Positions 1 through 64,000 of a stretch of DNA of 64,000 nt are shown here, piece after piece. The stretch comes from Shigella phage Sf18, in the sequence record MF158044. The stretch is one strand, 5' to 3'. The notes beneath the pieces were generated by a model. The model was not told where the DNA came from and did no database searches. It saw nothing but the letters and a program-made list of their open reading frames with translations. Numbering within the stretch: position 1 is the stretch's first letter; every line of letters begins with the position of its first letter. Made by a program: the position numbers and the translations under genes.

Positions 1-2
1 CA

Positions 3-860
3 ATGTTTAAAAAGATTGAAAACTTTTATGAGAAAACATTGGACGAAAGAACTGTAACTCAATTCAAAGATAAGTTTATTTACACAAGTCTATTGAAATC
101 TATCACAGATGAGTTACAATTATTAGAGGATATCAGTAATCAGTTATATACTGAAAGAAATATTCGTGTAGGTGTTGGCACACAACTTGATAACATCGGG
201 GCTTTGATTAAAGTCCCTAGACCTATTGGTGCTGATGATGACACTTACAGAGCTATCCTCTACATTCAAATTTTCTTAAGACGTTCTGACACCACACCAA
301 GCTTCTTACAAAGAGCTGTTATGACTCTTTACAACGCATCATTCAGCCAGATTTTTGAGCACATTACGCCAATGACTGGTGGAATTGTTATCCGTGTAAA
401 CACTCGTAATAACGTGTTAGATACAGCATACACACTTTCTAAGATTGCTGCAACAACTATTGGTTCAGCAGTTATCCTTAGAGATGTTACCTTAAATGGT
501 ACTGCTTGGACTCCTGTAGAGGTTGCTGATTCATCTCTGGCAATTACTGATGAGAACAATAACTGGTTTGTAACAAACACTAACAAGGGTCTTATTACGA
601 ACAACACAGGTGGCTCTCTAGAAGCAAATAAATTAGGTAGTTTTGCAGATGCAGGTGTAAGGGATGGTTATGTAAGAGTGGATAAAACTGGTGGAAGTAC
701 CAGTAAAGATTATTTAAAAGTCAGCAAAACAAACAATAGCAACGACTATTTCATTGCTGGTAAAGAAACAGTAGCAGGTGGTGATTATGGGATTATGGCA
801 GAAGTCGCCCAAATCGTCAAAGGCAGAAAAGATAAATCTCAACAAGAAGGAAGTTCATAA
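3..860 (+). CDS. tail/baseplate-associated structural protein (possibly 5'-truncated at window edge)
   Basis: 285-aa ORF opening 2 nt from window start, directly upstream of two tail-fibre genes; no catalytic motifs; call by synteny only. Confidence 0.35.
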
Positions 861-1159
861 TGTCTCTTTCATGGTCTACAGATACAGTTGATGCTGATGG
901 TAACCAGCTTAAAGTTTTACCACCTCCAGAAATTCAAGCCACTGGCCTATTAAGGGGTGAGCCTATGGGTCGTCAGTGGTTTAACTATATTATCAACTAT
1001 TTGCTTAACAAAGTAAATGGTACGGTTGGAGAGGTTCGTTCATTTGCTACGGAGCAACCTGATTTAGTTTCCAATGGTTGGGAATTAATTGACACAGTAA
1101 CAGGAACTGCACCCACTAGCACGACTAACCTTTACACATACGAATATAAAGGGAGCTAA
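860..1159 (+). CDS. hypothetical protein in tail-fibre module
   Basis: 99-aa ORF, start overlaps upstream stop (TAATG); sits between structural genes. Confidence 0.35.
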
Positions 1160-1161
1160 TA

Positions 1162-2337
1162 ATGCCAGTAGGTGAAATTCAAATTAGTGCATTGCCTCAA
1201 GCCTCGTTGCCTATTGATTTAAGTGATATCTTTCACCTTAAGCAAGGTATTGAGGATAAACGATGCACACTTGAGCAATTACTTGCTCCACACGCATCTT
1301 TAAGAAATAACCCACACGGTGTTACAAAGGTTCACGTAGAACTTGGTAATGTTGTTAACGCACTCCAATTAGTGGCTGCTAATAACTTGTCAGACGTGGT
1401 TAGTGTTGAAGAGGCTAGGCAGAACCTTAATATTCTATCAAGTGATGAAGTTAATGCTCTTATCCAGAATCACATTAATGACAAGAATAACCCTCACAAC
1501 ACTAACAAGATTCAAGTAGGTTTGTCTAATATTCAAAACTGGACATATTCAAACTCTTACTCTGAAGACGCTGATAAGTATGCTACTGCAAAAGCTGTGA
1601 ATGCTTTATATAGAGCTATCCAGAATAGCTATCCAATCGGTACTATTCATTTGTCAGTTAACCCTGCAAACCCATCTACATATTTACTTTGTGGTGGTAC
1701 TTGGGAGTTAGTTTCTAAAGGAAGGTCTCTTGTCGGTTATGACACAGATACAAGACCTGTAGAATCAGTATTTGGTTCTGCTACTGTAACACTTACACAA
1801 AATAACATTCCAAGTCACACACACTCTGTATTACTAACTGGTGGTGGACACTCCCACAATGCAACAGTAGTAATTTCTAACTTTGACTATGGGACTAAGA
1901 GCACATCAAGTTTTGATTATGGTTCTAAGGCCACAAACGACTCTGGAAGCCACGCTCATAACGTTAATGGTTCTGTAAGCAGTGCTGGTAGTCACAGCCA
2001 CAGGATTCCATTGAGGGGTTCTGACAGGGGTGGTGTGAATGCTATTACGGCAACGGCTGATGCAGGTGTTGGTAATGCGTCATATACAGACTTTGATGGG
2101 GTTCACACACATACCTTCAACGTTAATTCTTCAGTTGGTGGTAACCACTCTCACAGTGTGTATATCGGAGCACATGGACACAGTGTTGCAATTGGTTCAC
2201 ATGGACACTCAGGTACTGTGACAGTTCAATCTTCTGAGCACACTCACTCAGGTACAACTGGTGCATTTGGTGCTGGACAAGCATTTAATATTGAGCAACC
2301 TTCTTATGTTGTATATGTTTGGAAGAGAACTGCGTAA
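1162..2337 (+). CDS. tail fibre protein with His-x-His repeat tip
   Basis: Good SD (GGGAG); N-terminal NPHxxTK.QVGL repeats typical of phage fibres; C-terminal run of HxH motifs (HTHS, HSHN, HAHN, HSHR, HTHT, HSHS, HGHS, HGHS, HTHS); ends WKRTA. Confidence 0.65.
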   Translation: MPVGEIQISALPQASLPIDLSDIFHLKQGIEDKRCTLEQLLAPHASLRNNPHGVTKVHVELGNVVNALQLVAANNLSDVVSVEEARQNLNILSSDEVNALIQNHINDKNNPHNTNKIQVGLSNIQNWTYSNSYSEDADKYATAKAVNALYRAIQNSYPIGTIHLSVNPANPSTYLLCGGTWELVSKGRSLVGYDTDTRPVESVFGSATVTLTQNNIPSHTHSVLLTGGGHSHNATVVISNFDYGTKSTSSFDYGSKATNDSGSHAHNVNGSVSSAGSHSHRIPLRGSDRGGVNAITATADAGVGNASYTDFDGVHTHTFNVNSSVGGNHSHSVYIGAHGHSVAIGSHGHSGTVTVQSSEHTHSGTTGAFGAGQAFNIEQPSYVVYVWKRTA

Positions 2338-2382
2338 TTATTTTATAAGGGGCTACACAGCCCCTAGAAAGAGGATTTATAA

Positions 2383-4761
2383 ATGGCTGAATATAAGCTA
2401 AGTGAGCTAAACAGTATTGATACAGTTCGCTCAGAAGATTTACTTCACCTAAGAATTATCAAAAGGTCTGATATGCTAGGTGATGAAGACCGTAAAATGA
2501 CCTATGCAAATTTCCTTGCCTCTTTCAAACTAGAAAGATTCTTACAACTAACTGGTGGGGATATGACAGGGAATCTTGGCATCGTCAAATTAAGATACGG
2601 TGGAAAAGACTTATTAGACCCAACAGGTTCTTCTGAGGTTATTCTCGGTGACACTGCCAAGACCTTTAGAATTAATGCAAGTGCTTTAAGACTAACTGTA
2701 AATGATGCCACAAGGTCTGCAACAGTTTACCACACACTTAATAAACCATCTCCTAATGAATTAGGTATGAGAACTAACACTGAAAATGATGCAAGATATG
2801 CTATGAAAGAAACTGAAAATACTTTCTTGGCAAGACAAATCATTAATATCAACGGTGTTGGTTTAACACTTAAAAGTATCTTACCAGATGGTGGAGCATA
2901 TATTGAAGCAAGAGACTCAAATAATGCTTTGAGATTCACAGTTGGTAACTTGACTTCTGGTACTGATGTTACATTAGTTAACAGCAAAGGTGCTACGTTG
3001 ACTCTTGGTACAAACTCTGTTAGTGTTGACAAGAACTTTGAAATCAATGGTCAGGTTCAGCCTAATAACTGGAATAACCTTGATGCAAGATTCTTTACAC
3101 AGACTGCTGCTGACCAGAGATTTGCAAGACTTAATGCAAGTAATAACTTTGTTGGGGTTAACAACTTCAACGGGAAGACTTATGTTATTGCAGATAGTAA
3201 TGCACTTAACTTAAGAGCGGCTACAGAGAATGCTGCATTATTTATGCGTGGTTACAACAGTGCTGGGACAGGTGCTTGGTATGTGGGTCAACCAGATGGT
3301 ACGCAGTCTGAGATTGTTTTAGCAAACCAGATGACAAATGTTAACTTGAAAATTGCTACAGAGTTTTCATTTAACAAAGCTATCAACGTAACTGGTCAGG
3401 TAAAACCAAGTGACTTTGCAAACTTTGATACAAGATATGTTCCAAGCTCTTTAACGAACGTTCTTGCAAGAACTAATGCTGCAAACGTTTTTACTAACCC
3501 ACAAACTATTGTTACTACAGATGCTGCTTTCACATTGCAAAGTGGGACAGCTAATTCATCACTGTATATTGTTGGCGCTAATGCAGACGGCAACAGACGT
3601 TGGTATATTGGTAACGGTGAAGGCAGTAGGCCAAATTCTCTGTTCCTGTACAACTATTCAAGTGGTGGTGTACAGTTAGAAATTGCTGACACTTTCATGT
3701 TCAACAGAAGCGTATCAGTAACTGGTCAGGTTCAGCCTACAGATTGGACAAACTTCGACTCAAGATACTACACACAGTCTGCTGCAAACTCTAGATATAT
3801 GTTATCTGGTGTATCTGGAACTGGAACCGAAGTCGGTGATGCAACAGGTATTGCTTGGAATGCAAAAACAGGTTTGTACAATGTTACAAGTGCAAGTGGT
3901 GGTTCAACTCACTTAGTTTACCAAATGTACCTTGGAATTGGCGCATCCACACCTTCTGCACAGCTTAGGTTCGAATACAAAAATGGTGGAATCTACTATA
4001 GAACAGCAAGAGATAGTTTTGGCTTTGAAGAGTCTTGGGCTAAAATCTATACAGATAAGGCTAAGCCTACACCTTCTGAACTTGGTGCTTACACCAAGGC
4101 TGAAGTAGACCAACGTATTGCTTCTGCTGTAACTGATTCTACAGACCTCAAGAAAGTGTATCCAGTTGGTATTGTGACGTTCTTTGCTTCTAATGTCAAC
4201 CCAAATACAGCTTTCCCAGGCACTACTTGGACTTACTTGACAGAGGGTGCAAACAGAACCATTAGAATCGGTTCTGCAAATGGTTCCGATGTGAAAGGGC
4301 TTGGTGGTGCTGATACAGTTGCATTAAGTGTTGGTCATATCCCTGCGCACACTCACAGCTTCTCTGGAACAACCACTACCTTTGATTATGGAACTAAGTA
4401 CACAGACGCTCAAGGTGCTCACGACCATGACAGAGGTAACATGGAAATCTCTGGTGACTTTGGTTTCTTCAGAAGTGACGCAAACAGCTTTTATACAGCA
4501 AGTGGGGCGTTTGCTATCTCAGGTTCACAAGCCTCTAGAGGTTATACTGGTTCACAGTTCACTTATGGTACACCAGTTAACTTCTACGCATCAAGAACTT
4601 GGACAGGGAGAACAAGTTGGGTAGGTGCTCACGGTCACGGTGTAGGCATTGGTGCTCACAACCACACATTCAGTGGTAACACTGGTGCAACTGGTTCTGG
4701 TACAGCATTCAGTGTTCTTAACACTTACATTAAATTAATGGCTTGGGTAAGAACTGCATAA
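2383..4761 (+). CDS. long tail fibre protein
   Basis: 792 aa; GGDMTGNL motif; three internal repeats of (V/N)(T)GQV.P.D..NFD.RY; C-terminal HxH block (HTHS, HDHD, HGHG, HNHT); ends WVRTA like preceding gene. Confidence 0.7.
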   Translation: MAEYKLSELNSIDTVRSEDLLHLRIIKRSDMLGDEDRKMTYANFLASFKLERFLQLTGGDMTGNLGIVKLRYGGKDLLDPTGSSEVILGDTAKTFRINASALRLTVNDATRSATVYHTLNKPSPNELGMRTNTENDARYAMKETENTFLARQIININGVGLTLKSILPDGGAYIEARDSNNALRFTVGNLTSGTDVTLVNSKGATLTLGTNSVSVDKNFEINGQVQPNNWNNLDARFFTQTAADQRFARLNASNNFVGVNNFNGKTYVIADSNALNLRAATENAALFMRGYNSAGTGAWYVGQPDGTQSEIVLANQMTNVNLKIATEFSFNKAINVTGQVKPSDFANFDTRYVPSSLTNVLARTNAANVFTNPQTIVTTDAAFTLQSGTANSSLYIVGANADGNRRWYIGNGEGSRPNSLFLYNYSSGGVQLEIADTFMFNRSVSVTGQVQPTDWTNFDSRYYTQSAANSRYMLSGVSGTGTEVGDATGIAWNAKTGLYNVTSASGGSTHLVYQMYLGIGASTPSAQLRFEYKNGGIYYRTARDSFGFEESWAKIYTDKAKPTPSELGAYTKAEVDQRIASAVTDSTDLKKVYPVGIVTFFASNVNPNTAFPGTTWTYLTEGANRTIRIGSANGSDVKGLGGADTVALSVGHIPAHTHSFSGTTTTFDYGTKYTDAQGAHDHDRGNMEISGDFGFFRSDANSFYTASGAFAISGSQASRGYTGSQFTYGTPVNFYASRTWTGRTSWVGAHGHGVGIGAHNHTFSGNTGATGSGTAFSVLNTYIKLMAWVRTA

Positions 4762-4847
4762 TTACCTTGTTGACTAACTGTCAAGATGGTGTTAATATTT
4801 CTTAGTAGGTATTCTCACCATCTTGGCTCAAGAAGTAAGGTGATTAA

Positions 4848-5042
4848 ATGCCAACCATTCTAGCAATCCTCATGAAAAACCTTGGGGCATTCTTTTGGAA
4901 GCTTCTTTTTTCTCTTCTCAGTGAATACATGATTGAAAAAGTGTTCTTTAAGCTTGCAAGATACCTTGCGAGTAAAACAGATACACCTATTGATGATGAA
5001 TTTGTAGATACCTTGGAAAAGGCTTTTAAAGGTGAGAAATAA
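4848..5042 (+). CDS. small membrane protein
   Basis: 64 aa, hydrophobic N-terminal half, SD AAGGTG upstream. Confidence 0.35.
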   Translation: MPTILAILMKNLGAFFWKLLFSLLSEYMIEKVFFKLARYLASKTDTPIDDEFVDTLEKAFKGEK

Positions 5043-5416
5043 TGAAGTGGCTTGAAGATGCTTTTAAGAATAATATTGGTGCAATCGTTGTAGGTATTTT
5101 CAGTGTAATTGGTATGTACACTACAATGCAGGTCTCTGATGGTAAACAGGAAGTGTCTATCACAAATAAGTTACAACAGTTGGATGGTTACTCAAAAGGT
5201 AACTATTCAGCTATTCGTGACTTACAATCTGATATGAAGCTCCTACAATTAGGGATGGAGAACCAGAAAGTTCAGCTAGAGAATGTTAAGGGAGAAAACG
5301 CTAAGTTGACTAAGACCCTTGATAAGTTCTCTGACAGTGTTAACAACTTAGCACAATCTGTATCAGCTTTGCAAGCAATTACAGAACAAAATACCCAAAG
5401 CACTAAAAAGAAATAA
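5042..5416 (+). CDS. membrane-anchored coiled-coil protein
   Basis: 124 aa; N-terminal TM helix (IGAIVVGIFSVIGMY) then heptad-like polar region; ATGA overlap with upstream ORF. Confidence 0.4.
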   Translation: MKWLEDAFKNNIGAIVVGIFSVIGMYTTMQVSDGKQEVSITNKLQQLDGYSKGNYSAIRDLQSDMKLLQLGMENQKVQLENVKGENAKLTKTLDKFSDSVNNLAQSVSALQAITEQNTQSTKKK

Positions 5417-5420
5417 TTCT

Positions 5421-5448
5421 AAGGCTCCTTTTTACGGGAGCCTTTTTT
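5421..5448. terminator. bidirectional intrinsic terminator between convergent genes
   Basis: AAGGCTCC-loop-GGGAGCCTT hairpin followed by TTTTTT on + strand; lies between + strand ORF ending 5416 and - strand thyA ending 5453. Confidence 0.45.
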
Positions 5449-5452
5449 GTTT

Positions 5453-6352
5453 CTACTTACCTACTGATAAAGGTGCTTCAATCTTACCAGCATGTTTATA
5501 CCCTTTCAACCCACCTAGGAAGTCATCTGCTGTCATATGTCTCAAATCTTCAAGAGACTTTAAATCTTGATGAATTTCAAACTTAGGTGCTGGAAACTCT
5601 TCATTGCCAAGAAGCTGAAAAACCTGCGACATATGGTTCTGATAGATTTGAGTATCACCATAAGTCCCTACCAGATATCGCGGTGTATATCCCGTCAGTT
5701 TACACAACACCTCCAAGATAAAGGCATAGGAAGCAATGTTAAATGGTAACCCTAAGAACGTATCACAAGAGCGCTGATACCATTTCAAATCCACCTCATT
5801 AGTATTCGAGATGTAAATCTGAAAAAGTACATGGCAAGGTGCTAATGCCATATAGTTACTTGATATATCTGCTGCATTCCATGCGTTAACGAGCATGTAA
5901 CGGTCTGTAGGAGACTTTCTCATCTTCTCTACAAGATTACTCAACTGGTCTACAACAACTCCACCATGACCTTCGTAGGCTCTCCATTGGACTCCATAGA
6001 TTCTTCCTCCAGCGTCCTCCAGCCAATCATTCTCTGTAGCATAGGTTGTTTTCAACCAACGTTTAAAATCATCTGTCCAGATAGTCCAACGCTCTCCGTC
6101 GTTCTCTCCCCAAGTTCTGTAACGCAAATGGCCTAGTTGGTTTTCACCGTTCATAAACCATAATGCTTCACCGAGGACTTGACGCATAAATGTTTGTTTT
6201 GAGGTGATTAATGGAAATCCACTACGCATATCAAAACGGAACTCAGGTGGAGCAAAGGTCGAAATCACTGAGCCAGTTCTGGTTTTACGCAACTCACCAA
6301 CTGATAAAACATGGTTTAAAATAGCTTTGTAGCTTACATCTGCTTGTGACAT
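5453..6352 (-). CDS. thyA: thymidylate synthase
   Basis: 299 aa; conserved ThyA blocks (FPLIT.K, WNAADI, ALAPCH active-site Cys, DTFLGLPFNIASYA). Confidence 0.9.
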   Translation of the reverse strand: MSQADVSYKAILNHVLSVGELRKTRTGSVISTFAPPEFRFDMRSGFPLITSKQTFMRQVLGEALWFMNGENQLGHLRYRTWGENDGERWTIWTDDFKRWLKTTYATENDWLEDAGGRIYGVQWRAYEGHGGVVVDQLSNLVEKMRKSPTDRYMLVNAWNAADISSNYMALAPCHVLFQIYISNTNEVDLKWYQRSCDTFLGLPFNIASYAFILEVLCKLTGYTPRYLVGTYGDTQIYQNHMSQVFQLLGNEEFPAPKFEIHQDLKSLEDLRHMTADDFLGGLKGYKHAGKIEAPLSVGK

Positions 6353-6353
6353 A

Positions 6354-6899
6354 TTAGAAACGTCCTCTTACTTGTGGAACATAGGTATCAAAAACCACAG
6401 ACTCATCTTCTGAGGGTTTGGACTGTACTTTAGCAAATAATTCTGTGTCATACAAGTACTGGAAGAAACCCTCATAAGGTAGCTTGACAGTAGCCTCTTC
6501 AGTAACTTCCTTAATAACACTGTGGAAAACTACGTCAGCATACGGCAAAGCTGAGATTAAGATATTGGCTCCACCGATTACTAAAACATCTTCATCAATA
6601 GAGCTATCAATATACTTCAGGAAAGCCCCAAAAGCTTCAGGCTTAACTCTTGCTTTACAATGAGAGTCATCTTTAAAATCCAGACCATAAAAGTCAAGAG
6701 AGTTTGTCAAGACAATGTTCTCACGGTTTGGCAAAGGCTTGCTCCCAAGAGTCTTCCAAGTTTCGCTACCCATCAAGACTAACTGGTTAACAGTCTGCTT
6801 CTTAAACTCTGCCATATCTTGTTTATTACGAGGCCAAGGCATTCCAGTAGCTGTGCCAAACTCCCCGTTAATACCACTTGCAAAAATTAACTTAATCAT
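6354..6899 (-). CDS. dihydrofolate reductase
   Basis: 181 aa; DHFR-like N-terminus (IFASGINGEFG..GMPW) and GG dinucleotide-binding region (LVIGGANI); adjacent to thyA as in T4 td/frd. Confidence 0.75.
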   Translation of the reverse strand: MIKLIFASGINGEFGTATGMPWPRNKQDMAEFKKQTVNQLVLMGSETWKTLGSKPLPNRENIVLTNSLDFYGLDFKDDSHCKARVKPEAFGAFLKYIDSSIDEDVLVIGGANILISALPYADVVFHSVIKEVTEEATVKLPYEGFFQYLYDTELFAKVQSKPSEDESVVFDTYVPQVRGRF

Positions 6900-7168
6900 T
6901 TTGTAAATCCTTTGATAATGAACCAGTTCAGAACACGCTTCACAATCCTGTTTGGATGGTAAATAAGGTGGGGTTGTGGTTCATAACTTCCATAAGCCCA
7001 AAAAGATAAAATCTTTCCACATCCACAGCAACGGGTGTACTCTTCAGCGATGTTGCCAGAGACAATCTCTGAAACTTCACCTTGGAAGTTCTCACCTCCA
7101 CAATGGCAGCATTTAACTGGCTCACCATCATTCATGTAACACTGTGATACTCCGCTTAAGATTTTCAT
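6896..7168 (-). CDS. Cys-rich zinc-ribbon protein
   Basis: 90 aa with CCHCGG and CCGCGK cysteine clusters; ATGA overlap with DHFR. Confidence 0.4.
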   Translation of the reverse strand: MKILSGVSQCYMNDGEPVKCCHCGGENFQGEVSEIVSGNIAEEYTRCCGCGKILSFWAYGSYEPQPHLIYHPNRIVKRVLNWFIIKGFTK

Positions 7169-7680
7169 TTTTTGTTTACCTTAAAAGTACGTTCAAATTT
7201 TAGTATGAAATCAAGGTCATCAACTTCACTTGACAAAAAATCTTCAAAGTGTTTTGGAACAAAGTCTAAGAAACTCATAGAACCAAAGTCACCTGTCAGT
7301 TTGATAGTGCCTTGTTCATACTCAGCAGTTACTACATGACCACCTTCAGTCTGCTTAACAATCTCTACAATATCAGCTATGAAGATGTTTAGCAATGCTT
7401 TAAAACTTCTTGGATACTGTGTATCTGAGTACAGTTCAATACTTGGCTCCAGATTAACTTCAATAGAACGGCTATCCCGTAGCTCTGGAGTAAATAAGTG
7501 AGCAGGAAGAACACACAGAGAGTCAGCAGTGTCTTCATCAATGAACTCAATAGTTCCTGCATCATAGTTAGTGTCAATCAAGAATGTCTTCTCAGTATGA
7601 TTTGTGGACTTCATATGCTCAGACAACATTGATTTCAAGAACTCTGCTTCAGGCTGGCAAAGGGTAATTCCAATTTTCAT
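7165..7680 (-). CDS. hypothetical protein
   Basis: 171-aa ORF, operon-like packing, no recognisable motif. Confidence 0.4.
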   Translation of the reverse strand: MKIGITLCQPEAEFLKSMLSEHMKSTNHTEKTFLIDTNYDAGTIEFIDEDTADSLCVLPAHLFTPELRDSRSIEVNLEPSIELYSDTQYPRSFKALLNIFIADIVEIVKQTEGGHVVTAEYEQGTIKLTGDFGSMSFLDFVPKHFEDFLSSEVDDLDFILKFERTFKVNKK

Positions 7681-7681
7681 G

Positions 7682-8185
7682 TTAAACCTCTACAAAAGTA
7701 TCTTTGTCATTATCGTACTTGAAGAATTTTATACACTTTTGTGTATTCCAGTCAACCTTTTCATCATAAGCAATACCTTTTGCTACACGCTTTCCAATGG
7801 TCTGTATAATGATTTCACGGAGCTTTCCATACTCCTTCCAAGGTCTTGAGCCAATAGTTATATTATATTTGTTATAGCTATCAATTGCTTGTTCGTTATA
7901 GCGTATCTCCATAGGACTTGCAGGTTTGTACAGATGGGGTAGTAAATTCCAACCCATATGACCTTCTTCTTTGGCTAGTTCTAGTTGGTGAAGATATTCA
8001 TTCAACCGTCCATCTTCCTCAAGCCACCTGTGAAGTGTCTGCAAGCCTAAGATGTTGTTGTTAAAGTGTGATGCACGTTTCACAGAACCTAAATCACAAC
8101 GATAATCTGACTTTGGTAGTGACAGTATGCTGCCTTGCAATACACTGTACCCAAAGTATAAATTGAGTTTTAAGGGAAGAGACAT
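7682..8185 (-). CDS. hypothetical protein
   Basis: 167-aa ORF, no recognisable motif. Confidence 0.4.
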   Translation of the reverse strand: MSLPLKLNLYFGYSVLQGSILSLPKSDYRCDLGSVKRASHFNNNILGLQTLHRWLEEDGRLNEYLHQLELAKEEGHMGWNLLPHLYKPASPMEIRYNEQAIDSYNKYNITIGSRPWKEYGKLREIIIQTIGKRVAKGIAYDEKVDWNTQKCIKFFKYDNDKDTFVEV

Positions 8186-8529
8186 TTGATATCCTCATTT
8201 TTAAACACAAAAGTTGTGTAGTTGTGACCATCAACATCTAACCAGACAGCCTTAACATCAACACCATCTAGGTTCTCTGACAACTCTTTGATGAAGTGGT
8301 CTCGCACCTTTTTAGCACTTGTAGTTTCAAGTTTGATGTTAGAGATTGCAGAGCCAATTGCCATATAACCTCTTACACGGTTTGCTTCAGTATGTTTCAT
8401 ACCACCAGTTGTGTAAACCTCTTTCAAGGTCTCCAGAATTGCATTACCATAAAGCTTCTCTGCTGGAGTTGGTTTACCATAGAAGCCAATTGCAAAGTTA
8501 TCGTTAAAGATTGCATTTTCACGTTTCAT
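8170..8529 (-). CDS. hypothetical protein
   Basis: 119-aa ORF, no recognisable motif. Confidence 0.4.
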   Translation of the reverse strand: MKRENAIFNDNFAIGFYGKPTPAEKLYGNAILETLKEVYTTGGMKHTEANRVRGYMAIGSAISNIKLETTSAKKVRDHFIKELSENLDGVDVKAVWLDVDGHNYTTFVFKNEDIKCLFP

Positions 8530-8530
8530 A

Positions 8531-8830
8531 TTAATCTGCCAGCCTTAAGTTAAAGTTTACACCAAGTTTTGTACAAGCATTAAGCATGTACTCTAAAGAA
8601 ATCTTCTGAGGGTCGTTAATGATATTTGACACACGACTCTGTGAGATTTCACAAACAGTTGCTACTTGAGCCTGAGAAAGTTTTAGCTTCTCAATCTCTT
8701 TAGAGAATCTGAAAGATACAAAGTCTTTCATCTCTTCTATATCCATTGGACAGACATAACTCTCCATTTCAGCCTCTCTATCAGCCTCCCAAGAATCTTG
8801 AGGTGCATATGGGTCAAAGACTTCATTCAT
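8531..8830 (-). CDS. HTH (XRE-like) DNA-binding protein
   Basis: 99 aa; acidic N-terminus then helix-turn-helix-like segment QAQVATVCEISQSRVSNII. Confidence 0.4.
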   Translation of the reverse strand: MNEVFDPYAPQDSWEADREAEMESYVCPMDIEEMKDFVSFRFSKEIEKLKLSQAQVATVCEISQSRVSNIINDPQKISLEYMLNACTKLGVNFNLRLAD

Positions 8831-9026
8831 CTTTCTTTCTCCGTTTTCGAGAAGTGTCTATTAACGAATCAAGATTAGTTGCTCTGACGTTTTCACGAGT
8901 CCCATTAATGTAGTTATCTAAAGACTCTACAACGGTTGCAAAATCATTAGCCCAAACTCTGTAAATAACTACTCCGTCATCATCGACCACTTCACCATAG
9001 TCTGTTCTACAGATGTTCTTCTTCAT
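8823..9026 (-). CDS. hypothetical protein
   Basis: 67-aa ORF overlapping upstream stop; basic C-terminus. Confidence 0.3.
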   Translation of the reverse strand: MKKNICRTDYGEVVDDDGVVIYRVWANDFATVVESLDNYINGTRENVRATNLDSLIDTSRKRRKKDE

Positions 9027-9028
9027 GA

Positions 9029-9409
9029 TTATAAACCCATGCAGTGACGATTTTCAATAAAGTATTGAACACCTTTGAAAGACTCACGCATAAAGTTGTC
9101 TTTCACATCTTCTACAGTCTCAATACCTTTGCTATCAAGAAGGTCAACGTTCTGAGTAACCATCTCATCTGCTAATCTGTCATAGTAATCTCCCATAAAA
9201 TGGTAGTTGTAGTCAACCATCTTATCAGTCATTTCTTGAACAGTCTGAGCAGACAACGGTTTAGTCAACTCTCCAGCATTTGATGCAATTTTCTGTACAA
9301 TCTTACAAGATTCTAAAGCAACACCACTAAAGTTTGCTTCAGGCATCTTCATAGCCACTGCACTAAAACTCATACCAAGAGCAATGACACCAACAAGTAA
9401 CTTTTTCAT
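9029..9409 (-). CDS. secreted/periplasmic protein with signal peptide
   Basis: 126 aa; N-terminus MKKLLVGVIALGMSFSAVA is a classic Sec signal; strong SD TAGGAGGTAG and own promoter upstream. Confidence 0.45.
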   Translation of the reverse strand: MKKLLVGVIALGMSFSAVAMKMPEANFSGVALESCKIVQKIASNAGELTKPLSAQTVQEMTDKMVDYNYHFMGDYYDRLADEMVTQNVDLLDSKGIETVEDVKDNFMRESFKGVQYFIENRHCMGL

Positions 9410-9439
9410 AACTACCTCCTATATAAAATTTTGTATACA

Positions 9440-9478
9440 TTTGAGTATAAAAATAAGCTATAACACCTGACTTGTCAA
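9440..9478 (-). promoter_or_regulatory. sigma70-like promoter for signal-peptide gene
   Basis: On - strand TTGACA, about 17-nt spacer, AT-rich -10, about 60 nt upstream of the 9409 start. Confidence 0.35.
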
Positions 9479-9485
9479 CAGATTT

Positions 9486-9744
9486 TATAGCTTATTTGGC
9501 AGATTTTTTATAAGGCTACTGCCATCCTTCCGCACCCGACCTGACCTCGCCCAACCTTACCTGACTGAACCACACCCGACCAAACATCACTTAAAAACCC
9601 TTTTCAAAGACTCTTAAGTGATGTAATCGAATTTTTATGTAGCTCCGATTAACTACCCATACCTAACCCCACCTTGCCACACCGAACCAGACCAAACCCA
9701 GCCTCATTAAAAGACCCTTTTAAAGACCTTTTAAAAAGGAGCCT
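9486..9744. repeat. composite repeat module A (pentamer NNACC tracts plus two hairpin modules)
   Basis: Two tracts of about 10 tandem 5-bp units with ACC every 5 nt; inverted repeat CATCACTTAA-N19-TTAAGTGATG; palindromic TTTTAAAAG-rich block; paralogous to 10886-11170. Confidence 0.6.
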
Positions 9745-9758
9745 CCGAAGAGGCTACC
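9734..9758 (-). terminator. intrinsic terminator
   Basis: On - strand AGCCTC-UUCG-GAGGCT hairpin followed by T-run, immediately downstream of the 9767 gene end. Confidence 0.45.
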
Positions 9759-9766
9759 TAGTCAAC

Positions 9767-10207
9767 TTAGAAAGGTTTTCTACGTTGCTTGTTAATGTTA
9801 GCTTTCATGGCAGCTAAATGGTTTTGCTGTTCAATCAGTCGTGAACGTTCTTGATGACTAAGTGCCATAGTGTTCACATTCTCAATCGCTTGAGTGGCTT
9901 GTTTTAAAGCACGACCAATCTTACTAGACATTTTACGTTTTGCAATAGTTGCTTGATGTTTAGGTTCCACCACACGATAACCAACACCCATTGAAGTGAC
10001 CAGATAAATCTTCTCTTCTTTAAGAAGCTTCTCAATAAACTTCTCAAGTCGATTTAGGCGTGTAAGTGCGTAAGCTTTCATTTCATCTTCGTACTTAACA
10101 ATGTCACCTTGATAAGTCGGCTTCACAATACCTAAGAAGGTGTCCATCTCAGAGTGTGATACAGTATCACCGTAACTGAACTTTGCTGCTAATGCTTTTG
10201 TATTCAT
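9767..10207 (-). CDS. hypothetical protein (cassette gene 2)
   Basis: 146-aa ORF; flanked with 10210-10812 by paralogous repeat modules. Confidence 0.4.
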   Translation of the reverse strand: MNTKALAAKFSYGDTVSHSEMDTFLGIVKPTYQGDIVKYEDEMKAYALTRLNRLEKFIEKLLKEEKIYLVTSMGVGYRVVEPKHQATIAKRKMSSKIGRALKQATQAIENVNTMALSHQERSRLIEQQNHLAAMKANINKQRRKPF

Positions 10208-10209
10208 AA

Positions 10210-10815
<606 letters not shown>

Positions 10816-10885
10816 TTAGTTGATTGTTAAGTTGTTTGTAAAGAACCCTCAACAGAAGACTCTTTAGAAACTTGGTAGATTTTTA

Positions 10886-11170
10886 ACGTGGCTACTACCA
10901 TCCACCCTTACCTCACTTTACCTAACCTGACCTTACCAGACCCAACCGGACACTACCCTACCTAGCGAAACCTCATTAAAAGACCCTTTTAAAGACCTTT
11001 TAAAAAGGTGAGTCTCATTTTAATGTAGCTGAGACTAACTACCCTCACCAAACCGGACCAGACCCAACCCAGCCATACCAGACCATACCACACCCAACCG
11101 AACCGAACCTTACCGAGCATCACTTAAAAACCCTCTTAAAAGACTCTTAAGTGATGCTGGTGAGTACCCG
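10886..11170. repeat. composite repeat module B (paralogue of module A)
   Basis: Same components as 9486-9744 (NNACC pentamer tracts, CATCACTTAA inverted repeat, CCTCATTAAAAGACCCTTTTAAAGACCTTTTAAAAAGG block) but with the two hairpin blocks in swapped order. Confidence 0.6.
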
Positions 11171-11377
11171 TTGGTTTATGCTGCTCAGTATACTCACCAA
11201 ATTTTCTATGTCAACAACTTTATATTAAAAATTCTCTGACTACTGCATTTACTACAAATGATAACAGAGTAAGGGCTAAGGCTGATTTGTATGTTATGCT
11301 TAACAGTTTACTTATGAAGTAAGATAATGATAAAACAACAAAAACAAACAGGATAATTGCGCTAAACATGCTAACCT

Positions 11378-12478
11378 CTATTCATAATCTCGTATAACAA
11401 GCCCAACAGGGAACTGTAAAGACCCCTTACGAGTCATCTTCTGGAACTGAACCGTTAAAGGCTTCCCGATAAACTCTTCAGGATGTTCAGCAAGATACTT
11501 TTTCTTCTCGTGTGTAGTTTTCCATGAAACATCTACAAAGACGTTAGGAAGAGTCTCTACAACGAACTTACCATGACCACGTTTATCAGTCTTTACACCA
11601 GTTACTTTAAATTCCTGTGTGTGCATCTTCTTGTGCTTAATCAGGAAGTAAGAGCGATGACCACACTCATAGAACGAATCTGGTGAGATTGACCGATACA
11701 TTGCCCCTTCAAACTTGAGTTTAACCCAGTTGTCATGAGCATTATCAAATTCTTCCCAAGAGTTAACACGGATTGTCTGAACAGGTACAACCCTGCAAGC
11801 ATCACCGAGTTCAACGATTGGTGAATTATCAATAACTTCACGACGCTCAGGCCAAGATTTAGTCTTGTCACAGATATCATACCAGTAGAATTTAAGAAGG
11901 TGACGGTCTGGATTGTCAGCATTCTTAATCATAGATACAATATCTTCCAAGTCCCAACCATGAGCATAAATCTCCCCGTCGAAATCCTCAACATCTTTGT
12001 GCAGTTTCAGCATAAGAAGAACATCAGGAATCAACTCTACAGGAATGTTGTATACCGTGTTCTCACGAGAATATGCCGTAAAACTTTCTGAGTCAGCATC
12101 TCTTGAAATCCTGCAACGAACACCATCAAGTTTAGGTTGAGCATCGGCAGGGAATACCAGATACTTCTTGTGACTTATCTTGGAAGCATCCTGAGCAAGC
12201 TGTACACCAACCTTCTCAACATTCTCTGCTTCAGATTTTGTGTAAGCATATCCTTTACGGTCAACCTGCTTCTTGTACTTAGCAGCAACTTCAAAGAGAG
12301 CTTGCTGTTCAGCATTACGCTCATTCTTTTTACCGATGTTCTTAGGTTCTGCTGTGTACTCTTCAAACATCATCTTGCCATTTTCTTTACCATAAGTTGT
12401 GACGACTTTATCACCTACAGCAACACATGACCAGACGTTGAAAGAACCATCTTTATTTTGTTTGTACAGAATTGTCAT
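11378..12478 (-). CDS. ATP-dependent DNA ligase
   Basis: 366 aa; adenylation motif KLDGVR (KxDG) and downstream nucleotidyltransferase-like blocks. Confidence 0.8.
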   Translation of the reverse strand: MTILYKQNKDGSFNVWSCVAVGDKVVTTYGKENGKMMFEEYTAEPKNIGKKNERNAEQQALFEVAAKYKKQVDRKGYAYTKSEAENVEKVGVQLAQDASKISHKKYLVFPADAQPKLDGVRCRISRDADSESFTAYSRENTVYNIPVELIPDVLLMLKLHKDVEDFDGEIYAHGWDLEDIVSMIKNADNPDRHLLKFYWYDICDKTKSWPERREVIDNSPIVELGDACRVVPVQTIRVNSWEEFDNAHDNWVKLKFEGAMYRSISPDSFYECGHRSYFLIKHKKMHTQEFKVTGVKTDKRGHGKFVVETLPNVFVDVSWKTTHEKKKYLAEHPEEFIGKPLTVQFQKMTRKGSLQFPVGLVIRDYE

Positions 12479-12681
12479 TTACGTTTCCCACCAATTTCTA
12501 CATCAATAACTTGTGTGTCTCCACAAACATCAAACTTATGAATGATATTCTCTACAGTGTAAGTCCAACCATCAATCCTTACCCATTCACCTTCTCGTGG
12601 CACTATTGGGTTACGTTGTGCTACAGTTGTAGTTGAGTGAACAACGTCATACTTATAGATAAAATTTACCAGAACCTGCAT
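12475..12681 (-). CDS. hypothetical protein
   Basis: Start moved to internal Met (MQVLVNF) preceded by GGAGGAT SD; avoids overlap with upstream lipoprotein gene. Confidence 0.35.
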   Translation of the reverse strand: MQVLVNFIYKYDVVHSTTTVAQRNPIVPREGEWVRIDGWTYTVENIIHKFDVCGDTQVIDVEIGGKRK

Positions 12682-12682
12682 A

Positions 12683-12928
12683 TCAATATCCTCCATCAAA
12701 AACTGTGGTGTGTGACTGACTATTCTTCCCATACTTGTAAGAAGTTGTAGTCTGAGAATTTGGGCAGCGAACTACAATAACATCCCTGCTAATGGCATCA
12801 CCATTAAGCTTATAAATCTTGCAGTCTTGCATTTCTGGAGGAAGTCTGTAAGAGGCATCCTTATTCTCATAAGAAGGGTTGCACCCCACCAGTAAGACTA
12901 CTAAAGCTGGTATCAATAATTTTAACAT
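12683..12928 (-). CDS. small lipoprotein
   Basis: 81 aa; signal peptide ending in lipobox LLVGC (MLKLLIPALVVLLVGC). Confidence 0.4.
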   Translation of the reverse strand: MLKLLIPALVVLLVGCNPSYENKDASYRLPPEMQDCKIYKLNGDAISRDVIVVRCPNSQTTTSYKYGKNSQSHTTVFDGGY

Positions 12929-12938
12929 TTTAAACCTC

Positions 12939-13190
12939 TCAATAAAATAAGTCTGAAGCTTTTGAATTTACAGGATTCAAAGAACCTTCGTAATGTTCTT
13001 CATAACCCTCTTGGCAGATATTATACAGTTCTTTGAATCGGGTTTCATCAACTGGTTTAACATCTTTCTTAGCGCATAAGAAGAGATACCAATCATACCC
13101 CAAATCCCTGCACCAAGCCTCTGAGACAAAAGCTATTGATTTGTCTTCGCTCTTGAAGATTGCTAAAGCTTCTTGCTCTTTATTGCTCAC
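12939..13190 (-). CDS. hypothetical protein
   Basis: 83-aa ORF, no recognisable motif. Confidence 0.35.
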   Translation of the reverse strand: MSNKEQEALAIFKSEDKSIAFVSEAWCRDLGYDWYLFLCAKKDVKPVDETRFKELYNICQEGYEEHYEGSLNPVNSKASDLFY

Positions 13191-13323
13191 GATACTCTAC
13201 CTCTCTAAAAGTTTTATGGTAATAGATTTTGTAGTAAGCTATCTCGTTACTTTTAACATTTGTTTTAAGAAGAGTCCAGTCATAACCTTCACCAACTCTT
13301 CCCCAAATGCTATAAAGTTTCAT
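13180..13323 (-). CDS. hypothetical small protein
   Basis: Start moved to internal Met (MKLYSIW) with GGAG SD; the longer track ORF would overlap the upstream gene. Confidence 0.3.
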   Translation of the reverse strand: MKLYSIWGRVGEGYDWTLLKTNVKSNEIAYYKIYYHKTFREVEYREQ

Positions 13324-13501
13324 TAAAGATACTCCATCCAGTTTTCTGCCAAGGTTCCCCCTTGTACCATGCAGCCATTGGGTAACCCATTTCACATACA
13401 ACCTTTCCGTCTTTTATTTCAAAGAACTCATCAGATGTGAAATTTTCATTTCGAACTTTCTTGCCCTGTTTCATAGCTTCGAGAGCTTCTTCGTATGTCA
13501 T
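13310..13501 (-). CDS. DUF2829-like small protein (possible Tad2-like anti-Thoeris sponge)
   Basis: 63 aa starting MTYEEALEAMKQGKKVRN, matching from memory the N-terminal signature of DUF2829/Tad2 proteins; GGAG SD; track start is a TTG extension. Confidence 0.35.
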   Translation of the reverse strand: MTYEEALEAMKQGKKVRNENFTSDEFFEIKDGKVVCEMGYPMAAWYKGEPWQKTGWSIFNETL

Positions 13502-13707
13502 TTTTGGTGTCTCCAAAATTCGATGTCAATAAGTTCCTGTGCAATACTCTTCAGATTCCCTTTCAAGAAAACCTTTTCAGAGTTAGGTAGGCTTGCATTA
13601 TCAATGAGTCTATTCATTCTGTCAAAAAGAGTTTTCTTCCGATTCTTGATAGTCTCTTTTGAAGCACCTTGCATCATGGCAAGATGAGTTCTTCCACGGT
13701 GGCTCAT
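13498..13707 (-). CDS. hypothetical protein
   Basis: 69-aa ORF, ATGA-coupled to neighbours. Confidence 0.3.
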   Translation of the reverse strand: MSHRGRTHLAMMQGASKETIKNRKKTLFDRMNRLIDNASLPNSEKVFLKGNLKSIAQELIDIEFWRHQK

Positions 13708-13904
13708 AGACGTTCACCTTTAAGGTAACCTGTCTTATCCTTGATAATCTTACCTCCAGCAATAAAAATATCAACCTTGCGAAGATTTTCATTAGAAAGC
13801 TTGAGGTGCTTATGGCTACTGCAAATGATGATGCACATAGTCTCAATCTCACTTTGAGAATATCCAGCACATTGCAGTTGAACTTCAATTTCTGAAATAG
13901 TCAT
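13704..13904 (-). CDS. hypothetical protein
   Basis: 66-aa ORF immediately downstream of DNA polymerase. Confidence 0.3.
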   Translation of the reverse strand: MTISEIEVQLQCAGYSQSEIETMCIIICSSHKHLKLSNENLRKVDIFIAGGKIIKDKTGYLKGERL

Positions 13905-13965
13905 ACAAGTCTCCTATACAATATATAGTATAAGGTACTCTTCCATGAGCACCTTGTCAACACTA

Positions 13966-16665
13966 TTAGTGGACTTCAAGCCACGATTTACCAACTTTCC
14001 CTGCACCTGTGACCAATGTCTCTTTTCTTAGCCCAAGGTTCTTAGATGCTTGACCATAATACCAGTCAGTTACTGCTTTCACATCTGCTGTCATGCTCTC
14101 TGGACATTCCCAGCTTGTTTCATCGTGGTAAGCACAGAGTAAGCGAGCACCAATAGCTGGTTTACGACCATTCAACTTCATCAAACCTTCGTCAATCATA
14201 CGACGACATGCAAGGTTGATTGCTTCATTCTGAACTTGTGCTTCTGAACCCATCAGCAAATAGTTCAAGAGTTTGTGTGGAGACTTACACCACAGCCAAG
14301 CCCCAGCAACCTTCACAAAACCACCTTTAGAGATTGCAGCAGTTTTACCAAACACCTCTTCAAGTGCTTTCTTAGTTGCTTTGAAATCAGCTTCCAAGTT
14401 GTCTAACAGTTTCTTAATCTTCGGCAAACGCACAAAGTAAGTCTGCTTAGTCAATGCACCTTCCTGAGTAGTTGCTGCTTTAATTGTCTTGGCAAACTTC
14501 TCATCACCTGCACCGAACAACAAAGCATAGATACCATTCTTAGCTTTCTTACGTCCCTTGCTAATCTCATGAAGAAGATTCTCATCCTGAGTAGCACGAC
14601 AAGTCAAGATATCTTGCTCATCATTAAGGCTGAAGTAGATACTGTTCAGAGTGTGAGCATCAGTCCCTGAGTAAACTACGTACAAATCGTTTTCAGAGTC
14701 GTAACGCAGATACTTGTCAATCTCTGGATTCAGATACTGGTCAAAGTGTTTACAGTAGTATCTTCCATCCTCTTGACGGACAAACTCAATCTCTTCTTTA
14801 CCCTCTGTTACCGCTTTGGTGAAGTCTTTATCACCCATGAAGTTACAGAGTAGTACAAGCTGTGCAGAGTTCATATCAACAGATACTACGTTGGTTCCCT
14901 CTTCACAAATCCACACTGCCCTCATTGGCTCACCGTACACGGCAGCACCAGAAGGTACGTTTACAATACCATACTGAGTCATACGTCCAGTAGAAGTACC
15001 AAACACCATTGCACCTGCACTCAAACGACCATCTGGACGAATCTGGTTCAGCCAACCTTTCTCATCATCCTTTGAGTTCTCAATAGTCCTGCGTCGGTGC
15101 ATCAAAGTATAGTACTTCGCAATCTTCTGTCCAAGCTCACCTTCGATTGTATCATAAGAAGACTCTGTAAGCTTTGGTGAAGTCCTAATCAAGCAAGGCT
15201 CAAGCACATCTGTGTACTTCTTAACAGACCAGTTATGCTCAATGTAATAGACACCTTCATGCTCAATGTAATTCAATCCACAACGTTCAACCATCTCATC
15301 CCACTTAGGATGTTTGCGAATCATCTTTTTGTTGTCTTTGAATCTGCAAACCTTGATAGGACGACCATCAGAATCTTTTTTATAGTTCCAATCATCAGGA
15401 ATCCAACCAACGGATTTTAAGTAATCCTTCACCACAGCTACCTGAGTCATTCGTGAAACTTCAAACTCAATTGGTGTAAATGGTGCATCAATCAAACCAG
15501 TGTAGCGACTAGACTCTAACTCAAAGTGATTAACAACGTGAACGTTGTAGTACTTCACAGTTTTCACAGTCTTAACTGGCTTCCAATCTTTACACTTCTT
15601 GCCAATCTTCTCATTCAGTTCATTACAAACTGCACGAGCATCTTTCATTGCTACAAAACCTTCAGGGTACTCTTCTTTTGTGACCGTGTTAGTTGGAGTG
15701 TAGCAGTTGCGCTTCTCAACATTAAAAATCTTTGTGGTTGGCTTACCATATGGCTTGATAGGGTACTGCTTCAACTCACCTTCACGCATCTGTTCACGAT
15801 ACTTTGTCTTAGGGTACTTGGTAATCCTTTTTAAACCGTCAACGTGACCAAATGTATCTACATACTCGTTCCAAGACTTGGCAAATTCTTCACCTGTAAC
15901 TTTACCTTTTGTCTTAATAGTTGGTGGAAGGTGTGGTTCAACCTCAGCAGCCAACTCATTAGTTAACTTGTCAAGCTCTTTAACGTGGAACTGCATAAGT
16001 TCTACATCAGCTTTCCAACCGTTGATAGCTTGCTGACTCATCCAGAAAGATGTTTCTTTAGCTCGCATGTAGGTTTCATAAGTGTCAACACCACACTTCT
16101 TAAGCTTGAGGTACTCATTATCAAGAGCACGTTTAGTTTTGGCGTTAATCTTAATATCTTCTACAACACGAGTAAGAATCTCTGCATTCCAGACACCCCA
16201 CTCTTCAATCTCTGGTTTACGAACACCAACACGAGCACCCCATGCAGCCAAACCATGAGCACCTTTGTAACCTTTTGGTGTAGGTCTATCCATCCACTGT
16301 ACGCGAGATTGGATAAGTGAATCCTGAAAGAAGTCACTCCAAGGCTTGCACTTAGGATTCTCAAAGTTCCACAGGTCAGGTGCAATGTGATTAAACACCC
16401 ACCAGTCATAACCAAGACCATTGTGGATACAAAGACGTTTAGCTTTCAGTGCAAACTCAACACCTTCACGCAGACCACCTTTGATGTATTTTGTATACTT
16501 GTGACCAAGAATAGGCTCATCAGTGAACACCCACACAGCAGGTTCATCACTGTCATCTTTATAGTCTGCGAAAGCCATTACGTGTGCTTTTGTAAACTCA
16601 AGGAGCAACCCATCAGTTTCTGTATCACCAACCAAATGTAATTTTTCGAAATCTACATTGTCCAT
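13966..16665 (-). CDS. DNA polymerase, family A, with 3'-5' exonuclease domain
   Basis: 899 aa; Exo I motif DTETDG; pol motif A (VDMNSAQL), motif B (KKAKNGIYALLFGAG), motif C (YHDE). Confidence 0.9.
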   Translation of the reverse strand: MDNVDFEKLHLVGDTETDGLLLEFTKAHVMAFADYKDDSDEPAVWVFTDEPILGHKYTKYIKGGLREGVEFALKAKRLCIHNGLGYDWWVFNHIAPDLWNFENPKCKPWSDFFQDSLIQSRVQWMDRPTPKGYKGAHGLAAWGARVGVRKPEIEEWGVWNAEILTRVVEDIKINAKTKRALDNEYLKLKKCGVDTYETYMRAKETSFWMSQQAINGWKADVELMQFHVKELDKLTNELAAEVEPHLPPTIKTKGKVTGEEFAKSWNEYVDTFGHVDGLKRITKYPKTKYREQMREGELKQYPIKPYGKPTTKIFNVEKRNCYTPTNTVTKEEYPEGFVAMKDARAVCNELNEKIGKKCKDWKPVKTVKTVKYYNVHVVNHFELESSRYTGLIDAPFTPIEFEVSRMTQVAVVKDYLKSVGWIPDDWNYKKDSDGRPIKVCRFKDNKKMIRKHPKWDEMVERCGLNYIEHEGVYYIEHNWSVKKYTDVLEPCLIRTSPKLTESSYDTIEGELGQKIAKYYTLMHRRRTIENSKDDEKGWLNQIRPDGRLSAGAMVFGTSTGRMTQYGIVNVPSGAAVYGEPMRAVWICEEGTNVVSVDMNSAQLVLLCNFMGDKDFTKAVTEGKEEIEFVRQEDGRYYCKHFDQYLNPEIDKYLRYDSENDLYVVYSGTDAHTLNSIYFSLNDEQDILTCRATQDENLLHEISKGRKKAKNGIYALLFGAGDEKFAKTIKAATTQEGALTKQTYFVRLPKIKKLLDNLEADFKATKKALEEVFGKTAAISKGGFVKVAGAWLWCKSPHKLLNYLLMGSEAQVQNEAINLACRRMIDEGLMKLNGRKPAIGARLLCAYHDETSWECPESMTADVKAVTDWYYGQASKNLGLRKETLVTGAGKVGKSWLEVH

Positions 16666-16924
16666 TTTTACTCCCTCTCAAATCATTCTGGATAATACCC
16701 TACAGCAATTTTCTTCAAAAAGCAAGTTGACAAACTACTTGACAAGGTGTTAGTCTTTTCGAAGTGGGTTTTATCTTAATAGACTCCCTTTATAGATTAA
16801 CTATACAGTTTCTTTAAAAGTCTTAAAAGATTTTTAATAGCTTTTAAAAAGCTTTAAAGTTATATGTATAACATACATAAAGATAAGAGATTAAAATCTT
16901 TATAGATACTTAACAGAGGCAATC
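16666..16924. promoter_or_regulatory. divergent promoter/control region
   Basis: 259-bp AT-rich gap between divergently transcribed polymerase and + strand genes; tandem TTGACA boxes (TTGACAAACTACTTGACAAGG) and clustered CTTTTAAAAG palindromes. Confidence 0.4.
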
Positions 16925-17365
16925 ATGCAGAGGATGTACGTTCACCCAGATATCAATAACCTTGTCCAAGCTTTAGAAAGAGTTGAAGCACTTTACATCG
17001 AGGCTCAGAAGGAGTATGCTTATCAACATCGTCGAATGGTTGATGTTCAGCATGAGATAGAACTATCAAGTGGATATGACGAAGGTTTAAAGTGCTCGGT
17101 ATTTGAGCACATGAAAGAGATATCTTCAGAAAGACGTAAAGCGAAAGACACAATCTTTTTGATAGATACCTTAAAAAATAAGTTGCAAAATGGAACGGAC
17201 TTAGATAGTCTATCCCAACTGCTTCAGGATGCAGAGAATACATGGGACAGAAATTACTTCCCACGGTCTGAAAAAGGGCTTGACTTCTCTTCACAAGAAA
17301 GCTTAAGATTATCACGACTTACTATTAACAAAATGAGAGAGATTAAAGATGAAAACTGTAAATGA
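16925..17365 (+). CDS. hypothetical protein
   Basis: 146-aa ORF, first gene of rightward unit, SD AGAGG. Confidence 0.4.
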   Translation: MQRMYVHPDINNLVQALERVEALYIEAQKEYAYQHRRMVDVQHEIELSSGYDEGLKCSVFEHMKEISSERRKAKDTIFLIDTLKNKLQNGTDLDSLSQLLQDAENTWDRNYFPRSEKGLDFSSQESLRLSRLTINKMREIKDENCK

Positions 17366-18143
17366 GATTCTGGAAGAAAAAGGTATTGACGAAGCATTCA
17401 TGCTGAACACCGTTGAGACTCTTGCTATCATTATGCGTAGCAACTCACTGTCAGGAAAATTTATCCCTGAATCTCTGCGTGTTGTAAAAAACGCTGTAGA
17501 GAATGACGAAGATTTCCGTAAAGAGGTTGAATACCTGCTGTCTAATAAGACTGATGCTCTGAAGACCATCTTCATTGGTGTTGATGCCTTTGCAGCATAC
17601 ATCTTTGATGAAATGTATTCAGGTGGATACATCCAGATTACTGAGAAGGGTATTAAAGAGCTTGATAACATGAGTGATGAAGACCTTCTGAAAGCTATTT
17701 GTACGCCAGTTGCTGCGGTAATGGCATCACTAGAGAAGCGTATGAATGATAAGTCACCACGTTATGCAAAACTGGATTGGGGCTTTGATGAAGTATCTGA
17801 CAAGGCAATTCAGTATGCTGATGAGACAATGAATAAGCTGTCAGAGATTACTAATGGTCTCTCTTTAGACCCTATTCAGGTTAAAGTGACTTCAATGTTA
17901 AATGCTATCTTTAGCATCATGGGTATCCACGCTTTACTTGAAGTTTCAAAGATGTTAGAGTCTGACCCAAGCTTTGTAGAGAGCATGTCACAAGGTGCTC
18001 ATACAGCAGCACTCGGAGAAGTATTTAGTCAAACTGGTGCAGCAGTTCTTAGCACTAAGATTGCAATTAACTTCGGTGAAGAGTTTGTTCAGCAGCTAGA
18101 AGCAATGTCTGAGCGTGAACTCACTGGTTCTAAACTACAATAA
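17349..18143 (+). CDS. hypothetical protein
   Basis: 264-aa ORF, no recognisable motif. Confidence 0.4.
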   Translation: MKTVNEILEEKGIDEAFMLNTVETLAIIMRSNSLSGKFIPESLRVVKNAVENDEDFRKEVEYLLSNKTDALKTIFIGVDAFAAYIFDEMYSGGYIQITEKGIKELDNMSDEDLLKAICTPVAAVMASLEKRMNDKSPRYAKLDWGFDEVSDKAIQYADETMNKLSEITNGLSLDPIQVKVTSMLNAIFSIMGIHALLEVSKMLESDPSFVESMSQGAHTAALGEVFSQTGAAVLSTKIAINFGEEFVQQLEAMSERELTGSKLQ

Positions 18144-18159
18144 TTGTGGCATACCCTTA

Positions 18160-18184
18160 AGCCTCCTTAATTGGGGGCTTTTTA
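18160..18184 (+). terminator. intrinsic terminator
   Basis: AGCCTCC-TTAATT-GGGGGCT hairpin followed by TTTTT. Confidence 0.4.
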
Positions 18185-18200
18185 TTATGGAGTGACTTAT

Positions 18201-18941
18201 ATGAAAAGTGTTATTGCATTTACTGGAAAAGCTCGTTCTGGAAAGGATACGTCTTGCAGCATTGTAAAAAATCTATTGAATGAGGCAGGATACACTGTTA
18301 AAGTGTTTGCGTTTGCCGATAACTTAAAAGCAACTGCTGGATTTATCTTTGACTTAAACTGGCACGACCTATACGGTGATACGAAAGAAACGCCTAAAAA
18401 GTTTAGCTTAGATTTTGACAACCTTAACTCTCGTGTGGCATGGGCTTTCAATATAAACATGAAAAGCAAGGGTATACAAGATGATGCAAAACTTTGTGGG
18501 GAAATCACAGACAGGCTTATCAAAGAGTTAAAGAAAGTTGGTAAACCTACATTGCTTACAAAGCTTGGTTTGAAAAATGAATATATAATTTCCTCAAGAC
18601 AAATACAGCAGGTATGGGGTAGTGAGGTTATCCGTAAAATTCTTGGAGAGCGTTTCTGGATTACAGATTTGGCAGAACGTATTGAAAAATTCTATGGTGA
18701 TTGCGTTAAGAAAAGTCACATAGGTATTGCACTGGTATGTGATTTAAGGTTTGATATTGAAGCTGAGTTCCTTCAAAGCTATGATAGTCAGATAATTGAG
18801 ATTACAAGAAAAGATGCTATTCAGGTGGCTTCCCATAGCTCTGAACGTGGTATCTCCACTAACTTCTCTCGTGATATTATCCAGAATAATGGAACGATGG
18901 AAGAATTAGAGAGCAAACTTAAAACCATTATCAATCTGTAA
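18201..18941 (+). CDS. deoxynucleoside monophosphate kinase
   Basis: Start at internal Met (MKSVIAFTGKARSGKDT) with GGAGTGA SD; P-loop context resembles T4 gp1 dNMP kinase N-terminus. Confidence 0.6.
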   Translation: MKSVIAFTGKARSGKDTSCSIVKNLLNEAGYTVKVFAFADNLKATAGFIFDLNWHDLYGDTKETPKKFSLDFDNLNSRVAWAFNINMKSKGIQDDAKLCGEITDRLIKELKKVGKPTLLTKLGLKNEYIISSRQIQQVWGSEVIRKILGERFWITDLAERIEKFYGDCVKKSHIGIALVCDLRFDIEAEFLQSYDSQIIEITRKDAIQVASHSSERGISTNFSRDIIQNNGTMEELESKLKTIINL

Positions 18942-18944
18942 AAG

Positions 18945-19145
18945 GTGTTGAAGATGAGAGAGAATAACTTTAAAGTAATTGACCACCGTACAGTGGAACT
19001 CTCATCTCTTTCCAAAGAAGTTATGATGGAGCGACTTGAAAGGGTCGCTTCAAGAAGGAAAGAGATTGCAGAAGAAATCCATGAGCTTGATAAGATTGAA
19101 AACGGTCTTAAGGCAGAACTACAACGAAGAGGTGTGAATGGCTAA
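18945..19145 (+). CDS. hypothetical coiled-coil protein
   Basis: 66-aa charged ORF immediately upstream of primase-helicase. Confidence 0.3.
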   Translation: MLKMRENNFKVIDHRTVELSSLSKEVMMERLERVASRRKEIAEEIHELDKIENGLKAELQRRGVNG

Positions 19146-21129
19146 ACAGAGAAAACTGAAAGATGCTGGAACATTTGTAGGTCACTGTGCATGTCCACGC
19201 CCTCAATGTTTATCTTCAGATGCAGGTTCTATATATCGTCATGATGACGGTTCATATTCAATGACATGTTTCAGTTGTGGAAAAGGTTTTCCAGAGTGGG
19301 ATTTTGATAAAGGGCAGATTGTGAGTACTCATACTTCAGGTTCAGAGAATAAAAACCGTACATTTCGTGGTATGGATTTGGATGATGTGAAAGAAAACCT
19401 AGAAGCAATGGATTTAAAAGACAGGAAGATTCCTGCAAAAGTCCTTGAGCGCCTTGGTATTAAAGTTGATATTGATGATAACGGTGATATTGATGCACAT
19501 TTCTATCCAACATACAAAAAAGATGAAGATGGTAAGTTGCAACATGTAGGTTATCGTGTTCGTCACAAATATCCAGATGACTATCACAAAGAGCACTTAC
19601 GTGGGAAGTTGAAAGACTTTTCTGGTGGTGTTGGAGATATTAAAGGTGAACTGGCTATGTTCGGTTCATGGATTGCTCCAGAAGGTGGTAACCGTCTTTT
19701 CATCTGGGAAGGTGAGATGGAATGTGCTACAGCAATCTACATGACTTCTTTAGCAATTAAAGATAAGTCTAGACGTAAGAATTACTGCCACGTTTCTGTA
19801 CCATCTGGTGCTAATGTTAAGTCTATCAAAGAGAACTATCAGTATATTACTTCCTTTGATGAAATCTACCTGTGCTTTGATAATGATGAAGCAGGGGCTA
19901 AAGCAACTAAGGAAGCTGCTGGTATCTTACCTATTGAGAAAGTAAGACTGTTCCAGTATCCTGAAGGTATTAAAGACCTTAGTGAGTGGTGGACTAAGTT
20001 CTTCAAAGACAAAGATACAGTCTTAGAAGGATTTAAACAACGAATCTACAATGCACCTCGTTACTGTCCTGCTGGTATCAAGAACTTTGCAGATGGTTTC
20101 GATGCTATGAAGAATCGTGGTCAGATTCCTTTAATTCCTTTCCCAGATTCTTTCGGGGATTTGAATAAGCTGACTTATGGCGGGTATGGTTTAGGTGAGA
20201 TTACAACCCTTGCTGCACCTTCATCTGTAGGTAAATCTGCATATACTCGTGAGATGATTTACAAAGCATGGAAAGATACTGAGTACAACATCGGTGTGAT
20301 TCCTGTAGAGGATACTTACGAAGAACTTATGGAAATGCTCTGTGCAATCCATCTTAGTAAGCAGATTTCAGAGATTCCTTACGATGAGCGTAATTGGGAT
20401 GAGATTAAGGTTGCACATGCTGAGTTATCAAAAGGTCGTCGTATTCACATCGTAGACCACCAAGGGGCAATTGACCAAGATAACCTGCTGGAGTTTGTTG
20501 ACTATCTGGTTAACAGCCTTGATTGTAAGATTATCATTCTTGACCCTATTACATTGGCGCTGTCACGCTCTGATACAGATGAAGAAGAAGTTCTGTCTGA
20601 GTTACTTCGTCGCTGTAAGCGTTATCAGTATGCTCAGGTAAACGTGTGTCACGTTCGTAAGAGTGCAGGTGGTCAAAAGGCCAACTCTGAAGGTGGTGAT
20701 ATTTCTGAAGAAGATATCAAGGGTTCTGGTGCATACTTCCAGATTTCCATGAACAACATTTTGCTTATGCGTAACAAGGTTGACCCAGACCCTGTTAAAA
20801 AGAACTTGACAAAAATCAAGTTAACAAAATGTCGTCGTCATGGTAAATCAACTGGTATTGCTGGTCACACTTGGTATAATCCAGATACAGGTCGTCTTGT
20901 AAAGGCTGCTGGATGTGGTGTTGATATTGATGGTGCAGCAGAGAATATTCGTCAGCAGTTTGGTATTGGTGAGGCTGAAGACCATTACGATGACTCTATG
21001 CCACACTATGAAGATGTTGATTTTGACCGTGAATCTGGAGAGATTTACACACAAGAACAACGTGAAAGTTCCACCATTCCACCTGTGATTAACGAGGATA
21101 ATGATGACTGTCCGTTCGAAACTGATTGA
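19138..21129 (+). CDS. bifunctional DNA primase/helicase (T7 gp4-like)
   Basis: 663 aa; N-terminal Cys4 zinc finger (CACPRPQC...CFSCG), TOPRIM acidic motif (FDNDEAG), DnaB-family Walker A (APSSVGKS). Confidence 0.85.
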   Translation: MAKQRKLKDAGTFVGHCACPRPQCLSSDAGSIYRHDDGSYSMTCFSCGKGFPEWDFDKGQIVSTHTSGSENKNRTFRGMDLDDVKENLEAMDLKDRKIPAKVLERLGIKVDIDDNGDIDAHFYPTYKKDEDGKLQHVGYRVRHKYPDDYHKEHLRGKLKDFSGGVGDIKGELAMFGSWIAPEGGNRLFIWEGEMECATAIYMTSLAIKDKSRRKNYCHVSVPSGANVKSIKENYQYITSFDEIYLCFDNDEAGAKATKEAAGILPIEKVRLFQYPEGIKDLSEWWTKFFKDKDTVLEGFKQRIYNAPRYCPAGIKNFADGFDAMKNRGQIPLIPFPDSFGDLNKLTYGGYGLGEITTLAAPSSVGKSAYTREMIYKAWKDTEYNIGVIPVEDTYEELMEMLCAIHLSKQISEIPYDERNWDEIKVAHAELSKGRRIHIVDHQGAIDQDNLLEFVDYLVNSLDCKIIILDPITLALSRSDTDEEEVLSELLRRCKRYQYAQVNVCHVRKSAGGQKANSEGGDISEEDIKGSGAYFQISMNNILLMRNKVDPDPVKKNLTKIKLTKCRRHGKSTGIAGHTWYNPDTGRLVKAAGCGVDIDGAAENIRQQFGIGEAEDHYDDSMPHYEDVDFDRESGEIYTQEQRESSTIPPVINEDNDDCPFETD

Positions 21130-21382
21130 TAGTTATCTGAAGGAGGGTTTTGAACCCTTCTATTCAGAAGAAAGTAGAAAAAATTTTGTAAAAGAGTGCT
21201 TGACTAAGATAGAGCAGTTCGGTAAAGTACTCATCAACAAGGGACATGAAGTAAAGTTTGAACACTTATCAAAAGATAATGTTGAGCAGTTTGCATTAGC
21301 GATTGATGGTTTATCTACAGTTTACATCTTTACCTTGACTAATAAACATTTTGAATATGAAATATATCGGAGAGATTCATGA
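21101..21382 (+). CDS. hypothetical protein
   Basis: 93-aa ORF overlapping primase-helicase 3' end. Confidence 0.3.
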   Translation: MMTVRSKLIDSYLKEGFEPFYSEESRKNFVKECLTKIEQFGKVLINKGHEVKFEHLSKDNVEQFALAIDGLSTVYIFTLTNKHFEYEIYRRDS

Positions 21383-21516
21383 AACATTCTAAAGCATTCG
21401 AGAAAGTATTTGGCGATTCCATGAGAGCAACCACTGGTCACTCTGCTGAGTACTATGTACAGAAGCGAGTTCGTACAGGTAAGACGGCTCGTAAAGCAGC
21501 TAAGAAATCTGCTTAA
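21379..21516 (+). CDS. small basic protein (below 60-aa track cut-off)
   Basis: 45-aa ORF found by eye, ATGA-coupled to upstream ORF, SD GGAGAG; Lys/Arg-rich C-terminus. Confidence 0.25.
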   Translation: MKHSKAFEKVFGDSMRATTGHSAEYYVQKRVRTGKTARKAAKKSA

Positions 21517-21601
21517 AGTGTTTGACAAGGGAGTACGAAGTCTGTAAGATTGTACTCCTTGATAGTTGAGTTGAAAGTTAATTTGAGAAAGAGGTATTAA
21601 A

Positions 21602-22462
21602 ATGTCTAAAGTTGTTAAAATGAAAGCTCCGGTAGAGAAGTACAATGGTCAAGAACGTGAGACTCTTCGTTACCTGCTGAAAGATGTTTGGTTCTATTAC
21701 CTGAACACTATTCCACGTCCTCAAAAGGGTAAATCTGTGGATAAGCATTTTCCGGGCAAAGATTGTAACTACAGCGTTTCAATTCTGGCAAAAGATGGTA
21801 ACAAGCTCTTTAAAGAGTTCACCAAGTCTAAAAAGAGTCCTGAAGGTTGGGATAAAGTTACTACAGAGGCTGTTGATGCAGACGACTTCGAAGAGAAGTT
21901 TGGTTGTGAGCCTCCGTTTGAAGCTGACACCTATCACATCCTGAAGGTTAGCCGTTCAGCAGCATATAAAGACGGTGCTGTGTGGTCAGCAAAACAGAGT
22001 TTCCCTGTAATGCTGGTTGAAGAAATCAATGGTAAGCGTGTTGCAGTTAAGCAGCCTATGAAGAAAATCAAGGCAGCAAAATCTGATAAGCACGATGATG
22101 ATAAGACTTACGATGTAATTCATCCAGATATTGCAGTTGGTAACGGCTCATTTGGTAGTGTGATTCTGGCGACTCACTTCTACACATTTGAAGGTAACGT
22201 TCTGACCAAGCCAATTCAGGAACAATTTATCATTGATACTCTGGTTCCTTACACTGGTGGTACTGGTGGTGCTACTGAAACTGAACTGGATGAAGATGAA
22301 CTGGCAATGCTTGGTCTTGCAGGTGTTGAAGACAACGGTGAAATCACTGAAGAAGATGCAAAAGATTCTGGTGATGAAGGTAAAGGTGGTGATGACGATG
22401 ACGACGACCTGCCAAACCCAGATGATGACGACGAAGATGATTTCGAAACTGACGACGAGTAA
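21602..22462 (+). CDS. single-stranded DNA-binding protein (T7 gp2.5-like)
   Basis: 286 aa; strongly acidic C-terminal tail (DDDDDDLPNPDDDDEDDFETDDE); sits between primase-helicase and exonuclease. Confidence 0.5.
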   Translation: MSKVVKMKAPVEKYNGQERETLRYLLKDVWFYYLNTIPRPQKGKSVDKHFPGKDCNYSVSILAKDGNKLFKEFTKSKKSPEGWDKVTTEAVDADDFEEKFGCEPPFEADTYHILKVSRSAAYKDGAVWSAKQSFPVMLVEEINGKRVAVKQPMKKIKAAKSDKHDDDKTYDVIHPDIAVGNGSFGSVILATHFYTFEGNVLTKPIQEQFIIDTLVPYTGGTGGATETELDEDELAMLGLAGVEDNGEITEEDAKDSGDEGKGGDDDDDDLPNPDDDDEDDFETDDE

Positions 22463-22479
22463 TAGTCAGTAACTACTAC

Positions 22480-22510
22480 AAAGCCCTGTACAGACGTATG
22501 GGGCTTTTTC
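22480..22510 (+). terminator. possible terminator/attenuator hairpin
   Basis: AAAGCCC-loop-GGGCTTT followed by T-run, downstream of the SSB gene; loop is long so efficiency uncertain. Confidence 0.3.
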
Positions 22511-22524
22511 GTATGGAGAGTACA

Positions 22525-23565
22525 ATGGAACAATACACCTTAACAAAGCTCCCAGAGAGCGTTACACACGTCTTTATTGACTCTGATAGCATTGCTTACA
22601 AAGGTGCTTGTGTAGTTGAAAAAGCAAAGTACAAGTATGTGAATAAAATCACTGCTGAAGAATCCGATGCTTTTGATAGTGCAAAACTGGCAGCACAATG
22701 GTTGTCTGACCAAAGAGTTTTAACTGAAGAGTTAGGACTTGACTTTGATGAAGATGAATGGGAAAGACAGACTTGGAAGGAGGCTAAGAGTGAAGCTGAA
22801 GCAATTATGGCTACACAGCAAGTTCTTCAGGAGTGGTTGAAAGTCGTTGGTAAAGAACGCAAATGGATGGGTTACCTTACTGAGAAAGGTGTTCACAAAC
22901 ACAAGGATATCAAAGGTCTTGAACACCAATATCAAGGTAACAGAAAAGAAGCTGTAACACCTACACACCTAGTTGCTTGTCGTGAGTATCTTCTGTCACG
23001 ACCAGAGTTTAAGCTCCTAAAGGGGGGCTTCGAAGCAGACTCTATCGTTATTGCAAAAGCTGAGAAGATGGGTAAAAAAGCTGCTCTGATGAGTATTGAT
23101 AAAGACCTTCGTCAAGCTGAAGGAACTTACTGTATTGATATGACTTATGAGAAAGCTCCATTAATTTTCATTGCAGATAATAACGTTGGTGAGATTTGGG
23201 ATTGCCCTATCAAATCTAAACCGAAAGCTAAGAAGACAGTCGGAGTAGGTTTTAAATTCCTCTGCTATCAAGTTGTAGCAGGTGATAATGCAGACAACTA
23301 CTTCGGTTTAAAAGGTGCTGGTAAGGTTGCGGTGATGAATGCACTGGAAGGTAAAACTACCTACAAAGAGTGCTTAGACGCAATCTATGAACTTTATGCT
23401 AAGAAAGAATCTTACACTTATGAATCGTGGGATGGTCAGATTGTGACAAGAACTCCACTAGAACTGATGGAGCAACACTTCTGGATTGCTTATCAAGAAC
23501 GAAATCCTAAAGATGATTTTACGTTTAAAAAATACAATTGGGAGCCAGTTATGAATGAAGATTAA
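22525..23565 (+). CDS. 5'-3' exonuclease / flap endonuclease
   Basis: Start at Met preceded by GGAGAG; acidic cluster FIDSDSIAY near N-terminus and H3TH-like segment GDNADNYFGLKGAGKVAV. Confidence 0.55.
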   Translation: MEQYTLTKLPESVTHVFIDSDSIAYKGACVVEKAKYKYVNKITAEESDAFDSAKLAAQWLSDQRVLTEELGLDFDEDEWERQTWKEAKSEAEAIMATQQVLQEWLKVVGKERKWMGYLTEKGVHKHKDIKGLEHQYQGNRKEAVTPTHLVACREYLLSRPEFKLLKGGFEADSIVIAKAEKMGKKAALMSIDKDLRQAEGTYCIDMTYEKAPLIFIADNNVGEIWDCPIKSKPKAKKTVGVGFKFLCYQVVAGDNADNYFGLKGAGKVAVMNALEGKTTYKECLDAIYELYAKKESYTYESWDGQIVTRTPLELMEQHFWIAYQERNPKDDFTFKKYNWEPVMNED

Positions 23566-24055
23566 AGGATTTGGAAATTGCCATGTTTATGGACATTGGA
23601 TTTCACTGTGCGGGGAAATTGACCCCGCTAACTATTTTGGTTTTGTCTATTTAGTATACTGTAAGAAAACTGGACAATATTATATTGGAAAGAAACAATT
23701 TAATAACGTCACTAAGAAAAAGGTTGCTGGAAAGACCAGACGTAAAGTCGTGACAAAAGAAAGTGATTGGATGACTTACCAAACATCTTCTGAGTACATT
23801 AAGAAGGATATTGAATCTTTTGGTGAAAAAGAGTTTGACTTCTACATCATCCAGACTTACTATACGCGAGGTGGCTTAGTTTATGGCGAAGCTAACCTAC
23901 AGCATAAGTTTGACGTCATGACAAAAAGGATTGACTCTAAGCTTCGACTCTTCTACAATGCGAACATTGCAGCAATCAAGTTTCTTACAAAAGAGACTTA
24001 TGATGAAGCTGAGAAGAGAATCACTAAAATCATGAAACTTAATGAGAGAGTTTAA
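23555..24055 (+). CDS. GIY-YIG homing endonuclease (Seg-like)
   Basis: 166 aa; GIY-YIG-like motif VYLVYCKKTGQYYIGKK, conserved Arg (GKTRRK) and Glu downstream. Confidence 0.5.
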   Translation: MKIKGFGNCHVYGHWISLCGEIDPANYFGFVYLVYCKKTGQYYIGKKQFNNVTKKKVAGKTRRKVVTKESDWMTYQTSSEYIKKDIESFGEKEFDFYIIQTYYTRGGLVYGEANLQHKFDVMTKRIDSKLRLFYNANIAAIKFLTKETYDEAEKRITKIMKLNERV

Positions 24056-24056
24056 A

Positions 24057-24272
24057 ATGTTTAATAAAATCAAAAATGACCATGTTTCTAAAATCCAGAG
24101 TGGCGTAGCAGCACTGAAGGAAACTATCAGCAAAGCTAAGTCAGCTACAGAAGCTGAGATGGATGCTCTGGAATCACAAATTCAACATCTGTTAAGCAAA
24201 CGTGTTGAACTCAAAGAACGAATGGACTATATCGAGTCTCAACAAAAGTTGTTTGAAGATAAGGAGGCTTAA
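24057..24272 (+). CDS. hypothetical coiled-coil protein
   Basis: Start moved to Met after GAGAG SD (MFNKIKN); 71 aa. Confidence 0.35.
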   Translation: MFNKIKNDHVSKIQSGVAALKETISKAKSATEAEMDALESQIQHLLSKRVELKERMDYIESQQKLFEDKEA

Positions 24273-25027
24273 TGTTTAATTCCAGAGAATCCGTAAGAAA
24301 TTGGAATCTACGTTGTGGCAATAATCCAAAAGAACCATACAGCACAGAGTATTGGGAATCACTGAAAAGCCAATCTCTGTGTATGCTTGAAGAAGCTAGA
24401 GAGTTAGTCGCAGCAGTAGAAGCCAAAGACCCTGTTGAGACCCTTGATGCTCAAGCTGATTTACAGTATGTACTTGATGGTTTAATTTTCCTGACACAAC
24501 ATGACCATGATGGTGCTATCAAGGCTGTTTGTGAAAACAACAACCTCAAATACACAGATGACTATCAAGAAGCTCTACAGCGAATGTTTGATATTGAGAA
24601 ACGTACTGGTGATGAATGTTACCTGCGTCAATCAATCATCGAAGGTAAAGAGTGGTTTGCGATTATTCGCAAGTCTGATGGTAAGATTATGAAACAGTCT
24701 AATCTTCCAAAAGTTCAACTTGAAAGTTTTATTGCAGAAGTTGACGCAAAAGAATTATTTGTGGTAACATCTGACACATGCGTTATCTGCCAAGGACTGA
24801 TTGGAAGTCTTGGTAGTCTTGGCATTAAAATCTTTTCTAAAGTTGAACCAATCTCTTCAAAAGCAGATAAAGATTTCTGCCGTGAGAATGGATTATGGCT
24901 TGCGGATATTGTGTACTATGATGGTGAGAAGTTCCATGTAACCTCATATCCGAAATTGAATTATGATGCAATCAACCTCAAGCAGTGGTTGAAAGGAGTC
25001 GGTTATAATGGATTCACAGAACATTAA
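24272..25027 (+). CDS. hypothetical protein, N-terminal MazG-like nucleotide pyrophosphohydrolase fold (tentative)
   Basis: 251 aa; segment EEARELVAAVE...DLQYVLDGLIFL...NNNLKY resembles the EExxE...D helical signature of MazG-type NTP-PPases. Confidence 0.3.
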   Translation: MFNSRESVRNWNLRCGNNPKEPYSTEYWESLKSQSLCMLEEARELVAAVEAKDPVETLDAQADLQYVLDGLIFLTQHDHDGAIKAVCENNNLKYTDDYQEALQRMFDIEKRTGDECYLRQSIIEGKEWFAIIRKSDGKIMKQSNLPKVQLESFIAEVDAKELFVVTSDTCVICQGLIGSLGSLGIKIFSKVEPISSKADKDFCRENGLWLADIVYYDGEKFHVTSYPKLNYDAINLKQWLKGVGYNGFTEH

Positions 25028-25334
25028 TAAAGGTGAAGAAGTGGTGGCAAAAAGCCACTTCTCCAACTACAACCTCTCTATGACAGTGTTTATGAATGAT
25101 TCACTGTTAGACAAGTACGGAGAGAAGCCAGAAACGATTCTGGATAATGAACAAGTGTTAGCAGCAGTGTTGTATAAGTATGGCTTAAATATTGATAAAC
25201 CGTACTCTTACGAGATTTGCCAGCACAGAAATACTTTTGGTAAAGTTGTTGTAGCCCCCCTGTTCATGGGTGTAGAGCGCACAGATGACCAGTGGATTTA
25301 CTTGAAACGAAACTTGGATAGATATCATGTCTAA
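25008..25334 (+). CDS. hypothetical protein
   Basis: 108-aa ORF. Confidence 0.35.
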   Translation: MDSQNINKGEEVVAKSHFSNYNLSMTVFMNDSLLDKYGEKPETILDNEQVLAAVLYKYGLNIDKPYSYEICQHRNTFGKVVVAPLFMGVERTDDQWIYLKRNLDRYHV

Positions 25335-25662
25335 AATTAAAAAGTTAACTAAAGAAGAAATCAAAGCTGGTGAAGAACTAGGCAATGATAAGTTTGGTGA
25401 GACATTACATCATGGTGACTTTGTAATGTACACTGAAGATTGCAAAGGTCGCAGCGATATCAAATTTGGACGAGTTGTCTGCAAAGTACGTGGTAACTTT
25501 TCAATTGCAAGACTTGAAGAAGATATTAGTGAGAAACTTGACATGGCATTCGATGAAGGTAAACGTTACTGGTACATGAATACAATGTCTAAAGGTTCAC
25601 TAACAAAAGTGTCACAGAAGTTCATTGAACTCTGGGAAAGTAAAAAGATTTTTAGCATTTAA
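25327..25662 (+). CDS. hypothetical protein
   Basis: 111-aa ORF. Confidence 0.35.
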   Translation: MSKIKKLTKEEIKAGEELGNDKFGETLHHGDFVMYTEDCKGRSDIKFGRVVCKVRGNFSIARLEEDISEKLDMAFDEGKRYWYMNTMSKGSLTKVSQKFIELWESKKIFSI

Positions 25663-25670
25663 TCTCTAAG

Positions 25671-25693
25671 GGGTCTCTTCGGAGACCCTTTTT
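25671..25693 (+). terminator. intrinsic terminator
   Basis: GGGTCTC-TTCG-GAGACCC hairpin followed by TTTTT. Confidence 0.55.
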
Positions 25694-25713
25694 CACCTGT
25701 AGGATTTAATATA

Positions 25714-27948
25714 ATGATTACTACTATTCGCAAATCAGACGGTACAATCGTACCATTCGAACCAGAACGTTTAAATAAATGGGCTTCATGGGCTGACAAG
25801 AGAGGAATTATCTGGTCAGAAGTTGTAATGGAAGCTATGAAGCGTGTCTATGAAGGTTGTACAACAAAAGAAATGCACCAAGCTATGATTGACGTTTGTA
25901 TTGATAAACAAACTCAAGAGTACTCTGATATGGCTGGGAGACTACTTCTTGGCATTATCTACAAAGAAGCTTTTGGTGGATTTACAAAGGTTCCTCAGTT
26001 ACTTCCATTTGTGATGAAGATGGAGCAGATGGGGCTTTGGGAACACATGGATTACACACCTGAAGAGATTGACTACTTACAAGGTCACATCGTACATTCG
26101 AAAGATATCTCTTATGGGTATGCAGTGCTGAAGCAGTTCCGTGATAAGTATGGAATCCGTGACATTAAAAGTGGTAAGCTGTTTGAGTCTCCACAGTTTA
26201 TGTTCATGGGTATGGCTATGAAAGCCTTTGAAAGACAGCCTAAACAGCGTCGTTTAGATGATGTTATTAAGCTCTACACATATCTATCTGACCTGAAGAT
26301 TAATGCCCCTACACCGTATCTGAATGGTCTGAGAGCTACAAAATCTGGCTACGCTTCATGCTGCCTAATTAAAGCAAATGATACTGCTGAATCTCTTGGC
26401 ATTGCTACAAAAGTAGCTTATGACATGACAACTAAGCAAGCAGGTATTGGTATGCTGATGGAGACCAGAACAATTGGTGATGGAATCCGACAAAACACTA
26501 TTGAGCATATGGGAAAACTCCCTTATTATAAGCTTGTACGTGCTGCTGTAGAGGCTAATAAGCAGAAGAGTCGTGGTGGTTCAGCTAATAACTTCTTCAC
26601 TGCATTAGACCCACAGATTGAGGATTTGCTACGCTTGAAGCACCCTACAACGGTTCCTGCAAAGCGTATTAATGAAATGGATTACTCATTTGGTGCAAAT
26701 GATTACTTCTGGCAATGTGTACAGTACGATACAGATTGGTTGCTATTCTCTTACAAAGATGCACCAAGACTGTATGATATGTTCTACACAGCAAGTGCTG
26801 ATGAATTTGCTATGGCAGTAGGTCACGCAGTTCATACAGGTGTTAAACATAAACGTGTAAAGGCTCGTGAAGTTGCCAAGTTGTTTATCCAGCAACGTTA
26901 TGCTACAGGGCGTATTTACCCGTTCTTTACTAACAACGCAAACTATCATACACCTTTCAAAGAACCTTTGAAAATGTCAAACCTGTGTATGGAGATTGTC
27001 TTACCAGTTCACGGTTTTGAGGATGAAAGAGACCTGTATAGCTACACAGCCAAGAAAGAAGACGGTGAAGTTGCTCTTTGCTTCTTAGCTAGTTTGGTTG
27101 CAGGGAGAATCACAGAAGATGAATACGCTGACGTTGCTTATTATGCTCTTGCAATGGTTGACTCCGTTATTGACCTTATGGATTATCCGTATCCGTCAAT
27201 GCGTAACCATGTTCAGAAACGTCGTTCTGTTGGTATTGGTCTTACTAATGTGGCTCATTACCTTGCGAAGAACTATGTGAATTACTCATCAAGGGCTGGT
27301 AAAACTAAACTTCATGAGTTGGCTGAGATGCACTCTTACTTCTTGCATGAAGCATCTTTAAGACTCGCAAAAGAGCGTGGTGTACCAGAGTACATGCAGT
27401 TTACTAAGTACCCTGACGGTTGGGTTCCACCAAAGACTGCTAACAAGAAAATTGATGAAAAGCACGATGCAAAACTTCGTTATGATTGGGATGACCTGTC
27501 ACATCGAATTAAAGAAAATGGTGGTATTCGTAACTCTGTGTTAGAGGCTTACATGCCTAATGAGAGTTCTTCTCTGGCAACTAACACGACAAACGGCCTG
27601 TACCCTATTCGTGACTTCATCTTAACTAAGAAGTCTGCAACTGGTAACGTTCTGTTTATTGTACCTGACTATGAAGAGTTGAAGTATGTATATGAAATTG
27701 CTTGGGATATTGACACATTTGATATGATTGATTGCTATGCAATTGTTCAAAAATTCACTGGTCAAGCTATCTCTTCAGATTTCTATGTTGACTACTCGAA
27801 GTCTAAGAAGGTATCATTAGAGCAAGCTTTGAAGTACATGATTTATGCAAACCTTGTTGGTTTGAAAACTATGTACTACCTTAACAGTCGTATCGGTGTT
27901 GGTAAATCAGCACTACAAGATGCCTACTGTGAGGGTTGCGGCGTTTAG
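25714..27948 (+). CDS. nrdA: ribonucleotide reductase class Ia large subunit
   Basis: 744 aa; N-terminal ATP-cone-like region, active-site Cys blocks (NLCMEI), C-terminal redox Cys pair (CEGCGV). Confidence 0.9.
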   Translation: MITTIRKSDGTIVPFEPERLNKWASWADKRGIIWSEVVMEAMKRVYEGCTTKEMHQAMIDVCIDKQTQEYSDMAGRLLLGIIYKEAFGGFTKVPQLLPFVMKMEQMGLWEHMDYTPEEIDYLQGHIVHSKDISYGYAVLKQFRDKYGIRDIKSGKLFESPQFMFMGMAMKAFERQPKQRRLDDVIKLYTYLSDLKINAPTPYLNGLRATKSGYASCCLIKANDTAESLGIATKVAYDMTTKQAGIGMLMETRTIGDGIRQNTIEHMGKLPYYKLVRAAVEANKQKSRGGSANNFFTALDPQIEDLLRLKHPTTVPAKRINEMDYSFGANDYFWQCVQYDTDWLLFSYKDAPRLYDMFYTASADEFAMAVGHAVHTGVKHKRVKAREVAKLFIQQRYATGRIYPFFTNNANYHTPFKEPLKMSNLCMEIVLPVHGFEDERDLYSYTAKKEDGEVALCFLASLVAGRITEDEYADVAYYALAMVDSVIDLMDYPYPSMRNHVQKRRSVGIGLTNVAHYLAKNYVNYSSRAGKTKLHELAEMHSYFLHEASLRLAKERGVPEYMQFTKYPDGWVPPKTANKKIDEKHDAKLRYDWDDLSHRIKENGGIRNSVLEAYMPNESSSLATNTTNGLYPIRDFILTKKSATGNVLFIVPDYEELKYVYEIAWDIDTFDMIDCYAIVQKFTGQAISSDFYVDYSKSKKVSLEQALKYMIYANLVGLKTMYYLNSRIGVGKSALQDAYCEGCGV

Positions 27949-28003
27949 TTTGAATAACTATGAGGGTCGTAAAAGACCCTCTAAAATTAACTTGGAGAAA
28001 GGT

Positions 28004-28279
28004 ATGCTAGATTTAATTCGCAATGCGAGAATACGTAGCAAAGATAACTCACTATATTTATTTTATATTCCAAGACGGTCTTTGTATTATATTGCAGACT
28101 TAGACTTAAAAGTTAAGATGCCAGATGGTTCTTGGAAAGAACATATACGATATATTGATTGTTTTAATCCAAAGCAAACATATGCAAGACCACTTGATAT
28201 GTTCAACAAGGACAAATGGGTTGTTATGACAACAACTGAAGCCAGAAACTTTCTAGATACAGGAATCTTACCAGAATGA
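28004..28279 (+). CDS. hypothetical protein inserted between nrdA and nrdB
   Basis: Start at Met with GGAGAAAGG SD; 91 aa; position matches the nrdA-nrdB gap occupied by mobE in T4. Confidence 0.35.
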   Translation: MLDLIRNARIRSKDNSLYLFYIPRRSLYYIADLDLKVKMPDGSWKEHIRYIDCFNPKQTYARPLDMFNKDKWVVMTTTEARNFLDTGILPE

Positions 28280-29349
28280 TTAACCCACATCCAATTTTCT
28301 TAGGCGGTGAACGAAAAACTTTCGATTCACTGAATAAACACTATCCAAAAATCTTTGAACTGTATAAGCAGCAGAAAGCACAAGACTGGTCTGAAGATGA
28401 GTTCCCATTTGAACAGTCACGTTTAGACTTTGAGAGTGTCCCTCAGTCAATGTCTGGTGTAATGCTTGAGATTCTGAAATGGCAATGGGAAGCAGATACA
28501 CAGGTTGCTAAGAGTTTAGCTTTTGCCTTTGCACCATTCATCTCTGATGATATCTATGCAACTGCTATCATGAAGCAATCAGAAATTGAGAACCTTCATG
28601 CACTAACTTATTCAGAGATTGTTCGTCAGTGTATCAAGAACCCTGAAACAATCCTTGATGAGATTAACCAGAATGCTGCTGTTCAGGACAGATTGAAGAC
28701 TGTGAACAGAGCACTGGCAGAATTACTTGACGAAGGTATTAACTATCGTTTAAGCTATGTTCGTCAAGAGTTAATGGAGAAAGACCCTTTACACTTCCAC
28801 AAAGTAATCTTGAAAGGTCTCTTTGCAGTAACAGCACTTGAGGGTATTTCCTTCATGGCATCCTTTGCATGTACCTTTGCACTTGATGCACAAGATAAAT
28901 TCCAAGGGATTGCACAAGCAGTACAGAAAATTATGCTTGACGAAATCATTCACACAAAGATTGATATCGAAGCATTAAAAGAAACTTTGAAAGATGAAGA
29001 GTGGCAAGAAGCTTTCCGTCAAGTACTCCCAGAAATTAAAGTAATTCTGGATGAAGTAGTTGAAAGTGAAGAGAAATGGTCTTATTATATCTTCTCTGAA
29101 GGACGTGCTGTTGTAGGTTTGAATACAAAACTTCTTCACGAATGGGTTTACTACAACGCTGCTCCATTGTATGATATGTTTGGTATTCCAAGAGACTTTG
29201 TAGCTCCTAAAGAACCACCTTTGAAATATATGATTAAGAAGATGGAAATTGATAAAGAGCAAAACGCTAACCAAGAACAACAAAATGGTGCGTACCTTTT
29301 GAATACTGTTGTTGATGATTTAAATTCAGGATTTTTAGAGGTTCCTTAA
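28276..29349 (+). CDS. nrdB: ribonucleotide reductase class Ia small subunit
   Basis: 357 aa; ferritin-like fold with E/H di-iron ligand blocks (EIENLHALTYSEI; LDEIIHTK). Confidence 0.85.
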   Translation: MINPHPIFLGGERKTFDSLNKHYPKIFELYKQQKAQDWSEDEFPFEQSRLDFESVPQSMSGVMLEILKWQWEADTQVAKSLAFAFAPFISDDIYATAIMKQSEIENLHALTYSEIVRQCIKNPETILDEINQNAAVQDRLKTVNRALAELLDEGINYRLSYVRQELMEKDPLHFHKVILKGLFAVTALEGISFMASFACTFALDAQDKFQGIAQAVQKIMLDEIIHTKIDIEALKETLKDEEWQEAFRQVLPEIKVILDEVVESEEKWSYYIFSEGRAVVGLNTKLLHEWVYYNAAPLYDMFGIPRDFVAPKEPPLKYMIKKMEIDKEQNANQEQQNGAYLLNTVVDDLNSGFLEVP

Positions 29350-29591
29350 TGACTTATGTAATTTACTCAAAAGATGGATGCCCACAGTGTGTGACTGCTA
29401 AGAACTTTGCTCAGGCTCGTGGCTTAGACCATGTTGTAAGAATGCTTGGGAAAGATTATGAGCTAAGTGACCTGATGGATATTGCAAAGATACCTGTTCG
29501 TCAGATGCCTTTCATTATGAAGGTTGAAGACAATGAAATGAAACCTGTTGGAACACTACAGAACTTTATGGCAGAGGTGAATAATGCTTAA
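29349..29591 (+). CDS. nrdH: glutaredoxin-like protein (NrdH-type)
   Basis: 80 aa; CPQC redox motif in SKDGCPQCV; directly downstream of nrdB. Confidence 0.6.
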   Translation: MTYVIYSKDGCPQCVTAKNFAQARGLDHVVRMLGKDYELSDLMDIAKIPVRQMPFIMKVEDNEMKPVGTLQNFMAEVNNA

Positions 29592-29784
29592 ACGTTTATG
29601 GGATGGTTTTGTTGAAGATGCTCCGATGATTGCTCTGGCATTCATGGTTACTAGCCTGTTTACTGATTTAAAACAAGGTGCTCTATTTGGAGCTATGCTA
29701 GTATGGGTTATCTTTGAGATATTAGATATCAAACATGATTTGAGTGGAAAGCTTAAAAAGCTTATTGAAAAGTTTTCTAAGTAG
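29584..29784 (+). CDS. small membrane protein
   Basis: 66 aa with hydrophobic core (MIALAFMVTSLF...AMLVWVIF). Confidence 0.3.
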   Translation: MLKRLWDGFVEDAPMIALAFMVTSLFTDLKQGALFGAMLVWVIFEILDIKHDLSGKLKKLIEKFSK

Positions 29785-29795
29785 AATTAATATAA

Positions 29796-29818
29796 GGGTC
29801 TCTTCGGAGACCTTTTTT
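29796..29818 (+). terminator. intrinsic terminator
   Basis: GGTCTC-TTCG-GAGACC hairpin followed by TTTTTT; same stem as terminator at 25671. Confidence 0.55.
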
Positions 29819-29833
29819 GCATTAGGAGTCAGA

Positions 29834-31978
29834 ATGGTTAAAGTACAAATTATTAAGAAAGACGGTTCACTGGAAAACCCAAATGTAAATAAAATCGTCG
29901 AAGCAGTTACCAAGTCAGCTAATAGAGTTGGCTACAAAGAGTTACCACTAGAAGTTATCCATGCTCTTGAATCAGCCTTTATGAGACTGCTTGTCAGAGC
30001 AACTAATCAGAATGCTATGCTCATCTCTGTAGATGATGTTCACAGTATTGTGGAAGGAACTCTGGCAGAGGTAAACCATGAAATCTATGAGTCATATTCA
30101 ACCTACAGAAACTATCGTAAAGAGGTTGCACAGAATTGGGATGAACTTTACCAGAAAACTAAAGACACACTCTTCTTAGGTGACCGTGAGAATGCTAACT
30201 TTGATAGTAGCTTAATCTCTACAAAAGGTTCAATCATCCGTGGGTATCTGACAAAAGAAATCTTTAAGCAGTATCACTTGACACCAGAAGAAGCAAGTGC
30301 TATTGAAGATGGTTTCATTTATATCCATGACTTAAGAGATTTAATCTTCGGTGGTATTAACTGTTGCTTGTTTGACATTGGAAGCGTCTTGAAAGGTGGT
30401 TTTGAAATGTCCGGCATTGAATACTGCGAACCAAAGTCTGTACTTTCAGCTTTACAGGTTATTGGTGACGTTGTACTCTCAGCAACTGCACAGCAATTTG
30501 GTGGATTTACTATCCCAGAGATTGACAAGGTTCTTGTGCCATATGCTAAGAAGTCTTTTGAGTATCATCTGGAGAAAGCAAAGCAGTATAATATCACAGG
30601 GAGAGGTGGTGCATACCACTATGCTAAAGAGCAACTCCAGATTGAACTGACCCAAGGTTTCCAATCTCTGGAAATGAAGCTAAACACTGTCCCTTGCAGC
30701 CGTGGTGACTTTGCATTTACAACATTAACATTTGGTTTACTTGAACCAGATATGGCTAGTGAAGACAACCGATTGCAATTTATGATTGCGAAGACTATTC
30801 TTGATGTGAGAATGAATGGTCAAGGTAAGTCTAAGAAGCCTGTTGTATTCCCTAAACTGGTTTACATTTATGATGAGACAAGACATATGCTAGACCCTTG
30901 GCAGGGAACTCTTTATGACAAAGCTATTGAGTGCTGTTCTAAAGCTATGTACCCAGACTTCTTAAGTGTTTCTGGTCATGGTTCTGTTGCAGAAGCTTTT
31001 GAGCGTTCAGGTGCAGTCATCTCTCCAATGGGTTGCAGAGCTTTCTTATCACCATATTATGATGAAGATGGTAAAGAGTTCTACACAGGGCGAGCAAACA
31101 TTGGTGCAGTATCTCTTAATCTGCCAATGATTTACAAGTATTCTGAAGAGAATTGTTTAGACTTCTGGACAGAACTTGACAAGTATCTTGAGATGATTAG
31201 AAGCTTCCATAAAAAACGTTATGAGATGATTGCTAATATGCCAGCAAGCTCTAACCCTCTAGCATTCACACAAGGTGGTTTGTATAAAGGTCATAAGAAG
31301 CCAACTGACAAGATTGGTTGGGATACTGTGAAATCTTTTACAGCCTCTTTTGGTGTCACTGCATTGGATGAGTTAACAGTACTTGCACAAGGTAAAAGAT
31401 TACATGAGTCAGACGGTGATATTGCAAGTAAGGTTTTAAACTACCTGAATGGCAAACTGGAGCAGTTTAAACAGGAAGATGGTTTCTTGTATGCCCTCTA
31501 TGGTACACCTGCTGAGAGCCTTTGTGGTACGCAATTGAAGCAGTTTAGAAACATGTTTGGAGTTGTTAAAGGTGTATCTGATAAAGAATACTTTACAAAC
31601 AGCTTCCACATGAATGTTGGTGCAGATATTACACCATTTGAAAAGCAAGACTTAGAAGAACCTTTCTTCCATGCTTGTAATGGTGGTCATATCCAGTACG
31701 TTCGTATTGCTAATCCAGAGAATCATAAAGCTATTAGGGCTTGTGTGACAAGAGGTATGGGTAAAGGTTTCTATCAAGGTGTTAACTTTGACTTGGCAAT
31801 CTGTGAGAATTGTGGTCACCGTCCAAGTGCAGATGTTGAATTGTGTCCTAAGTGCAACTCACACGATATCTCTGTGATTAACCGTGTTTGTGGTTATCTT
31901 GGCTGGACTAAGATTAAAGGTACTTCCAGAATGAATGATGCAAAAATTGCTGAAATTCAGGATAGAAAATCTATGTAA
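29834..31978 (+). CDS. nrdD: anaerobic ribonucleoside-triphosphate reductase (class III)
   Basis: Start at Met with GGAG SD (MVKVQIIKKDG); C-terminal Cys4 cluster (CENCGH...CPKCN) and glycyl-radical motif RVCGYLG. Confidence 0.9.
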   Translation: MVKVQIIKKDGSLENPNVNKIVEAVTKSANRVGYKELPLEVIHALESAFMRLLVRATNQNAMLISVDDVHSIVEGTLAEVNHEIYESYSTYRNYRKEVAQNWDELYQKTKDTLFLGDRENANFDSSLISTKGSIIRGYLTKEIFKQYHLTPEEASAIEDGFIYIHDLRDLIFGGINCCLFDIGSVLKGGFEMSGIEYCEPKSVLSALQVIGDVVLSATAQQFGGFTIPEIDKVLVPYAKKSFEYHLEKAKQYNITGRGGAYHYAKEQLQIELTQGFQSLEMKLNTVPCSRGDFAFTTLTFGLLEPDMASEDNRLQFMIAKTILDVRMNGQGKSKKPVVFPKLVYIYDETRHMLDPWQGTLYDKAIECCSKAMYPDFLSVSGHGSVAEAFERSGAVISPMGCRAFLSPYYDEDGKEFYTGRANIGAVSLNLPMIYKYSEENCLDFWTELDKYLEMIRSFHKKRYEMIANMPASSNPLAFTQGGLYKGHKKPTDKIGWDTVKSFTASFGVTALDELTVLAQGKRLHESDGDIASKVLNYLNGKLEQFKQEDGFLYALYGTPAESLCGTQLKQFRNMFGVVKGVSDKEYFTNSFHMNVGADITPFEKQDLEEPFFHACNGGHIQYVRIANPENHKAIRACVTRGMGKGFYQGVNFDLAICENCGHRPSADVELCPKCNSHDISVINRVCGYLGWTKIKGTSRMNDAKIAEIQDRKSM

Positions 31979-32047
31979 GTAGTTGACAAGGTGGTGTAGG
32001 TCTTGATAGGCTTACATCACCTTTTTTATTGAGTATGGAATTAACGT

Positions 32048-32305
32048 ATGAGCTATGATTTTTGGCCTAAATTTTGGTTATGGTTTCTTGGGATTGCATT
32101 AGTAATTCTGATAGGTTTTGCTGTGTATGACAGTTACCACACTAAGCTTTGGATGACTGCAAACCATTGTCAGCAAACGTCACAGAGTAGAAATTACCTA
32201 TACTATATGACAGTCATATCAGGCAACACTACAATCATCGTCCCACAAATCGGGACAGAGTACCTGTATGTTTGTGATAACAACCAAACAATATGGTGGT
32301 ATTGA
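32048..32305 (+). CDS. small membrane protein
   Basis: 85 aa; N-terminal TM segment (FWLWFLGIALVILIGFAVY); weak SD. Confidence 0.3.
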   Translation: MSYDFWPKFWLWFLGIALVILIGFAVYDSYHTKLWMTANHCQQTSQSRNYLYYMTVISGNTTIIVPQIGTEYLYVCDNNQTIWWY

Positions 32306-32401
32306 TGATGATTAAGACATTCTTGTTAGTCACCTTAGTAGGCTCTGTCTTACTAGGTTTCTTGTTAGGGCTTTTATACAACACATTGAAAGGAAAGAGA
32401 A

Positions 32402-32794
32402 ATGACTAAATTAAATAAAAATCAAATGAACTGGCTTAAAGACTATGCTTTAGAGTGTGGCTCTTGTGAGAAAACTCACAGAAAATACTCAGAGTTTTAC
32501 ATAGCATGTACCCTTTTAATAACTGATTCTGTTATTGATGATGCAAAGGATGATGACATTGAACTCCCTGCGGAGTTGAGTGATAAAGTCTTAGTAGTAA
32601 CTGGAACATGGTCAGATTCATATGGTACAGAGATTGGTGACCTGTCATTCTACAGCATTGAACAAACAATGAATCCTAAGTACGTTGCTTTGATGACTCG
32701 TGCTCAGGAAGATGAACTGCTTCAGGAATTTATTAAAGAGCATTGTGAAGAGTACGTCACAAAACATGTAAGTTTTGAAGTTGAGGTGTGCTAA
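32402..32794 (+). CDS. hypothetical acidic protein
   Basis: 130 aa, SD AGGAAAGAG; stop overlaps nrdG start (TAATG). Confidence 0.4.
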   Translation: MTKLNKNQMNWLKDYALECGSCEKTHRKYSEFYIACTLLITDSVIDDAKDDDIELPAELSDKVLVVTGTWSDSYGTEIGDLSFYSIEQTMNPKYVALMTRAQEDELLQEFIKEHCEEYVTKHVSFEVEVC

Positions 32795-33279
32795 TGAACT
32801 ACATGGAAATACGAAAATTCGATACAGCAAACGGGGAAGGTGCTCGTGTCAGTCTTTTTGTAGCTGGCTGCAAGCATCACTGTGAAGGTTGTTTTAACAA
32901 GGAATCTTGGAAGTTTAATGCTGGTAAAGAGTTTACTTATGCAAACCTTTATGGCATTATGCAGATAATGAATGATGATGGAATCAGTGGTCTATCTATC
33001 CTTGGTGGAGAGCCACTTGATGATAGGAATGTTCAGACAGTAACAAATATCTGTAAGCGGATTAAAACCGTATACCCAGACAAATCTATATGGTTATGGA
33101 CAGGTTACCAGCTACATGAAAAAATTAACTTAGAAGTGATGAAATATGTTGACGTGGTAATAGATGGCAAGTATGATGCTTCTAAACCAACACACAAACC
33201 ATATCGTGGGTCTGACAATCAAATACTTTGGAGAAAAGAATATGGCTGGCAAGGCGACTGTCAATGGAGAGCAGAATAG
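32794..33279 (+). CDS. nrdG: anaerobic RNR activating protein (radical SAM)
   Basis: Start at ATG after GAGGTG SD (MNYMEIRKFD, like E. coli NrdG MNYHQY); Cys cluster CKHHCEGC. Confidence 0.85.
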   Translation: MNYMEIRKFDTANGEGARVSLFVAGCKHHCEGCFNKESWKFNAGKEFTYANLYGIMQIMNDDGISGLSILGGEPLDDRNVQTVTNICKRIKTVYPDKSIWLWTGYQLHEKINLEVMKYVDVVIDGKYDASKPTHKPYRGSDNQILWRKEYGWQGDCQWRAE

Positions 33280-33304
33280 AGCGGGTTTTCGAAGAGGTGA
33301 GATT

Positions 33305-33562
33305 ATGACCATCTCTTGCAATAGCTCACTGTTTGGAGAGTATAAGGTTAACCCTAACACTCTTGAAGATTGGCAGAAGTACACAAAGAGTCTTTTTGAT
33401 ACAACTGGATTAGACGCTTTAAAAAAGCTTGCAGAAGTTGAAGTTTTCAGAGTAAAATATAAGTCACACATGTCAAACTTCTACGCAACAAATATTGTTG
33501 AAGATGACAAAGTGGTTTCCGTAACAGAAGAAGAACTGAAGCAGTTCTGTATTAAACTTTAA
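33305..33562 (+). CDS. hypothetical protein
   Basis: Start at Met with GAGGTGA SD; an alternative start at 33242 (MAGKAT) also has a GGAG SD. Confidence 0.3.
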   Translation: MTISCNSSLFGEYKVNPNTLEDWQKYTKSLFDTTGLDALKKLAEVEVFRVKYKSHMSNFYATNIVEDDKVVSVTEEELKQFCIKL

Positions 33563-33579
33563 TAGAGAGAGATATTAAA

Positions 33580-33843
33580 ATGGGAATTTTTTCAAACATG
33601 AAAGCAGGTTTCTTAGCAGCTCTGGCAAAAGCAGCAGCTATCGTTTCAATGACTGGTAAGCAGGTTGGAGTAGACGCTTCAGCAGTTGCACAGGTTCTTG
33701 CAAGCCAGATTGAACAGCAACCTTACATCCATGTTGGACGTGGTAAAGGTGGTAAGAAGCAAGCTCATCGCCAAACTGGTGCAGCAGCAATTAAACGTGC
33801 AGCTAAAAAAGCTCGCAACCGCAACCGTAAACGTAGCAAGTAA
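33580..33843 (+). CDS. small basic protein
   Basis: 87 aa; Ala-rich N-terminus, Lys/Arg-rich C-terminus (KRAAKKARNRNRKRSK) suggests nucleic-acid binding. Confidence 0.4.
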   Translation: MGIFSNMKAGFLAALAKAAAIVSMTGKQVGVDASAVAQVLASQIEQQPYIHVGRGKGGKKQAHRQTGAAAIKRAAKKARNRNRKRSK

Positions 33844-33854
33844 GGATTATTAAA

Positions 33855-34166
33855 ATGGAAAAGATTTATAACACTCGTAAAATTCAGATTTCTATCCTGT
33901 GCCAGTTTATGGCTGATAAACACAACTCCCACTATTGTGGTACAGGTTTCCTTACTCTAGGTGGTGGCTACATTAGCTTCAAAGAAGCTGTGAAGATATA
34001 TAATGAGCACCCTGAAGATGATAAAGAGTTAAAACAACTGAAGCTTACTTATGACAAGAAGCGTAAGAAAATCATTTGTTTAAACAACCTTATCAAGCCA
34101 ACTGAAAACGTTTATGATGCAATTGGTGAAGAAGGTTTCTTAAAAGTCTTGAAAATAGCTCAGTAA
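33855..34166 (+). CDS. hypothetical protein
   Basis: 103-aa ORF with SD AAGGA. Confidence 0.4.
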   Translation: MEKIYNTRKIQISILCQFMADKHNSHYCGTGFLTLGGGYISFKEAVKIYNEHPEDDKELKQLKLTYDKKRKKIICLNNLIKPTENVYDAIGEEGFLKVLKIAQ

Positions 34167-34218
34167 ACGTATATGATTAGGGAACTGTAAAAGGTTCCCT
34201 TTTTATTTTGGAGAAATC

Positions 34219-34734
34219 ATGTACCATTCAAATCTGAAACGTGCTGCTGCAATGTCTGTTCTTCGTCTTGATTTTGATGAGCGTCAAGAGTTCATCGAGT
34301 CACATCAGTATGACCCCTCAAATTCTAATCACATGGTGCTTTGGAACCGTGGTAAGTTCCGTGATAGTGCCTTGTTCCAGTACTACCCTCATTACACTAT
34401 TGACAACCTCTATGAATACTGCGTTGTCAAGAACACTATTGCAACCCTTAATAAGCTTTGTAGATATTCTGGAAAGAAAGCTTTCACATTAGGCCACCAT
34501 AAGCCCGTGACAAAAGGTGGAGAGCACCATTGCTCTAACTGGTTTATCCAGACTCAAGAGGATAACCAGAAGCAGGGAGAGAAGCTTCCAGAAGCCCCTA
34601 AGATGACTTGGGAAGAACAGAAAGCATATCTTAAAAATAATATGCCACCAATGCTTGACAGAGAATACGCATTTCTGGCAATATCACTCTTGTTGAAGCT
34701 TGAGACAGTTTATGAGGCAACTTATCATGGCTAG
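34219..34734 (+). CDS. HNH endonuclease
   Basis: 171 aa; HNH signature GHHKPVTKGGEHHCSNWFIQTQEDNQKQ (HH...GG...N...N..K). Confidence 0.55.
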   Translation: MYHSNLKRAAAMSVLRLDFDERQEFIESHQYDPSNSNHMVLWNRGKFRDSALFQYYPHYTIDNLYEYCVVKNTIATLNKLCRYSGKKAFTLGHHKPVTKGGEHHCSNWFIQTQEDNQKQGEKLPEAPKMTWEEQKAYLKNNMPPMLDREYAFLAISLLLKLETVYEATYHG

Positions 34735-35005
34735 AGAACAATGGGATATCAAAGAGCTTATTAGCGAAGCTGGAAATGGTAGTGAGATGTATATGATACG
34801 TGGTCACGTCCCAGATGCACTTGCTATTGAGATGATAGACCACTACTCCAACGGATTCTATAAAGAGTTTGGAGAGCCAAATATTGAACGTACTTGGACA
34901 AAACCAGTACCAGACGGAACAGGAAACTGTTCAGTTATCTACCACATTGTAGACCCAAAGAAATGTAAATCAGCTATGGCTGTAACATTTGTAACTTTTG
35001 ACTGA
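34727..35005 (+). CDS. hypothetical protein
   Basis: Start moved to Met (MAREQW) with GAGGC SD. Confidence 0.3.
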   Translation: MAREQWDIKELISEAGNGSEMYMIRGHVPDALAIEMIDHYSNGFYKEFGEPNIERTWTKPVPDGTGNCSVIYHIVDPKKCKSAMAVTFVTFD

Positions 35006-35017
35006 GAGAGAGATATT

Positions 35018-35899
35018 ATGAAAACTACTATTCGAGTTCTACTTAATTCAAATTCCAAAGGTTCTCATCAAGAGACCTTCAACATTATCCAGTTCCCTTC
35101 TGGGGAGATTGGTGGTAACTTCTCAGAAGACTTAGTAGACTTTGCTGAACATGCTGCTGGTAAGATTGAAAACGTAATATTCACTGTACAAGGTTATGAC
35201 AAAGACACACTCTTTGCATTGGCTATGGCTAAAGAGGCTATTGACCGTTTGATTCCTCAGAAAGCAACCATGAAAACTGTTCTTTTTGGATTCTTACCAA
35301 ATGCTCGCTATGACCGTCACATGTTTAAAGGCGATTCAGCAGCACTTAAAGTCTTTGCAAATCTTGTAAATGCTATGGGGTTTGATGCAGTATGTGCTCT
35401 GGATACTCACAGTAATGTAGCAGAGAACTTGTTTAAGTGCTTCTACAACATCCCTCAAAAAGAGGCAGCAGTCCACTTTGCAAGTGACCCACGCATTGAT
35501 TACTTAGTGGCTCCAGATGCAGGTGCAGCTAAGAAGACTGAAGAGGCTGCTAAAGAGGTTGAGAAACCTTATATCACAATGGCAAAGGTACGAAACCTGA
35601 AAACTGGTGAAATCACTGGTATGCGAATCCTTGATGATGTAGACTTAACAGGTAAGACTGTTATGATTCTGGATGATATCTGTGATGGTGGTCGAACCTT
35701 TATCGAGGCTGCAAAGTATCTTCGTGAAGCTGGAGCAGAACGTGTAGAGCTTTATGTTACTCATGGGATTTTCTCTAAAGGTGTTGAAAATCTTCTTGAC
35801 AATGGCATCGACCATATCTACACTACAGACTCACTAGGGGATGAAAAAGACCGTGGTCTTTCCCACTTCTCACAAGTGACAGTAGCAAATATTGAATAA
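35018..35899 (+). CDS. ribose-phosphate pyrophosphokinase-like protein (Prs family; candidate ADPR-pyrophosphokinase)
   Basis: 293 aa; two PRTase-type lobes with phosphoribosyl-binding loop (VMILDDICDGGRT); directly upstream of NadV-like gene. Confidence 0.75.
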   Translation: MKTTIRVLLNSNSKGSHQETFNIIQFPSGEIGGNFSEDLVDFAEHAAGKIENVIFTVQGYDKDTLFALAMAKEAIDRLIPQKATMKTVLFGFLPNARYDRHMFKGDSAALKVFANLVNAMGFDAVCALDTHSNVAENLFKCFYNIPQKEAAVHFASDPRIDYLVAPDAGAAKKTEEAAKEVEKPYITMAKVRNLKTGEITGMRILDDVDLTGKTVMILDDICDGGRTFIEAAKYLREAGAERVELYVTHGIFSKGVENLLDNGIDHIYTTDSLGDEKDRGLSHFSQVTVANIE

Positions 35900-35943
35900 C
35901 AACTTTAGGGGCTGAAAAGCCCCACTTTGAGAGAGATAAAAAG

Positions 35944-37761
35944 ATGACTAAATCAATCTATGCAGTACCAGCAGGTCTTAATGCAGATGCTTATAAAGCG
36001 GGTCATATCTATCAGTATCCAGATGCTACACAGTATCTTATGTTGAACTTAACACCTCGTGGAGATAAATGGTTTAACTCTCCGTTAGAGATTGATGGTG
36101 TTGTAGCTTTTGGTATTCAGCGTTTTGTAAAAGACTATCTGGTAGACCACTGGAATGCAACGTTCTTTGAACGTGATAAGAAAGAAGCCATTGACGAAAT
36201 CTTGGAAATCATGAATGGTGTCCTTGGTGCAGATGCTATTGGTCGTCAACATTGGGAAGAACTTCATGACTTGGGTTACCTGCCTGTTGAAGTCTACTCT
36301 GTAGAGGAAGGTACAATTGTCCCTATGCGTGTCCCGATGATTGTCTTCAAAAACACTGTAGAAGGATTCCATTGGGTAGCTGGTTATCTTGAAGATGCTT
36401 TCTCTGCTGAAATCTGGAAGGCTTGTACGATTGCAACTATTGCACTGCATTACAAACGTATCTGTAAGCAATGGGCTGATAAGACCTGTGACAATGACTT
36501 CCATTTACCTTGGCAGTGTCATGACTTTGCAATGCGTGGTATGTCTGGCTTCACAGATGATGCGTTTAACGCAGTAGGTCACCTGACAAGTTTTAAAGGT
36601 ACTGACAGCTTCCCTGCTGTATATACAGCTAAACGTGCATATGGTCAGTTTATGAATGTAGGTGAGATTGGTAACTCTGTCCCAGCTACTGAGCACTCTG
36701 TGATGTGTGCAAACATCTCATGGAACAGTCTTAACAAAGAGGTAAGTGATTGGCATCTATCGCATTCTGACAACTTACTTGATGCAATGCGTTGGCGTGG
36801 TGAGGTAGAAACTTTCCATCGCCTTCTGACAGAAGTTTACCCAACTGGTATTGCAAGTGCCGTATCAGATACTTACAACTTCTGGCGTACTGTTACACAG
36901 ATTCTGCCAGAGCTACGTAATGTAATTCTGAATCGTGATGGTAAGTTGGTAATTCGTCCAGACTCTGGAGACCCTGTTCACATTGTTACAGGTTACAAAG
37001 CCATTGAATGGGAAACTGCTAAGTCAATGTTCTATAAGCACATGAAAGAGCTTGCACCGAACAATACACATCTGCATGACACAATCTTGAATTGTGAAAT
37101 GTCTGATATTGGCTTTGGGTTCTCTGCTTGGCTAATCTCTGAAGGTTATGAGATGGTTGTTGATAAAGAAGATTTTGAATCTGCTGATACAATCAACCTT
37201 ATTACTGCTCAGAAGACTGGACAGTTTACTGTGAAGCGTATGCTGACAGCAGAAATTGACGGAGCTATCCACACGCTGTATAACATCTTTGGTGGCACTG
37301 TTAACTCCAAAGGGTACAAAGTACTGGATGAGCACATTGGGCTAATCTACGGTGATTCTATCACTCTGGAAAGGGCTAATGATATTCTGTCACGTCTTGC
37401 TGATAAAGGTTTTGCAAGTTCTAACGTAGTGTTTGGTGTAGGTTCATACACCTATCAGTACCTGACTCGTGACACCTTTGCATTTGCTGTTAAAGCAACT
37501 CTTGCACAGATGGATGGTCAAGAAATTATGCTGGCTAAAGACCCTAAAACTGACAGCGGTCTTAAGAAGTCTGCTTTTGGTGGAGTTGTCCCTATGTGGG
37601 ATGGTGACAAGCTGGTAGCTGTAGATGGTTTTGGCTTTGCAGAGTTTGAAGGTGCAATTGACAATTGTCATAGTGCTTTGAAACTGGTATTTAGCAACTC
37701 GCAACCTTATGGTTACGTTAACCTGCGTGATGTTCGAAATACTATTGACAAGCAACTTTAA
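35944..37761 (+). CDS. nadV: nicotinamide phosphoribosyltransferase family protein (NadV/Nampt-like)
   Basis: 605 aa; Nampt-like N-terminus (AVPAGLNADAYKAGHIYQYP) and conserved core (GDSI, VFGVGSY blocks). Confidence 0.8.
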   Translation: MTKSIYAVPAGLNADAYKAGHIYQYPDATQYLMLNLTPRGDKWFNSPLEIDGVVAFGIQRFVKDYLVDHWNATFFERDKKEAIDEILEIMNGVLGADAIGRQHWEELHDLGYLPVEVYSVEEGTIVPMRVPMIVFKNTVEGFHWVAGYLEDAFSAEIWKACTIATIALHYKRICKQWADKTCDNDFHLPWQCHDFAMRGMSGFTDDAFNAVGHLTSFKGTDSFPAVYTAKRAYGQFMNVGEIGNSVPATEHSVMCANISWNSLNKEVSDWHLSHSDNLLDAMRWRGEVETFHRLLTEVYPTGIASAVSDTYNFWRTVTQILPELRNVILNRDGKLVIRPDSGDPVHIVTGYKAIEWETAKSMFYKHMKELAPNNTHLHDTILNCEMSDIGFGFSAWLISEGYEMVVDKEDFESADTINLITAQKTGQFTVKRMLTAEIDGAIHTLYNIFGGTVNSKGYKVLDEHIGLIYGDSITLERANDILSRLADKGFASSNVVFGVGSYTYQYLTRDTFAFAVKATLAQMDGQEIMLAKDPKTDSGLKKSAFGGVVPMWDGDKLVAVDGFGFAEFEGAIDNCHSALKLVFSNSQPYGYVNLRDVRNTIDKQL

Positions 37762-37775
37762 AACAGTATGATAAG

Positions 37776-37798
37776 AGGCTCCTACGGGAGCCTTTTTA
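37776..37798 (+). terminator. intrinsic terminator
   Basis: AGGCTCC-TACG-GGAGCCT hairpin followed by TTTTT. Confidence 0.55.
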
Positions 37799-37814
37799 AT
37801 TTGTGGAGAAGAGT

Positions 37815-38030
37815 ATGAGATTTAACACGGATTTATTTTATACAGATAGCACTGGATTCTTTGGGGGATATTGTGTAGCATCTTGGCAGCTATGGTTCTC
37901 AGAAGAGTACAGAGGTGATATGCAGGTTTTTGTAGAAGATTATAAGTTTCCTGCAAAACCTACTAAACGCCAGATTAGAAAGCTTCGCAGAGAGTTTCGT
38001 AAAACTTGCAAAAGGATTAACAAACTATGA
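37815..38030 (+). CDS. hypothetical protein
   Basis: Start at ATG after GGAGAAGAG SD (track begins at upstream GTG). Confidence 0.35.
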   Translation: MRFNTDLFYTDSTGFFGGYCVASWQLWFSEEYRGDMQVFVEDYKFPAKPTKRQIRKLRREFRKTCKRINKL

Positions 38031-38362
38031 AAATTAAACAGATGAATGTTAATTTAATCATTGAAGAACGTTGGGAAAACATCAAGCGCCCTGAAGATGG
38101 CCATAAGTTTATCAATGAACTGTTTCAAGCAGCACAATCAGAGTTAGCTTCTGAGATTTATACAACGGTTACTTTGAAGGTCTATATCAAAGGTCTTCCA
38201 CAGAACCATCAAGAAGCTCTTGATTTGTTTCAAGAAAGGTTTTACAATCCAAACAAAAAGATACTTGAGAATAGTTTTGCAGTATCTTCGAGTATTGTTC
38301 ATGACAGGAGTTTTGTCCTATTCAGAACTATAGGAGATAAGGTATGCAAGGTTATTGGTTAG
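38027..38362 (+). CDS. hypothetical protein
   Basis: 111-aa ORF, ATGA-coupled. Confidence 0.35.
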   Translation: MKIKQMNVNLIIEERWENIKRPEDGHKFINELFQAAQSELASEIYTTVTLKVYIKGLPQNHQEALDLFQERFYNPNKKILENSFAVSSSIVHDRSFVLFRTIGDKVCKVIG

Positions 38363-38523
38363 AAATTGTTCTTTCACTCGGTTGTATAGTTGCTATTGCA
38401 GTGTTACTATGCAAGTACTTCTCAGAGACTGAACCTTGTGATGAGTGTGAAGGTTCTGGGGTAGTTGGTATAGGGCATTGTTGCCCTTACTGTAATGGAA
38501 CTGGAAAGAAATTTAAAAAGTAA
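38344..38523 (+). CDS. small membrane protein with DnaJ-type zinc-finger motif (below track cut-off)
   Basis: 59-aa ORF found by eye; TM helix (LEIVLSLGCIVAIAVLL) then CDECEGSG...CCPYCNGTG; SD GGAGATAAGG. Confidence 0.3.
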   Translation: MQGYWLEIVLSLGCIVAIAVLLCKYFSETEPCDECEGSGVVGIGHCCPYCNGTGKKFKK

Positions 38524-38585
38524 CTTGACAGTGGCATCTATAAAATTATATAGTTTGCCACATCGACAACTAAGGAGATATTCTT

Positions 38586-40958
38586 ATGCGCATGGTAAAT
38601 GACCACGCAACGGTAATTAAAAGCTCAAGTACACTGGAAACCTCTCAGGCTCAGATTAAGATGACACCTGAAATGTTCAGTCTTCTAAGCTCAGGTGTTT
38701 ACACATATAAAGAACGTGCTGTAATTCGTGAATTGTCATGTAACGCAGTAGATGCTCACATTGATTCTGGTAACGTTGATAAACCTTTCTTGGTTCACTT
38801 ACCAACTCGTTTCGAGCCATTCTTTGAAGTTCGTGACTTTGGTACAGGGCTGACTCATGATAAAGTTATGAAACTTTACATGACCTATGGAGAATCTACA
38901 AAGAACGATTCAAACGACTACATTGGTGCTATGGGTATCGGTTCAAAGTCACCTTTTGCAATTGCTCAGTCATTCACTGTATCAAGCTATGTTGATGGTG
39001 TAGTTAACAAATACTCAGTTTACCTTGAGAATGGCATCCCTCAAGTAACTAAGTTGACTACTAACCCAACTACAGAGCCAAATGGTTTAGCTGTTCGAGT
39101 AGCGGTATCCGATAACCGTATCAACAAGTTTCATGAAGAAGCGAGCAATGTATACTCGTACTTTAAAGTTAAGCCAGAGTGTAATGTTGAGTACTATGAC
39201 ATTCTTGAAGCAATGACTTCCATTTCTCGTGAAGATGGTGTCTATGATGCAATGAAGTACAAAGAGAACTGGCGTTCAAATAGTAACAGTGTCCATTTCA
39301 ATGTAATCATGGGTAATATTGCTTATCCTGTTGAAATGGGTGAGTTGCTTGGTTCAGAGTTTACAAGCATTCTGCCTCAGTTCTTCCGTAGTGCTGTAGA
39401 CCTTGTTAACATCTACATGCCAATTGGTTCAGTGGCTATTGCTGCATCTCGTGAAGCATTGCAGATGAATGAGACCACTAAGACCAAGATTGTTGAAGCT
39501 GTGAAGAAAATCACTAAGACAATCGTAGAAGATGTGGTAAAAGAGATTGCTAACAAGCCAACTCTGATTGATGCTGCTCAAGCCTATGATACCATGAGGA
39601 AGGAGGCTCGTGAAATCTTTATTCACGTCCAAGATTCTCTGGAATGGCAAGGCCAGAACTTGAAAAAGCTTGAACAAAAACTGTTAGGTATCCGTCGTGG
39701 TCAGTTAACTGAAGCAGATGGTTCTCCATCATTCTTGAAAGATGATGCAGGTAACTTGAGGCTTGACAAAGATGGTAATCCAGTTCCTAATATTGGTAAT
39801 CTGTATGAACCTGTAGCATACTACAAGTACAGCAGTCTGGAGAACCGTATTCGAGCAACTTCAGCAACTTATTCACAAGATTCAGCAATGTTTAGTATCT
39901 TTGGTGCAATGAGTAAAGATAAGTTGAGCAACTATTTGTTCCTTATCAATGACCGTCGAAACAAGAACGGGTCTGAGAAGACAACTGGTAAAAACCAGAT
40001 TATCCGTGGAGCTTGCCGTGACCGTGAACAGGAAGACTCTAACTTCCGTCGCTACAACGGTATTGCTTTCTTGTTCAGCAGTCAGCAGCAATTCGATGAG
40101 TTTGTAGATTTGCATATGCTTGACAAGAGTCTGTTAAGTGTGCATACAATGTCATCTAAAGAGCACCACTATGAGAAACGTACTATTGTACGTGGTGTTG
40201 TAAAACTGTATAAAGCATTTATATGTCCAAATACCGACATAATTCGCTATACAGAGGTTAAAGAGAACTTTGATGAGATTGAAGAACCACAACTGTATAT
40301 CAAAGCACAGAGTGATGAAGTGATTGGTGGAATCTTCTCATGTTCACCAGAACGTGCTGCAACGTTGATGACAGAGTTAACTGGACAGTCAGTTTATGTC
40401 TTCCGTAAAGCCAACTGGAAAAAGATTCCTGAAGATTGGACAGAAGTCAATGAACAAGTATTGAAAGATTTTATTGATGCCACACATTGGATTGAGTATC
40501 ATCGTTTCTTGACTCACCAGTATATGACAAATAATCACGATATCACTGATTGTAATGTTATTTCTCGAAACTTTACGTTTGCTGATAAGCGTAAGTCCAG
40601 AGGCCACATTTACAGTAAAGATTTTAAGAAGACTATTTTCTTAGAAGGGAATGAAGAAGCTATAGAAGCAATGTTTGGACGCTTGGCATACACTGCTGCA
40701 CCAGTTGCTTACAAAGATATTACCAGCACTCTTGATACCATTCGTAGGAATATGAGAGGTTCTTGTAAGCCAAGAAAGGTTCTGGATAACGCTAAGAAGC
40801 GTCTTGAAAGCAAGTTCAAAGATTACTTTGAGAAACGCCGTAAAGAAAACTTCTTGCTTTCTAATCTGGATTGGAATAAAGTATCACCAGTCGAAGTTGG
40901 TAAGTTCTTAGGTTTTGATACTAAGAGCATTCCAGAAGACACTGTATGCTGGGATTAA
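38586..40958 (+). CDS. rIIA: rIIA-like protein
   Basis: 790 aa; N-terminal GHKL/Hsp90-like ATPase signature (RELSCNAVDAH...DFGTGL...GIGSKSPF); size and pairing with downstream gene as in rIIA/rIIB. Confidence 0.6.
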   Translation: MRMVNDHATVIKSSSTLETSQAQIKMTPEMFSLLSSGVYTYKERAVIRELSCNAVDAHIDSGNVDKPFLVHLPTRFEPFFEVRDFGTGLTHDKVMKLYMTYGESTKNDSNDYIGAMGIGSKSPFAIAQSFTVSSYVDGVVNKYSVYLENGIPQVTKLTTNPTTEPNGLAVRVAVSDNRINKFHEEASNVYSYFKVKPECNVEYYDILEAMTSISREDGVYDAMKYKENWRSNSNSVHFNVIMGNIAYPVEMGELLGSEFTSILPQFFRSAVDLVNIYMPIGSVAIAASREALQMNETTKTKIVEAVKKITKTIVEDVVKEIANKPTLIDAAQAYDTMRKEAREIFIHVQDSLEWQGQNLKKLEQKLLGIRRGQLTEADGSPSFLKDDAGNLRLDKDGNPVPNIGNLYEPVAYYKYSSLENRIRATSATYSQDSAMFSIFGAMSKDKLSNYLFLINDRRNKNGSEKTTGKNQIIRGACRDREQEDSNFRRYNGIAFLFSSQQQFDEFVDLHMLDKSLLSVHTMSSKEHHYEKRTIVRGVVKLYKAFICPNTDIIRYTEVKENFDEIEEPQLYIKAQSDEVIGGIFSCSPERAATLMTELTGQSVYVFRKANWKKIPEDWTEVNEQVLKDFIDATHWIEYHRFLTHQYMTNNHDITDCNVISRNFTFADKRKSRGHIYSKDFKKTIFLEGNEEAIEAMFGRLAYTAAPVAYKDITSTLDTIRRNMRGSCKPRKVLDNAKKRLESKFKDYFEKRRKENFLLSNLDWNKVSPVEVGKFLGFDTKSIPEDTVCWD

Positions 40959-40965
40959 AAATAGT

Positions 40966-40994
40966 TTGACAGGGGCTGAAAAGCCCCTTAGAAT
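40966..40994 (+). promoter_or_regulatory. sigma70-like promoter with hairpin in spacer
   Basis: TTGACA, 17-nt spacer GGGGCTGAAAAGCCCCT (perfect GAAA-loop hairpin), TAGAAT; 44 nt upstream of the rIIB-like start. Confidence 0.45.
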
Positions 40995-41037
40995 ACGAAC
41001 CACTAAGTAATTTTAAACAACAAAGAGAGATATTGAA

Positions 41038-42159
41038 ATGACTACTAAGACTAAAGCACAAATCGACGCAGAAATCTATGCACTGGTTAAAGAAGGTAAA
41101 CTGACCAAAACTGCAATTGCTCTGAAGTATAACACTTCAACCCGTTCAGTAGGTCGTGCTGTAGAGCGTCATGAAGCAACACTGCTGTCAGGGAAAACCA
41201 AAGCAAAACCTGCAAAGACTCTGAAAGATATTGCAAAGAATGCTAAGAAAGCTAAAGCGACCAAGAAAGTATCTAAGCAGAAACCTGTTGCAAAAGCTGT
41301 TAAAGAAGCAGTCAAAGCAGAGCCTGTAAATGCTCTGCATGAAGCAATGCAGAATAACAGCCAGATTGAATACATGATTACTGGTGATTCTGTTATCATG
41401 ACTTTCGGTGCAGAGTCTGAGATTGTTGAGTCAACTCATCCTAACTACACTGATATTGTAATGGCTGTTGTTTCAGGTGAGTACAAGAAAGCTTTTGAAC
41501 TGATGAACATTCGCAAGTCTATTGAGAACTTCACTCAAGGTGCTGTAACCATCAAAGGTGACAACCTGTATTACGGTGCTGTTCAGATGCGCTCAACTCT
41601 GGTAGACCGTATTCTGGATATGATGAAGAAAGGTGATAATGGTTTTGTTCGACTGATTGAATTCTTTGAAAAACTGATGGAAAACCCATCAAAAGATTCT
41701 GTAGAACAACTTTGGGGCTTTGTATCACACCTTGATGTTGAAATTGATGAAGAAGGTTATATCATCGGCTGGAAGAAAGTCACAACTCGTGGTGGTAAAC
41801 TGTTTGACTCTCGTACCTGCAAAGTTCCAAATGATTTGGGTAACATTGTAGAGATGCCACGTTGGATGGTTGATAATAACCGTCATGTAACCTGCTCTCA
41901 GGGTCTGCACGTTGGTGCTTGGGATTATGTAACTAGCTTCTCTGGTGACACTATCCTGAAAGTTCGTGTTCATCCTCGTGATGTTGTTTCAGTACCAACT
42001 GACTACAACGACATGAAAATGCGAGCTTCCCGCTATGAAGTTGCAGCGATTGTAAATAGTCGCCGTGAAGTCATCAAAGAGTGGGATGGTTCAGAAGCAC
42101 TCCACGTAGTTGTAGGTACTGCTGGTGAACTGATTTCTCAGCGTAAACGTGAAGTTTAA
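41038..42159 (+). CDS. rIIB: rIIB-like protein
   Basis: 373 aa; call rests on position immediately downstream of rIIA-like gene and size; no independent motif. Confidence 0.4.
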   Translation: MTTKTKAQIDAEIYALVKEGKLTKTAIALKYNTSTRSVGRAVERHEATLLSGKTKAKPAKTLKDIAKNAKKAKATKKVSKQKPVAKAVKEAVKAEPVNALHEAMQNNSQIEYMITGDSVIMTFGAESEIVESTHPNYTDIVMAVVSGEYKKAFELMNIRKSIENFTQGAVTIKGDNLYYGAVQMRSTLVDRILDMMKKGDNGFVRLIEFFEKLMENPSKDSVEQLWGFVSHLDVEIDEEGYIIGWKKVTTRGGKLFDSRTCKVPNDLGNIVEMPRWMVDNNRHVTCSQGLHVGAWDYVTSFSGDTILKVRVHPRDVVSVPTDYNDMKMRASRYEVAAIVNSRREVIKEWDGSEALHVVVGTAGELISQRKREV

Positions 42160-42176
42160 TAAGTAAATTCCTAAAG

Positions 42177-42199
42177 GGGCTGCTTCGGCAGCCTTTTTT
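42177..42199 (+). terminator. intrinsic terminator
   Basis: GGCTGC-TTCG-GCAGCC hairpin followed by TTTTTT. Confidence 0.55.
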
Positions 42200-42260
42200 A
42201 TTTGAAAAATGTGCAGGTTAGTGTATAATTGTCTGCATGTTTAACAAAATAGGAGTGCAA

Positions 42261-42809
42261 ATGAAGAAATTTGTTTTAGGTTTGTGCTTATTCTTTACAG
42301 CACATTTAGCTACAGCATCTGACTGTCCAGAGCTTACAATCAGCCAGAAAGTTAATATGTTAAAAGCATATAACTATGGCGAAGGGCAGATGGGAAAAGG
42401 TTGGGGAATCCCTTTAGCAGCTATAGCCTTACAAGAGTCACAATTAGGTGTCATGTTAGAAAATAAAAAGACTCATGATTATGGTGTTTTCCAGAATCAC
42501 TTGAAGACTGTTGTAAAGCGTAACAAGGTATCTCCAAAGGTTGCTAAGAAGAAGCTAGTAAGTGACTTCCATTACTCAGCGAAAGAGGCTCATAAAGAGC
42601 TATTATTCTGGACTAAGGTTCATGGCAACCCAGATGGAAAGTACTCTATGAAGCGTGTCCTAGCTTCTTATAATGCTGGTTACAAATACAAGATTCCAAA
42701 GGCTAGACAATACTCTCAAGATGTGTACAATAACATGAAACTGCTTGCTCAATGTGAGTTTGCAACAAACATTAAAAAGGTAAAATATGAGCGAATCAAA
42801 ACAATTTGA
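42261..42809 (+). CDS. secreted lytic transglycosylase-like protein (GH23/SLT-like)
   Basis: Start at Met after AGGAG; signal peptide MKKFVLGLCLFFTAHLATA; E-S motif (ALQESQLG), G-x-x-Q (YGVFQ) and YNAG (LASYNAGY). Confidence 0.5.
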   Translation: MKKFVLGLCLFFTAHLATASDCPELTISQKVNMLKAYNYGEGQMGKGWGIPLAAIALQESQLGVMLENKKTHDYGVFQNHLKTVVKRNKVSPKVAKKKLVSDFHYSAKEAHKELLFWTKVHGNPDGKYSMKRVLASYNAGYKYKIPKARQYSQDVYNNMKLLAQCEFATNIKKVKYERIKTI

Positions 42810-43482
42810 CATGGTTCTGTGTCATGCTTATGATATTAAGCCACTTGATTTAGATATCAGTTCTGCAAGTTGGTCAGATATTACTAAAGCTGACTTTGCA
42901 GATACAGCAAGAAATGTTGTATGTAGTTTTGAAGACTTTCATTCAACAAAGACACAGGTTCCTTGTCAGGATTTGCTAACAGGTAAAACTGTGTATGTTG
43001 GTCGTAACAGCCTTATCTTGGTTGCAAAGAACTTGGAAGAAAAACGTAAAATGGTCTTAGCAGACATTGACGGTGTTCTTACAAGCTTTAATAAGGAGCT
43101 TAATGCAACTCTGCTAACTGATGGTACTTACTCACAGTACACTGATTTGGTAGAATCTTGCAGAGCTAAACCAACATATGTTTTTAACATTCTGTGTGGT
43201 ATATCAAGAAATGCTGATATAGGATTCTTAACTGCTCGTGGTGAATCACAAAGAGTTGTCACACATCTTTTCCTGAATGAGAATGTAGACAGTGATTTCC
43301 TACTGTTTATGCGTGGATTTGGTGACAATGAGATTAGTGCAGAAAGTTTGAAAGTTCGTATGCTTCAGTCTTGCATTCTACCTTACTATGATGTAGTATG
43401 CTTTATAGAAGATACAGTGAAGAACGTGGCAAAGGTAGAAAGAATCTTACCACACATCAAAACAATGCTTGTTAAAAACTGA
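42787..43482 (+). CDS. hypothetical protein, possible HAD-family phosphatase
   Basis: 231 aa; motif VLADIDGVLT resembles HAD motif I (DxDG[TV]); otherwise unassigned. Confidence 0.3.
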   Translation: MSESKQFDMVLCHAYDIKPLDLDISSASWSDITKADFADTARNVVCSFEDFHSTKTQVPCQDLLTGKTVYVGRNSLILVAKNLEEKRKMVLADIDGVLTSFNKELNATLLTDGTYSQYTDLVESCRAKPTYVFNILCGISRNADIGFLTARGESQRVVTHLFLNENVDSDFLLFMRGFGDNEISAESLKVRMLQSCILPYYDVVCFIEDTVKNVAKVERILPHIKTMLVKN

Positions 43483-43493
43483 GAGAGTAAACC

Positions 43494-43958
43494 ATGCAAA
43501 ACATTATTACAGTAGCTATCGATGCTTCCGGTAACAAATCACAGGTAGTTCGTGAGATTATCAAGAGTAATTTCGATGGTAAAATCTTTCGTGCAGTAAA
43601 CGTGAAAGCTGATGGTAACATTCGTGAGTATCGTGCAATGTTGAATGTCACAAAACACGTTAAGGGTGTCGGTTCAACTACTGCTCATAAAGAAAATCTG
43701 ATGACTATCTATGATATGGGTATGGCTTCAGAGTTAGGTGCAAAAGGGATTGTACAATCCGGTGCTCCTTACCGTTCTTTCAATCTGGAAACTGCTCTTA
43801 TGCTTTCCTTTACAAGTGGTTCTCAAACTACCACTTACCTCTTCACAGATACTGCAACGGTTTCTGCGATTAAGGACAATACCATTAAGGCTGGCGTAGC
43901 TGCCGCTTCAAAAGCCTCAACAATGGCAGCAAATGTCCTTGCGAAAGTTCTTGGTTAA
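43494..43958 (+). CDS. hypothetical protein
   Basis: 154-aa ORF, SD GAGAG. Confidence 0.4.
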   Translation: MQNIITVAIDASGNKSQVVREIIKSNFDGKIFRAVNVKADGNIREYRAMLNVTKHVKGVGSTTAHKENLMTIYDMGMASELGAKGIVQSGAPYRSFNLETALMLSFTSGSQTTTYLFTDTATVSAIKDNTIKAGVAAASKASTMAANVLAKVLG

Positions 43959-43969
43959 AGTTATTATAG

Positions 43970-43992
43970 AGGCTCCTTCGGGAGCCTTTTTC
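43970..43992 (+). terminator. intrinsic terminator
   Basis: AGGCTCC-TTCG-GGAGCCT hairpin followed by TTTTT. Confidence 0.55.
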
Positions 43993-44010
43993 ATTTCTAG
44001 GAGAAGTTAA

Positions 44011-44358
44011 ATGACGTTTAAAGAATTTTGTCAAGCAGCTTTTGCAATCATTTTCTTAACAGGTGTTGGTGCTTGGGGAGGCTACACTTACAAGACCAGC
44101 CAAGTTAATGAAAAGGAGTTAACTAACCAGAGACTTGTGAGTGTTGCTAAAGATGCTTATCAAGAGGGTTTATCAAATCTTAGCTCCAATTACAAAAATG
44201 ATTTGAAAGATGTGCTTGCTAAAAACAAACACACCAAAGAGGTATTGAACTATGAAAAAACTAAGACAGTCTTTATTAATGATTGTGCTACTGAGCCTTA
44301 TGTCAGGGTGTTCAACGAACAAAGTGAACAGTACCTTCAAAAACTCCCAAGTAAGTGA
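44011..44358 (+). CDS. type II membrane protein, candidate i-spanin
   Basis: 115 aa; single N-terminal TM (AAFAIIFLTGVGAWGG) then polar, partly helical domain; overlapped at 3' end by a lipoprotein ORF in another frame. Confidence 0.35.
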   Translation: MTFKEFCQAAFAIIFLTGVGAWGGYTYKTSQVNEKELTNQRLVSVAKDAYQEGLSNLSSNYKNDLKDVLAKNKHTKEVLNYEKTKTVFINDCATEPYVRVFNEQSEQYLQKLPSK

Positions 44359-44518
44359 GAGTGACAAGTACACTCAAGAAGAAGCACGGTATGAGGTTAA
44401 AGGTACTAAAGGTGAAGACCTTGCAAGTGCTCTTGAGTTTTATCGTGATGGTTACTATGAATGTACTATTAAGGCAAACAATTTAATTGATATGATTTTG
44501 TTAGGGAATAAGCAGTAA
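44252..44518 (+). CDS. lipoprotein, candidate o-spanin
   Basis: 88 aa; signal peptide with lipobox LMSGC; own SD AGAGG; overlaps preceding ORF by 107 nt out of frame. Confidence 0.35.
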   Translation: MKKLRQSLLMIVLLSLMSGCSTNKVNSTFKNSQVSESDKYTQEEARYEVKGTKGEDLASALEFYRDGYYECTIKANNLIDMILLGNKQ

Positions 44519-44787
44519 TGACAGAGAAGAATGAAACATTTTTTGTGGAAGGTTATCTTCTGTTACCAAGACCAAGTAACACTTACATGAGATTTGACAT
44601 TATGCCAACGGTTATGGATGATGTAACTTGTCACATCTTTATGCAGGGTGTTTCTGCACAACTTAAACATGTTGGAAGAGATTGCAAAATACGTGTTGAC
44701 AACCATCCTGAAATCAACGAGAATCACTACACATGGTTCGGGGAAGATTCTAAAGAAATCTATGCAGTCCTTAAAACGAGGAAGTGA
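44518..44787 (+). CDS. hypothetical protein
   Basis: 89-aa ORF. Confidence 0.35.
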   Translation: MTEKNETFFVEGYLLLPRPSNTYMRFDIMPTVMDDVTCHIFMQGVSAQLKHVGRDCKIRVDNHPEINENHYTWFGEDSKEIYAVLKTRK

Positions 44788-44796
44788 GGTTTAGTG

Positions 44797-45123
44797 ATGC
44801 AACTAGATGGTAAGAATTATGTAGCCGTCTTTTCAGACGGTGAGAAAGAAATTGGTACAGCACAAGTCTGTCACAGTGGTAAAGAGTTTCTCTATGGGGT
44901 TGTTGCATTCATTGGTACTCGTGGAGATATGAAATCTTTTAAAGATTGTGTTGACAAGCTTGAAGAATCCATAGAGAATCATTGGTGTCTGATATGGCTT
45001 AATGCAGAGAATGTTAAAGAACGCTATGCAAAAGTTGGTATCCATATTGAAAGCATCGAACATGTTGACCTGTTTGAGCTAACTGAAAAGGTGATGTATG
45101 AAAGCAATTCTGGTAAGAAGTAA
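44797..45123 (+). CDS. hypothetical protein
   Basis: Start at ATG after GAGGT SD (track begins at GTG). Confidence 0.35.
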   Translation: MQLDGKNYVAVFSDGEKEIGTAQVCHSGKEFLYGVVAFIGTRGDMKSFKDCVDKLEESIENHWCLIWLNAENVKERYAKVGIHIESIEHVDLFELTEKVMYESNSGKK

Positions 45124-45334
45124 AGTTACACGTCAAGTGTTAGTAGGGGCTATATTTGTTGGACGGGATGAGGTAATACCATTCATGAACCCCTTGATTC
45201 ACTACAACTTCAAGATAGGGGATTTTAAACACTACCTGAATCCTCTGCTTACAAGATTAAGCTTAGAAGAGTTTAAGTGTAATTACTCTTATGAAGGTGA
45301 TACATACTTCCAAGAGGTAATATCAAATGGCTGA
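45098..45334 (+). CDS. hypothetical protein
   Basis: 78-aa ORF. Confidence 0.3.
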   Translation: MKAILVRSKVTRQVLVGAIFVGRDEVIPFMNPLIHYNFKIGDFKHYLNPLLTRLSLEEFKCNYSYEGDTYFQEVISNG

Positions 45335-45527
45335 TTTCTGCACTAAGTGTTCTGTTGAGATGTTTGGAAAAGACACAGGGGACTTAAAAGGCCTCTTTAC
45401 AAAAGCAGAGTTTGAAGCTGGTTCAGCAATGCCAGTAATCTGTGAAGGTTGTGGTGCTTTATGGGTAGACCATGAAGGTAACCGAGTTAAACCATCTGAA
45501 GATAACGAACGTTGGGAGCATTACTAA
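45327..45527 (+). CDS. small zinc-ribbon protein
   Basis: 66 aa with CxxC...CxxC (CTKCS...CEGCG). Confidence 0.35.
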   Translation: MADFCTKCSVEMFGKDTGDLKGLFTKAEFEAGSAMPVICEGCGALWVDHEGNRVKPSEDNERWEHY

Positions 45528-45528
45528 T

Positions 45529-46323
45529 ATGGGTATCGTAAAAATTATTAAAGGTGATATCTTTAAAGACTTTGATGGTAAGAAATTTGATATCATTGGT
45601 CACGGTTGTAACTGCATGAACTTGATGGGTGCAGGTATTGCAGCAACAATTGCTAAACGCTACCCAAAAGCTTATGAAACTGACGCTGAAGTTTATGCTA
45701 CAGTAGGTGGTGAAAATCATAACCCTAAGCATCTAATGCTTGGTAACATCTCTGTAGCACGTTTTAAGCAGGGTCGAATTGCTAACCTTTACACTCAGGT
45801 TATCACTGGCAAAGATGCACGATACAACGCCTTAGAAGCAGCTTTACAGCGTCTTAACAACTACTGTAAAGTTAATCAACTTAAGAAAGTTGGGCTTCCG
45901 ATGATTGGTGCAGGGATTGGTGGTCTTGATAGCATGGCTGTACTGTCCATTATCAACCAGACTATGAAGGATGTTGACGTTTATATGTATGTCTATGAAG
46001 ATAAGATGTACAGTCAGTTGACTAGTCCTGTTACTGGTTGGGAGAACTTCAGTGAGCCTCAATACTTTGATGGTGTTGCTGTGGTAGGCAAGGATAAAGT
46101 TACCCTCAAGGTGAAGCGTAATGGCAAGGTACACACCAGTTACCCTCCGGTTGAGAAGTACAATCGAAGTAACGCTCAAGTTACCCACCCGTTACAAGGT
46201 CACCACCACAGAGCGGTAACGTTTAGCGATGATGCAAGTGTATATATCAATGCGACTACAGAAGAGTTTGCAGAAGATTATATCACACATGAAAACGTAA
46301 ACTATGTTGAAGCACGTAACTAA
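45529..46323 (+). CDS. macro-domain protein (ADP-ribose binding/hydrolase family)
   Basis: Start at Met (MGIVKIIKGDIF); macro signatures GDIF, DIIGHGCNCMNLMGAGIAATI, VGLPMIGAGIGGL; C-terminal 120 aa unassigned. Confidence 0.55.
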   Translation: MGIVKIIKGDIFKDFDGKKFDIIGHGCNCMNLMGAGIAATIAKRYPKAYETDAEVYATVGGENHNPKHLMLGNISVARFKQGRIANLYTQVITGKDARYNALEAALQRLNNYCKVNQLKKVGLPMIGAGIGGLDSMAVLSIINQTMKDVDVYMYVYEDKMYSQLTSPVTGWENFSEPQYFDGVAVVGKDKVTLKVKRNGKVHTSYPPVEKYNRSNAQVTHPLQGHHHRAVTFSDDASVYINATTEEFAEDYITHENVNYVEARN

Positions 46324-46391
46324 TAAGTTACCCAGATAAACATAGACAAGCCCTCCAAAGTTTGAGTTTAAAATCTCAGGTAAGGGGGGCT

Positions 46392-46576
46392 TTTTCATTT
46401 TAAATTTGTGCAGGTATAGTTGCATAGAACTCTGGACAGATTTCTTTAGCTGAACTCCAAAGGGAAAATTCATTTCAAATTTGTGCAGGTTTAGACTCCA
46501 AAGGGATTTTTCATTTTCAATCTGTGCAGATGCAGTTGGACTCCAAAGGGAAAATTCATTTTCAGTTTGTGCAGGT
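46392..46576. repeat. tandem array of four ~42-bp repeats with TTTGTGCAGGT core
   Basis: Units (CTCCAAAGGG)(A/T)TTCATTT(Y)MARTYTGTGCAGRT at about 46392, 46466, 46507, 46552; followed by C-rich tract 46596-46630; related motif upstream of SLT-like gene at 42203-42230. Confidence 0.55.
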
Positions 46577-46749
46577 AGGTAGCTGTAGGAAACCAGCCCC
46601 ACCACCCCCTCTTACTCCCCTTCCTCCCAAAAGTCAAGAGAAAAATTTGTAGAGAACTCAAAAATAATTCTTGACTAGATTCCTGTTTTAGTGTATCCGC
46701 ATACGTGCGTTCTATTCACGAAGCATCGAAAATATTTTTAAAAATTTTG

Positions 46750-46778
46750 TTGACTTCATAAATCCAGTCTTATAGTAT
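46750..46778 (+). promoter_or_regulatory. type-B early promoter (first of array)
   Basis: TTGACT, spacer, TATAGTAT, then ATTTGCATCAACGGGAAACATCCC and conserved leader AACAATCCTAAACTGGAG. Confidence 0.4.
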
Positions 46779-46827
46779 TTGCATCAACGGGAAACATCCC
46801 AACAATCCTAAACTGGAGAATCTAAAA

Positions 46828-47034
46828 ATGTTATATCAACGTGAGTTAATGATTGTTGACAACAACAAAACAAATAAACGTCGTTTCTATATGCTAATTT
46901 GTGATGTTTGGCAACGTATCTCAGAAAAGGATTTTGATGAATATGTTGATACGTCAATCAGGTCTGATTGTTATTTGACAACTCACACAAGGCATTACAC
47001 AAGGCATACAGCCATTTATTACTATAACGTTTAA
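46828..47034 (+). CDS. small hypothetical protein (array gene 1)
   Basis: 68 aa; preceded by conserved leader CCTAAACTGGAGAATCTAAAAATG. Confidence 0.45.
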   Translation: MLYQRELMIVDNNKTNKRRFYMLICDVWQRISEKDFDEYVDTSIRSDCYLTTHTRHYTRHTAIYYYNV

Positions 47035-47045
47035 AAGGCTTGACA

Positions 47046-47204
47046 ATGGTTAAAGAAAACGATGTAATACAATACAAAGATTTAGACGGATACCCAAAAA
47101 TTGGTAAAGTCTTCTATCTCTATAAGTCTGCTATGGGTAATGATTGTATAGCCCTTACAAATGGCGACAAAATAACCATGAAAGATTTTATAAAAATTAA
47201 TTAA
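47046..47204 (+). CDS. small hypothetical protein (below track cut-off)
   Basis: 52-aa ORF found by eye; stop TAA fused to the type-A cassette; weak SD. Confidence 0.25.
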   Translation: MVKENDVIQYKDLDGYPKIGKVFYLYKSAMGNDCIALTNGDKITMKDFIKIN

Positions 47205-47293
47205 ATAAAGTGCTTTACATGGGGTTTAAAAGCTAGTATCTTAAGCCCCCAGATAAAGAGCTTTACCAACAATCCTAAACTGGAGAATCTAAA
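47205..47293 (+). promoter_or_regulatory. type-A cassette copy 1
   Basis: TTTACA-N17-TATCTT promoter-like hexamers embedded in 9-bp hairpin GGGGTTTAA/TTAAGCCCC, then CCCCAGATAAAGAGCTTTACCAACAATCCTAAACTGGAGAATCTAAAATG. Confidence 0.5.
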
Positions 47294-47674
47294 ATGAAAT
47301 ATCGTGCGCCTAAATTTATCAACAAAGAAAACTTTCGTAGTATCTTAGAGGAAACTATGAAAGAAAACTTCAAAGGAAAAATAATTGTTGTTCACGCTTA
47401 CAATTTTAAGTATGATGTTAATGGTAACCGTATTAACCACTACAAAGCTACTATGCTTGACGGTACATTATCCGGTGAAAAAGCTATCATAAATGCTATT
47501 GCAGGACGTGGTAAAACTGTGATACGCTGTGAAAAAAGACGCTATCAAGGCGGTAAATATGGGTATGAAGATGCAATGTACCATCTTGATAAAATGGGGT
47601 ATGATGTAGAGAAAGCTGGAGTATCTCAAACTATTGGTAGTGACGGCTACGTTACAGTTTTCAAAATTAACTAA
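47294..47674 (+). CDS. small hypothetical protein (array gene)
   Basis: 126 aa; conserved cassette leader and SD. Confidence 0.5.
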   Translation: MKYRAPKFINKENFRSILEETMKENFKGKIIVVHAYNFKYDVNGNRINHYKATMLDGTLSGEKAIINAIAGRGKTVIRCEKRRYQGGKYGYEDAMYHLDKMGYDVEKAGVSQTIGSDGYVTVFKIN

Positions 47675-47765
47675 ATAAAGTCCTTTACATGGGGTTTATA
47701 GTTAGATAAGATAAGCCCCAGATAAAGAGCTTTACCAAACAATAACCTAAACTGGAGTATCAAAA
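47675..47765 (+). promoter_or_regulatory. type-A cassette copy 2
   Basis: TTTACA-N17-TAAGAT with hairpin GGGGTTTAT/ATAAGCCCC; leader variant CCTAAACTGGAGTATCAAAAATG. Confidence 0.5.
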
Positions 47766-48023
47766 ATGGCTACTATCAAAAACATCATTGTATCTGCAAA
47801 ATCTCGTGATGACGCTCGCGCAACTGCTAAAAAACTAAATGGTAAAGTGGTTGACAACGGAAAAGAATCTGCTGTAAGATGGGGCGTAAAATGTGATAAG
47901 GAAATTACTTTAAAACGTAGTTCCTATGACCTTTTCAAAGGTGTAAAAGCAATCGGTAGAACTAACGTCTACACGAAGAAAGGTTATAAAATGCACTTAT
48001 CATTAACTGACAATTTAATCTGA
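47766..48023 (+). CDS. small hypothetical protein (array gene)
   Basis: 85 aa, basic; cassette leader. Confidence 0.5.
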   Translation: MATIKNIIVSAKSRDDARATAKKLNGKVVDNGKESAVRWGVKCDKEITLKRSSYDLFKGVKAIGRTNVYTKKGYKMHLSLTDNLI

Positions 48024-48114
48024 TAAAGTGCTTTACATGGGGTTTATAGTTAGATAATATAAGCCCCAGATAAAGAGCTTTACTAACCAATAGTCCTAAA
48101 CTGGAGAATCTAAA
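48024..48114 (+). promoter_or_regulatory. type-A cassette copy 3
   Basis: TTTACA-N17-TAATAT with hairpin; conserved leader. Confidence 0.5.
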
Positions 48115-48627
48115 ATGAATTTTGTTGAAGCTACCTTTGAAGTCCAAAAAGAAAAATTCACTATCATCTATGAAGCTGTTAATATTTGTGAAGCATCCCA
48201 TTGTGTGGAGAATTGGAAGTTTACCGATGAGCACAAAGGCGGGGTTACAATCAAACTTAAAAATCCAGAGCGTAACGGGTACAAATATGCAATTCCACAG
48301 CATTACAGCCTTTCACAATTGATGAGTGATTATGCTAAACAAGGCCGCGAAAATCCATCTATAGAGGCTTACAAGAGCTTACAAGATGAATTACAAAGAG
48401 ATTTAGAGGCTAACAGCTACGTGCTATTTGCAAAGGTAGAAGATAAAGAAGGTAATACAGTATTAAATAGCTTTTCTCTTGCTTATGGCTTCGATTGGTG
48501 CTATCTTGACGGGGAAGATTTAGATTCACGATTAGAAGAGGAAGTGTCGAACTCCGATGGAGAATCTGAAGTAATGGAACGTTTAGAAGCCTTGAAAGAT
48601 TCTGTTATGAATATCTTTAATATCTAA
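48115..48627 (+). CDS. hypothetical acidic protein (array gene)
   Basis: 170 aa; cassette leader; acidic C-terminal third. Confidence 0.5.
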   Translation: MNFVEATFEVQKEKFTIIYEAVNICEASHCVENWKFTDEHKGGVTIKLKNPERNGYKYAIPQHYSLSQLMSDYAKQGRENPSIEAYKSLQDELQRDLEANSYVLFAKVEDKEGNTVLNSFSLAYGFDWCYLDGEDLDSRLEEEVSNSDGESEVMERLEALKDSVMNIFNI

Positions 48628-48711
48628 AAGTGCTTTACATGGGGTTATCAAGTTGATAAGATAGCCCCAGATAAAGAGCTTTACAAACAATCCTAAACTG
48701 GAGAATCTAAA
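48628..48711 (+). promoter_or_regulatory. type-A cassette copy 4
   Basis: Hairpin variant GGGGTTATC/GATAGCCCC (compensatory change keeps pairing); TTTACA-N17-TAAGAT. Confidence 0.5.
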
Positions 48712-49008
48712 ATGTTTATTGCCGCAAACGTTAGAACTAAATTAAGCCAGCTATTAAGTAATATCCAATTCATTGAATCTATGCGCCGTACATCTGAAGC
48801 CGTAGAGTGGTATCATGGAAAGATTAACAAAAAGGAAGTAATAATTTGTGTATGGAACTTTTGTAAAGAATACAAAAAACCATTGCTTCAGGTTGATATC
48901 TATGATAACACTAATAAGTCATCGATTAAGACCACTAGAGATATGGTTGATTCATATGAAATTAGTCACACTGGTAAACTATTCCACAAAGGTAAAAACA
49001 AATGTTAA
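48712..49008 (+). CDS. small hypothetical protein (array gene)
   Basis: 98 aa; cassette leader; stop overlaps next start (ATGTTAA). Confidence 0.5.
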   Translation: MFIAANVRTKLSQLLSNIQFIESMRRTSEAVEWYHGKINKKEVIICVWNFCKEYKKPLLQVDIYDNTNKSSIKTTRDMVDSYEISHTGKLFHKGKNKC

Positions 49009-49349
49009 TCACATACGTTGCAATTTTTATCTCTATTGTGGCGCTCTATAAAGCCTTACAAGCGCACAGTATAGCTAATAAGGCACTTACAAGGGATTTA
49101 AAAATAAACCTTGTACGGGGCTTTCTAGAGCGTTTAAGCTTAGAACAATTGAAACGCTTAGAGATGAGCTTTCGATTCAAAGCAGAAACATACCGGATTG
49201 ATAACATCCTAGACGGGGATTTTAAATTAATCAGTGATTATGACATACTTCTTGAGTCAATTCAAGATATAAACCTGAAAGATTATTATATCGTGATAGC
49301 GCAAGAAATTAATAAAAAAGAGCTTGCAATGCAGAATCAAAACAAGTAA
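49002..49349 (+). CDS. small membrane protein (array gene)
   Basis: 115 aa; N-terminal TM (ITYVAIFISIVALY); last 11 codons (KKELAMQNQNK) lie inside a type-B promoter and are shared with ORF 52598-52738. Confidence 0.45.
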   Translation: MLITYVAIFISIVALYKALQAHSIANKALTRDLKINLVRGFLERLSLEQLKRLEMSFRFKAETYRIDNILDGDFKLISDYDILLESIQDINLKDYYIVIAQEINKKELAMQNQNK

Positions 49350-49352
49350 AGT
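49324..49352 (+). promoter_or_regulatory. type-B promoter overlapping gene 3' end
   Basis: TTGCAA-N17-TAAAGT; the TAA of the -10 hexamer is the stop codon of ORF 49002-49349. Confidence 0.45.
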
Positions 49353-49629
49353 ATTCATCAACGGTACTAATGACGGTCGAACTTTGAACGTAACTTTAAA
49401 ACACTATATAGACGGTGTATTAAACTTTGAAGAGTTAAGAGCAGAACAGCACCTATTAGATTGGCAAGTAGCAGGTTTACAAAAAACCGCCACAGGATAT
49501 GGAAAGAAAATTCCTACATCTTGGAAAGTTCGATACCTTGGAAAGTTACGCAGAATTTATCAAGATGTTTACAGTAATAGCGGCGTAAGTTACATTATTG
49601 TTAGTGGTAAAAAATTGTATTTAGTCTAA
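49324..49629 (+). pseudogene. ORF without canonical start or leader (possible 5'-truncated gene)
   Basis: 101-aa frame open only from TTG at 49324; no in-frame ATG and no CTAAACTGGAG leader; begins inside the type-B promoter; ends at a normal type-A cassette. Confidence 0.25.
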
Positions 49630-49718
49630 TAAATTGCTTTACATGGGGTTATCAAGTTGCTAAGATAGCCCCAGATAAAGAGATTTATCTAAAACTAACC
49701 TAAACTGGAGACTAGAAA
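49630..49718 (+). promoter_or_regulatory. type-A cassette copy 5
   Basis: Hairpin variant GGGGTTATC/GATAGCCCC; leader variant ACCTAAACTGGAGACTAGAAAATG. Confidence 0.5.
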
Positions 49719-50126
49719 ATGACTAATGTTAATCACAAAGAAGTTGCAATTTTGAAAGCACGTTTGACCATTAACCGCATCAACATTGTAACATCAGCAG
49801 CACCAGACGAAACACTACATAATATCATCGGTAAAATTCAGGGCGCAGTAGTAGACACAAAACAGCTTAAAGAATCCTTGCAAGATGTAGCAGCAGGAGC
49901 TATAATTGACGGTGCTCAATATGAGATGAAGGAAATGCTGTCAAAGTCAAAAGTAATGAATAAAGAACTTGACTTGAAAATGTTTAGATTTGCTGTTAAA
50001 GTGTGGCTATGTGTTGATTTTGATGCAAACTTTGCAATTGCTGATTTCTTTGCAACATGGTTACAGCGTAACTTACCGGTTGAAGTTTTCCGTGAAATCT
50101 GCGATGCAATTTATTCAGAAATTTGA
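49719..50126 (+). CDS. hypothetical protein (array gene)
   Basis: 135 aa; cassette leader. Confidence 0.5.
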   Translation: MTNVNHKEVAILKARLTINRINIVTSAAPDETLHNIIGKIQGAVVDTKQLKESLQDVAAGAIIDGAQYEMKEMLSKSKVMNKELDLKMFRFAVKVWLCVDFDANFAIADFFATWLQRNLPVEVFREICDAIYSEI

Positions 50127-50155
50127 TTGACACTGCAAAAGCATAGTAGTAAAGT
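50127..50155 (+). promoter_or_regulatory. type-B early promoter
   Basis: TTGACA-N17-TAAAGT starting on the base after the upstream stop codon; followed by conserved leader. Confidence 0.5.
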
Positions 50156-50198
50156 ACTCATCAGACAACGAAACAACCCTAAACTGGAGATTCAAAAG

Positions 50199-50447
50199 AT
50201 GAAAACAAAAACACAACTCAAAAGTATGATGAAAAATGGTTTTCTCGATGATGTATACAAAGAATGTAGACGGTATGGGGAAATAAAAAGTAATTTCGAT
50301 TTTGAGTACACGTATACAGTGAATTTCAAAACTAACGAACGAAAAACAGACCTTGTAACTGAGATTCAAATAGAATACAAAGATTTATTATGGACTTTTG
50401 AACTTGTAAAAGGTTTATGCACATCGGCAGGTTATAAAAACATCTAA
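50199..50447 (+). CDS. small hypothetical protein (array gene)
   Basis: Start at internal Met (MKTKTQLK) after CTGGAGATTCAAAAG; the track N-terminal extension would translate the promoter. Confidence 0.45.
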   Translation: MKTKTQLKSMMKNGFLDDVYKECRRYGEIKSNFDFEYTYTVNFKTNERKTDLVTEIQIEYKDLLWTFELVKGLCTSAGYKNI

Positions 50448-50532
50448 AAGTGCTTTACATGGGGTTTATAGTTAGATAAGATAAGCCCCAGATAAAGAGC
50501 TTTACCAACAATCCTAAACTGGAGAATCTAAA
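50448..50532 (+). promoter_or_regulatory. type-A cassette copy 6
   Basis: Consensus copy: TAAAAGTGCTTTACATGGGGTTTATAGTTAGATAAGATAAGCCCCAGATAAAGAGCTTTACCAACAATCCTAAACTGGAGAATCTAAAATG. Confidence 0.5.
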
Positions 50533-51090
50533 ATGAAATGCTTTCATGGTACTACACAAGAAAACTTTGTAAACCTTATCAATGGCGGTGATAAACCATC
50601 AGGAGCTTGGAATTGCTCTGATATGGATGGATGTTTTTACGTCTACCCTGTTAACAAGTTCTATGATGTAGAGAATCTGGATGACGAACAAATCACAGAT
50701 GAAGGTATTAGAAACGCGCTTGATAGCGCAAGCATTACAGCAGCCTATCAAATGAAGTCACAAAAGCTTGTTATCTTGGAACTGGATATTCCAGAAGATG
50801 ATTTACAAGATGACTGGAGCTGTGAGAACATGAGCGACGTAGCAAGCTTTACAGAATATTTCGATAAAGAATGGATTAAAAAGGTTTACACAACTGAATT
50901 TAATGCTATGTATGCGCCTTTCTTTGTCCCTAACCTAAACAATAGAAATTTAGGATATGTACCAGACGAACTACGCAACATTGCAGAAATAGTCCAACGT
51001 AGTGATGGGATGAGCAATGTATATTGTGATATCTTTGACACCATGCAATGCAACGTAACAGAAACGGTTATAAACGACTTAACAGCATAA
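50533..51090 (+). CDS. hypothetical protein with ADP-ribosyltransferase-like N-terminal motif (tentative)
   Basis: 185 aa; N-terminal CFHGTTQENFVNLI resembles the HG[ST]...N..I signature of H-Y-E class ART folds (PARP/Tpt1-like), followed by Tyr cluster FYVYPVNKFY; cassette leader. Confidence 0.3.
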   Translation: MKCFHGTTQENFVNLINGGDKPSGAWNCSDMDGCFYVYPVNKFYDVENLDDEQITDEGIRNALDSASITAAYQMKSQKLVILELDIPEDDLQDDWSCENMSDVASFTEYFDKEWIKKVYTTEFNAMYAPFFVPNLNNRNLGYVPDELRNIAEIVQRSDGMSNVYCDIFDTMQCNVTETVINDLTA

Positions 51091-51153
51091 ACCATAGAAT
51101 CACACCAGTTCACTAGAAAAGCCCCGCACAGGGGCTTACAAGAGGCTTAAAAC

Positions 51154-51384
51154 ATGCTTACTACAATCTATCTTATTCTATCTATCTGCAATGGTTCACA
51201 GTGTGACTTTAAAGGTTTAGAAGAGTTTACAGGTAGCGAAAATAATGCTATTGTTGCCTGTCAGATAGCAAGGCAAGACTACCCAACATCGGATGATATC
51301 CAATGTTACTATAAGTCAGAAGATGATGAAGGTATTTACTTTGATAGTGTGAATGGTGAATATGAGATTCTTATAGAAAAGTAG
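51154..51384 (+). CDS. small hypothetical protein (array gene)
   Basis: 76 aa; SD CAAGAGG; preceded by GCCCC-GCACA-GGGGC hairpin. Confidence 0.4.
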   Translation: MLTTIYLILSICNGSQCDFKGLEEFTGSENNAIVACQIARQDYPTSDDIQCYYKSEDDEGIYFDSVNGEYEILIEK

Positions 51385-51413
51385 TTGACACTGAAAACGC
51401 AAGAAAGTAAAGT
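51385..51413 (+). promoter_or_regulatory. type-B early promoter
   Basis: TTGACA-N17-TAAAGT immediately after upstream stop; then ATTCATCAACGGGAAACATCCC and leader. Confidence 0.5.
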
Positions 51414-51462
51414 ATTCATCAACGGGAAACATCCCAACAATCCTAAACTGGAGATTCAAAAA

Positions 51463-51684
51463 ATGTTGCAAGTTCTTAACGTAAAAACCATTGATTTTAA
51501 ATTCTCAAATGTTCGTCGTACCTATTTACAGCCGTTTAGTAAACCTGTTAGGATTCCCAACGATGACGCTAAAAAGTTGATTGATGAAATTCTAGCTAAT
51601 GGCGGTTATCTGGCTAGTCATAAGCAGTATAATGATGAGGATGGAAGCCTGATAAATGAGTTTACATATTATTACTACAAATAA
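51463..51684 (+). CDS. small hypothetical protein (array gene)
   Basis: Start at internal Met (MLQVLNVK) after CTGGAGATTCAAAAA. Confidence 0.45.
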   Translation: MLQVLNVKTIDFKFSNVRRTYLQPFSKPVRIPNDDAKKLIDEILANGGYLASHKQYNDEDGSLINEFTYYYYK

Positions 51685-51775
51685 CTAATAAAGTGCTTTA
51701 CATGGGGTTTATAGTTAGCTAAGATAAGCCCCAGATAAAGAGCTTTACCAACAATCCTAAACTGGAGAATCTAGA
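51685..51775 (+). promoter_or_regulatory. type-A cassette copy 7
   Basis: TTTACA-N17-TAAGAT with hairpin; leader CTGGAGAATCTAGAATG. Confidence 0.5.
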
Positions 51776-51973
51776 ATGTTATCACTGATGCAAAAACTTT
51801 CTACCTTGTGGTGTTTAAAAGGTGTAGAGTGTAACCTTAACATGGAAGGTTCAAAGATAGACCTAAAAATAGTATACAATGGAGAAATACTATTCTCACA
51901 GAATAGCAGTCATCCACACTTCAAAGATAATGCAATTATGGCCGTGAATAATCTGATGGATAGAATTTATTAA
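51776..51973 (+). CDS. small hypothetical protein (array gene)
   Basis: 65 aa; cassette leader. Confidence 0.45.
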   Translation: MLSLMQKLSTLWCLKGVECNLNMEGSKIDLKIVYNGEILFSQNSSHPHFKDNAIMAVNNLMDRIY

Positions 51974-52058
51974 AGTGCTTTACATGGGGTTTAAAAGCTA
52001 GTATCTTAAGCCCCAGAGAAAGAGCTTTACCAACAATCCTAAACTGGAGAATCTGAAA
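51974..52058 (+). promoter_or_regulatory. type-A cassette copy 8
   Basis: Hairpin variant GGGGTTTAA/TTAAGCCCC; -10-like TATCTT. Confidence 0.5.
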
Positions 52059-52400
52059 ATGGCCTATGTAACAATTATCACCGATAAAGAAAATTCGTCA
52101 TGGTCTACCCAAGTTAACGACAAAATGAAACCTATGCAGTGTCTCAAGTACTTTGAGCAATGGAACAGGGGAGAAGATGTAAGCCCCTTTCAAGTGATGC
52201 AGATTGTACATGTTGACAATGAAGGGAATAAAACTACCCTTAACACTGAATACTATGCTACACGTTTCGAAACTCGCAAATCAGCTATGCAGGAGTTAAG
52301 AGAAAAGGGATATAGTCACATTGCCGCGCTCATTTGGTCTGATTTGCTTAAAAAACAGTCATTAACCTATGTTAAGCCAGAAAAAATCTTTATAAGCTAA
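52059..52400 (+). CDS. hypothetical protein (array gene)
   Basis: 113 aa; cassette leader. Confidence 0.5.
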   Translation: MAYVTIITDKENSSWSTQVNDKMKPMQCLKYFEQWNRGEDVSPFQVMQIVHVDNEGNKTTLNTEYYATRFETRKSAMQELREKGYSHIAALIWSDLLKKQSLTYVKPEKIFIS

Positions 52401-52597
52401 TCAACAACTTATAAAAAATCTTTTGAAAAACTATTGACAATGCCCCTTGACAAGTGTAACTTTGTTCGAGGGGGTTTATCTAAAAGGGGTTAACTTAATA
52501 GATTCTTTATAGATAAGCGTAAAAAGTACTTGCAAAGGTCTAATCATATCTATATAGTATCTTCAAAAGGCAACTTCCTAAACTGGAGAATCACTAA
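52401..52597 (+). promoter_or_regulatory. intergenic control region with stacked promoter-like boxes
   Basis: TTGACAATGCCCCTTGACAAG (two -35-like boxes) and TTGCAA-spacer-TATATAGTA, then leader CCTAAACTGGAGAATCACTAAATG. Confidence 0.35.
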
Positions 52598-52738
52598 ATG
52601 TTAGATATCATTAAAAACCCTATCCTTTGCGGTATGATTGTTTCTGTTGTGTTGCCATTAGCAATGCTCATCATTGGTGAAATCTCAGATAAACTTTTTG
52701 ATAAAAAACTACTTGCAATGCAGAATCAAAACAAGTAA
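52598..52738 (+). CDS. small membrane protein (below track cut-off)
   Basis: 46-aa ORF found by eye; TM core (ILCGMIVSVVLPLAMLIIG); conserved leader; C-terminal KKLLAMQNQNK encoded by the type-B promoter sequence. Confidence 0.4.
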   Translation: MLDIIKNPILCGMIVSVVLPLAMLIIGEISDKLFDKKLLAMQNQNK

Positions 52739-52741
52739 AGT
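52713..52741 (+). promoter_or_regulatory. type-B promoter overlapping gene 3' end
   Basis: TTGCAA-N17-TAAAGT; identical over about 45 nt to 49324-49362; followed by hairpin GGGGAGG-GAGA-CCTCCCC and leader. Confidence 0.45.
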
Positions 52742-52802
52742 ATTCATCAACGGGGAGGGAGACCTCCCCACTAAACAAAATTCCTAAACTGGAGAATCTA
52801 GA

Positions 52803-53330
52803 ATGAATAAGTTTAATGCTGTTAATGCAATCCGTAGCCGTGAAGTGATGAGCAAGCCTTGTAAAGATACTTGGGAATTTACCTTAAAGAGCAAAGTTTT
52901 TGCAGTTATCACAAAAGGGGAAGATAAGCAGTTTTATGTACACCGACCAAATGTAAAAGCGGTAACAGCCAACAACTTTATGGGGGCTATTTCTCTTATT
53001 CTGAATGATTATATGGCTATAGTCGCAGAAATTCACGAAATGGCTATTAAGGCAACTAAAAACGAGTTAAACCGCTTTAAAATGGCTTATGAGCGCTCTA
53101 TTAAGTCCCATAATCTTTTTATTGCAATCCACTATACAGGCATGTATGCTATGGGAACGGGTAACCAACAATACCCACTCTATGAAGTGGAAAACATCTT
53201 TACAAGTGACTACCCAACAACTAATTTTAAAATTACGTTAGGGGAAGCATTAAATAGGGGAATTAGGCTTTACGAACAATCTTTAAAAAACTTAGAAAAT
53301 TCCCTTGACGAAATCATCACAAATCTATAA
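52803..53330 (+). CDS. hypothetical protein (array gene)
   Basis: 175 aa; cassette leader. Confidence 0.5.
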   Translation: MNKFNAVNAIRSREVMSKPCKDTWEFTLKSKVFAVITKGEDKQFYVHRPNVKAVTANNFMGAISLILNDYMAIVAEIHEMAIKATKNELNRFKMAYERSIKSHNLFIAIHYTGMYAMGTGNQQYPLYEVENIFTSDYPTTNFKITLGEALNRGIRLYEQSLKNLENSLDEIITNL

Positions 53331-53333
53331 AGT
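53305..53333 (+). promoter_or_regulatory. type-B early promoter
   Basis: TTGACG-N17-TAAAGT, with TAA as the upstream gene's stop; then CTTATCAACGGGGAGGGAATGACCTTCCCC hairpin and leader. Confidence 0.45.
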
Positions 53334-53390
53334 ACTTATCAACGGGGAGGGAATGACCTTCCCCAACAATCCTAAACTGGAGACTAGAAA

Positions 53391-53654
53391 ATGAATAATC
53401 AAGAAATCACTATCCTGTTACAAATCGGTACTGACAAAGAAGATATCCAACTTTGCAAACGTATTGAAAGTGATTGGTTCAACGGTGAAATCATCGCAGA
53501 ATCTTATGAAGTAGTCGGATTCATGAATGGTGAAATTGTAAGCCATTTCGGTTTAACTAAATCTGAAGCCGTTGCAAAGTATGACGTTTTATCTTGTGAG
53601 ATTCTTACAAAATACAATGAAAAAAGACTTGCAACTTATGCAGCAATGAATTAA
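53391..53654 (+). CDS. small hypothetical protein (array gene)
   Basis: 87 aa; leader CCTAAACTGGAGACTAGAAAATG. Confidence 0.5.
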   Translation: MNNQEITILLQIGTDKEDIQLCKRIESDWFNGEIIAESYEVVGFMNGEIVSHFGLTKSEAVAKYDVLSCEILTKYNEKRLATYAAMN

Positions 53655-53657
53655 TAT
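53629..53657 (+). promoter_or_regulatory. type-B early promoter
   Basis: TTGCAA-N17-TAATAT, with TAA as the upstream stop; then TTTCAACGGGGAGGGAGACTTCCCC hairpin and leader. Confidence 0.45.
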
Positions 53658-53719
53658 TACTTTCAACGGGGAGGGAGACTTCCCCACTAACCTAAATTCC
53701 TAAACTGGAGAATCTGAAA

Positions 53720-53971
53720 ATGGCTACTATCCACGCAACTGTTAACAATTTTGGCTTCCATGTATTAGATGTTAAATTTGATATGGTTGGAACTGGCGAT
53801 GTTTTTGGCATGGTTGATATGTGTCTAAAAGCAACTATTCAGGACTACAATCAATCTGAGTGGTTCTGGAAAGAAGTAAAACAAGAAGTCTTAAAGGATG
53901 GCAAATCCTCTTACTATTGGGGTGATTCTCTTATCACGCTTTACTATGAAGTTGACGGCTTCAATAACTAA
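53720..53971 (+). CDS. small hypothetical protein (last array gene)
   Basis: 83 aa; cassette leader. Confidence 0.5.
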   Translation: MATIHATVNNFGFHVLDVKFDMVGTGDVFGMVDMCLKATIQDYNQSEWFWKEVKQEVLKDGKSSYYWGDSLITLYYEVDGFNN

Positions 53972-54012
53972 CAAGTCGCCGCAACGGGGCAAATAGCCCC
54001 AGACACCTTTAC

Positions 54013-54035
54013 AGCCCCTTAGATGGGGCTTTTTT
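54013..54035 (+). terminator. intrinsic terminator closing the rightward unit
   Basis: AGCCCC-TTAGAT-GGGGCT hairpin followed by TTTTT; a second hairpin CGGGGC-AAATA-GCCCC sits just upstream. Confidence 0.55.
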
Positions 54036-55581
54036 ACGTCTTCCTAGAATCTTACCATTGATTCGATAGAATCTATCCCATACATTTAGAATAATAACTC
54101 TATAGCTTACTCTATATCCTCTTATCAAATCAACTTAAATATAAGCCCATAACCCGAAAGGGAAGGGCAATCCCTAAAACGCTCTATAACGCTCTATACG
54201 GGCTTATCATCTCATCTTAAGCAATCATATTAACCTGCTCTTAAAAGCCCTTTATAGAGCTTTCTAGAGCCTTAAAAGAATCTTATAAGGGTATAAGCTT
54301 TATTATCTCGTTAGTATCTTGTGAATGGTTAAACAGGGGCTTGATAATAGCTTTAAAGTATGTTATGGAGTCTTCAAAGTAACGTAAAAGAACCTTAAAA
54401 GTAACGTAAAAGTTAGCCCCCTTTACATTCTCTTAACAAAATCTTAACAAATGCTACATAGTTATGCTTGTTAGCCCCTTGTTAAATCCTTGTTAGAGGT
54501 ATGTTAAGAGCTTGTTAGCCTCTTTGAAGTCCCTGTATAAGCCCCTAGAAAGCCCTATAAAGAGCTATACAGGTAGTTGGGGTGTAGTTACTAGGGAGAA
54601 CCTTAGAAGAGGCTATATAGAGCTATACAGAGCTTTTAAGAGGGCTTTATAGAGAATCACTAAGAAGGGAAGGGAACTATAGACCAAGAGATAGTGACCA
54701 TGTTAATAGCTTGTTAAAAAGGTTTAGAACTTGTTAGCACCTTGTTAATTATCTTAACAAAATAACTCTTAAGATTTAACTATTTAGCAACTTATAAGCA
54801 ACTTGTTAGACCCTTGTTAGTAGTGTTACAGACTGGTTAAGCTCTTGTTAGTTCTGTTAAGAGGCTGTTAAGAACTTTGAAGAGATGTTAAGAGCTTGAG
54901 AGAGTTGTTAAGAGATTGTTAATGATATTTTAAGATTTTGCAAAGGGGATGTTACAGGGCTGTTTAGGGCTACCAAGCAGATATACACCCTAAGTAGATA
55001 TTTTTCAGATTCTCCAAAGACCCTAAAAAGTAACCTACCTAGTCTATTTTATAAAAATTTTATAATTCTGAATAACTATCTATACACTATCTTATATAAA
55101 ACAGGAATTAACAGGCTTATAAGATACCTTGTTAGTACCGTGTTAGACCTTGTAGGATAAGCCTAAGAGGTTGATTCTTAAGAACAACCGAATCAACTAG
55201 AAGGGAATACCTGTTTAGTGTTATATAACAGTCTATATAGAGGCTTAGTAATACCTAGTGATTCTGCTATATAGGGTACTATCGTTTACCTAGAGATTAA
55301 GATGGCTATAGGGGCTTCTAAGGGGCTAGGAAGAGGTTAGGAAGGTGATTGTATAGGGTTGATTAATGGTAGGCTTAGAAGGCTTTATAGAGGGCTATAT
55401 AGAGAGCACTATTTAGGGACTAAGAGGTTATATAGATACTATATAATACTATATAGAGATGATGCTTAGAGAGGGTGTTTAGAAGGGTATAGATATTTTA
55501 TCACATATCATGGTGACCCAAGATGAACGGAGTGAATCCCAAATTTTATAAAAATTATAAATTTCGTAAATTTTACTCAAT
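54036..55581. repeat. ORF-free repeat-dense region (candidate origin, packaging or terminus region)
   Basis: No ORF of 60 aa or more on either strand across about 1.6 kb; dense short degenerate repeats (CTTGTTAG, GTTAAGAG, TATAGAGC, TTAGAAGG, AGTAACGTAAAAG x2) and AT-rich palindromes ATTTTATAAAAAT. Confidence 0.6.
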
Positions 55582-55602
55582 AAAAAGCCCCAATTAAGGG
55601 GC
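55582..55602 (-). terminator. intrinsic terminator closing the leftward unit
   Basis: On - strand GCCCC-TTAATT-GGGGC hairpin followed by TTTTT, directly after the stop of the 55612 gene. Confidence 0.5.
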
Positions 55603-55611
55603 TGTATAGTT

Positions 55612-56283
55612 TTACATCACTTCACTAAGCATAGTTTGCAATGAAGTTTTAGAAGTCTGGAAGAAGTGTGTGAACCCATTATGACGTTCTCTTACCTGAA
55701 TCATTATCTGGTCACCCTTAATCGGGTGTGAACTAATATGGTATTCATTCATGTTCAGTACAACACCCAAACCATCTATAATGTGTCTGAGTATGTCATA
55801 TTCAACAAATTCTTCTTTACCTGTGACCTTGATACAAACACCCTTGTTAGTTCTTTTAGGGTTTATATCTTCCATAACCAGCATTTGTTGTCCACCAAGA
55901 GAAATCATAGAGAACTCTTTACGGTTCTGCTGCTTAACATACATCTCGAGTTTCTTCAAAGTATCTTCATAGAACGGGTAAGACTTCTTGACAAAGATAC
56001 CTTCAAGTGGCTCTTTACCTGTTAGATTTCTACGATAATTCATCCGATGAATAAGACGATACAGGTCACTTTTCTCATCTTTGGTAAAGTGTCTGTCTAC
56101 ATCTTTAACACTAAATGTGATATAATTACTCTCAAGTTCAAACTTTTTCATCTCTATCAAATCCTTAAAGCATTTCTTAGTAATCGCTTCCCATTCTTCG
56201 GAGTTCTTTCTCTTCCTCTTCAGATGGGGAACCATATCTGCTAAGTTCTTCCAACTCTTCTTCAGTAGGTGTCCCATAATCAC
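55612..56283 (-). CDS. hypothetical protein
   Basis: 223-aa ORF, last gene of the leftward unit. Confidence 0.4.
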   Translation of the reverse strand: MIMGHLLKKSWKNLADMVPHLKRKRKNSEEWEAITKKCFKDLIEMKKFELESNYITFSVKDVDRHFTKDEKSDLYRLIHRMNYRRNLTGKEPLEGIFVKKSYPFYEDTLKKLEMYVKQQNRKEFSMISLGGQQMLVMEDINPKRTNKGVCIKVTGKEEFVEYDILRHIIDGLGVVLNMNEYHISSHPIKGDQIMIQVRERHNGFTHFFQTSKTSLQTMLSEVM

Positions 56284-56714
56284 ATCTTAAGTTTGAAAGT
56301 GTTTTTACCATTGACCTGAATATACCCATCATTTTCAACTATCCAGTGTGCGGTTGAGAATGCACTATATGCGTTTGCTTCACCATAACCAAGGAACTTA
56401 CCATCACACATACTTTCAATATGTATTGTGCCTACTGGTTCACCTGTATCAACGGTTTCTACAATATAGAGTGTGTTTAGCTTTATGGAACTAGCCTTAG
56501 TCTCTTCTTTGAAGCGTTCAGGTAGAGACATATCAAGCCCTTCAGTTATTACAGATTGCATGTAAGCTTCTGAACACTCCCAGATAAAGCTATGAAGAAG
56601 AACCTTTGCAGCATGTCTTGAACAACCAAGGTCTTCGACGATATCTTTATACATATCATCTTTAGTACCGTTGTTAAGCAAAGCTTTACGCACTACCTCT
56701 TTAACATTCTTCAT
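56280..56714 (-). CDS. hypothetical protein
   Basis: Start moved to internal Met (MKNVKEVV) with GAGGA SD; the longer track ORF overlaps the upstream gene by 65 nt. Confidence 0.35.
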   Translation of the reverse strand: MKNVKEVVRKALLNNGTKDDMYKDIVEDLGCSRHAAKVLLHSFIWECSEAYMQSVITEGLDMSLPERFKEETKASSIKLNTLYIVETVDTGEPVGTIHIESMCDGKFLGYGEANAYSAFSTAHWIVENDGYIQVNGKNTFKLKM

Positions 56715-57003
56715 CTTTCCAATCCTCATCTCTCTCAATTTGAAACTCATCAGGTAACTCTGCAATAGCTTTCAAGTAATAAGCTTCTTGAATACTGCAA
56801 AGTTCTTCATAACCACCATTCATAAGCCAGTTGTAACCAGCAGGTACACCATTATCATCGCAGAACCCTGTGTAGAACATTGCTTTATGAATCATGTTAA
56901 GTGGCTTGTAAGCAACTTCAACGATGTAGAAAGTGTTATCTTTCCAACCACCCTTTGGAGGATGGATACCTTTAACACCTCTGGATTGTGGAGTCATAGT
57001 CAA
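56701..57003 (-). CDS. hypothetical protein
   Basis: 100-aa ORF. Confidence 0.4.
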   Translation of the reverse strand: MTMTPQSRGVKGIHPPKGGWKDNTFYIVEVAYKPLNMIHKAMFYTGFCDDNGVPAGYNWLMNGGYEELCSIQEAYYLKAIAELPDEFQIERDEDWKDEEC

Positions 57004-57443
57004 CCTTTAGAAATTTTTATATCAATGATATTCAAAAGTGCTTGTCTAGATAACTTACCAGATTTTAAGTATGGAAGCAATGGTTCTAGTGCATTATCAA
57101 TCTTAACAGACATTTCTAAGATTTCTTTTGCAATATCTTCTTGAAGGATACTGTATGTGCAAACCCCACTTACATCTTTCTCATCAAACATTGCAATCTG
57201 GATATCAAAAACTTTGTGGTCAGCATGTGCTATGCCTCTGTACAAGAAGTTTTTATCAAACGTGATAATCTCCCCGCACTTAAATGTCATTCCTTTATCA
57301 CCTTCACCAATGATGAAATCATTAGTGAGTTCTACTGAGAATGGATAACGGCCTTGTTCAATGTTTCTGACTGTACCAAATGCTACACGCTCTCTCGTTG
57401 CATAGTTTACAAGCTCTACTACTTCATACTTCTTAAGTTCCAT
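57000..57443 (-). CDS. hypothetical protein
   Basis: 147-aa ORF. Confidence 0.4.
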   Translation of the reverse strand: MELKKYEVVELVNYATRERVAFGTVRNIEQGRYPFSVELTNDFIIGEGDKGMTFKCGEIITFDKNFLYRGIAHADHKVFDIQIAMFDEKDVSGVCTYSILQEDIAKEILEMSVKIDNALEPLLPYLKSGKLSRQALLNIIDIKISKG

Positions 57444-57485
57444 TTTCGCTACCTCTAAACAGGGGCTTTTACACCCCTTGACAGA

Positions 57486-57695
57486 TTACTCTTCAGCAGA
57501 TTCTTTATCTTTCTTTGAAGAAGTCTTTTTATCTTTCTTCTTAGTCTCAGTTGCTGCAATAGCAATGTCAACAAGCTGTGCTAAGTCAGATTTAATCACT
57601 GTTACTGGTTGTTCGTTGTAGAAACCTTTCTCAAGGTACTCTTTGAACTCTTCCAGAGTGTTAAAGCCAAAAGGCTTGACAGGTGTTCTAATCAT
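57486..57695 (-). CDS. small hypothetical protein
   Basis: 69 aa; Lys-rich C-terminus (KKDKKTSSKKDK). Confidence 0.35.
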   Translation of the reverse strand: MIRTPVKPFGFNTLEEFKEYLEKGFYNEQPVTVIKSDLAQLVDIAIAATETKKKDKKTSSKKDKESAEE

Positions 57696-57765
57696 TTACC
57701 CTCCGAGATATCTTTTAAGATTTTCTGGTTAATCATTTCCGCAATAGCATAGCGGATACAAATTA

Positions 57766-58272
57766 CTAAAATTTTAGGTTGCATTCTTTACTTACCTCTT
57801 CAAACTTACTCTCAAACTCTACAATCTTCTTCTTGTAAGTCGTCATTCTCCAATATGAAAGTATGATACCAACTATTGGCAGTACAAACAAGTACCAAAT
57901 CTCAGAAATCTTCTTCTCAGCTTGGTTAAAGGTTAAATCTTGCATGTACACACTTCCAAAAGAGATGATACAAATCATAGCAAGAACTACAGAGACCATA
58001 ATTGCTAGACCTGCCCATCCTCTGGTGTTATACTCAGCATTTCTACGCTTATTTTCAAGATTGATAAGTTCATTGTAGTCTGCTGAGAAGTCTCTGTAGA
58101 AAGCTTTCAAGTACTCTCTGCTGTAACCTTCAAAGCATCCTGTGCCAAACCAATTTTCACCTCCGAAGTGTGAAATAGTTCCTGCGTCACCGTTTGCTTT
58201 CACAATCTTGAAAGATACATGGTGCTTAGATTGCTCATAAGAAATCTGGTCTCTTGAATCTTCATAAATCAT
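57766..58272 (-). CDS. membrane protein
   Basis: 168 aa; two predicted TM helices (LAIMVSVVLAMICIISFGSVY; LFVLPIVGIILSYW). Confidence 0.4.
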   Translation of the reverse strand: MIYEDSRDQISYEQSKHHVSFKIVKANGDAGTISHFGGENWFGTGCFEGYSREYLKAFYRDFSADYNELINLENKRRNAEYNTRGWAGLAIMVSVVLAMICIISFGSVYMQDLTFNQAEKKISEIWYLFVLPIVGIILSYWRMTTYKKKIVEFESKFEEVSKECNLKF

Positions 58273-58487
58273 TGTTCAATCCTCTTTAATCGTGCATTCC
58301 ACTCTCTATCAATCATTCTCTGGAATGTCTTACCTCTGGGAGTAACGTTCTTAAGTGATTCTTCAGTACATACTAAGATATCACCTCTGGCAAACTTGCC
58401 ATAACACTGTTTAGTCTTCTTAGCTCGTCTGTACTGCTCAGAAACAGAGAGCTTCCAGTATTCACCTAAAGTTGTAAACTTTTTCAT
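58269..58487 (-). CDS. small hypothetical protein
   Basis: 72-aa ORF, ATGA-coupled. Confidence 0.35.
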   Translation of the reverse strand: MKKFTTLGEYWKLSVSEQYRRAKKTKQCYGKFARGDILVCTEESLKNVTPRGKTFQRMIDREWNARLKRIEQ

Positions 58488-59299
58488 TCTTTCACCATTG
58501 CGTTGTAGAATTGCCTTTGAATCTCTTCAGCAATCTGATAAGGTGTGAAACCAGCTTTTAACATCATTCTTACTGTGTACTCAATGTCATTCTTATTAAC
58601 CACATGGTCTGTGACACTGATTGCTTCTTTTAACTCTTCCACATTCTTTTTAGCATCTTCACAAGCGCTGGTCAACATGGAGTTAAATTTCTTTTGTGGT
58701 GTAGTCCAAGCATGACTATGTGGATTTGCATCACAGAAATACTTGAAGTAATCTCTGACGTTATCTACAACCAGAGTTTGATGACCGTCCTCTTTAGTTG
58801 TGTATCGAGACTCTTGCTCAGGTAAGTCTGCAAGTCTGTGTGTAGGAGCCTCAATAGTAACATCAATCGTTCTAACCTTTGGAGTTACCTCTTTCTTCAG
58901 AGTCGGAGTTGCCTCAAAAGTTGCCTTTTCAGTTTCTTCTTCATCCCCTACCACAGTATCTTGTAAAGAAATACCCAGAAGCTTTCTGAAGCTTCCTGTG
59001 AAGGTTAAGTTTTCAATATCAGTGGTCGAATAGACTTTACCAGCCCATAAGTGTGCTTCTGGACCAAGTGATGTTGCTGGATAAATCTTGAAATGTAATG
59101 TCTTCATAGGTCGGAAGTACACAACCCCGCTATCAGACACATACGTAACAAATGCCTTAGTTCTTTGGGCTGGTGAAGCCTTTACATAAATGTAAATTGT
59201 GTCTGTCTCTTTAACTTTAACCATTTTATCTCTCCAATAAAAAAAGGGAACCACCTTTCGATAGCTCCCATCATACAAAATTCTAGATATTACTGTCAA
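58484..59299 (-). CDS. hypothetical protein
   Basis: 271-aa ORF. Confidence 0.4.
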   Translation of the reverse strand: MTVISRILYDGSYRKVVPFFYWRDKMVKVKETDTIYIYVKASPAQRTKAFVTYVSDSGVVYFRPMKTLHFKIYPATSLGPEAHLWAGKVYSTTDIENLTFTGSFRKLLGISLQDTVVGDEEETEKATFEATPTLKKEVTPKVRTIDVTIEAPTHRLADLPEQESRYTTKEDGHQTLVVDNVRDYFKYFCDANPHSHAWTTPQKKFNSMLTSACEDAKKNVEELKEAISVTDHVVNKNDIEYTVRMMLKAGFTPYQIAEEIQRQFYNAMVKE

Positions 59300-59889
59300 G
59301 TATATTTTCTAGGCAGTAATTTACTTTTTCTGCTTCGAACATCTTCAAGGATAGCTATGAAGTCATCAGAAGCACCCTTCCAAGGGCTGAAGTTTGGGAT
59401 ATGCTGACGAATAGCTTCAATAATCGTCTTCATTCCTGTGTTCTTCATCCACCAATCTGAGCTTGAAGCAGTCATAACAAAGAACTGCTCATCATCGGTT
59501 AAGATGACCTCTTTAGTGAATGGGGAAGTGTACGTAGTGATAACTGAACCACCATTCATGTAATATGTACGCTTGTGGACTTTATCAAGCATATCATGTA
59601 GGTCACCAAACAGTTTCACAACCTCTTGGTGGTTAATGTCTTTCTCAAGGTCTAAACGATACTTCAGAAGTGCTTCATCAACTTCTTTAGATGAGAACTT
59701 AAAGTACTGTACATCTTCAATGATACATGCAGAGATGTTGTTCACATCCATAGTCAATTTGACAACTTTTGCTGGTGAGTTAATGTTTGGCTGGAACGCA
59801 GCAAGCACACCCTGAACATTACCGTAGTGTTGGACTAATGCAACTTGTGGAGAATCAACTCCACCCTTTTCTTTAATGTGTACACTCAT
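59296..59889 (-). CDS. hypothetical protein
   Basis: 197-aa ORF. Confidence 0.4.
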   Translation of the reverse strand: MSVHIKEKGGVDSPQVALVQHYGNVQGVLAAFQPNINSPAKVVKLTMDVNNISACIIEDVQYFKFSSKEVDEALLKYRLDLEKDINHQEVVKLFGDLHDMLDKVHKRTYYMNGGSVITTYTSPFTKEVILTDDEQFFVMTASSSDWWMKNTGMKTIIEAIRQHIPNFSPWKGASDDFIAILEDVRSRKSKLLPRKYT

Positions 59890-59890
59890 A

Positions 59891-60241
59891 CTATAACTTC
59901 CTCACTAAATACTTTTTAAGTGGTGTCTTTGGTTTTTCAAAGACCTCAATAGAATCTATTTTGATGCCCTCACCACGCATACCTGTGGATTGGTAGATGT
60001 AGAACTCAAGCATCCCTATATTTTTAGCTGGCATATCATGCTTAACAAAGATGGTCACTGACTCTTCACTTTTAAAGATTACTGTACCATCTTTATACAC
60101 AAGCTTATCAGGTTGTTTATAGTCAAGCATATCAAACATCAGAAATAGTCTTTGCTGACATTTGTCCAGCCTTGTTGACAGGGCTTCTTGTATATCTGCA
60201 AAATTCTTATAAACAACGATGTGGAGCTTAAGCATCTGCAT
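59891..60241 (-). CDS. hypothetical protein
   Basis: Start moved to internal Met (MQMLKLH) to limit overlap with upstream ORF. Confidence 0.3.
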   Translation of the reverse strand: MQMLKLHIVVYKNFADIQEALSTRLDKCQQRLFLMFDMLDYKQPDKLVYKDGTVIFKSEESVTIFVKHDMPAKNIGMLEFYIYQSTGMRGEGIKIDSIEVFEKPKTPLKKYLVRKL

Positions 60242-60521
60242 ATTCTCTGACGAAGAAGTAGTTGATTTTGTTATCAGATACCAGAAGGTCATAGCAAGTA
60301 ATTTCGAACTTACTCTTTTCAGCATCATAGCTTGTGTATGGCTCGGAAACTTGCTTTGTTGACACTTTTGGGTTATTAGGGTTTAAAAGGCCACCATAAA
60401 GTTTCTTAATGGCCTTTGTCACCACACTCCAGATAACATCATCAGTGAGTTCTTCGTACAGGTCAAACTCAGCTTCATAGCTGAAGTCATTAATTGGAAA
60501 GATAACCTGTACTTTACTCAT
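60228..60521 (-). CDS. hypothetical protein
   Basis: 97-aa ORF. Confidence 0.35.
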   Translation of the reverse strand: MSKVQVIFPINDFSYEAEFDLYEELTDDVIWSVVTKAIKKLYGGLLNPNNPKVSTKQVSEPYTSYDAEKSKFEITCYDLLVSDNKINYFFVREYADA

Positions 60522-60522
60522 A

Positions 60523-60903
60523 TCAAACTACCTGTGTAACTTGCAACGCTTCTGTTACGGAGATATCACCGACTTTTTCTTCTTTGATGAAGGTGAAAGT
60601 TAGAAGGGTTGGTTCTGAAACCTCATCTTCCAAAGGTACACCATTCAGTTCATCAAAGATAGCCTGTGTAGTCCAATCTTCCTGACCGTCTGGGTAGTGG
60701 TAAGCATATTTGTGAAAATTCAGGTCAAACCATCCAAAAATTGGACAACCATCTGCATCATCACCACGGTATGATAGTATGCTACCTGACTCAAACTGCA
60801 ATTTCAGTCTTCCATTGTCTTGGAAAATAATTGCTTTTGCAAAATCACCAGACTCATCTAAATCGTGACCGGATGTGTCAACCAATACATCAATCTTATT
60901 CAT
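60523..60903 (-). CDS. hypothetical protein
   Basis: Start moved to internal Met (MNKIDVLV) with GAGAGAGG SD. Confidence 0.35.
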   Translation of the reverse strand: MNKIDVLVDTSGHDLDESGDFAKAIIFQDNGRLKLQFESGSILSYRGDDADGCPIFGWFDLNFHKYAYHYPDGQEDWTTQAIFDELNGVPLEDEVSEPTLLTFTFIKEEKVGDISVTEALQVTQVV

Positions 60904-61306
60904 AATAACCTCTCTCAGCTTTCTCAATTTTATCCAGAAGTTTGATACACTCATTGTTATGGTATGTAGCCTCACTCTGGTGTAACTTCTTCTTCTGCTC
61001 AAGTAGAAATTTATAGTAACCTGATAACTGCTCTCTTGTCAAGGGGTGTTCTGAAATAATATCAAGAGAACTTTCACCTAAAGGTGAGAACATACCATTG
61101 TCATCCACGTTGTACAGTTCACCAGCAAAGAAGCCTTTGTTAGCCATTGTGATAGGTGAGCGTTCAATGACCTCAACAACAAACTTTGTGAGCACCTTGT
61201 CACCCATAGTAATCAACTTGGTTCCTGCAATACGAACCTTCATACCACTTCTTGTGTACTTGAAAGTACCATTATCATTCGCCCAAAGCTTCATAGTTTT
61301 CTCCAT
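60896..61306 (-). CDS. hypothetical protein
   Basis: 136-aa ORF immediately downstream of the terminator after the endolysin. Confidence 0.4.
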   Translation of the reverse strand: MEKTMKLWANDNGTFKYTRSGMKVRIAGTKLITMGDKVLTKFVVEVIERSPITMANKGFFAGELYNVDDNGMFSPLGESSLDIISEHPLTREQLSGYYKFLLEQKKKLHQSEATYHNNECIKLLDKIEKAERGYYE

Positions 61307-61312
61307 AGAAAT

Positions 61313-61335
61313 AAAAAAGGCTCCCGAAGGAGCCT
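61313..61335 (-). terminator. intrinsic terminator after endolysin gene
   Basis: On - strand AGGCTCC-TTCG-GGAGCCT hairpin followed by TTTTTT. Confidence 0.5.
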
Positions 61336-61344
61336 CTTAATCTA

Positions 61345-61815
61345 CTATTTTGGATAAACAGCGTCAAGGTAAATCTTGGCTTCCAAACTACGTCTATTTT
61401 GTAGACCCTTGGAAGTTACTTTTTGACCATTCACTGTAATCTTGTTCCACCACTGCATAGCTTCTGCACAACCAGCTTTGTTACCAGCATTGTGACGCTT
61501 GATAAAAGTTGAATCCTGCATAGCACCGATGCCAATGTTGTAAGTCTCTACAACAAGTGCGTCAAATTCGTTCTGCGTAGTTGGAACCTTAATTGCTCTG
61601 TTTACTGCACCTACATAGTTCTCAACATCTGCAAGGAGATATTGTTCAGCTTGCTCGGCAGTAATCTTCATCCCCATCGTAACAGGTCTTCCGTTGATAC
61701 GAATTGTACCATAACCAATTGTAGGGATTCCAGCAGAGTCTTTATAGGCTTCTAAACGAAGCCCTTCAAAGAACTTAATGGCTTCTAAGCCTTTACTTGA
61801 GAGTTGCATTATCAA
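61345..61815 (-). CDS. endolysin, T4 e-type lysozyme (GH24)
   Basis: 156 aa; catalytic-region signature FEGLRLEAYKDSAGIPTIGYG and downstream blocks typical of phage lysozymes. Confidence 0.7.
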   Translation of the reverse strand: MIMQLSSKGLEAIKFFEGLRLEAYKDSAGIPTIGYGTIRINGRPVTMGMKITAEQAEQYLLADVENYVGAVNRAIKVPTTQNEFDALVVETYNIGIGAMQDSTFIKRHNAGNKAGCAEAMQWWNKITVNGQKVTSKGLQNRRSLEAKIYLDAVYPK

Positions 61816-62696
61816 CCTCCTACTGCGTTAATAACCACCTTGGCAGATTGGGATGTGATTGAGCCACCTACACCAGTTACAACACAAGAGTAAGTACCTT
61901 CATCATCAGCTTTAGAAGTCGGTGTCTTTTCATATGTTGCAGATGTTGCTGAAGGGATATCTACATCATCTTTCTTCCACTGATAACCAGTTGCACCAGT
62001 GGCTACGATGCTAAGGGTGAGTGTATCTCCCTCTGTAATCTCTTGGTTAGTAGGTTGCTGTGTAATCACAGGCAGTGCATTCACAGTTACTGTGGCAGCG
62101 TTGGAATTAACACTTGAGCCACCTTCACCAGAAACTACACAGGTGTATGCGCCAGCATCAGTAGGGACTACGCCATTCTTAGTATATGTTGCAGAGGTTG
62201 CTCCAGAGATGTTTGATGCACCTTTCTTCCACTGATAACCAGTTGCACCAGTAGCAACAACTGAAAGTGTAAGTGTTCCACCCTCGTTAACAGTTTGGTC
62301 AGTTGGCTGCTGTGTAATAACTGGAGGTGTGATTGCATCCTTCAACTTTGCATTAAGCATGGAGAAAGGTTTAACCCTTGCCAACCATTCACAATAAACT
62401 GTGTCAACATCCTTCCCATTGATGATTGCATACTGCAAGTCCATGAAGAAGTCAGCAGTCCTCATCTGAGCACCAACTGAATATAAAAGTTCTTCACTAA
62501 ATGGAACTGTGTAGTCTGGTGTGTAATTGAAGTCAGTAACTTCTGGAATATCAGACTCAGGCCACGGTGAGCTATATGTCAGAGGCAGAACGGCCTCTTG
62601 ATACTTTCTGAAGTCGTATCTTTTGCCAGCTTTAACATTCGCTACAAAGTCTTTAACGAACTCTTTAAAATCTGGATATGTCTTTGCTTTAATCAT
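61812..62696 (-). CDS. Ig-like domain protein (possible virion decoration protein)
   Basis: 294 aa; N-terminal domain paralogous to the upstream ORF; two C-terminal Ig-like repeats (PVITQQPT...YQWKK...G.Y.C.V). Confidence 0.45.
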   Translation of the reverse strand: MIKAKTYPDFKEFVKDFVANVKAGKRYDFRKYQEAVLPLTYSSPWPESDIPEVTDFNYTPDYTVPFSEELLYSVGAQMRTADFFMDLQYAIINGKDVDTVYCEWLARVKPFSMLNAKLKDAITPPVITQQPTDQTVNEGGTLTLSVVATGATGYQWKKGASNISGATSATYTKNGVVPTDAGAYTCVVSGEGGSSVNSNAATVTVNALPVITQQPTNQEITEGDTLTLSIVATGATGYQWKKDDVDIPSATSATYEKTPTSKADDEGTYSCVVTGVGGSITSQSAKVVINAVGG

Positions 62697-63061
62697 TTCT
62701 TAGCCTCTAATCTTGCATTTAGTCTAAAATAACCTTTGTGCTGCGGTGAAACATCACCTACAACAACTCCGTCAATCTTATAGCCTTTACCCATCACATA
62801 TTGAATATCCATCAAAAATGTACCAAGACCAACGATATGAAACATTGGGTAAAGAAGTTCTTCAGTATCTGGTAGAGGAATTTTAGGTGTGTATTCGGAA
62901 TATGTTTCGGTAGGGTTGATATCCTTCTCAGGCCATTTGCTATCACGCCATGTTAAGGGTGTCGGAAGTACATCATCAAGATTATACCTGTCACCTTCTT
63001 GAACACTTTGGACATAAGATTGTAGGAAGCAATAAAAGTCTTTTCCACTCTTTGCCTTCAT
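62693..63061 (-). CDS. hypothetical protein, paralogue of N-terminal domain of 61812-62696
   Basis: 122 aa; aligns by eye with the neighbour's N-terminus (KAK..DF...VQ.V..G.RY...LP..L...WPE.DI...YTP...P..EELLY...F.MD.QY). Confidence 0.4.
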   Translation of the reverse strand: MKAKSGKDFYCFLQSYVQSVQEGDRYNLDDVLPTPLTWRDSKWPEKDINPTETYSEYTPKIPLPDTEELLYPMFHIVGLGTFLMDIQYVMGKGYKIDGVVVGDVSPQHKGYFRLNARLEAKK

Positions 63062-63075
63062 TATCTATCCTTAAC

Positions 63076-63097
63076 AAATAAAAGGGGCTTTCGCCCC
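63076..63097 (-). terminator. intrinsic terminator
   Basis: On - strand GGGGC-GAAA-GCCCC hairpin followed by T-run, between 63105 gene end and 63061 gene start. Confidence 0.45.
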
Positions 63098-63104
63098 ATA
63101 AAAC

Positions 63105-63695
63105 TTAAGCCATAGTCTTAAGCATGTTTTTAAGTTTTTTGAGATTCATTGTCTCATCCAACTTAAATCCAAATCCATTGACGTACTCAATGAAATCAGA
63201 TTTCTTACTCAGAGATAACGCATAGTTCATGTCGAAGTCATTACTTGGAGTGGACTCTGGAGAGGTGTTCACATCGAAAGAAATCTCTGTGGAAGTATCT
63301 TCAGACTCTCTGAGGTTATCAATCACAACACATGTGTAGTTTGCTGGAGAGAATGATGTTGAACCAGCTACATAACTGTATTTAGCATTGTGGATAAGAT
63401 TTGAGAATACTTTGAAGAATGTTTCTGAATCATGACACACCAGTTTAAATTCACTATTAGCACCTAAAGACATAAGTGAATATGGGCTTTCACCATCAAT
63501 GTTATAATCTGGGTTCATTGACTGAACAGTAACACGCATCAAGTTATTTGCAATTGTTTTCTGTTTAAATGAATTAGGTACGTAGTGCATACCTCTTTCA
63601 CATTGATTGACCAACTCTTTAAGAAGGTCATCAGAATATGGTGAAGTGATTGATACAGACCCATCACCATTATAATTAAAACTCACGTTTAACAT
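63105..63695 (-). CDS. hypothetical protein
   Basis: 196-aa ORF. Confidence 0.4.
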   Translation of the reverse strand: MLNVSFNYNGDGSVSITSPYSDDLLKELVNQCERGMHYVPNSFKQKTIANNLMRVTVQSMNPDYNIDGESPYSLMSLGANSEFKLVCHDSETFFKVFSNLIHNAKYSYVAGSTSFSPANYTCVVIDNLRESEDTSTEISFDVNTSPESTPSNDFDMNYALSLSKKSDFIEYVNGFGFKLDETMNLKKLKNMLKTMA

Positions 63696-63922
63696 TTATC
63701 AGTTCTCCTACGATTGATAATCTTGCTGCAATAGAGAAATGAAGCAAATTCACTGGAAGAAACCATTAGAACCTGTTCACTAGATTGAGCTATTGCTCTG
63801 AAATACATACCAGTTAGTGCATCATAGTGCTTATTCTTTCCAATTGAAGTGATATACCCATGACTCTTTGCAGTTTGGTATAAATCAATAATATCTGTGA
63901 TTTCTAGTTGGGAGCTACACAT
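63689..63922 (-). CDS. hypothetical protein
   Basis: 77-aa ORF. Confidence 0.35.
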   Translation of the reverse strand: MCSSQLEITDIIDLYQTAKSHGYITSIGKNKHYDALTGMYFRAIAQSSEQVLMVSSSEFASFLYCSKIINRRRTDKC

Positions 63923-64000
63923 AAATAATCCTCTTGTCGTCTATAATTTTGAAAGTATAGGTACAAACCAATTTCAGAGGATTTGTAATAGAGTAATTCT

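What the first reader, a model, noticed from the sequence alone, without database searches (positions are those of the whole stretch)
23555..24055. Free-standing GIY-YIG and HNH endonuclease genes, plus a small ORF in the nrdA-nrdB gap
A GIY-YIG (Seg-like) ORF sits between the flap endonuclease and downstream genes, and an HNH ORF (34219-34734) sits between small ORFs upstream of the Prs/NadV pair. The nrdA-nrdB junction contains an extra 91-aa ORF (28004-28279) at the position occupied by the mobE homing endonuclease in T4; it has no nuclease motif and may be a remnant. Such elements mark insertion hot spots and drive marker exclusion in mixed infections.
Basis: partly seen in the sequence, partly recalled or inferred. 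Interest (0 to 1): 0.35.

Follow-up and report, generated by a model that had tools for sequence, protein, structure and literature searches.

The report
Resident phage nucleases, not homing genes
The three small genes are real, but in this FelixO1-like phage they are conserved resident genes, not mobile homing endonucleases; the truly mobile HNH genes of this phage group are absent here, and two of their known insertion sites are empty.

Summary
The window is a Mooglevirus (Ounavirinae, FelixO1-like), about 99% identical to Shigella phages Sf13/Sf15. All three ORFs exist at the stated coordinates.

**ORF 23555-24055** has a clear SegE-type GIY-YIG domain (Pfam 1.2e-27). It lacks the DNA-binding tail of Seg homing enzymes. 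All 299 related phage records matching the junction probe carry it, next to the exonuclease gene. It diverges at the neighbours' rate (dN/dS about 0.05).

**The mobile element at that junction** is a ~490-bp HNH-AP2 gene, found in about 40% of sampled FelixO1-type relatives. The window has the empty site. The prs|nadV junction is also empty.

**The "HNH" ORF 34219-34734** has no Pfam hit and only weak HNH signals. It is the ortholog of Bas63 gene 77, which a preprint reports as a counter to retron Ec67.

**The 91-aa nrdA-nrdB ORF** is an intact, fast-evolving small protein with a predicted beta-barrel. It is not a mobE remnant.

The homing interpretation is largely unsupported. Interest is modest.

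The parts
22498..23565 (+). 5'-3' exonuclease / flap-endonuclease-like gene. Its last 11 nt overlap the start of the GIY-YIG ORF.
   Evidence: ORF; phrog_107 exonuclease 1.3e-63; annotated exodeoxyribonuclease in relatives.
23540..23544 (+). GGGAG Shine-Dalgarno-like sequence for the GIY-YIG ORF, inside the exonuclease coding region, 10 nt before the ATG.
   Evidence: Read from the sequence in the alignment. The same overlap arrangement appears in SUSP2, phiEa21-4 and Wc4 annotations.
23539..23557 (.). Empty insertion site. In relatives a ~490-bp HNH_3+AP2 homing-endonuclease gene sits exactly here, replacing the last codons of the exonuclease gene and overlapping the GIY-YIG start.
   Evidence: Alignment with Sf14, Moogle and wV8; annotations; 22 of 60 evenly sampled relatives are occupied; Pfam HNH_3 + AP2 for the Sf14 insert.
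23555..24055 (+). Domain-only SegE-type GIY-YIG nuclease gene (166 aa). It is a core, vertically inherited Ounavirinae gene. The domain spans residues 22-138, with a 28-residue helical tail and no DNA-binding module.
   Evidence: Pfam PF19835 1.2e-27; invariant Y32, Y43, K47, W72, Y75, E112, N135; present in 299/299 related records; identity tracks the exonuclease; dN/dS 0.046-0.060.
24042..24272 (+). 76-aa coiled-coil-like ORF overlapping the GIY-YIG stop by 14 nt. It belongs to the same tightly packed operon. It evolves fast, and no homolog was detected in phiEa21-4 or Wc4, where a small annotated ORF occupies the same slot.
   Evidence: phrog_4442; identities 96/74/43% and no hit in phiEa21-4/Wc4.
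27962..27981 (+). Conserved GC hairpin (GAGGGTC-GTAAAA-GACCCTC) just after the nrdA stop codon.
   Evidence: Identical in Moogle, wV8 and Bas63. SUSP2 has a different but still self-complementary sequence. phiEa21-4 has a different hairpin followed by a T-run.
28004..28279 (+). 91-aa ORF between nrdA and nrdB. GGAG lies 7 nt upstream of the ATG, and the stop overlaps the nrdB ATG (ATGA). It is a hypervariable small protein with a predicted SH3/Tudor-like beta-barrel and no nuclease motif.
34179..34200 (+). Terminator-like hairpin plus T-run. It marks the upstream edge of the transcription unit HNH-like ORF / 92-aa ORF / prs / nadV.
   Evidence: a terminator is annotated at the same place in Moogle. 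A second terminator-like site follows nadV at 37773-37796.
34219..34734 (+). 171-aa ORF with a divergent HNH/HNN-like beta-beta-alpha motif (H93, N107, D115, N116 invariant). It is the ortholog of Bas63 bas63_0077, which a preprint reports to counter retron Ec67.
   Evidence: No Pfam hit; phrog_3500 5e-93 and weak HNH PHROGs; IscB HNH region 7e-4; alignment; AF2 model; 76.6% identity and synteny with bas63_0077; PMC11482910.
34727..35005 (+). 92-aa ORF overlapping the previous ORF by 8 nt (Bas63 bas63_0078 ortholog). In relatives it is lost or replaced together with the HNH-like ORF, so the two form a cassette.
   Evidence: Both are absent in vB_Si_35FD and replaced by a methyltransferase in SP4 SHa-2019.
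35900..35943 (.). prs-nadV spacer with GC hairpin GGGGCTGAAAAGCCCC (35908-35923). This is a second empty site, where Moogle, phiSUSP1 and about a quarter of sampled relatives carry an HNH_3+AP2 gene.
   Evidence: Alignment; annotation; 11 of 46 sampled FelixO1-type relatives are occupied; Pfam HNH_3 1e-17 for the Moogle insert.

Best explanation
The window comes from a Mooglevirus (FelixO1-like myophage).

**ORF 23555-24055.** It encodes a resident nuclease made of a SegE-type GIY-YIG catalytic domain alone. Close relatives of this domain include Seg-like homing endonucleases that carry NUMOD3 or HTH DNA-binding tails. In Ounavirinae the tail-less form is fixed and translationally coupled to the 5'-3' exonuclease gene. 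It is kept under strong purifying selection as part of the replication and nucleotide-metabolism operon. Up to here the points are shown.

Inferred: it cuts or nicks DNA, or another nucleic acid, with little sequence specificity. The cuts would create entry points for the neighbouring exonuclease. The likely targets are host DNA for nucleotide salvage, or foreign or defence nucleic acids. This would resemble T7 gp3 with gp6, or T4 endonuclease II. It does not propagate itself by homing.

**The mobile elements.** The truly mobile elements of this phage group are ~490-bp HNH_3+AP2 genes. They insert into the exo|GIY overlap and the prs|nadV spacer. The window carries the empty allele at both sites.

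**ORF 34219-34734.** It is a divergent HNH-like protein. Together with a 92-aa partner it forms a cassette at the head of the prs-nadV (NAD+ reconstitution) operon. Its Bas63 ortholog is reported to counter retron Ec67, so it is best read as an anti-defence gene.

**The 91-aa ORF in the nrdA-nrdB gap.** It is an intact, fast-evolving small protein with a predicted beta-barrel, whose alleles are swapped by recombination. It is not a nuclease remnant.
For: **Identity of the phage:**

**GIY-YIG domain.**
- Pfam PF19835, 1.2e-27.
- GIY/YIG tyrosines, E112 and N135 are invariant across 20 diverse members.
- There are no residues for a DNA-binding domain. All 10 long relatives scanned carry PF19835 plus at least 100 C-terminal residues; 8 of the 10 show NUMOD3 there, one an HTH, one nothing.
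- Short and long forms are interspersed on a tree, and the nearest long neighbours of the window protein carry C-terminal extensions of 110-167 residues.

**Not mobile.**
- 299 records match across the exo/GIY junction, with no deletion allele in an even sample of 60.
- 297 records hold the protein at >=60% identity.
- Identity to the window tracks the exonuclease: 97/95, 94/92, 86/88, 63/53 and 53/52%.
- dN/dS is 0.046-0.060, against 0.04-0.07 for the exonuclease.
- The start/stop overlap with the exonuclease gene is conserved in SUSP2, phiEa21-4 and Wc4.

**HNH-AP2 polymorphism:**. None is present in the window.

**HNH-like ORF.**
- Orthology with bas63_0077.
- The preprint's gene numbers match locus tags for g65, g79/80 and g84/85.
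- The knockout plates 10-fold worse on an Ec67 host and is complemented (PMC11482910).
- The slot holds alternative cargo or is empty in a few relatives.
- dN/dS is 0.05-0.11.

**orf91:**
Against: - No biochemical or genetic data exist for the GIY-YIG protein, so the proposed substrate and the cooperation with the exonuclease are inferences from context only.
- In cyanomyoviruses the homologous short protein (T4-GC 213) is not next to an exonuclease.
- No sequence similarity to T4 endonuclease II was detectable.
- The canonical GIY-YIG arginine is not obviously present in this subfamily. K47 is invariant instead, so activity is assumed, not shown.
- The preprint describes 'gene 77' as containing a GIY-YIG domain. 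That fits bas63_0057 (the ortholog of 23555-24055), not bas63_0077. One of its gene numbers (g74 = reductase activator) is off by one from the locus tags. Which of the two ORFs is the Ec67 counter is therefore not fully certain.
- The orf91 model rests on a 4-sequence alignment, and only one of the five models was confident.
Confidence: 0.62

Rival explanations
1. The GIY-YIG ORF is an active free-standing Seg-like homing endonuclease that has gone to fixation in Ounavirinae. It still cuts related phages that lack it, causing marker exclusion.
For: The catalytic domain belongs to the SegE family, and the nearest long relatives are NUMOD3-bearing Seg-like enzymes. Catalytic-type residues are intact. 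The gene lies between conserved genes, as T4 seg genes do. GenBank records label it 'GIY-YIG homing endonuclease'.
Against: No empty-site allele exists among 299 relatives. There is no DNA-binding module. Divergence equals that of the flanking core gene down to 52% identity, and dN/dS is about 0.05. That is the opposite of the decay expected for a fixed selfish endonuclease. There is one copy per genome.
Confidence: 0.1
2. The GIY-YIG protein itself is the anti-retron factor. The Bas63 'gene 77 with a GIY-YIG catalytic domain' that counters retron Ec67 would really be the ortholog of 23555-24055, and it would degrade msDNA or its precursor.
For: The preprint's domain description fits only bas63_0057 in Bas63 (Pfam 9.4e-28), not bas63_0077. 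The authors annotated hypothetical genes from BLASTp labels, and orthologs of bas63_0057 are labelled GIY-YIG in GenBank. One other gene number in the text is off by one. A tail-less nuclease with a basic loop could act on ssDNA/RNA hybrids.
Against: The text uses 'gp77' or 'gene 77' five times. Numbers g65, g79, g80, g84 and g85 match the locus tags exactly. bas63_0077 sits directly upstream of the other validated counter-defence genes g79/g80, in a slot with alternative anti-restriction cargo. The GIY-YIG gene is universal and embedded in the replication operon, which is unusual for a 10-fold accessory counter-defence factor.
Confidence: 0.2
3. The 91-aa ORF is a decayed remnant of a homing endonuclease such as MobE, left in the nrdA-nrdB gap.
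For: It occupies the same intergenic position as mobE in T4. The gap is a sharp recombination and divergence island between otherwise near-identical phages. The nrdA|nrdB junction is empty in phiEa21-4.
Against: The ORF is intact in all 323 records with a hit. dN/dS is 0.17-0.25. The start and the ATGA overlap with nrdB are conserved. The predicted fold is a small beta-barrel, not beta-beta-alpha-Me. There is no similarity to T4 NrdB.1, and none of the profile libraries scanned gives any nuclease family hit. Homologs exist outside nrd contexts, in phiEa21-4 gene 109 and Vibrio phage qdvp001.
Confidence: 0.05

Closest known systems
T4 Seg proteins (SegA-G), free-standing GIY-YIG homing endonucleases; Pfam PF19835 SegE_GIY-YIG
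   Same: The catalytic domain family is the same (97 bits). The GIY and YIG tyrosines, Glu and Asn are conserved. The gene is a phage-encoded ORF located between conserved genes.
   Different: There is no C-terminal NUMOD3/HTH DNA-binding region. The gene is not patchy: all relatives have it at one position. It evolves like a core gene. Homing has not been shown and is unlikely.
T4 endonuclease II (DenA), a domain-only GIY-YIG nuclease that starts host DNA breakdown; encoded next to nrdB in T4
   Same: It is a small single-domain GIY-YIG-type protein encoded among nucleotide-metabolism genes. It is a fixed resident gene, not a mobile one. The function proposed here (nicking DNA for exonucleolytic degradation) is modelled on it, from my own knowledge of T4 biology.
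   Different: No detectable sequence relationship (hhalign probability 0.07). Substrate discrimination in T4 relies on modified phage DNA, and no equivalent is known here.
ICP1 Odn and other domesticated homing-endonuclease-derived nucleases (Barth et al., PMC10055350)
   Same: A nuclease domain of homing-endonuclease ancestry is kept by a lytic phage for its own benefit rather than for homing.
   Different: Odn keeps a DNA-binding domain (RepA_N) that gives it a defined target. The protein here has none. Odn uses a different GIY-YIG subfamily (T5orf172).
HNH_3+AP2 free-standing homing endonucleases of FelixO1-like phages (six copies reported in FelixO1, PMC3185647)
   Different: They are absent from this window. 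They are unrelated to ORF 34219-34734 (hhalign probability 0.1).
Bas63 (Felixounavirus JohannRWettstein) gene 77, a counter of retron Ec67 (PhageMaP preprint, PMC11482910)
   Same: ORF 34219-34734 is 76.6% identical over its full length. It sits in the same position, two genes upstream of prs.
   Different: The function has not been tested in a Mooglevirus. The preprint calls the domain GIY-YIG, whereas profile searches here find none and point weakly to HNH.

Membership tests
Free-standing GIY-YIG homing endonuclease (Seg-like) | GIY-YIG catalytic domain with conserved catalytic residues | tested here: met
   PF19835 1.2e-27. Y32, Y43, E112 and N135 are invariant in 20 diverse members.
Free-standing GIY-YIG homing endonuclease (Seg-like) | Separate DNA-binding module (NUMOD/HTH/zinc finger) giving site specificity | tested here: not met
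   Only 28 residues follow the domain, and no Pfam hit exists there. Long relatives carry C-terminal extensions of at least 100 residues; 9 of the 10 scanned show NUMOD3 or HTH in them.
Free-standing GIY-YIG homing endonuclease (Seg-like) | Patchy presence among close relatives, with endonuclease-free alleles of the same junction | tested here: not met
   299 of 299 matching records span exo plus GIY, and the sample of 60 has no deletion allele. Identity tracks the exonuclease.
Free-standing GIY-YIG homing endonuclease (Seg-like) | Cleaves the endonuclease-free allele and is copied into it in mixed infection | not testable with these tools
   This needs in vitro cleavage and co-infection crosses.
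T4 endonuclease II (DenA) family | Sequence or profile similarity to DenA | tested here: not met
   hhalign of the family alignment against T4 DenA gives probability 0.07. PDB sequence searches gave no GIY-YIG hit.
HNH homing endonuclease (for ORF 34219-34734) | HNH / beta-beta-alpha-Me catalytic motif recognised by a curated profile | tested here: inconclusive
HNH homing endonuclease (for ORF 34219-34734) | DNA-binding module and patchy, multi-copy distribution | tested here: not met
   No AP2/NUMOD/HTH module. One copy per genome, present in most relatives, with identity tracking prs. Rare losses remove a two-gene cassette or replace it with a methylase.
Bas63 gp77-type anti-retron factor | Orthology (sequence and synteny) with bas63_0077 | tested here: met
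   76.6% identity over 171 aa, with the same neighbours.
Bas63 gp77-type anti-retron factor | Relieves retron Ec67 defence | not testable with these tools
   Reported only for Bas63 in a preprint. The gene identity carries a naming ambiguity.
MobE-type HNH endonuclease remnant (for the 91-aa ORF) | Residual similarity to an HNH endonuclease, or signs of decay | tested here: not met
   No nuclease hits. The predicted fold is a beta-barrel. The ORF is intact in 323 records. dN/dS is 0.17-0.25.

The most novel reading that the evidence does not exclude
Tail-less SegE-type GIY-YIG proteins may be a widespread domesticated nuclease family. Members would include the universal Ounavirinae gene next to the exonuclease and the T4-GC 213 gene found in about 400 cyanomyovirus records. 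Today these carry the labels 'homing endonuclease' or 'NAD synthetase'. The family would supply a function not yet assigned in these phages: starting host-chromosome breakdown, or destroying defence nucleic acids such as retron msDNA, in partnership with a 5'-3' exonuclease.
Probability: 0.3. Interest if true: 0.5.

Novelty: new member of a known kind. Interest (0 to 1): 0.27.

Why it matters
**Annotation.** Hundreds of phage records label this gene either 'GIY-YIG homing endonuclease' or 'NAD synthetase'. The first label implies mobility that the data contradict. The second has no support at all.

**Domesticated homing-endonuclease domains.** Recognising a fixed, tail-less Seg-type nuclease as a core gene adds an example of a homing-endonuclease domain kept for the phage's own use. 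It also gives a concrete candidate for host-DNA breakdown or counter-defence in FelixO1-like phages, which are used for Salmonella typing and biocontrol.

**Where the real mobile elements insert.** The analysis pinpoints the two junctions used by the HNH-AP2 genes. It shows that this phage carries the sensitive (empty) alleles. This matters for predicting marker exclusion in mixed infections and in phage cocktails.

**Link to an experiment.** ORF 34219-34734 is tied to an experimentally supported anti-retron gene located beside the NAD+-reconstitution genes.

Tried and rejected
- **PDB sequence searches.** Searches with the GIY-YIG protein and with its family profile found no solved relative.
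- **hhalign of the family.** Comparisons against single T4 sequences (DenA, SegG, I-TevI) were uninformative or negative.
- **First protein search.** The word-indexed search returned only 9 close relatives. The exhaustive HMMER search was needed.
- **hhalign of the HNH-like family against the subfamily's HNH-AP2 genes.** Negative.
- **Profile search of the HNH-like family against PDB.** It gave only a curious match of residues 11-53 to protein A B-domain repeats, which I treat as chance.
- **orf91 as a homolog of T4 NrdB.1.** NrdB.1 occupies the same slot just upstream of nrdB, but the comparison was negative.
- **A longer 119-aa version of orf91.** Some gene callers predict it. I rejected it because the 'conserved' upstream residues coincide with a conserved DNA hairpin and a ribosome-binding site.
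- **orf91 as an RNR accessory factor.** It is absent in Wc4, which lacks nrdAB. However, its homologs in phiEa21-4 and Vibrio phage qdvp001 are not next to nrd genes.
- **Two other phage-essentiality preprints.** Neither holds data on FelixO1-like phages. No supplementary tables of the PhageMaP preprint were available.
Full report
**What the window is.** A 3-kb stretch around the finding is 99% identical to Escherichia phage 3HA14 and Shigella phages Sf13, Sf15, Sf17 and Sf19. It is 91-95% identical to Citrobacter phages Moogle, Mordin and Michonne. These are Mooglevirus, subfamily Ounavirinae, the FelixO1-like myophages. The region from 21.6 to 37.8 kb is one rightward block of tightly packed genes. 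In order: a 286-aa protein, 5'-3' exonuclease, the GIY-YIG ORF, small ORFs, a MazG-like gene, nrdA, the 91-aa ORF, nrdB, glutaredoxin, nrdD, nrdG, small ORFs, the 'HNH' ORF, a 92-aa ORF, prs and nadV.

**Check of the observation.** All three ORFs are at the stated coordinates.
- The first ORF matches Pfam PF19835 (SegE_GIY-YIG) at E=1.2e-27, 97 bits against a cut-off of 25, over residues 22-138.
- The second has no Pfam match. It belongs to PHROG 3500 (unknown function, 5e-93). It gives only weak local matches to HNH PHROGs (2.4e-5, 5e-4) and to the HNH region of IscB (7e-4, far below cut-off).
- The 91-aa ORF belongs to PHROG 2652 (unknown) and has no nuclease signal.

**The GIY-YIG ORF is not presence/absence polymorphic.**
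- A sensitive DNA search with an 801-bp probe spanning the end of the exonuclease gene and the first 400 bp of the GIY-YIG ORF found 299 phage records. All are Ounavirinae-type, and 274 cover at least 80% of the probe. The rest are distant Erwinia, Hafnia and Yersinia phages whose DNA is too diverged.
- In an evenly spaced sample of 60 of these records, none lacks the GIY-YIG part.
- A protein search found the ORF at >=60% identity in 297 records, one copy each.
- In five fully compared relatives, its identity to the window protein follows that of the adjacent exonuclease: Moogle 97 vs 95%, SUSP2 94 vs 92%, wV8 86 vs 88%, phiEa21-4 63 vs 53%, Pectobacterium phage Wc4 53 vs 52%.
- Nei-Gojobori dN/dS against four relatives is 0.046-0.060. 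This is the same as the exonuclease (0.04-0.07) and nrdA (0.01-0.05), at synonymous divergences up to saturation.
- The ORF start lies inside the last codons of the exonuclease gene (11-nt overlap, with GGGAG 10 nt upstream). The same overlap is annotated in SUSP2, phiEa21-4 and Wc4, even though the downstream gene content differs in those phages.

That is what is found.

**Architecture of the GIY-YIG protein.**
- An exhaustive HMMER search found 1404 cluster representatives, 410 of them below 1e-10.
- Among the best 149, 62 end within 40 residues of the domain and 88 carry a longer C-terminal extension.
- Ten long members were scanned. All have PF19835. Eight show NUMOD3 in the extension, one has helix-turn-helix matches instead, and one has no recognised module. 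This is the classical architecture of Seg-type homing endonucleases.
- The window protein has only 28 residues after the domain and no such module.
- In a 20-sequence alignment of short and long members, these positions are invariant: W15, G29, F30, Y32 (GIY), Y43-I44-G45 (YIG), K47, W72, Y75, S78, E112 and N135. The catalytic-type residues are thus retained. The canonical arginine is not evident.
- Short and long forms are interspersed on a neighbour-joining tree, with at least 31 switches. Some short ones may be truncated metagenomic calls.
- The window protein groups first with other short proteins, then with long relatives carrying C-terminal extensions of 110-167 residues. The two of these that were scanned, P0013 and P0019, carry NUMOD3.
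- Short homologs at about 33% identity occur in roughly 400 cyanomyovirus records as gene cluster T4-GC 213. There they are not adjacent to an exonuclease.
- RefSeq names all of these 'NAD synthetase' after PHROG 447. Nothing supports that name.

**What is mobile at this junction.**
- In Sf14, Sf16, Moogle, wV8, FelixO1 and many others, a ~490-bp gene sits between the exonuclease and the GIY-YIG ORF, overlapping both.
- It encodes an HNH_3 domain (9.6e-12) followed by an AP2 domain.
- The alignment shows that it replaces the last seven or so codons of the exonuclease gene and ends on the GIY-YIG start codon. The window, SUSP2 and Bas63 have the uninterrupted version.
- In the even sample of 60 relatives, 22 are occupied. 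That is 22 of the 51 FelixO1/Moogle/Susp-type rows.
- A second such gene (HNH_3 1e-17, plus AP2) lies between prs and nadV in Moogle, phiSUSP1 and 11 of 46 sampled relatives. In the window that spacer is 44 nt and holds a GC hairpin.
- Further copies flank the DNA polymerase gene in SUSP2, Bas63 and phiEa21-4. One sits in an intron of nrdD in Bas63.
- tblastn with six such endonuclease proteins found nothing in the 64-kb window; a seventh query, the wV8 DUF7390 ORF that records label HNH, matched only its ortholog at 33855-34163.
- The FelixO1 genome paper already noted six HNH endonuclease copies (PMC3185647).

**The 'HNH' ORF, 34219-34734.**
- It is present in 428 records. These include nearly all FelixO1-type phages, Erwinia and Pectobacterium Ounavirinae (38-50% identity), and rV5-like phages (42-45%).
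- Identity tracks prs (97/89, 88/84, 78/76%), and dN/dS is 0.05-0.11.
- An alignment of ten homologs has invariant H93, G100, G101, H103, H104, N107, W108, D115 and N116.
- The AlphaFold2 model (pLDDT 72) places a beta-hairpin (89-93, 108-112) and a helix (113-119) there. That is the beta-beta-alpha topology of HNH/HNN nucleases.
- It is preceded by a terminator-like hairpin (34179-34200), also annotated in Moogle. It overlaps a 92-aa ORF by 8 nt and is followed by prs and nadV, then another terminator-like site. This looks like a four-gene unit.
- In a few relatives the two small genes are missing together (vB_Si_35FD, L27) or replaced by an adenine methyltransferase (SP4 SHa-2019). Such a pattern is typical of accessory counter-defence slots.

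**Link to Bas63.**
- The ORF is 76.6% identical to bas63_0077 of phage Bas63 (JohannRWettstein) and sits in the same position.
- The PhageMaP preprint reports that deleting Bas63 gene 77 lowers plating on a retron Ec67 host ten-fold and that a plasmid copy restores it. Genes 79 and 80 (prs, nadV) counter Sir2-HerA and other systems (PMC11482910).
- The preprint's gene numbers agree with the GenBank locus tags for genes 65, 79, 80, 84 and 85.
- One caveat remains. The authors say gene 77 has a GIY-YIG catalytic domain. By Pfam, bas63_0077 has none, and the only SegE_GIY-YIG gene of Bas63 is bas63_0057, the ortholog of the window's first ORF. Their 'gene 74' is also one off from the locus tags.
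- Whichever way this resolves, one of the two nuclease-like ORFs of this finding is the reported Ec67 counter. I give about two to one in favour of the HNH-like ORF.

**The 91-aa ORF.**
- The gap is laid out as follows: nrdA stop at 27948; a conserved GC hairpin at 27962-27981; GGAG; ATG at 28004; and a stop overlapping the nrdB ATG.
- Longer versions predicted by some gene callers owe their 'conserved' N-terminus to the hairpin and ribosome-binding site.
- The ORF is intact in 323 records but very divergent: 93% (Moogle), 69% (SUSP2) and 37% (wV8), against 99/96/92% for nrdA.
- Against Shigella phage SFPB, which is otherwise 98-100% identical over 6 kb, identity drops to 55-69% exactly across the ORF, with short shoulders in nrdA and nrdB. 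Alleles are therefore exchanged by recombination.
- dN/dS is 0.17-0.25.
- In phiEa21-4, nrdA and nrdB are adjacent and the homolog (gene 109) lies 3 kb away. In Wc4, which lacks nrdAB, no homolog was detected in the 28-kb stretch compared. A Vibrio phage homolog sits near a DNA polymerase gene.
- The AlphaFold2 model is a small beta-barrel with flanking helices. Its best pLDDT is 88.6, but it rests on only four sequences and the other models were poor.
- It shows no similarity to T4 NrdB.1, the small gene in the equivalent slot of T4.
- It is a functional, rapidly evolving small protein and not a nuclease remnant. What it binds is unknown.

**How the GIY-YIG gene most likely works.**
- Shown: it is an intact SegE-type nuclease domain without a targeting module. 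It is fixed, strongly constrained, and translationally coupled to a 5'-3' exonuclease inside the replication and nucleotide-metabolism operon.
- Inferred: it makes nicks or breaks with low sequence specificity, and the exonuclease enlarges them. The most economical role is breakdown of host DNA into nucleotides for the salvage enzymes encoded around it (dNMP kinase, reductases, MazG). T7 endonuclease I with exonuclease gp6, and T4 endonuclease II, do the same. T4 denA lies next to nrdB; the rest of this comparison is from my own knowledge.
- A role against defence nucleic acids (retron msDNA) is the main alternative. It would become the leading one if the preprint's gene 77 proves to be this gene.
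- A homing role is unlikely for the reasons given above.

**Novelty and score.** The sequences are already in GenBank, and one ORF has a published (preprint) phenotype. Three points appear to be new in the literature I could search:
- The GIY-YIG gene is a fixed, tail-less derivative of Seg-type enzymes and not a homing gene.
- Both database labels for it are misleading.
- The window carries empty alleles at two HNH-AP2 insertion sites.

This is a new member of known kinds: domain-only GIY-YIG nucleases and domesticated homing-endonuclease domains. Interest is modest.

Noticed in passing
window 23555-24055; L008 3887-4372; L009 3944-4381: RefSeq records, following PHROG 447, name this GIY-YIG family 'NAD synthetase'. 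This includes about 400 cyanomyovirus records (T4-GC 213). The only profile match is SegE_GIY-YIG, so the name looks like a propagated annotation error.
   Followed up: partly
window 27962-27981: A GC hairpin directly after the nrdA stop is identical in Moogle, wV8 and Bas63. SUSP2 has a different but still self-complementary sequence, and phiEa21-4 has another hairpin plus a T-run. Similar GC hairpins with A-rich loops sit in other spacers (35908-35923, 34179-34200). They may be intercistronic RNA stability or attenuation elements.
   Followed up: partly
window 28004-28303 versus L014: Against the otherwise 98-100% identical phage SFPB, identity falls to 55-69% only across the 91-aa ORF. A second mosaic patch of 77-91% lies inside nrdA (about 26600-27600). 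This indicates recent recombination with other lineages.
   Followed up: partly
window 34200-35017; L015, L016: The slot between the terminator at 34179-34200 and prs holds alternative cargo in relatives. Most have the HNH-like ORF plus the 92-aa ORF. Salmonella phage SP4 SHa-2019 has an adenine methyltransferase there. vB_Si_35FD and L27 have nothing.
   Followed up: partly
window 29837-31978; L011 20191-23077: In Bas63 the nrdD gene is split by an intervening sequence that carries an HNH_3+NUMOD1 ORF (bas63_0068). The window's nrdD is uninterrupted, so this is a third empty endonuclease site.
   Followed up: partly
window 33855-34166: This 103-aa ORF (Pfam DUF7390, 1.9e-16) is labelled 'putative HNH endonuclease' in FelixO1, wV8 and Sf15 records. 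It shows no HNH signal in Pfam or PHROGs.
   Followed up: partly
window 34219-34734, residues 11-53: The N-terminal helices (LRLDFDERQEFIESHQYDPSNSNHMVL) resemble the repeated B-domain motif of staphylococcal protein A ([27 protein letters not shown]). Each single repeat matches weakly, so this is probably chance.
   Followed up: no
window 23610-23628: A 6-bp GC hairpin (GCGGGG-AAATTGA-CCCCGC) lies 55 nt into the GIY-YIG ORF, close to the HNH-AP2 insertion point. wV8 has a paired C-G to T-A change in it, and Sf14 does not keep it. Whether it is a recognition element for the AP2-domain endonuclease is unknown.
   Followed up: no
PMC11482910 versus L011: The PhageMaP preprint describes Bas63 gene 77 as GIY-YIG and gene 74 as the reductase activator. 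By locus tag, bas63_0077 has no GIY-YIG domain, and NrdG is bas63_0073. The identity of the reported Ec67 counter should be checked against the preprint's donor table.
   Followed up: partly

What the first reader, a model, noticed from the sequence alone, without database searches (positions are those of the whole stretch)
35018..37761. Adjacent Prs-like and NadV-like genes: candidate NAD+ reconstitution (NARP1-type) anti-defence pair
A ribose-phosphate pyrophosphokinase-family gene (35018-35899) sits directly upstream of a nicotinamide phosphoribosyltransferase-family gene (35944-37761), each with its own strong ribosome-binding site and the pair closed by a terminator. This two-gene architecture matches the phage NAD+ reconstitution pathway 1 (an ADPR-pyrophosphokinase plus a nicotinamide ADPR-transferase) reported to rebuild NAD+ from the ADP-ribose and nicotinamide left by NAD+-depleting defence effectors. 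The alternative is ordinary NAD salvage via PRPP and NMN; sequence alone cannot tell which substrate the Prs-like enzyme uses.
Basis: partly seen in the sequence, partly recalled or inferred. Interest (0 to 1): 0.65.

Follow-up and report, generated by a model that had tools for sequence, protein, structure and literature searches.

The report
Known phage NAD+-rebuilding gene pair (NARP1)

Summary
Both ORFs exist exactly as described: 35018-35899 (293 aa, Prs family) and 35944-37761 (605 aa, Nampt family), closed by a terminator at 37773-37796. The window is a Felix-O1-like myovirus (Ounavirinae, Mooglevirus), about 98-99% identical to Shigella phage Sf17.

The pair is syntenic with Bas63 genes 79-80, the operon in which NARP1 was discovered. 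Identity is 81% for Adps (gap-free, same length) and 75% for Namat. Sf13 and Sf17 proteins, 99-100% identical to these, are already listed as Adps and "Adps-associated" Namat in that paper's tables.

Residue tests agree:
- The Namat signature GSXΦXΦXΦTRD is present (GSYTYQYLTRD) and all catalytic and clamp residues are conserved.
- The Prs-like protein keeps its catalytic K-x-R and ribose-binding Asp residues.
- It lacks Thr225, the canonical contact for the ribose 5-phosphate (Gly here).
- It has no Pfam match to the Prs N-terminal domain model and fails every Prs equivalog model.

No Nmnat was found, so NARP2 is excluded.

Two side observations are worth noting. A Poa1p/Adpp-like Macro-domain gene lies 7.7 kb downstream. 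The Namat carries an Ounavirinae-specific, confidently folded insertion of about 90 aa with no known fold relative.

The parts
35018..35899 (+). adps: ADP-ribose pyrophosphate synthetase (Prs-family), 293 aa. Catalytic K190-V-R192 lies at nt 35585-35593. The altered 5-phosphate loop DDICDGGRT (aa 219-227) lies at nt 35672-35698.
   Evidence: ORF. phrog_619 and TIGR01251. 81% gap-free identity to Bas63 gp79, 100% to Sf13 and 99% to Sf17 gp105. Motifs.
35944..37761 (+). namat: nicotinamide ADP-ribose transferase (Nampt-family), 605 aa. The SCL loop TPRGDKWFNSPLEID (aa 37-51) lies at nt 36052-36096. The SCH signature GSYTYQYLTRD (aa 500-510) lies at nt 37441-37473.
   Evidence: ORF. phrog_448 and NF006629. 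75% identity to Bas63 gp80 and 99.7% to Sf17 gp106. Best sequence and fold matches in the PDB are the SPbetaL1 Namat structures 9W5X/9W5W. Residue mapping.
36994..37260 (+). Lineage-specific insertion in Namat (aa 351-439), predicted to be an autonomous alpha/beta sub-domain. A second, smaller helical insertion covers aa 258-283 (nt 36715-36792).
   Evidence: Delimited against SPbetaL1 Namat. By tblastn it is found only in 253 Felix-O1-like (Ounavirinae) records. AlphaFold2 pLDDT is 92-95 within the whole protein and 93 alone. No fold relative was found.
35908..35923 (+). Intergenic hairpin GGGGCU-GAAA-AGCCCC between adps and namat, followed by ACTTTG. It may be a weak attenuator or an mRNA-stability element.
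   Evidence: RNAfold -12.8 kcal/mol. The same stem is present in Bas63 with a different loop. The terminator scan did not call it because the T-run is short.
37773..37796 (+). Intrinsic terminator closing the pair: 10-bp stem, 4-nt loop, T-run.
   Evidence: Conserved in Bas63.
34149..34200 (+). Upstream boundary module: a promoter-like site (TTGAAA-17-TATGAT) followed at once by a GC hairpin and T-run. It is the likely start of the transcription unit that ends at 37796. That unit holds ORFs 34219-34734 and 34727-35005, then adps and namat.
   Evidence: The reading as a transcription unit is inference only.
45529..46323 (+). Possible accessory gene, function not shown: a Poa1p/Adpp-like Macro-domain protein of 264 aa, 7.7 kb downstream of namat.
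   Evidence: Pfam Macro PF01661 at 32.9 bits, cut-off 22. 30% identity over the whole of Vibrio phage Gary Adpp, E 2e-17. Same PHROG, phrog_335. Best PDB hits are yeast Poa1p, an ADPR-1''-P phosphatase.

Best explanation
The two genes are the NARP1 counter-defence pathway of a Felix-O1-like (Mooglevirus) phage. When a host NADase effector such as SIR2-HerA, type I Thoeris, DSR or SEFIR splits NAD+ into ADP-ribose and nicotinamide, two steps rebuild it. First, the Prs-like enzyme (Adps) uses ATP to pyrophosphorylate the 1''-OH of ADP-ribose, giving ADPR-PP. Second, the Nampt-like enzyme (Namat) replaces that pyrophosphate with nicotinamide, regenerating NAD+ directly without passing through PRPP or NMN.

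What is shown here: orthology and synteny with the founding operon, conservation of every published catalytic and specificity residue, and fold identity with the Namat crystal structure.

What was shown elsewhere:
- Genetics and metabolomics in Bas63.
- Enzymology and crystal structures with the SPbetaL1 homologues.

What is inferred: that this phage's own enzymes have the same activities and protect it in the same way.
For: 1. Orthology. The window is 98-99% identical to Shigella phage Sf17, Ounavirinae/Mooglevirus.
- Adps is 81% identical, gap-free and of equal length, to Bas63 gp79. Namat is 75% identical to Bas63 gp80.
- Gene order is the same: NrdG ... two small ORFs, adps, namat, three small ORFs, rIIA.

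2. Bas63 experiments (bioRxiv 10.1101/2024.02.11.579819).
- Deleting genes 79-80 lowered plating about 20-fold on SIR2-HerA cells.
- The wild type partly restored NAD+.
- Protection persisted in a host lacking pncC and nadR, which excludes the NMN route.
- ADPR-PP (m/z 720.010) appeared only with both the defence system and the two genes present.

3. Catalogue. That paper's Tables S1 and S2 list Sf13, Sf17, Michonne, Felix O1 and wV8 proteins as Adps and 'Adps-associated' Namat. The window Adps is 100% identical to the Sf13 protein and the window Namat is 99.7% identical to the Sf17 protein.

4. Namat signature (PMC12774641).
[quoted passage not shown] SPbetaL1 has GSFTYQYNTRD.
- True Nampts lack it: Xcc GGALLQKVDRD and H. 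ducreyi NadV GAQTYQRNTRD.
- The SCL loop has Lys42-Trp43, exactly as in Bas63.
- D15, Y17, F195, R198, D221, R338, D340, G470 and D471 are all conserved.

5. Structure. The AlphaFold2 model has pLDDT 91.7. Its best Foldseek hits are 9W5X/9W5W Namat, with TM 0.94-0.95 on the target and E 4.5e-53.

6. Adps residues.
- Catalytic K190-x-R192 (SPbetaL1 K162) and the ribose- and ATP-binding residues D167, D219, D220, T227, R97/D99/R100 and H131 are kept.
- The equivalent of Thr225 is Gly224. It is never Thr in 22 Adps-clade sequences, and it is Thr in the 3 canonical Prs examined.
- There is no Pfam hit to Pribosyltran_N, against 179 bits for E. coli Prs.
- All Prs equivalog models fail, for example 104 bits against a 297-bit cut-off.
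Against: - No experiment exists on this phage or on any Mooglevirus.
- Purified-enzyme biochemistry and the crystal structures come from SPbetaL1 proteins that are only about 34% (Adps) and 41-43% (Namat) identical to these. The Bas63 protein 'did not purify well'.
- Namat retains PRPP-to-NMN activity in vitro, so some ordinary salvage flux cannot be excluded.
- The meaning of the Thr225 replacement is my inference. No Adps structure or specificity study was found.
- The Ounavirinae Namat carries about 115 extra residues whose influence on activity is unknown.
Confidence: 0.92

Rival explanations
1. Ordinary NAD+ salvage. The first enzyme is a true PRPP synthetase, the second a true Nampt that makes NMN, and host NadR or PncC finish the synthesis of NAD+.
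For: Public annotations give exactly these names. The broad TIGR01251 subfamily model is passed, 133.5 against 113 bits. Namat enzymes can still make NMN from PRPP in vitro.
Against: - The Bas63 orthologues protect in a host lacking pncC and nadR.
- SPbetaL1 Adps gave no product in the ribose-5-phosphate (PRPP-synthetase) control. The text says 'PRPP and ATP' and the figure legend says ribose-5-phosphate. Namat made only NAD+ when given both ADPR-PP and PRPP.
- The window proteins carry the Namat clamp signature, lack the Prs Thr225 contact, have no Pfam match to the Prs N-terminal domain model, and fail all Prs equivalog models.
Confidence: 0.04
2. NARP2-type pathway: a Nampt working with a phage NMN adenylyltransferase to overproduce NAD+ from PRPP.
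For: NARP2 also uses a Nampt-family enzyme and is found in large myoviruses such as KVP40.
Against: - No Nmnat, Nudix, NadR or PnuC domain appears in the 30 flanking or larger unannotated ORFs of the window scanned against Pfam. The scan did not cover every ORF.
- No such gene is annotated anywhere in the Sf17 genome.
- The Nampt-like protein sits next to an Adps and carries the Namat motif. Published NARP2 Nampts form a separate clade without an Adps.
Confidence: 0.01
3. Nucleotide-supply module. The Prs-like enzyme boosts PRPP for phage DNA synthesis, and its position next to a Nampt-like gene is incidental.
For: The pair lies in the nucleotide-metabolism region, downstream of nrdA/B, nrdD/G, a dNMP kinase and a MazG-like gene.
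Against: - 97% of Adps-clade genes have a Namat next to them.
- The Bas63 deletion phenotype is specific to an NAD+-depleting defence, and no excess NAD+ or ADPR-PP is seen without the defence system.
- The 5-phosphate contact of canonical Prs is lost.
Confidence: 0.03

Closest known systems
NARP1 of Escherichia phage Bas63 (JohannRWettstein, MZ501086), genes 79-80. This is the founding, genetically validated example.
   Same: Same subfamily (Ounavirinae), gene order, neighbours and gene lengths. Identity is 81% and 75%. The catalytic residues, clamp residues (K42-W43; GSYTYQY[LM]TRD) and 5-phosphate loop (DDICDGGRT) are identical. The intergenic hairpin and terminator are the same, and both have the Namat insertions.
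   Different: Different genus (Mooglevirus, not Felixounavirus). Insertion 1 is 11-12 residues longer. The 88-aa insertion is only about 46-48% identical, against 75% for the whole protein.
NARP1 of Bacillus phage SPbetaL1 (Adps WIT26982, Namat WIT26983; PDB 9W5X/9W5W). This is the biochemically and structurally characterised example.
   Same: Two-gene adps-namat order. Catalytic Lys (K162 to K190) and Arg (R306 to R338). SCH signature. Fold TM 0.94-0.95.
   Different: Only 34% and 41-43% identity. The SCL uses Arg40 rather than Lys-Trp. The 5-phosphate loop is DDLSSFGGT rather than DDICDGGRT. SPbetaL1 Namat lacks both insertions (491 against 605 aa).
NARP1-AP of Vibrio phage Gary (Adps-Adpp-Namat; bioRxiv 10.64898/2026.01.28.702374)
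   Same: The window phage has an adps-namat pair and, elsewhere in the genome, a Macro-domain protein of the same PHROG and Pfam family as Adpp. It aligns over the full length of Adpp.
   Different: The Macro gene is 7.7 kb and about 17 genes away, not inside the operon. It has an extra C-terminal region of about 105 aa. Its activity is untested. The family also occurs in T4-like phages, which are not known to carry NARP1 (my own knowledge, not tested here).
Canonical class I PRPP synthetase (E. coli Prs) and Nampt (human NAMPT, Xanthomonas Nampt, H. ducreyi NadV)
   Same: Same superfamily folds and the shared chemistry of pyrophosphoryl transfer and nicotinamide coupling.
   Different: - Against Prs: 30% identity; no Pfam match to the N-terminal domain model; Thr225 is Gly; the C-terminus is shorter, lacking the last ~20 residues.
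- Against Nampt: about 22-32% identity in the structural alignments, and an aromatic adenine clamp is present.

Membership tests
NARP1 (Adps + Namat) | A Prs-family protein belonging to the phage Adps clade rather than to cellular Prs | tested here: met
   81% identity to Bas63 gp79. An identical Sf13 protein is listed in the paper's Adps table. phrog_619 E 3e-100. All Prs equivalog models fail. No tree was built here.
NARP1 (Adps + Namat) | A Namat homologue within ten genes of adps (97% of the clade) | tested here: met
   namat starts 44 nt after the adps stop codon, on the same strand.
NARP1 (Adps + Namat) | [quoted passage not shown] | tested here: met
   GSYTYQYLTRD at aa 500-510, with Y502 and Y506. 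Φ3 is Leu rather than the commoner Asn or Val. All 41 aligned homologues carry the motif. Xcc Nampt and HdNadV do not.
NARP1 (Adps + Namat) | An SCL loop that supplies an adenine-stacking residue: third residue Arg, or Lys/Tyr followed by the stacking residue | tested here: met
   The window has G40-D41-K42-W43. Bas63 has S40-D41-K42-W43, the case modelled in PMC12774641. The stacking itself was not modelled here.
NARP1 (Adps + Namat) | An intact Nampt-like catalytic core in Namat (SPbetaL1 F189, R192, D215, R306, D308, G360-D361) | tested here: met
   F195, R198, D221, R338, D340, G470 and D471 are all conserved.
NARP1 (Adps + Namat) | The Adps catalytic lysine (SPbetaL1 K162, equivalent to B. 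subtilis Prs K197) | tested here: met
   K190 in KVRNLKTGE aligns with K162 in KQRNFHTGE.
NARP1 (Adps + Namat) | Enzymatic activities: ADPR + ATP gives ADPR-PP; ADPR-PP + nicotinamide gives NAD+ | not testable with these tools
   Needs purified proteins or LC-MS of infected cells.
NARP1 (Adps + Namat) | Protection of the phage against NAD+-depleting defence systems | not testable with these tools
   Needs a deletion phage and hosts that carry the defence systems.
Canonical PRPP synthetase (Prs, class I) | All ribose-5-phosphate contacts (E. coli D170, D220, D221, T225, T228) | tested here: not met
   D167, D219, D220 and T227 are kept, but T225 is G224.
Canonical PRPP synthetase (Prs, class I) | A recognisable N-terminal Prs domain (Pfam PF13793) and a pass on NCBIfam Prs equivalog cut-offs | tested here: not met
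   No PF13793 hit, against 179.5 bits for E. coli Prs. The best equivalog or subfamily scores are 104-107 bits against cut-offs of 296-297. Only the broad TIGR01251 subfamily model is passed.
Canonical Nampt / NARP2 | No adenine clamp in the SCH-equivalent segment, and a partner Nmnat in the same genome | tested here: not met
   The clamp signature is present. No Nmnat was found among the 30 window ORFs scanned against Pfam, nor in the Sf17 annotation.
NARP1-AP (NARP1 with associated phosphatase Adpp) | A Macro-domain Adpp gene within two genes of the NARP1 operon | tested here: not met
   None of the five ORFs upstream or four downstream has a Macro domain. The preprint's table has no Felix-like or Shigella phage entries.
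NARP1-AP (NARP1 with associated phosphatase Adpp) | An Adpp/Poa1p-family ADPR-1''-P phosphatase encoded by the phage | tested here: inconclusive
   A homologue is present at 45529-46323: E 2e-17 to Gary Adpp, same phrog_335, and Poa1p as the best PDB hit. Its activity and its functional link to NARP1 are untested, and the family is widespread.

The most novel reading that the evidence does not exclude
The phage may run a genomically dispersed version of the extended pathway NARP1-AP. In this reading the Poa1p/Adpp-like Macro-domain protein at 45529-46323, 7.7 kb from namat and conserved as Bas63 gp95, removes the 1''-phosphate from ADPR-1''-P made by aRES-type defences. That would feed the Adps/Namat pair. 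Felix-O1-like phages would then resist aRES even though the published survey, limited to two genes either side, counts them as plain NARP1.

Separately, the Ounavirinae-only ~90-aa folded insertion in Namat has no detectable fold relative. It may have a lineage-specific role, for example in regulation, oligomerisation or partner binding.
Probability: 0.3. Interest if true: 0.45.

Novelty: already known. Interest (0 to 1): 0.15.

Why it matters
As a finding it mainly corrects annotation. Public records for this phage group still name the two genes 'ribose-phosphate pyrophosphokinase' and 'nicotinamide phosphoribosyltransferase'. They are the NARP1 counter-defence enzymes Adps and Namat, which predicts that these Shigella, Citrobacter and E. 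coli phages can overcome SIR2-, TIR- and SEFIR-type NAD+-depleting defences. That is useful when choosing therapeutic phages.

The side observations could add something modest:
- If the distant Macro-domain gene works as Adpp, the reported share of NARP1 phages able to counter aRES (15%) is an underestimate.
- The loss of Thr225 in the Adps clade is a simple sequence marker for telling Adps from Prs.

Tried and rejected
- I guessed MZ501111 for Bas63. It is Bas51. The correct accession, MZ501086, came from the BASEL supplement.
- From a primer sequence I guessed that PDB 9KE8 was KVP40 Nampt. Foldseek's description shows it is Haemophilus ducreyi NadV. It still serves as a true-Nampt comparator.
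- I looked for a published Adps structure or specificity determinants and found none. The Thr225 argument therefore rests on E. coli PRPS structures plus my own comparison.
- I looked for the Adpp residues mutated in the 2026 preprint. They are marked only in a figure and are not in the text or tables held.
- Model coordinates are not exposed. I therefore could not place the insertion relative to the active site or the dimer interface.
- I considered a Macro or RyR-domain accessory gene inside the operon and rejected it.
- I considered NARP2 and rejected it, because no Nmnat was found.
Full report
**Observation.** The two ORFs are at exactly the coordinates given: 35018-35899 (+, 293 aa) and 35944-37761 (+, 605 aa), 44 nt apart.
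- The first ORF matches phrog_619 'ribose-phosphate pyrophosphokinase' (E 3e-100), TIGR01251 (133.5 bits, cut-off 113) and Pfam PF00156 and PF14572.
- The second matches phrog_448 (E 2e-199), NF006629 (465 bits, cut-off 405) and Pfam PF04095 and PF18127.
- A 10-bp GC-rich hairpin with a T-run at 37773-37796 closes the pair.
- The 'strong RBS' claim is only partly right. Predicted pairing with the 16S 3' end is -5.4 and -5.5 kcal/mol, against -13 for a perfect Shine-Dalgarno and -9.1 for the neighbouring rIIA gene. About 15% of random sites reach -5. Both genes share a TGAGAGAGAT motif before the ATG, and the motif recurs before two other start codons.
- A conserved hairpin (35908-35923, -12.8 kcal/mol) lies between the two genes.

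**Genomic context.** The region is 99% identical to Shigella phage Sf17 and 98-99% identical to Sf13, Sf15 and Sf19. A 20-kb stretch is 98% identical to Sf17, which belongs to Ounavirinae, genus Mooglevirus. The pair lies downstream of the nrdA/B and nrdD/G genes and upstream of rIIA/rIIB.

**Identity with the founding NARP1 operon.** NARP1 was discovered in the BASEL phage Bas63 (JohannRWettstein), a Felixounavirus of the same subfamily. I retrieved Bas63 (MZ501086).
- Genes 79 and 80 occupy the same syntenic position.
- gp79 is 293 aa and 81% identical to the window protein without a single gap.
- gp80 is 593 aa and 75% identical.

The published evidence for that operon is as follows (bioRxiv 10.1101/2024.02.11.579819).
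- Deletion lowered plating about 20-fold on SIR2-HerA cells.
- The wild type partly restored NAD+.
- ADPR-PP (m/z 720.010) appeared only when both the defence system and the two genes were present.
- Purified SPbetaL1 homologues converted ADPR + ATP to ADPR-PP. The PRPP-synthetase control (text 'PRPP and ATP'; legend ribose-5-phosphate) gave no measurable product.
- The SPbetaL1 Namat converted ADPR-PP + nicotinamide to NAD+, preferring ADPR-PP over PRPP.

The paper's supplementary tables already list Sf13, Sf17, Michonne, Felix O1 and wV8 proteins as Adps and 'Adps-associated' Namat. The window Adps is 100% identical to the Sf13 protein. The window Namat is 99.7% identical to the Sf17 protein. 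The finding is therefore already in the literature at the level of this phage lineage.

**Residue-level tests, Namat.** The 2026 structural study (PMC12774641) defines a selectivity clamp. [quoted passage not shown]
- The window protein has GSYTYQYLTRD at aa 500-510. SPbetaL1 has GSFTYQYNTRD at 390-400, which matches the paper's numbering.
- True Nampts have GGALLQKVDRD (Xanthomonas, 7YQO) and GAQTYQRNTRD (H. ducreyi NadV, 9KE8).
- The SCL reads G-D-K42-W43, the Lys-then-stacking-residue arrangement described for Bas63.
- The other NAD+-contacting residues are conserved: D15, Y17, F195, R198, D221, A248, R338, D340, G470, D471, T508, R509, D510. The exceptions (S190 to Ala, A362 to Ser) are identical in Bas63.
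- An AlphaFold2 model built on 41 homologues has pLDDT 91.7 and pTM 0.90.
- Its best matches among solved structures are the Namat crystal structures 9W5X/9W5W (E 4.5e-53, TM 0.94-0.95 on the target). HdNadV and mammalian NAMPT follow.

**Residue-level tests, Adps.** In E. coli PRPS, R5P hydrogen-bonds D170, D220, D221, T225 and T228 (PMC9232217). The 5-phosphate sits on the backbone of D224, T225 and G226 and on the Thr225 side chain (PMC6332680).
- The window protein keeps D167, D219, D220 and T227, the catalytic K190-x-R192, the RxDR motif and H131.
- Thr225 is replaced by Gly224, giving DDICDGGRT against DDMIDTGGT. Bas63 is identical.
- In 22 Adps-clade sequences printed from the paper's table, this position is G, Y, F or K and never T. 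In the three canonical Prs I hold it is T.
- That fits a substrate whose 5-phosphate is esterified to AMP. The link to specificity is my inference, because no Adps structure or specificity study was found.
- The protein has no Pfam hit to the Prs N-terminal domain model (E. coli Prs scores 179.5 bits). Its C-terminus is shorter than that of E. coli Prs, lacking the last ~20 residues. It fails every NCBIfam Prs equivalog, for example 104 against 297 bits.

**Rivals.**
- Ordinary Prs/Nampt salvage is contradicted by the Bas63 result in the pncC/nadR deletion host and by the residue tests.
- NARP2 requires an Nmnat. None appears among the 30 flanking or larger unannotated ORFs scanned with Pfam, nor in the complete Sf17 annotation.
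- A pure nucleotide-supply role is unlikely. The Adps-Namat linkage is nearly universal (97%) and the Bas63 phenotype depends on the defence system.

**Side observation 1: a distant Adpp-like gene.** ORF 45529-46323 (264 aa from the ATG that matches Sf17 gp121; the longest ORF starts at 45472) has a Macro domain, PF01661, at 32.9 bits against a cut-off of 22. A 2026 preprint (10.64898/2026.01.28.702374) makes three relevant points.
- aRES defences convert NAD+ to ADPR-1''-phosphate, which NARP1 cannot use.
- 15% of NARP1 operons contain a Poa1p-like Macro phosphatase (Adpp) that restores the pathway.
- That survey looked only within two genes of NARP1, and its table has no Felix-like or Shigella phage entries.

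The window protein relates to Adpp as follows.
- It aligns over the full length of the validated Vibrio phage Gary Adpp (30% identity, E 2e-17).
- It falls in the same PHROG, phrog_335 'phosphatase'.
- Yeast Poa1p (6LFU/6LFT/6LFQ) is its best solved relative.
- It is 64% identical to Bas63 gp95.
- It carries about 105 extra C-terminal residues.

The family occurs in 2,839 phage records, including T4-like phages (tk.4). To my knowledge T4-like phages lack NARP1; I did not test that here. Co-occurrence is therefore not specific, and a functional link to NARP1 remains a hypothesis.

**Side observation 2: Namat insertions.** Relative to SPbetaL1 Namat, the window protein has insertions at aa 46-49, 258-283 and 351-439.
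- By tblastn the large insertion is found only in 253 Felix-O1-like (Ounavirinae) records. It is 46-48% identical to the Felixounavirus version, against 75% for the whole protein.
- Insertion-bearing forms of 560-610 aa extend down to about 44% identity. Compact forms of about 495 aa with the same Namat motif occur on enterobacterial chromosomes.
- The insertion is predicted with high confidence as an autonomous β-α-α-α-β-β-α-β-α domain, with pLDDT 92-95 in context and 93 alone.
- It has almost no invariant residues.
- The structural paper does not mention it.
- Its function is unknown.

**Side observation 3: promoter-hairpin modules.** Three modules were found in which a sigma-70-like promoter (TTGACA or TTGAAA, 16-18 nt, TATGAT) is followed at once by a strong hairpin and a T-run. 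They lie at 34149-34200 (+), 37745-37796 (+) and 59299-59240 (-). The first two bracket a four-gene block.
- ORF 34219-34734: phrog_3500, with weak HNH similarity.
- ORF 34727-35005: phrog_4726.
- adps.
- namat.

**Verdict.** It is an already-known system in an already-catalogued lineage, so interest is low. The most novel reading that remains open is a genomically dispersed NARP1-AP involving the distant Macro-domain gene, together with an unexplained lineage-specific domain in Namat.

Noticed in passing
window 45529-46323 (+); the longest ORF starts at 45472: A Macro-domain protein (PF01661) of the Poa1p/Adpp family (phrog_335) lies 7.7 kb downstream of namat. It is 30% identical over the full length of the validated ADPR-1''-P phosphatase Adpp of Vibrio phage Gary and 64% identical to Bas63 gp95, and has an extra C-terminal region of about 105 aa. 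It could make this a dispersed NARP1-AP that the published survey, limited to two genes either side, would miss. The family is also common in T4-like phages.
   Followed up: partly
window 36994-37260 (Namat aa 351-439) and 36715-36792 (aa 258-283): Ounavirinae-specific insertions in Namat. The large one is predicted as an autonomous alpha/beta domain (pLDDT 93). It evolves faster than the rest of the protein, has almost no invariant residues, and has no significant fold relative in the PDB or BFVD. The Namat structural paper does not discuss it.
   Followed up: partly
window 35908-35923 (+): A conserved 6-bp GC hairpin (GGGGCU-GAAA-AGCCCC, -12.8 kcal/mol) followed by ACTTTG sits in the 44-nt gap between adps and namat. 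The same stem occurs in Bas63 with a different loop. It may be an attenuator or an mRNA-stability element.
   Followed up: partly
window 34149-34200 (+), 37745-37796 (+), 59299-59240 (-): Three modules in which a near-consensus sigma-70 promoter (-10 hexamer TATGAT) is followed at once by a strong terminator-like hairpin and T-run. They recall the promoter-early-stem-loop elements of T4-like phages (from my own knowledge, not tested). Two of them bracket the four-gene block that ends with adps and namat.
   Followed up: partly
window 34219-34734 and 34727-35005 (+): Two small conserved ORFs lie directly upstream of adps inside the same bracketed block: phrog_3500 (171 aa, weak HNH-endonuclease similarity, E 2e-5) and phrog_4726 (92 aa). 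They correspond to Bas63 gp77-78. Their function is unknown and they were not part of the published 79-80 deletion.
   Followed up: partly
window 17335, 33565, 35004, 35929 (+): A GAGAGAGA(T) purine tract recurs 14-15 nt before the ATG start codons at 17349, 33580, 35018 and 35944. It appears to be a phage-specific translation-initiation motif that pairs only moderately with the anti-Shine-Dalgarno sequence.
   Followed up: partly
Adps 5-phosphate loop, window 35672-35698; compared with sequences from the founding paper's Table S1: The residue equivalent to E. coli Prs Thr225 is never Thr in 22 Adps-clade proteins. It is Gly in Gram-negative phages, Tyr or Phe in Bacillus, Staphylococcus and Listeria phages, and Lys in one. 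It is Thr in the canonical Prs examined. This is a possible one-residue marker for telling Adps from Prs, and I did not find it stated in the literature I searched.
   Followed up: partly
proteins P0064-P0120 (for example P0084, Klebsiella michiganensis, a cluster of 1229 members): Namat-like proteins of about 495 aa carrying the full Namat SCH signature are encoded on large enterobacterial contigs of up to 6 Mb (Klebsiella, Phytobacter, Kosakonia, Citrobacter, Erwinia). They may be bacterial or prophage NARP1, as reported for Paenibacillus. I did not check whether an adps lies next to them.
   Followed up: no
Founding paper's Table S1, entry FJ373894_00125 (Shigella phage Ag3), seen: The listed protein runs from an Adps N-terminal part (up to DDICDGGRTFVE) straight into Namat-like sequence (…ATEHAVMCMG…RPDSGDPV…). 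This suggests an Adps-Namat fusion, a deletion or a gene-calling artefact in that phage.
   Followed up: no
window 24272-25027 (+): A MazG/PRA-PH-like pyrophosphohydrolase domain protein (PF01503, E 7e-7) lies in the nucleotide-metabolism region. It corresponds to Sf17 gp87.
   Followed up: no
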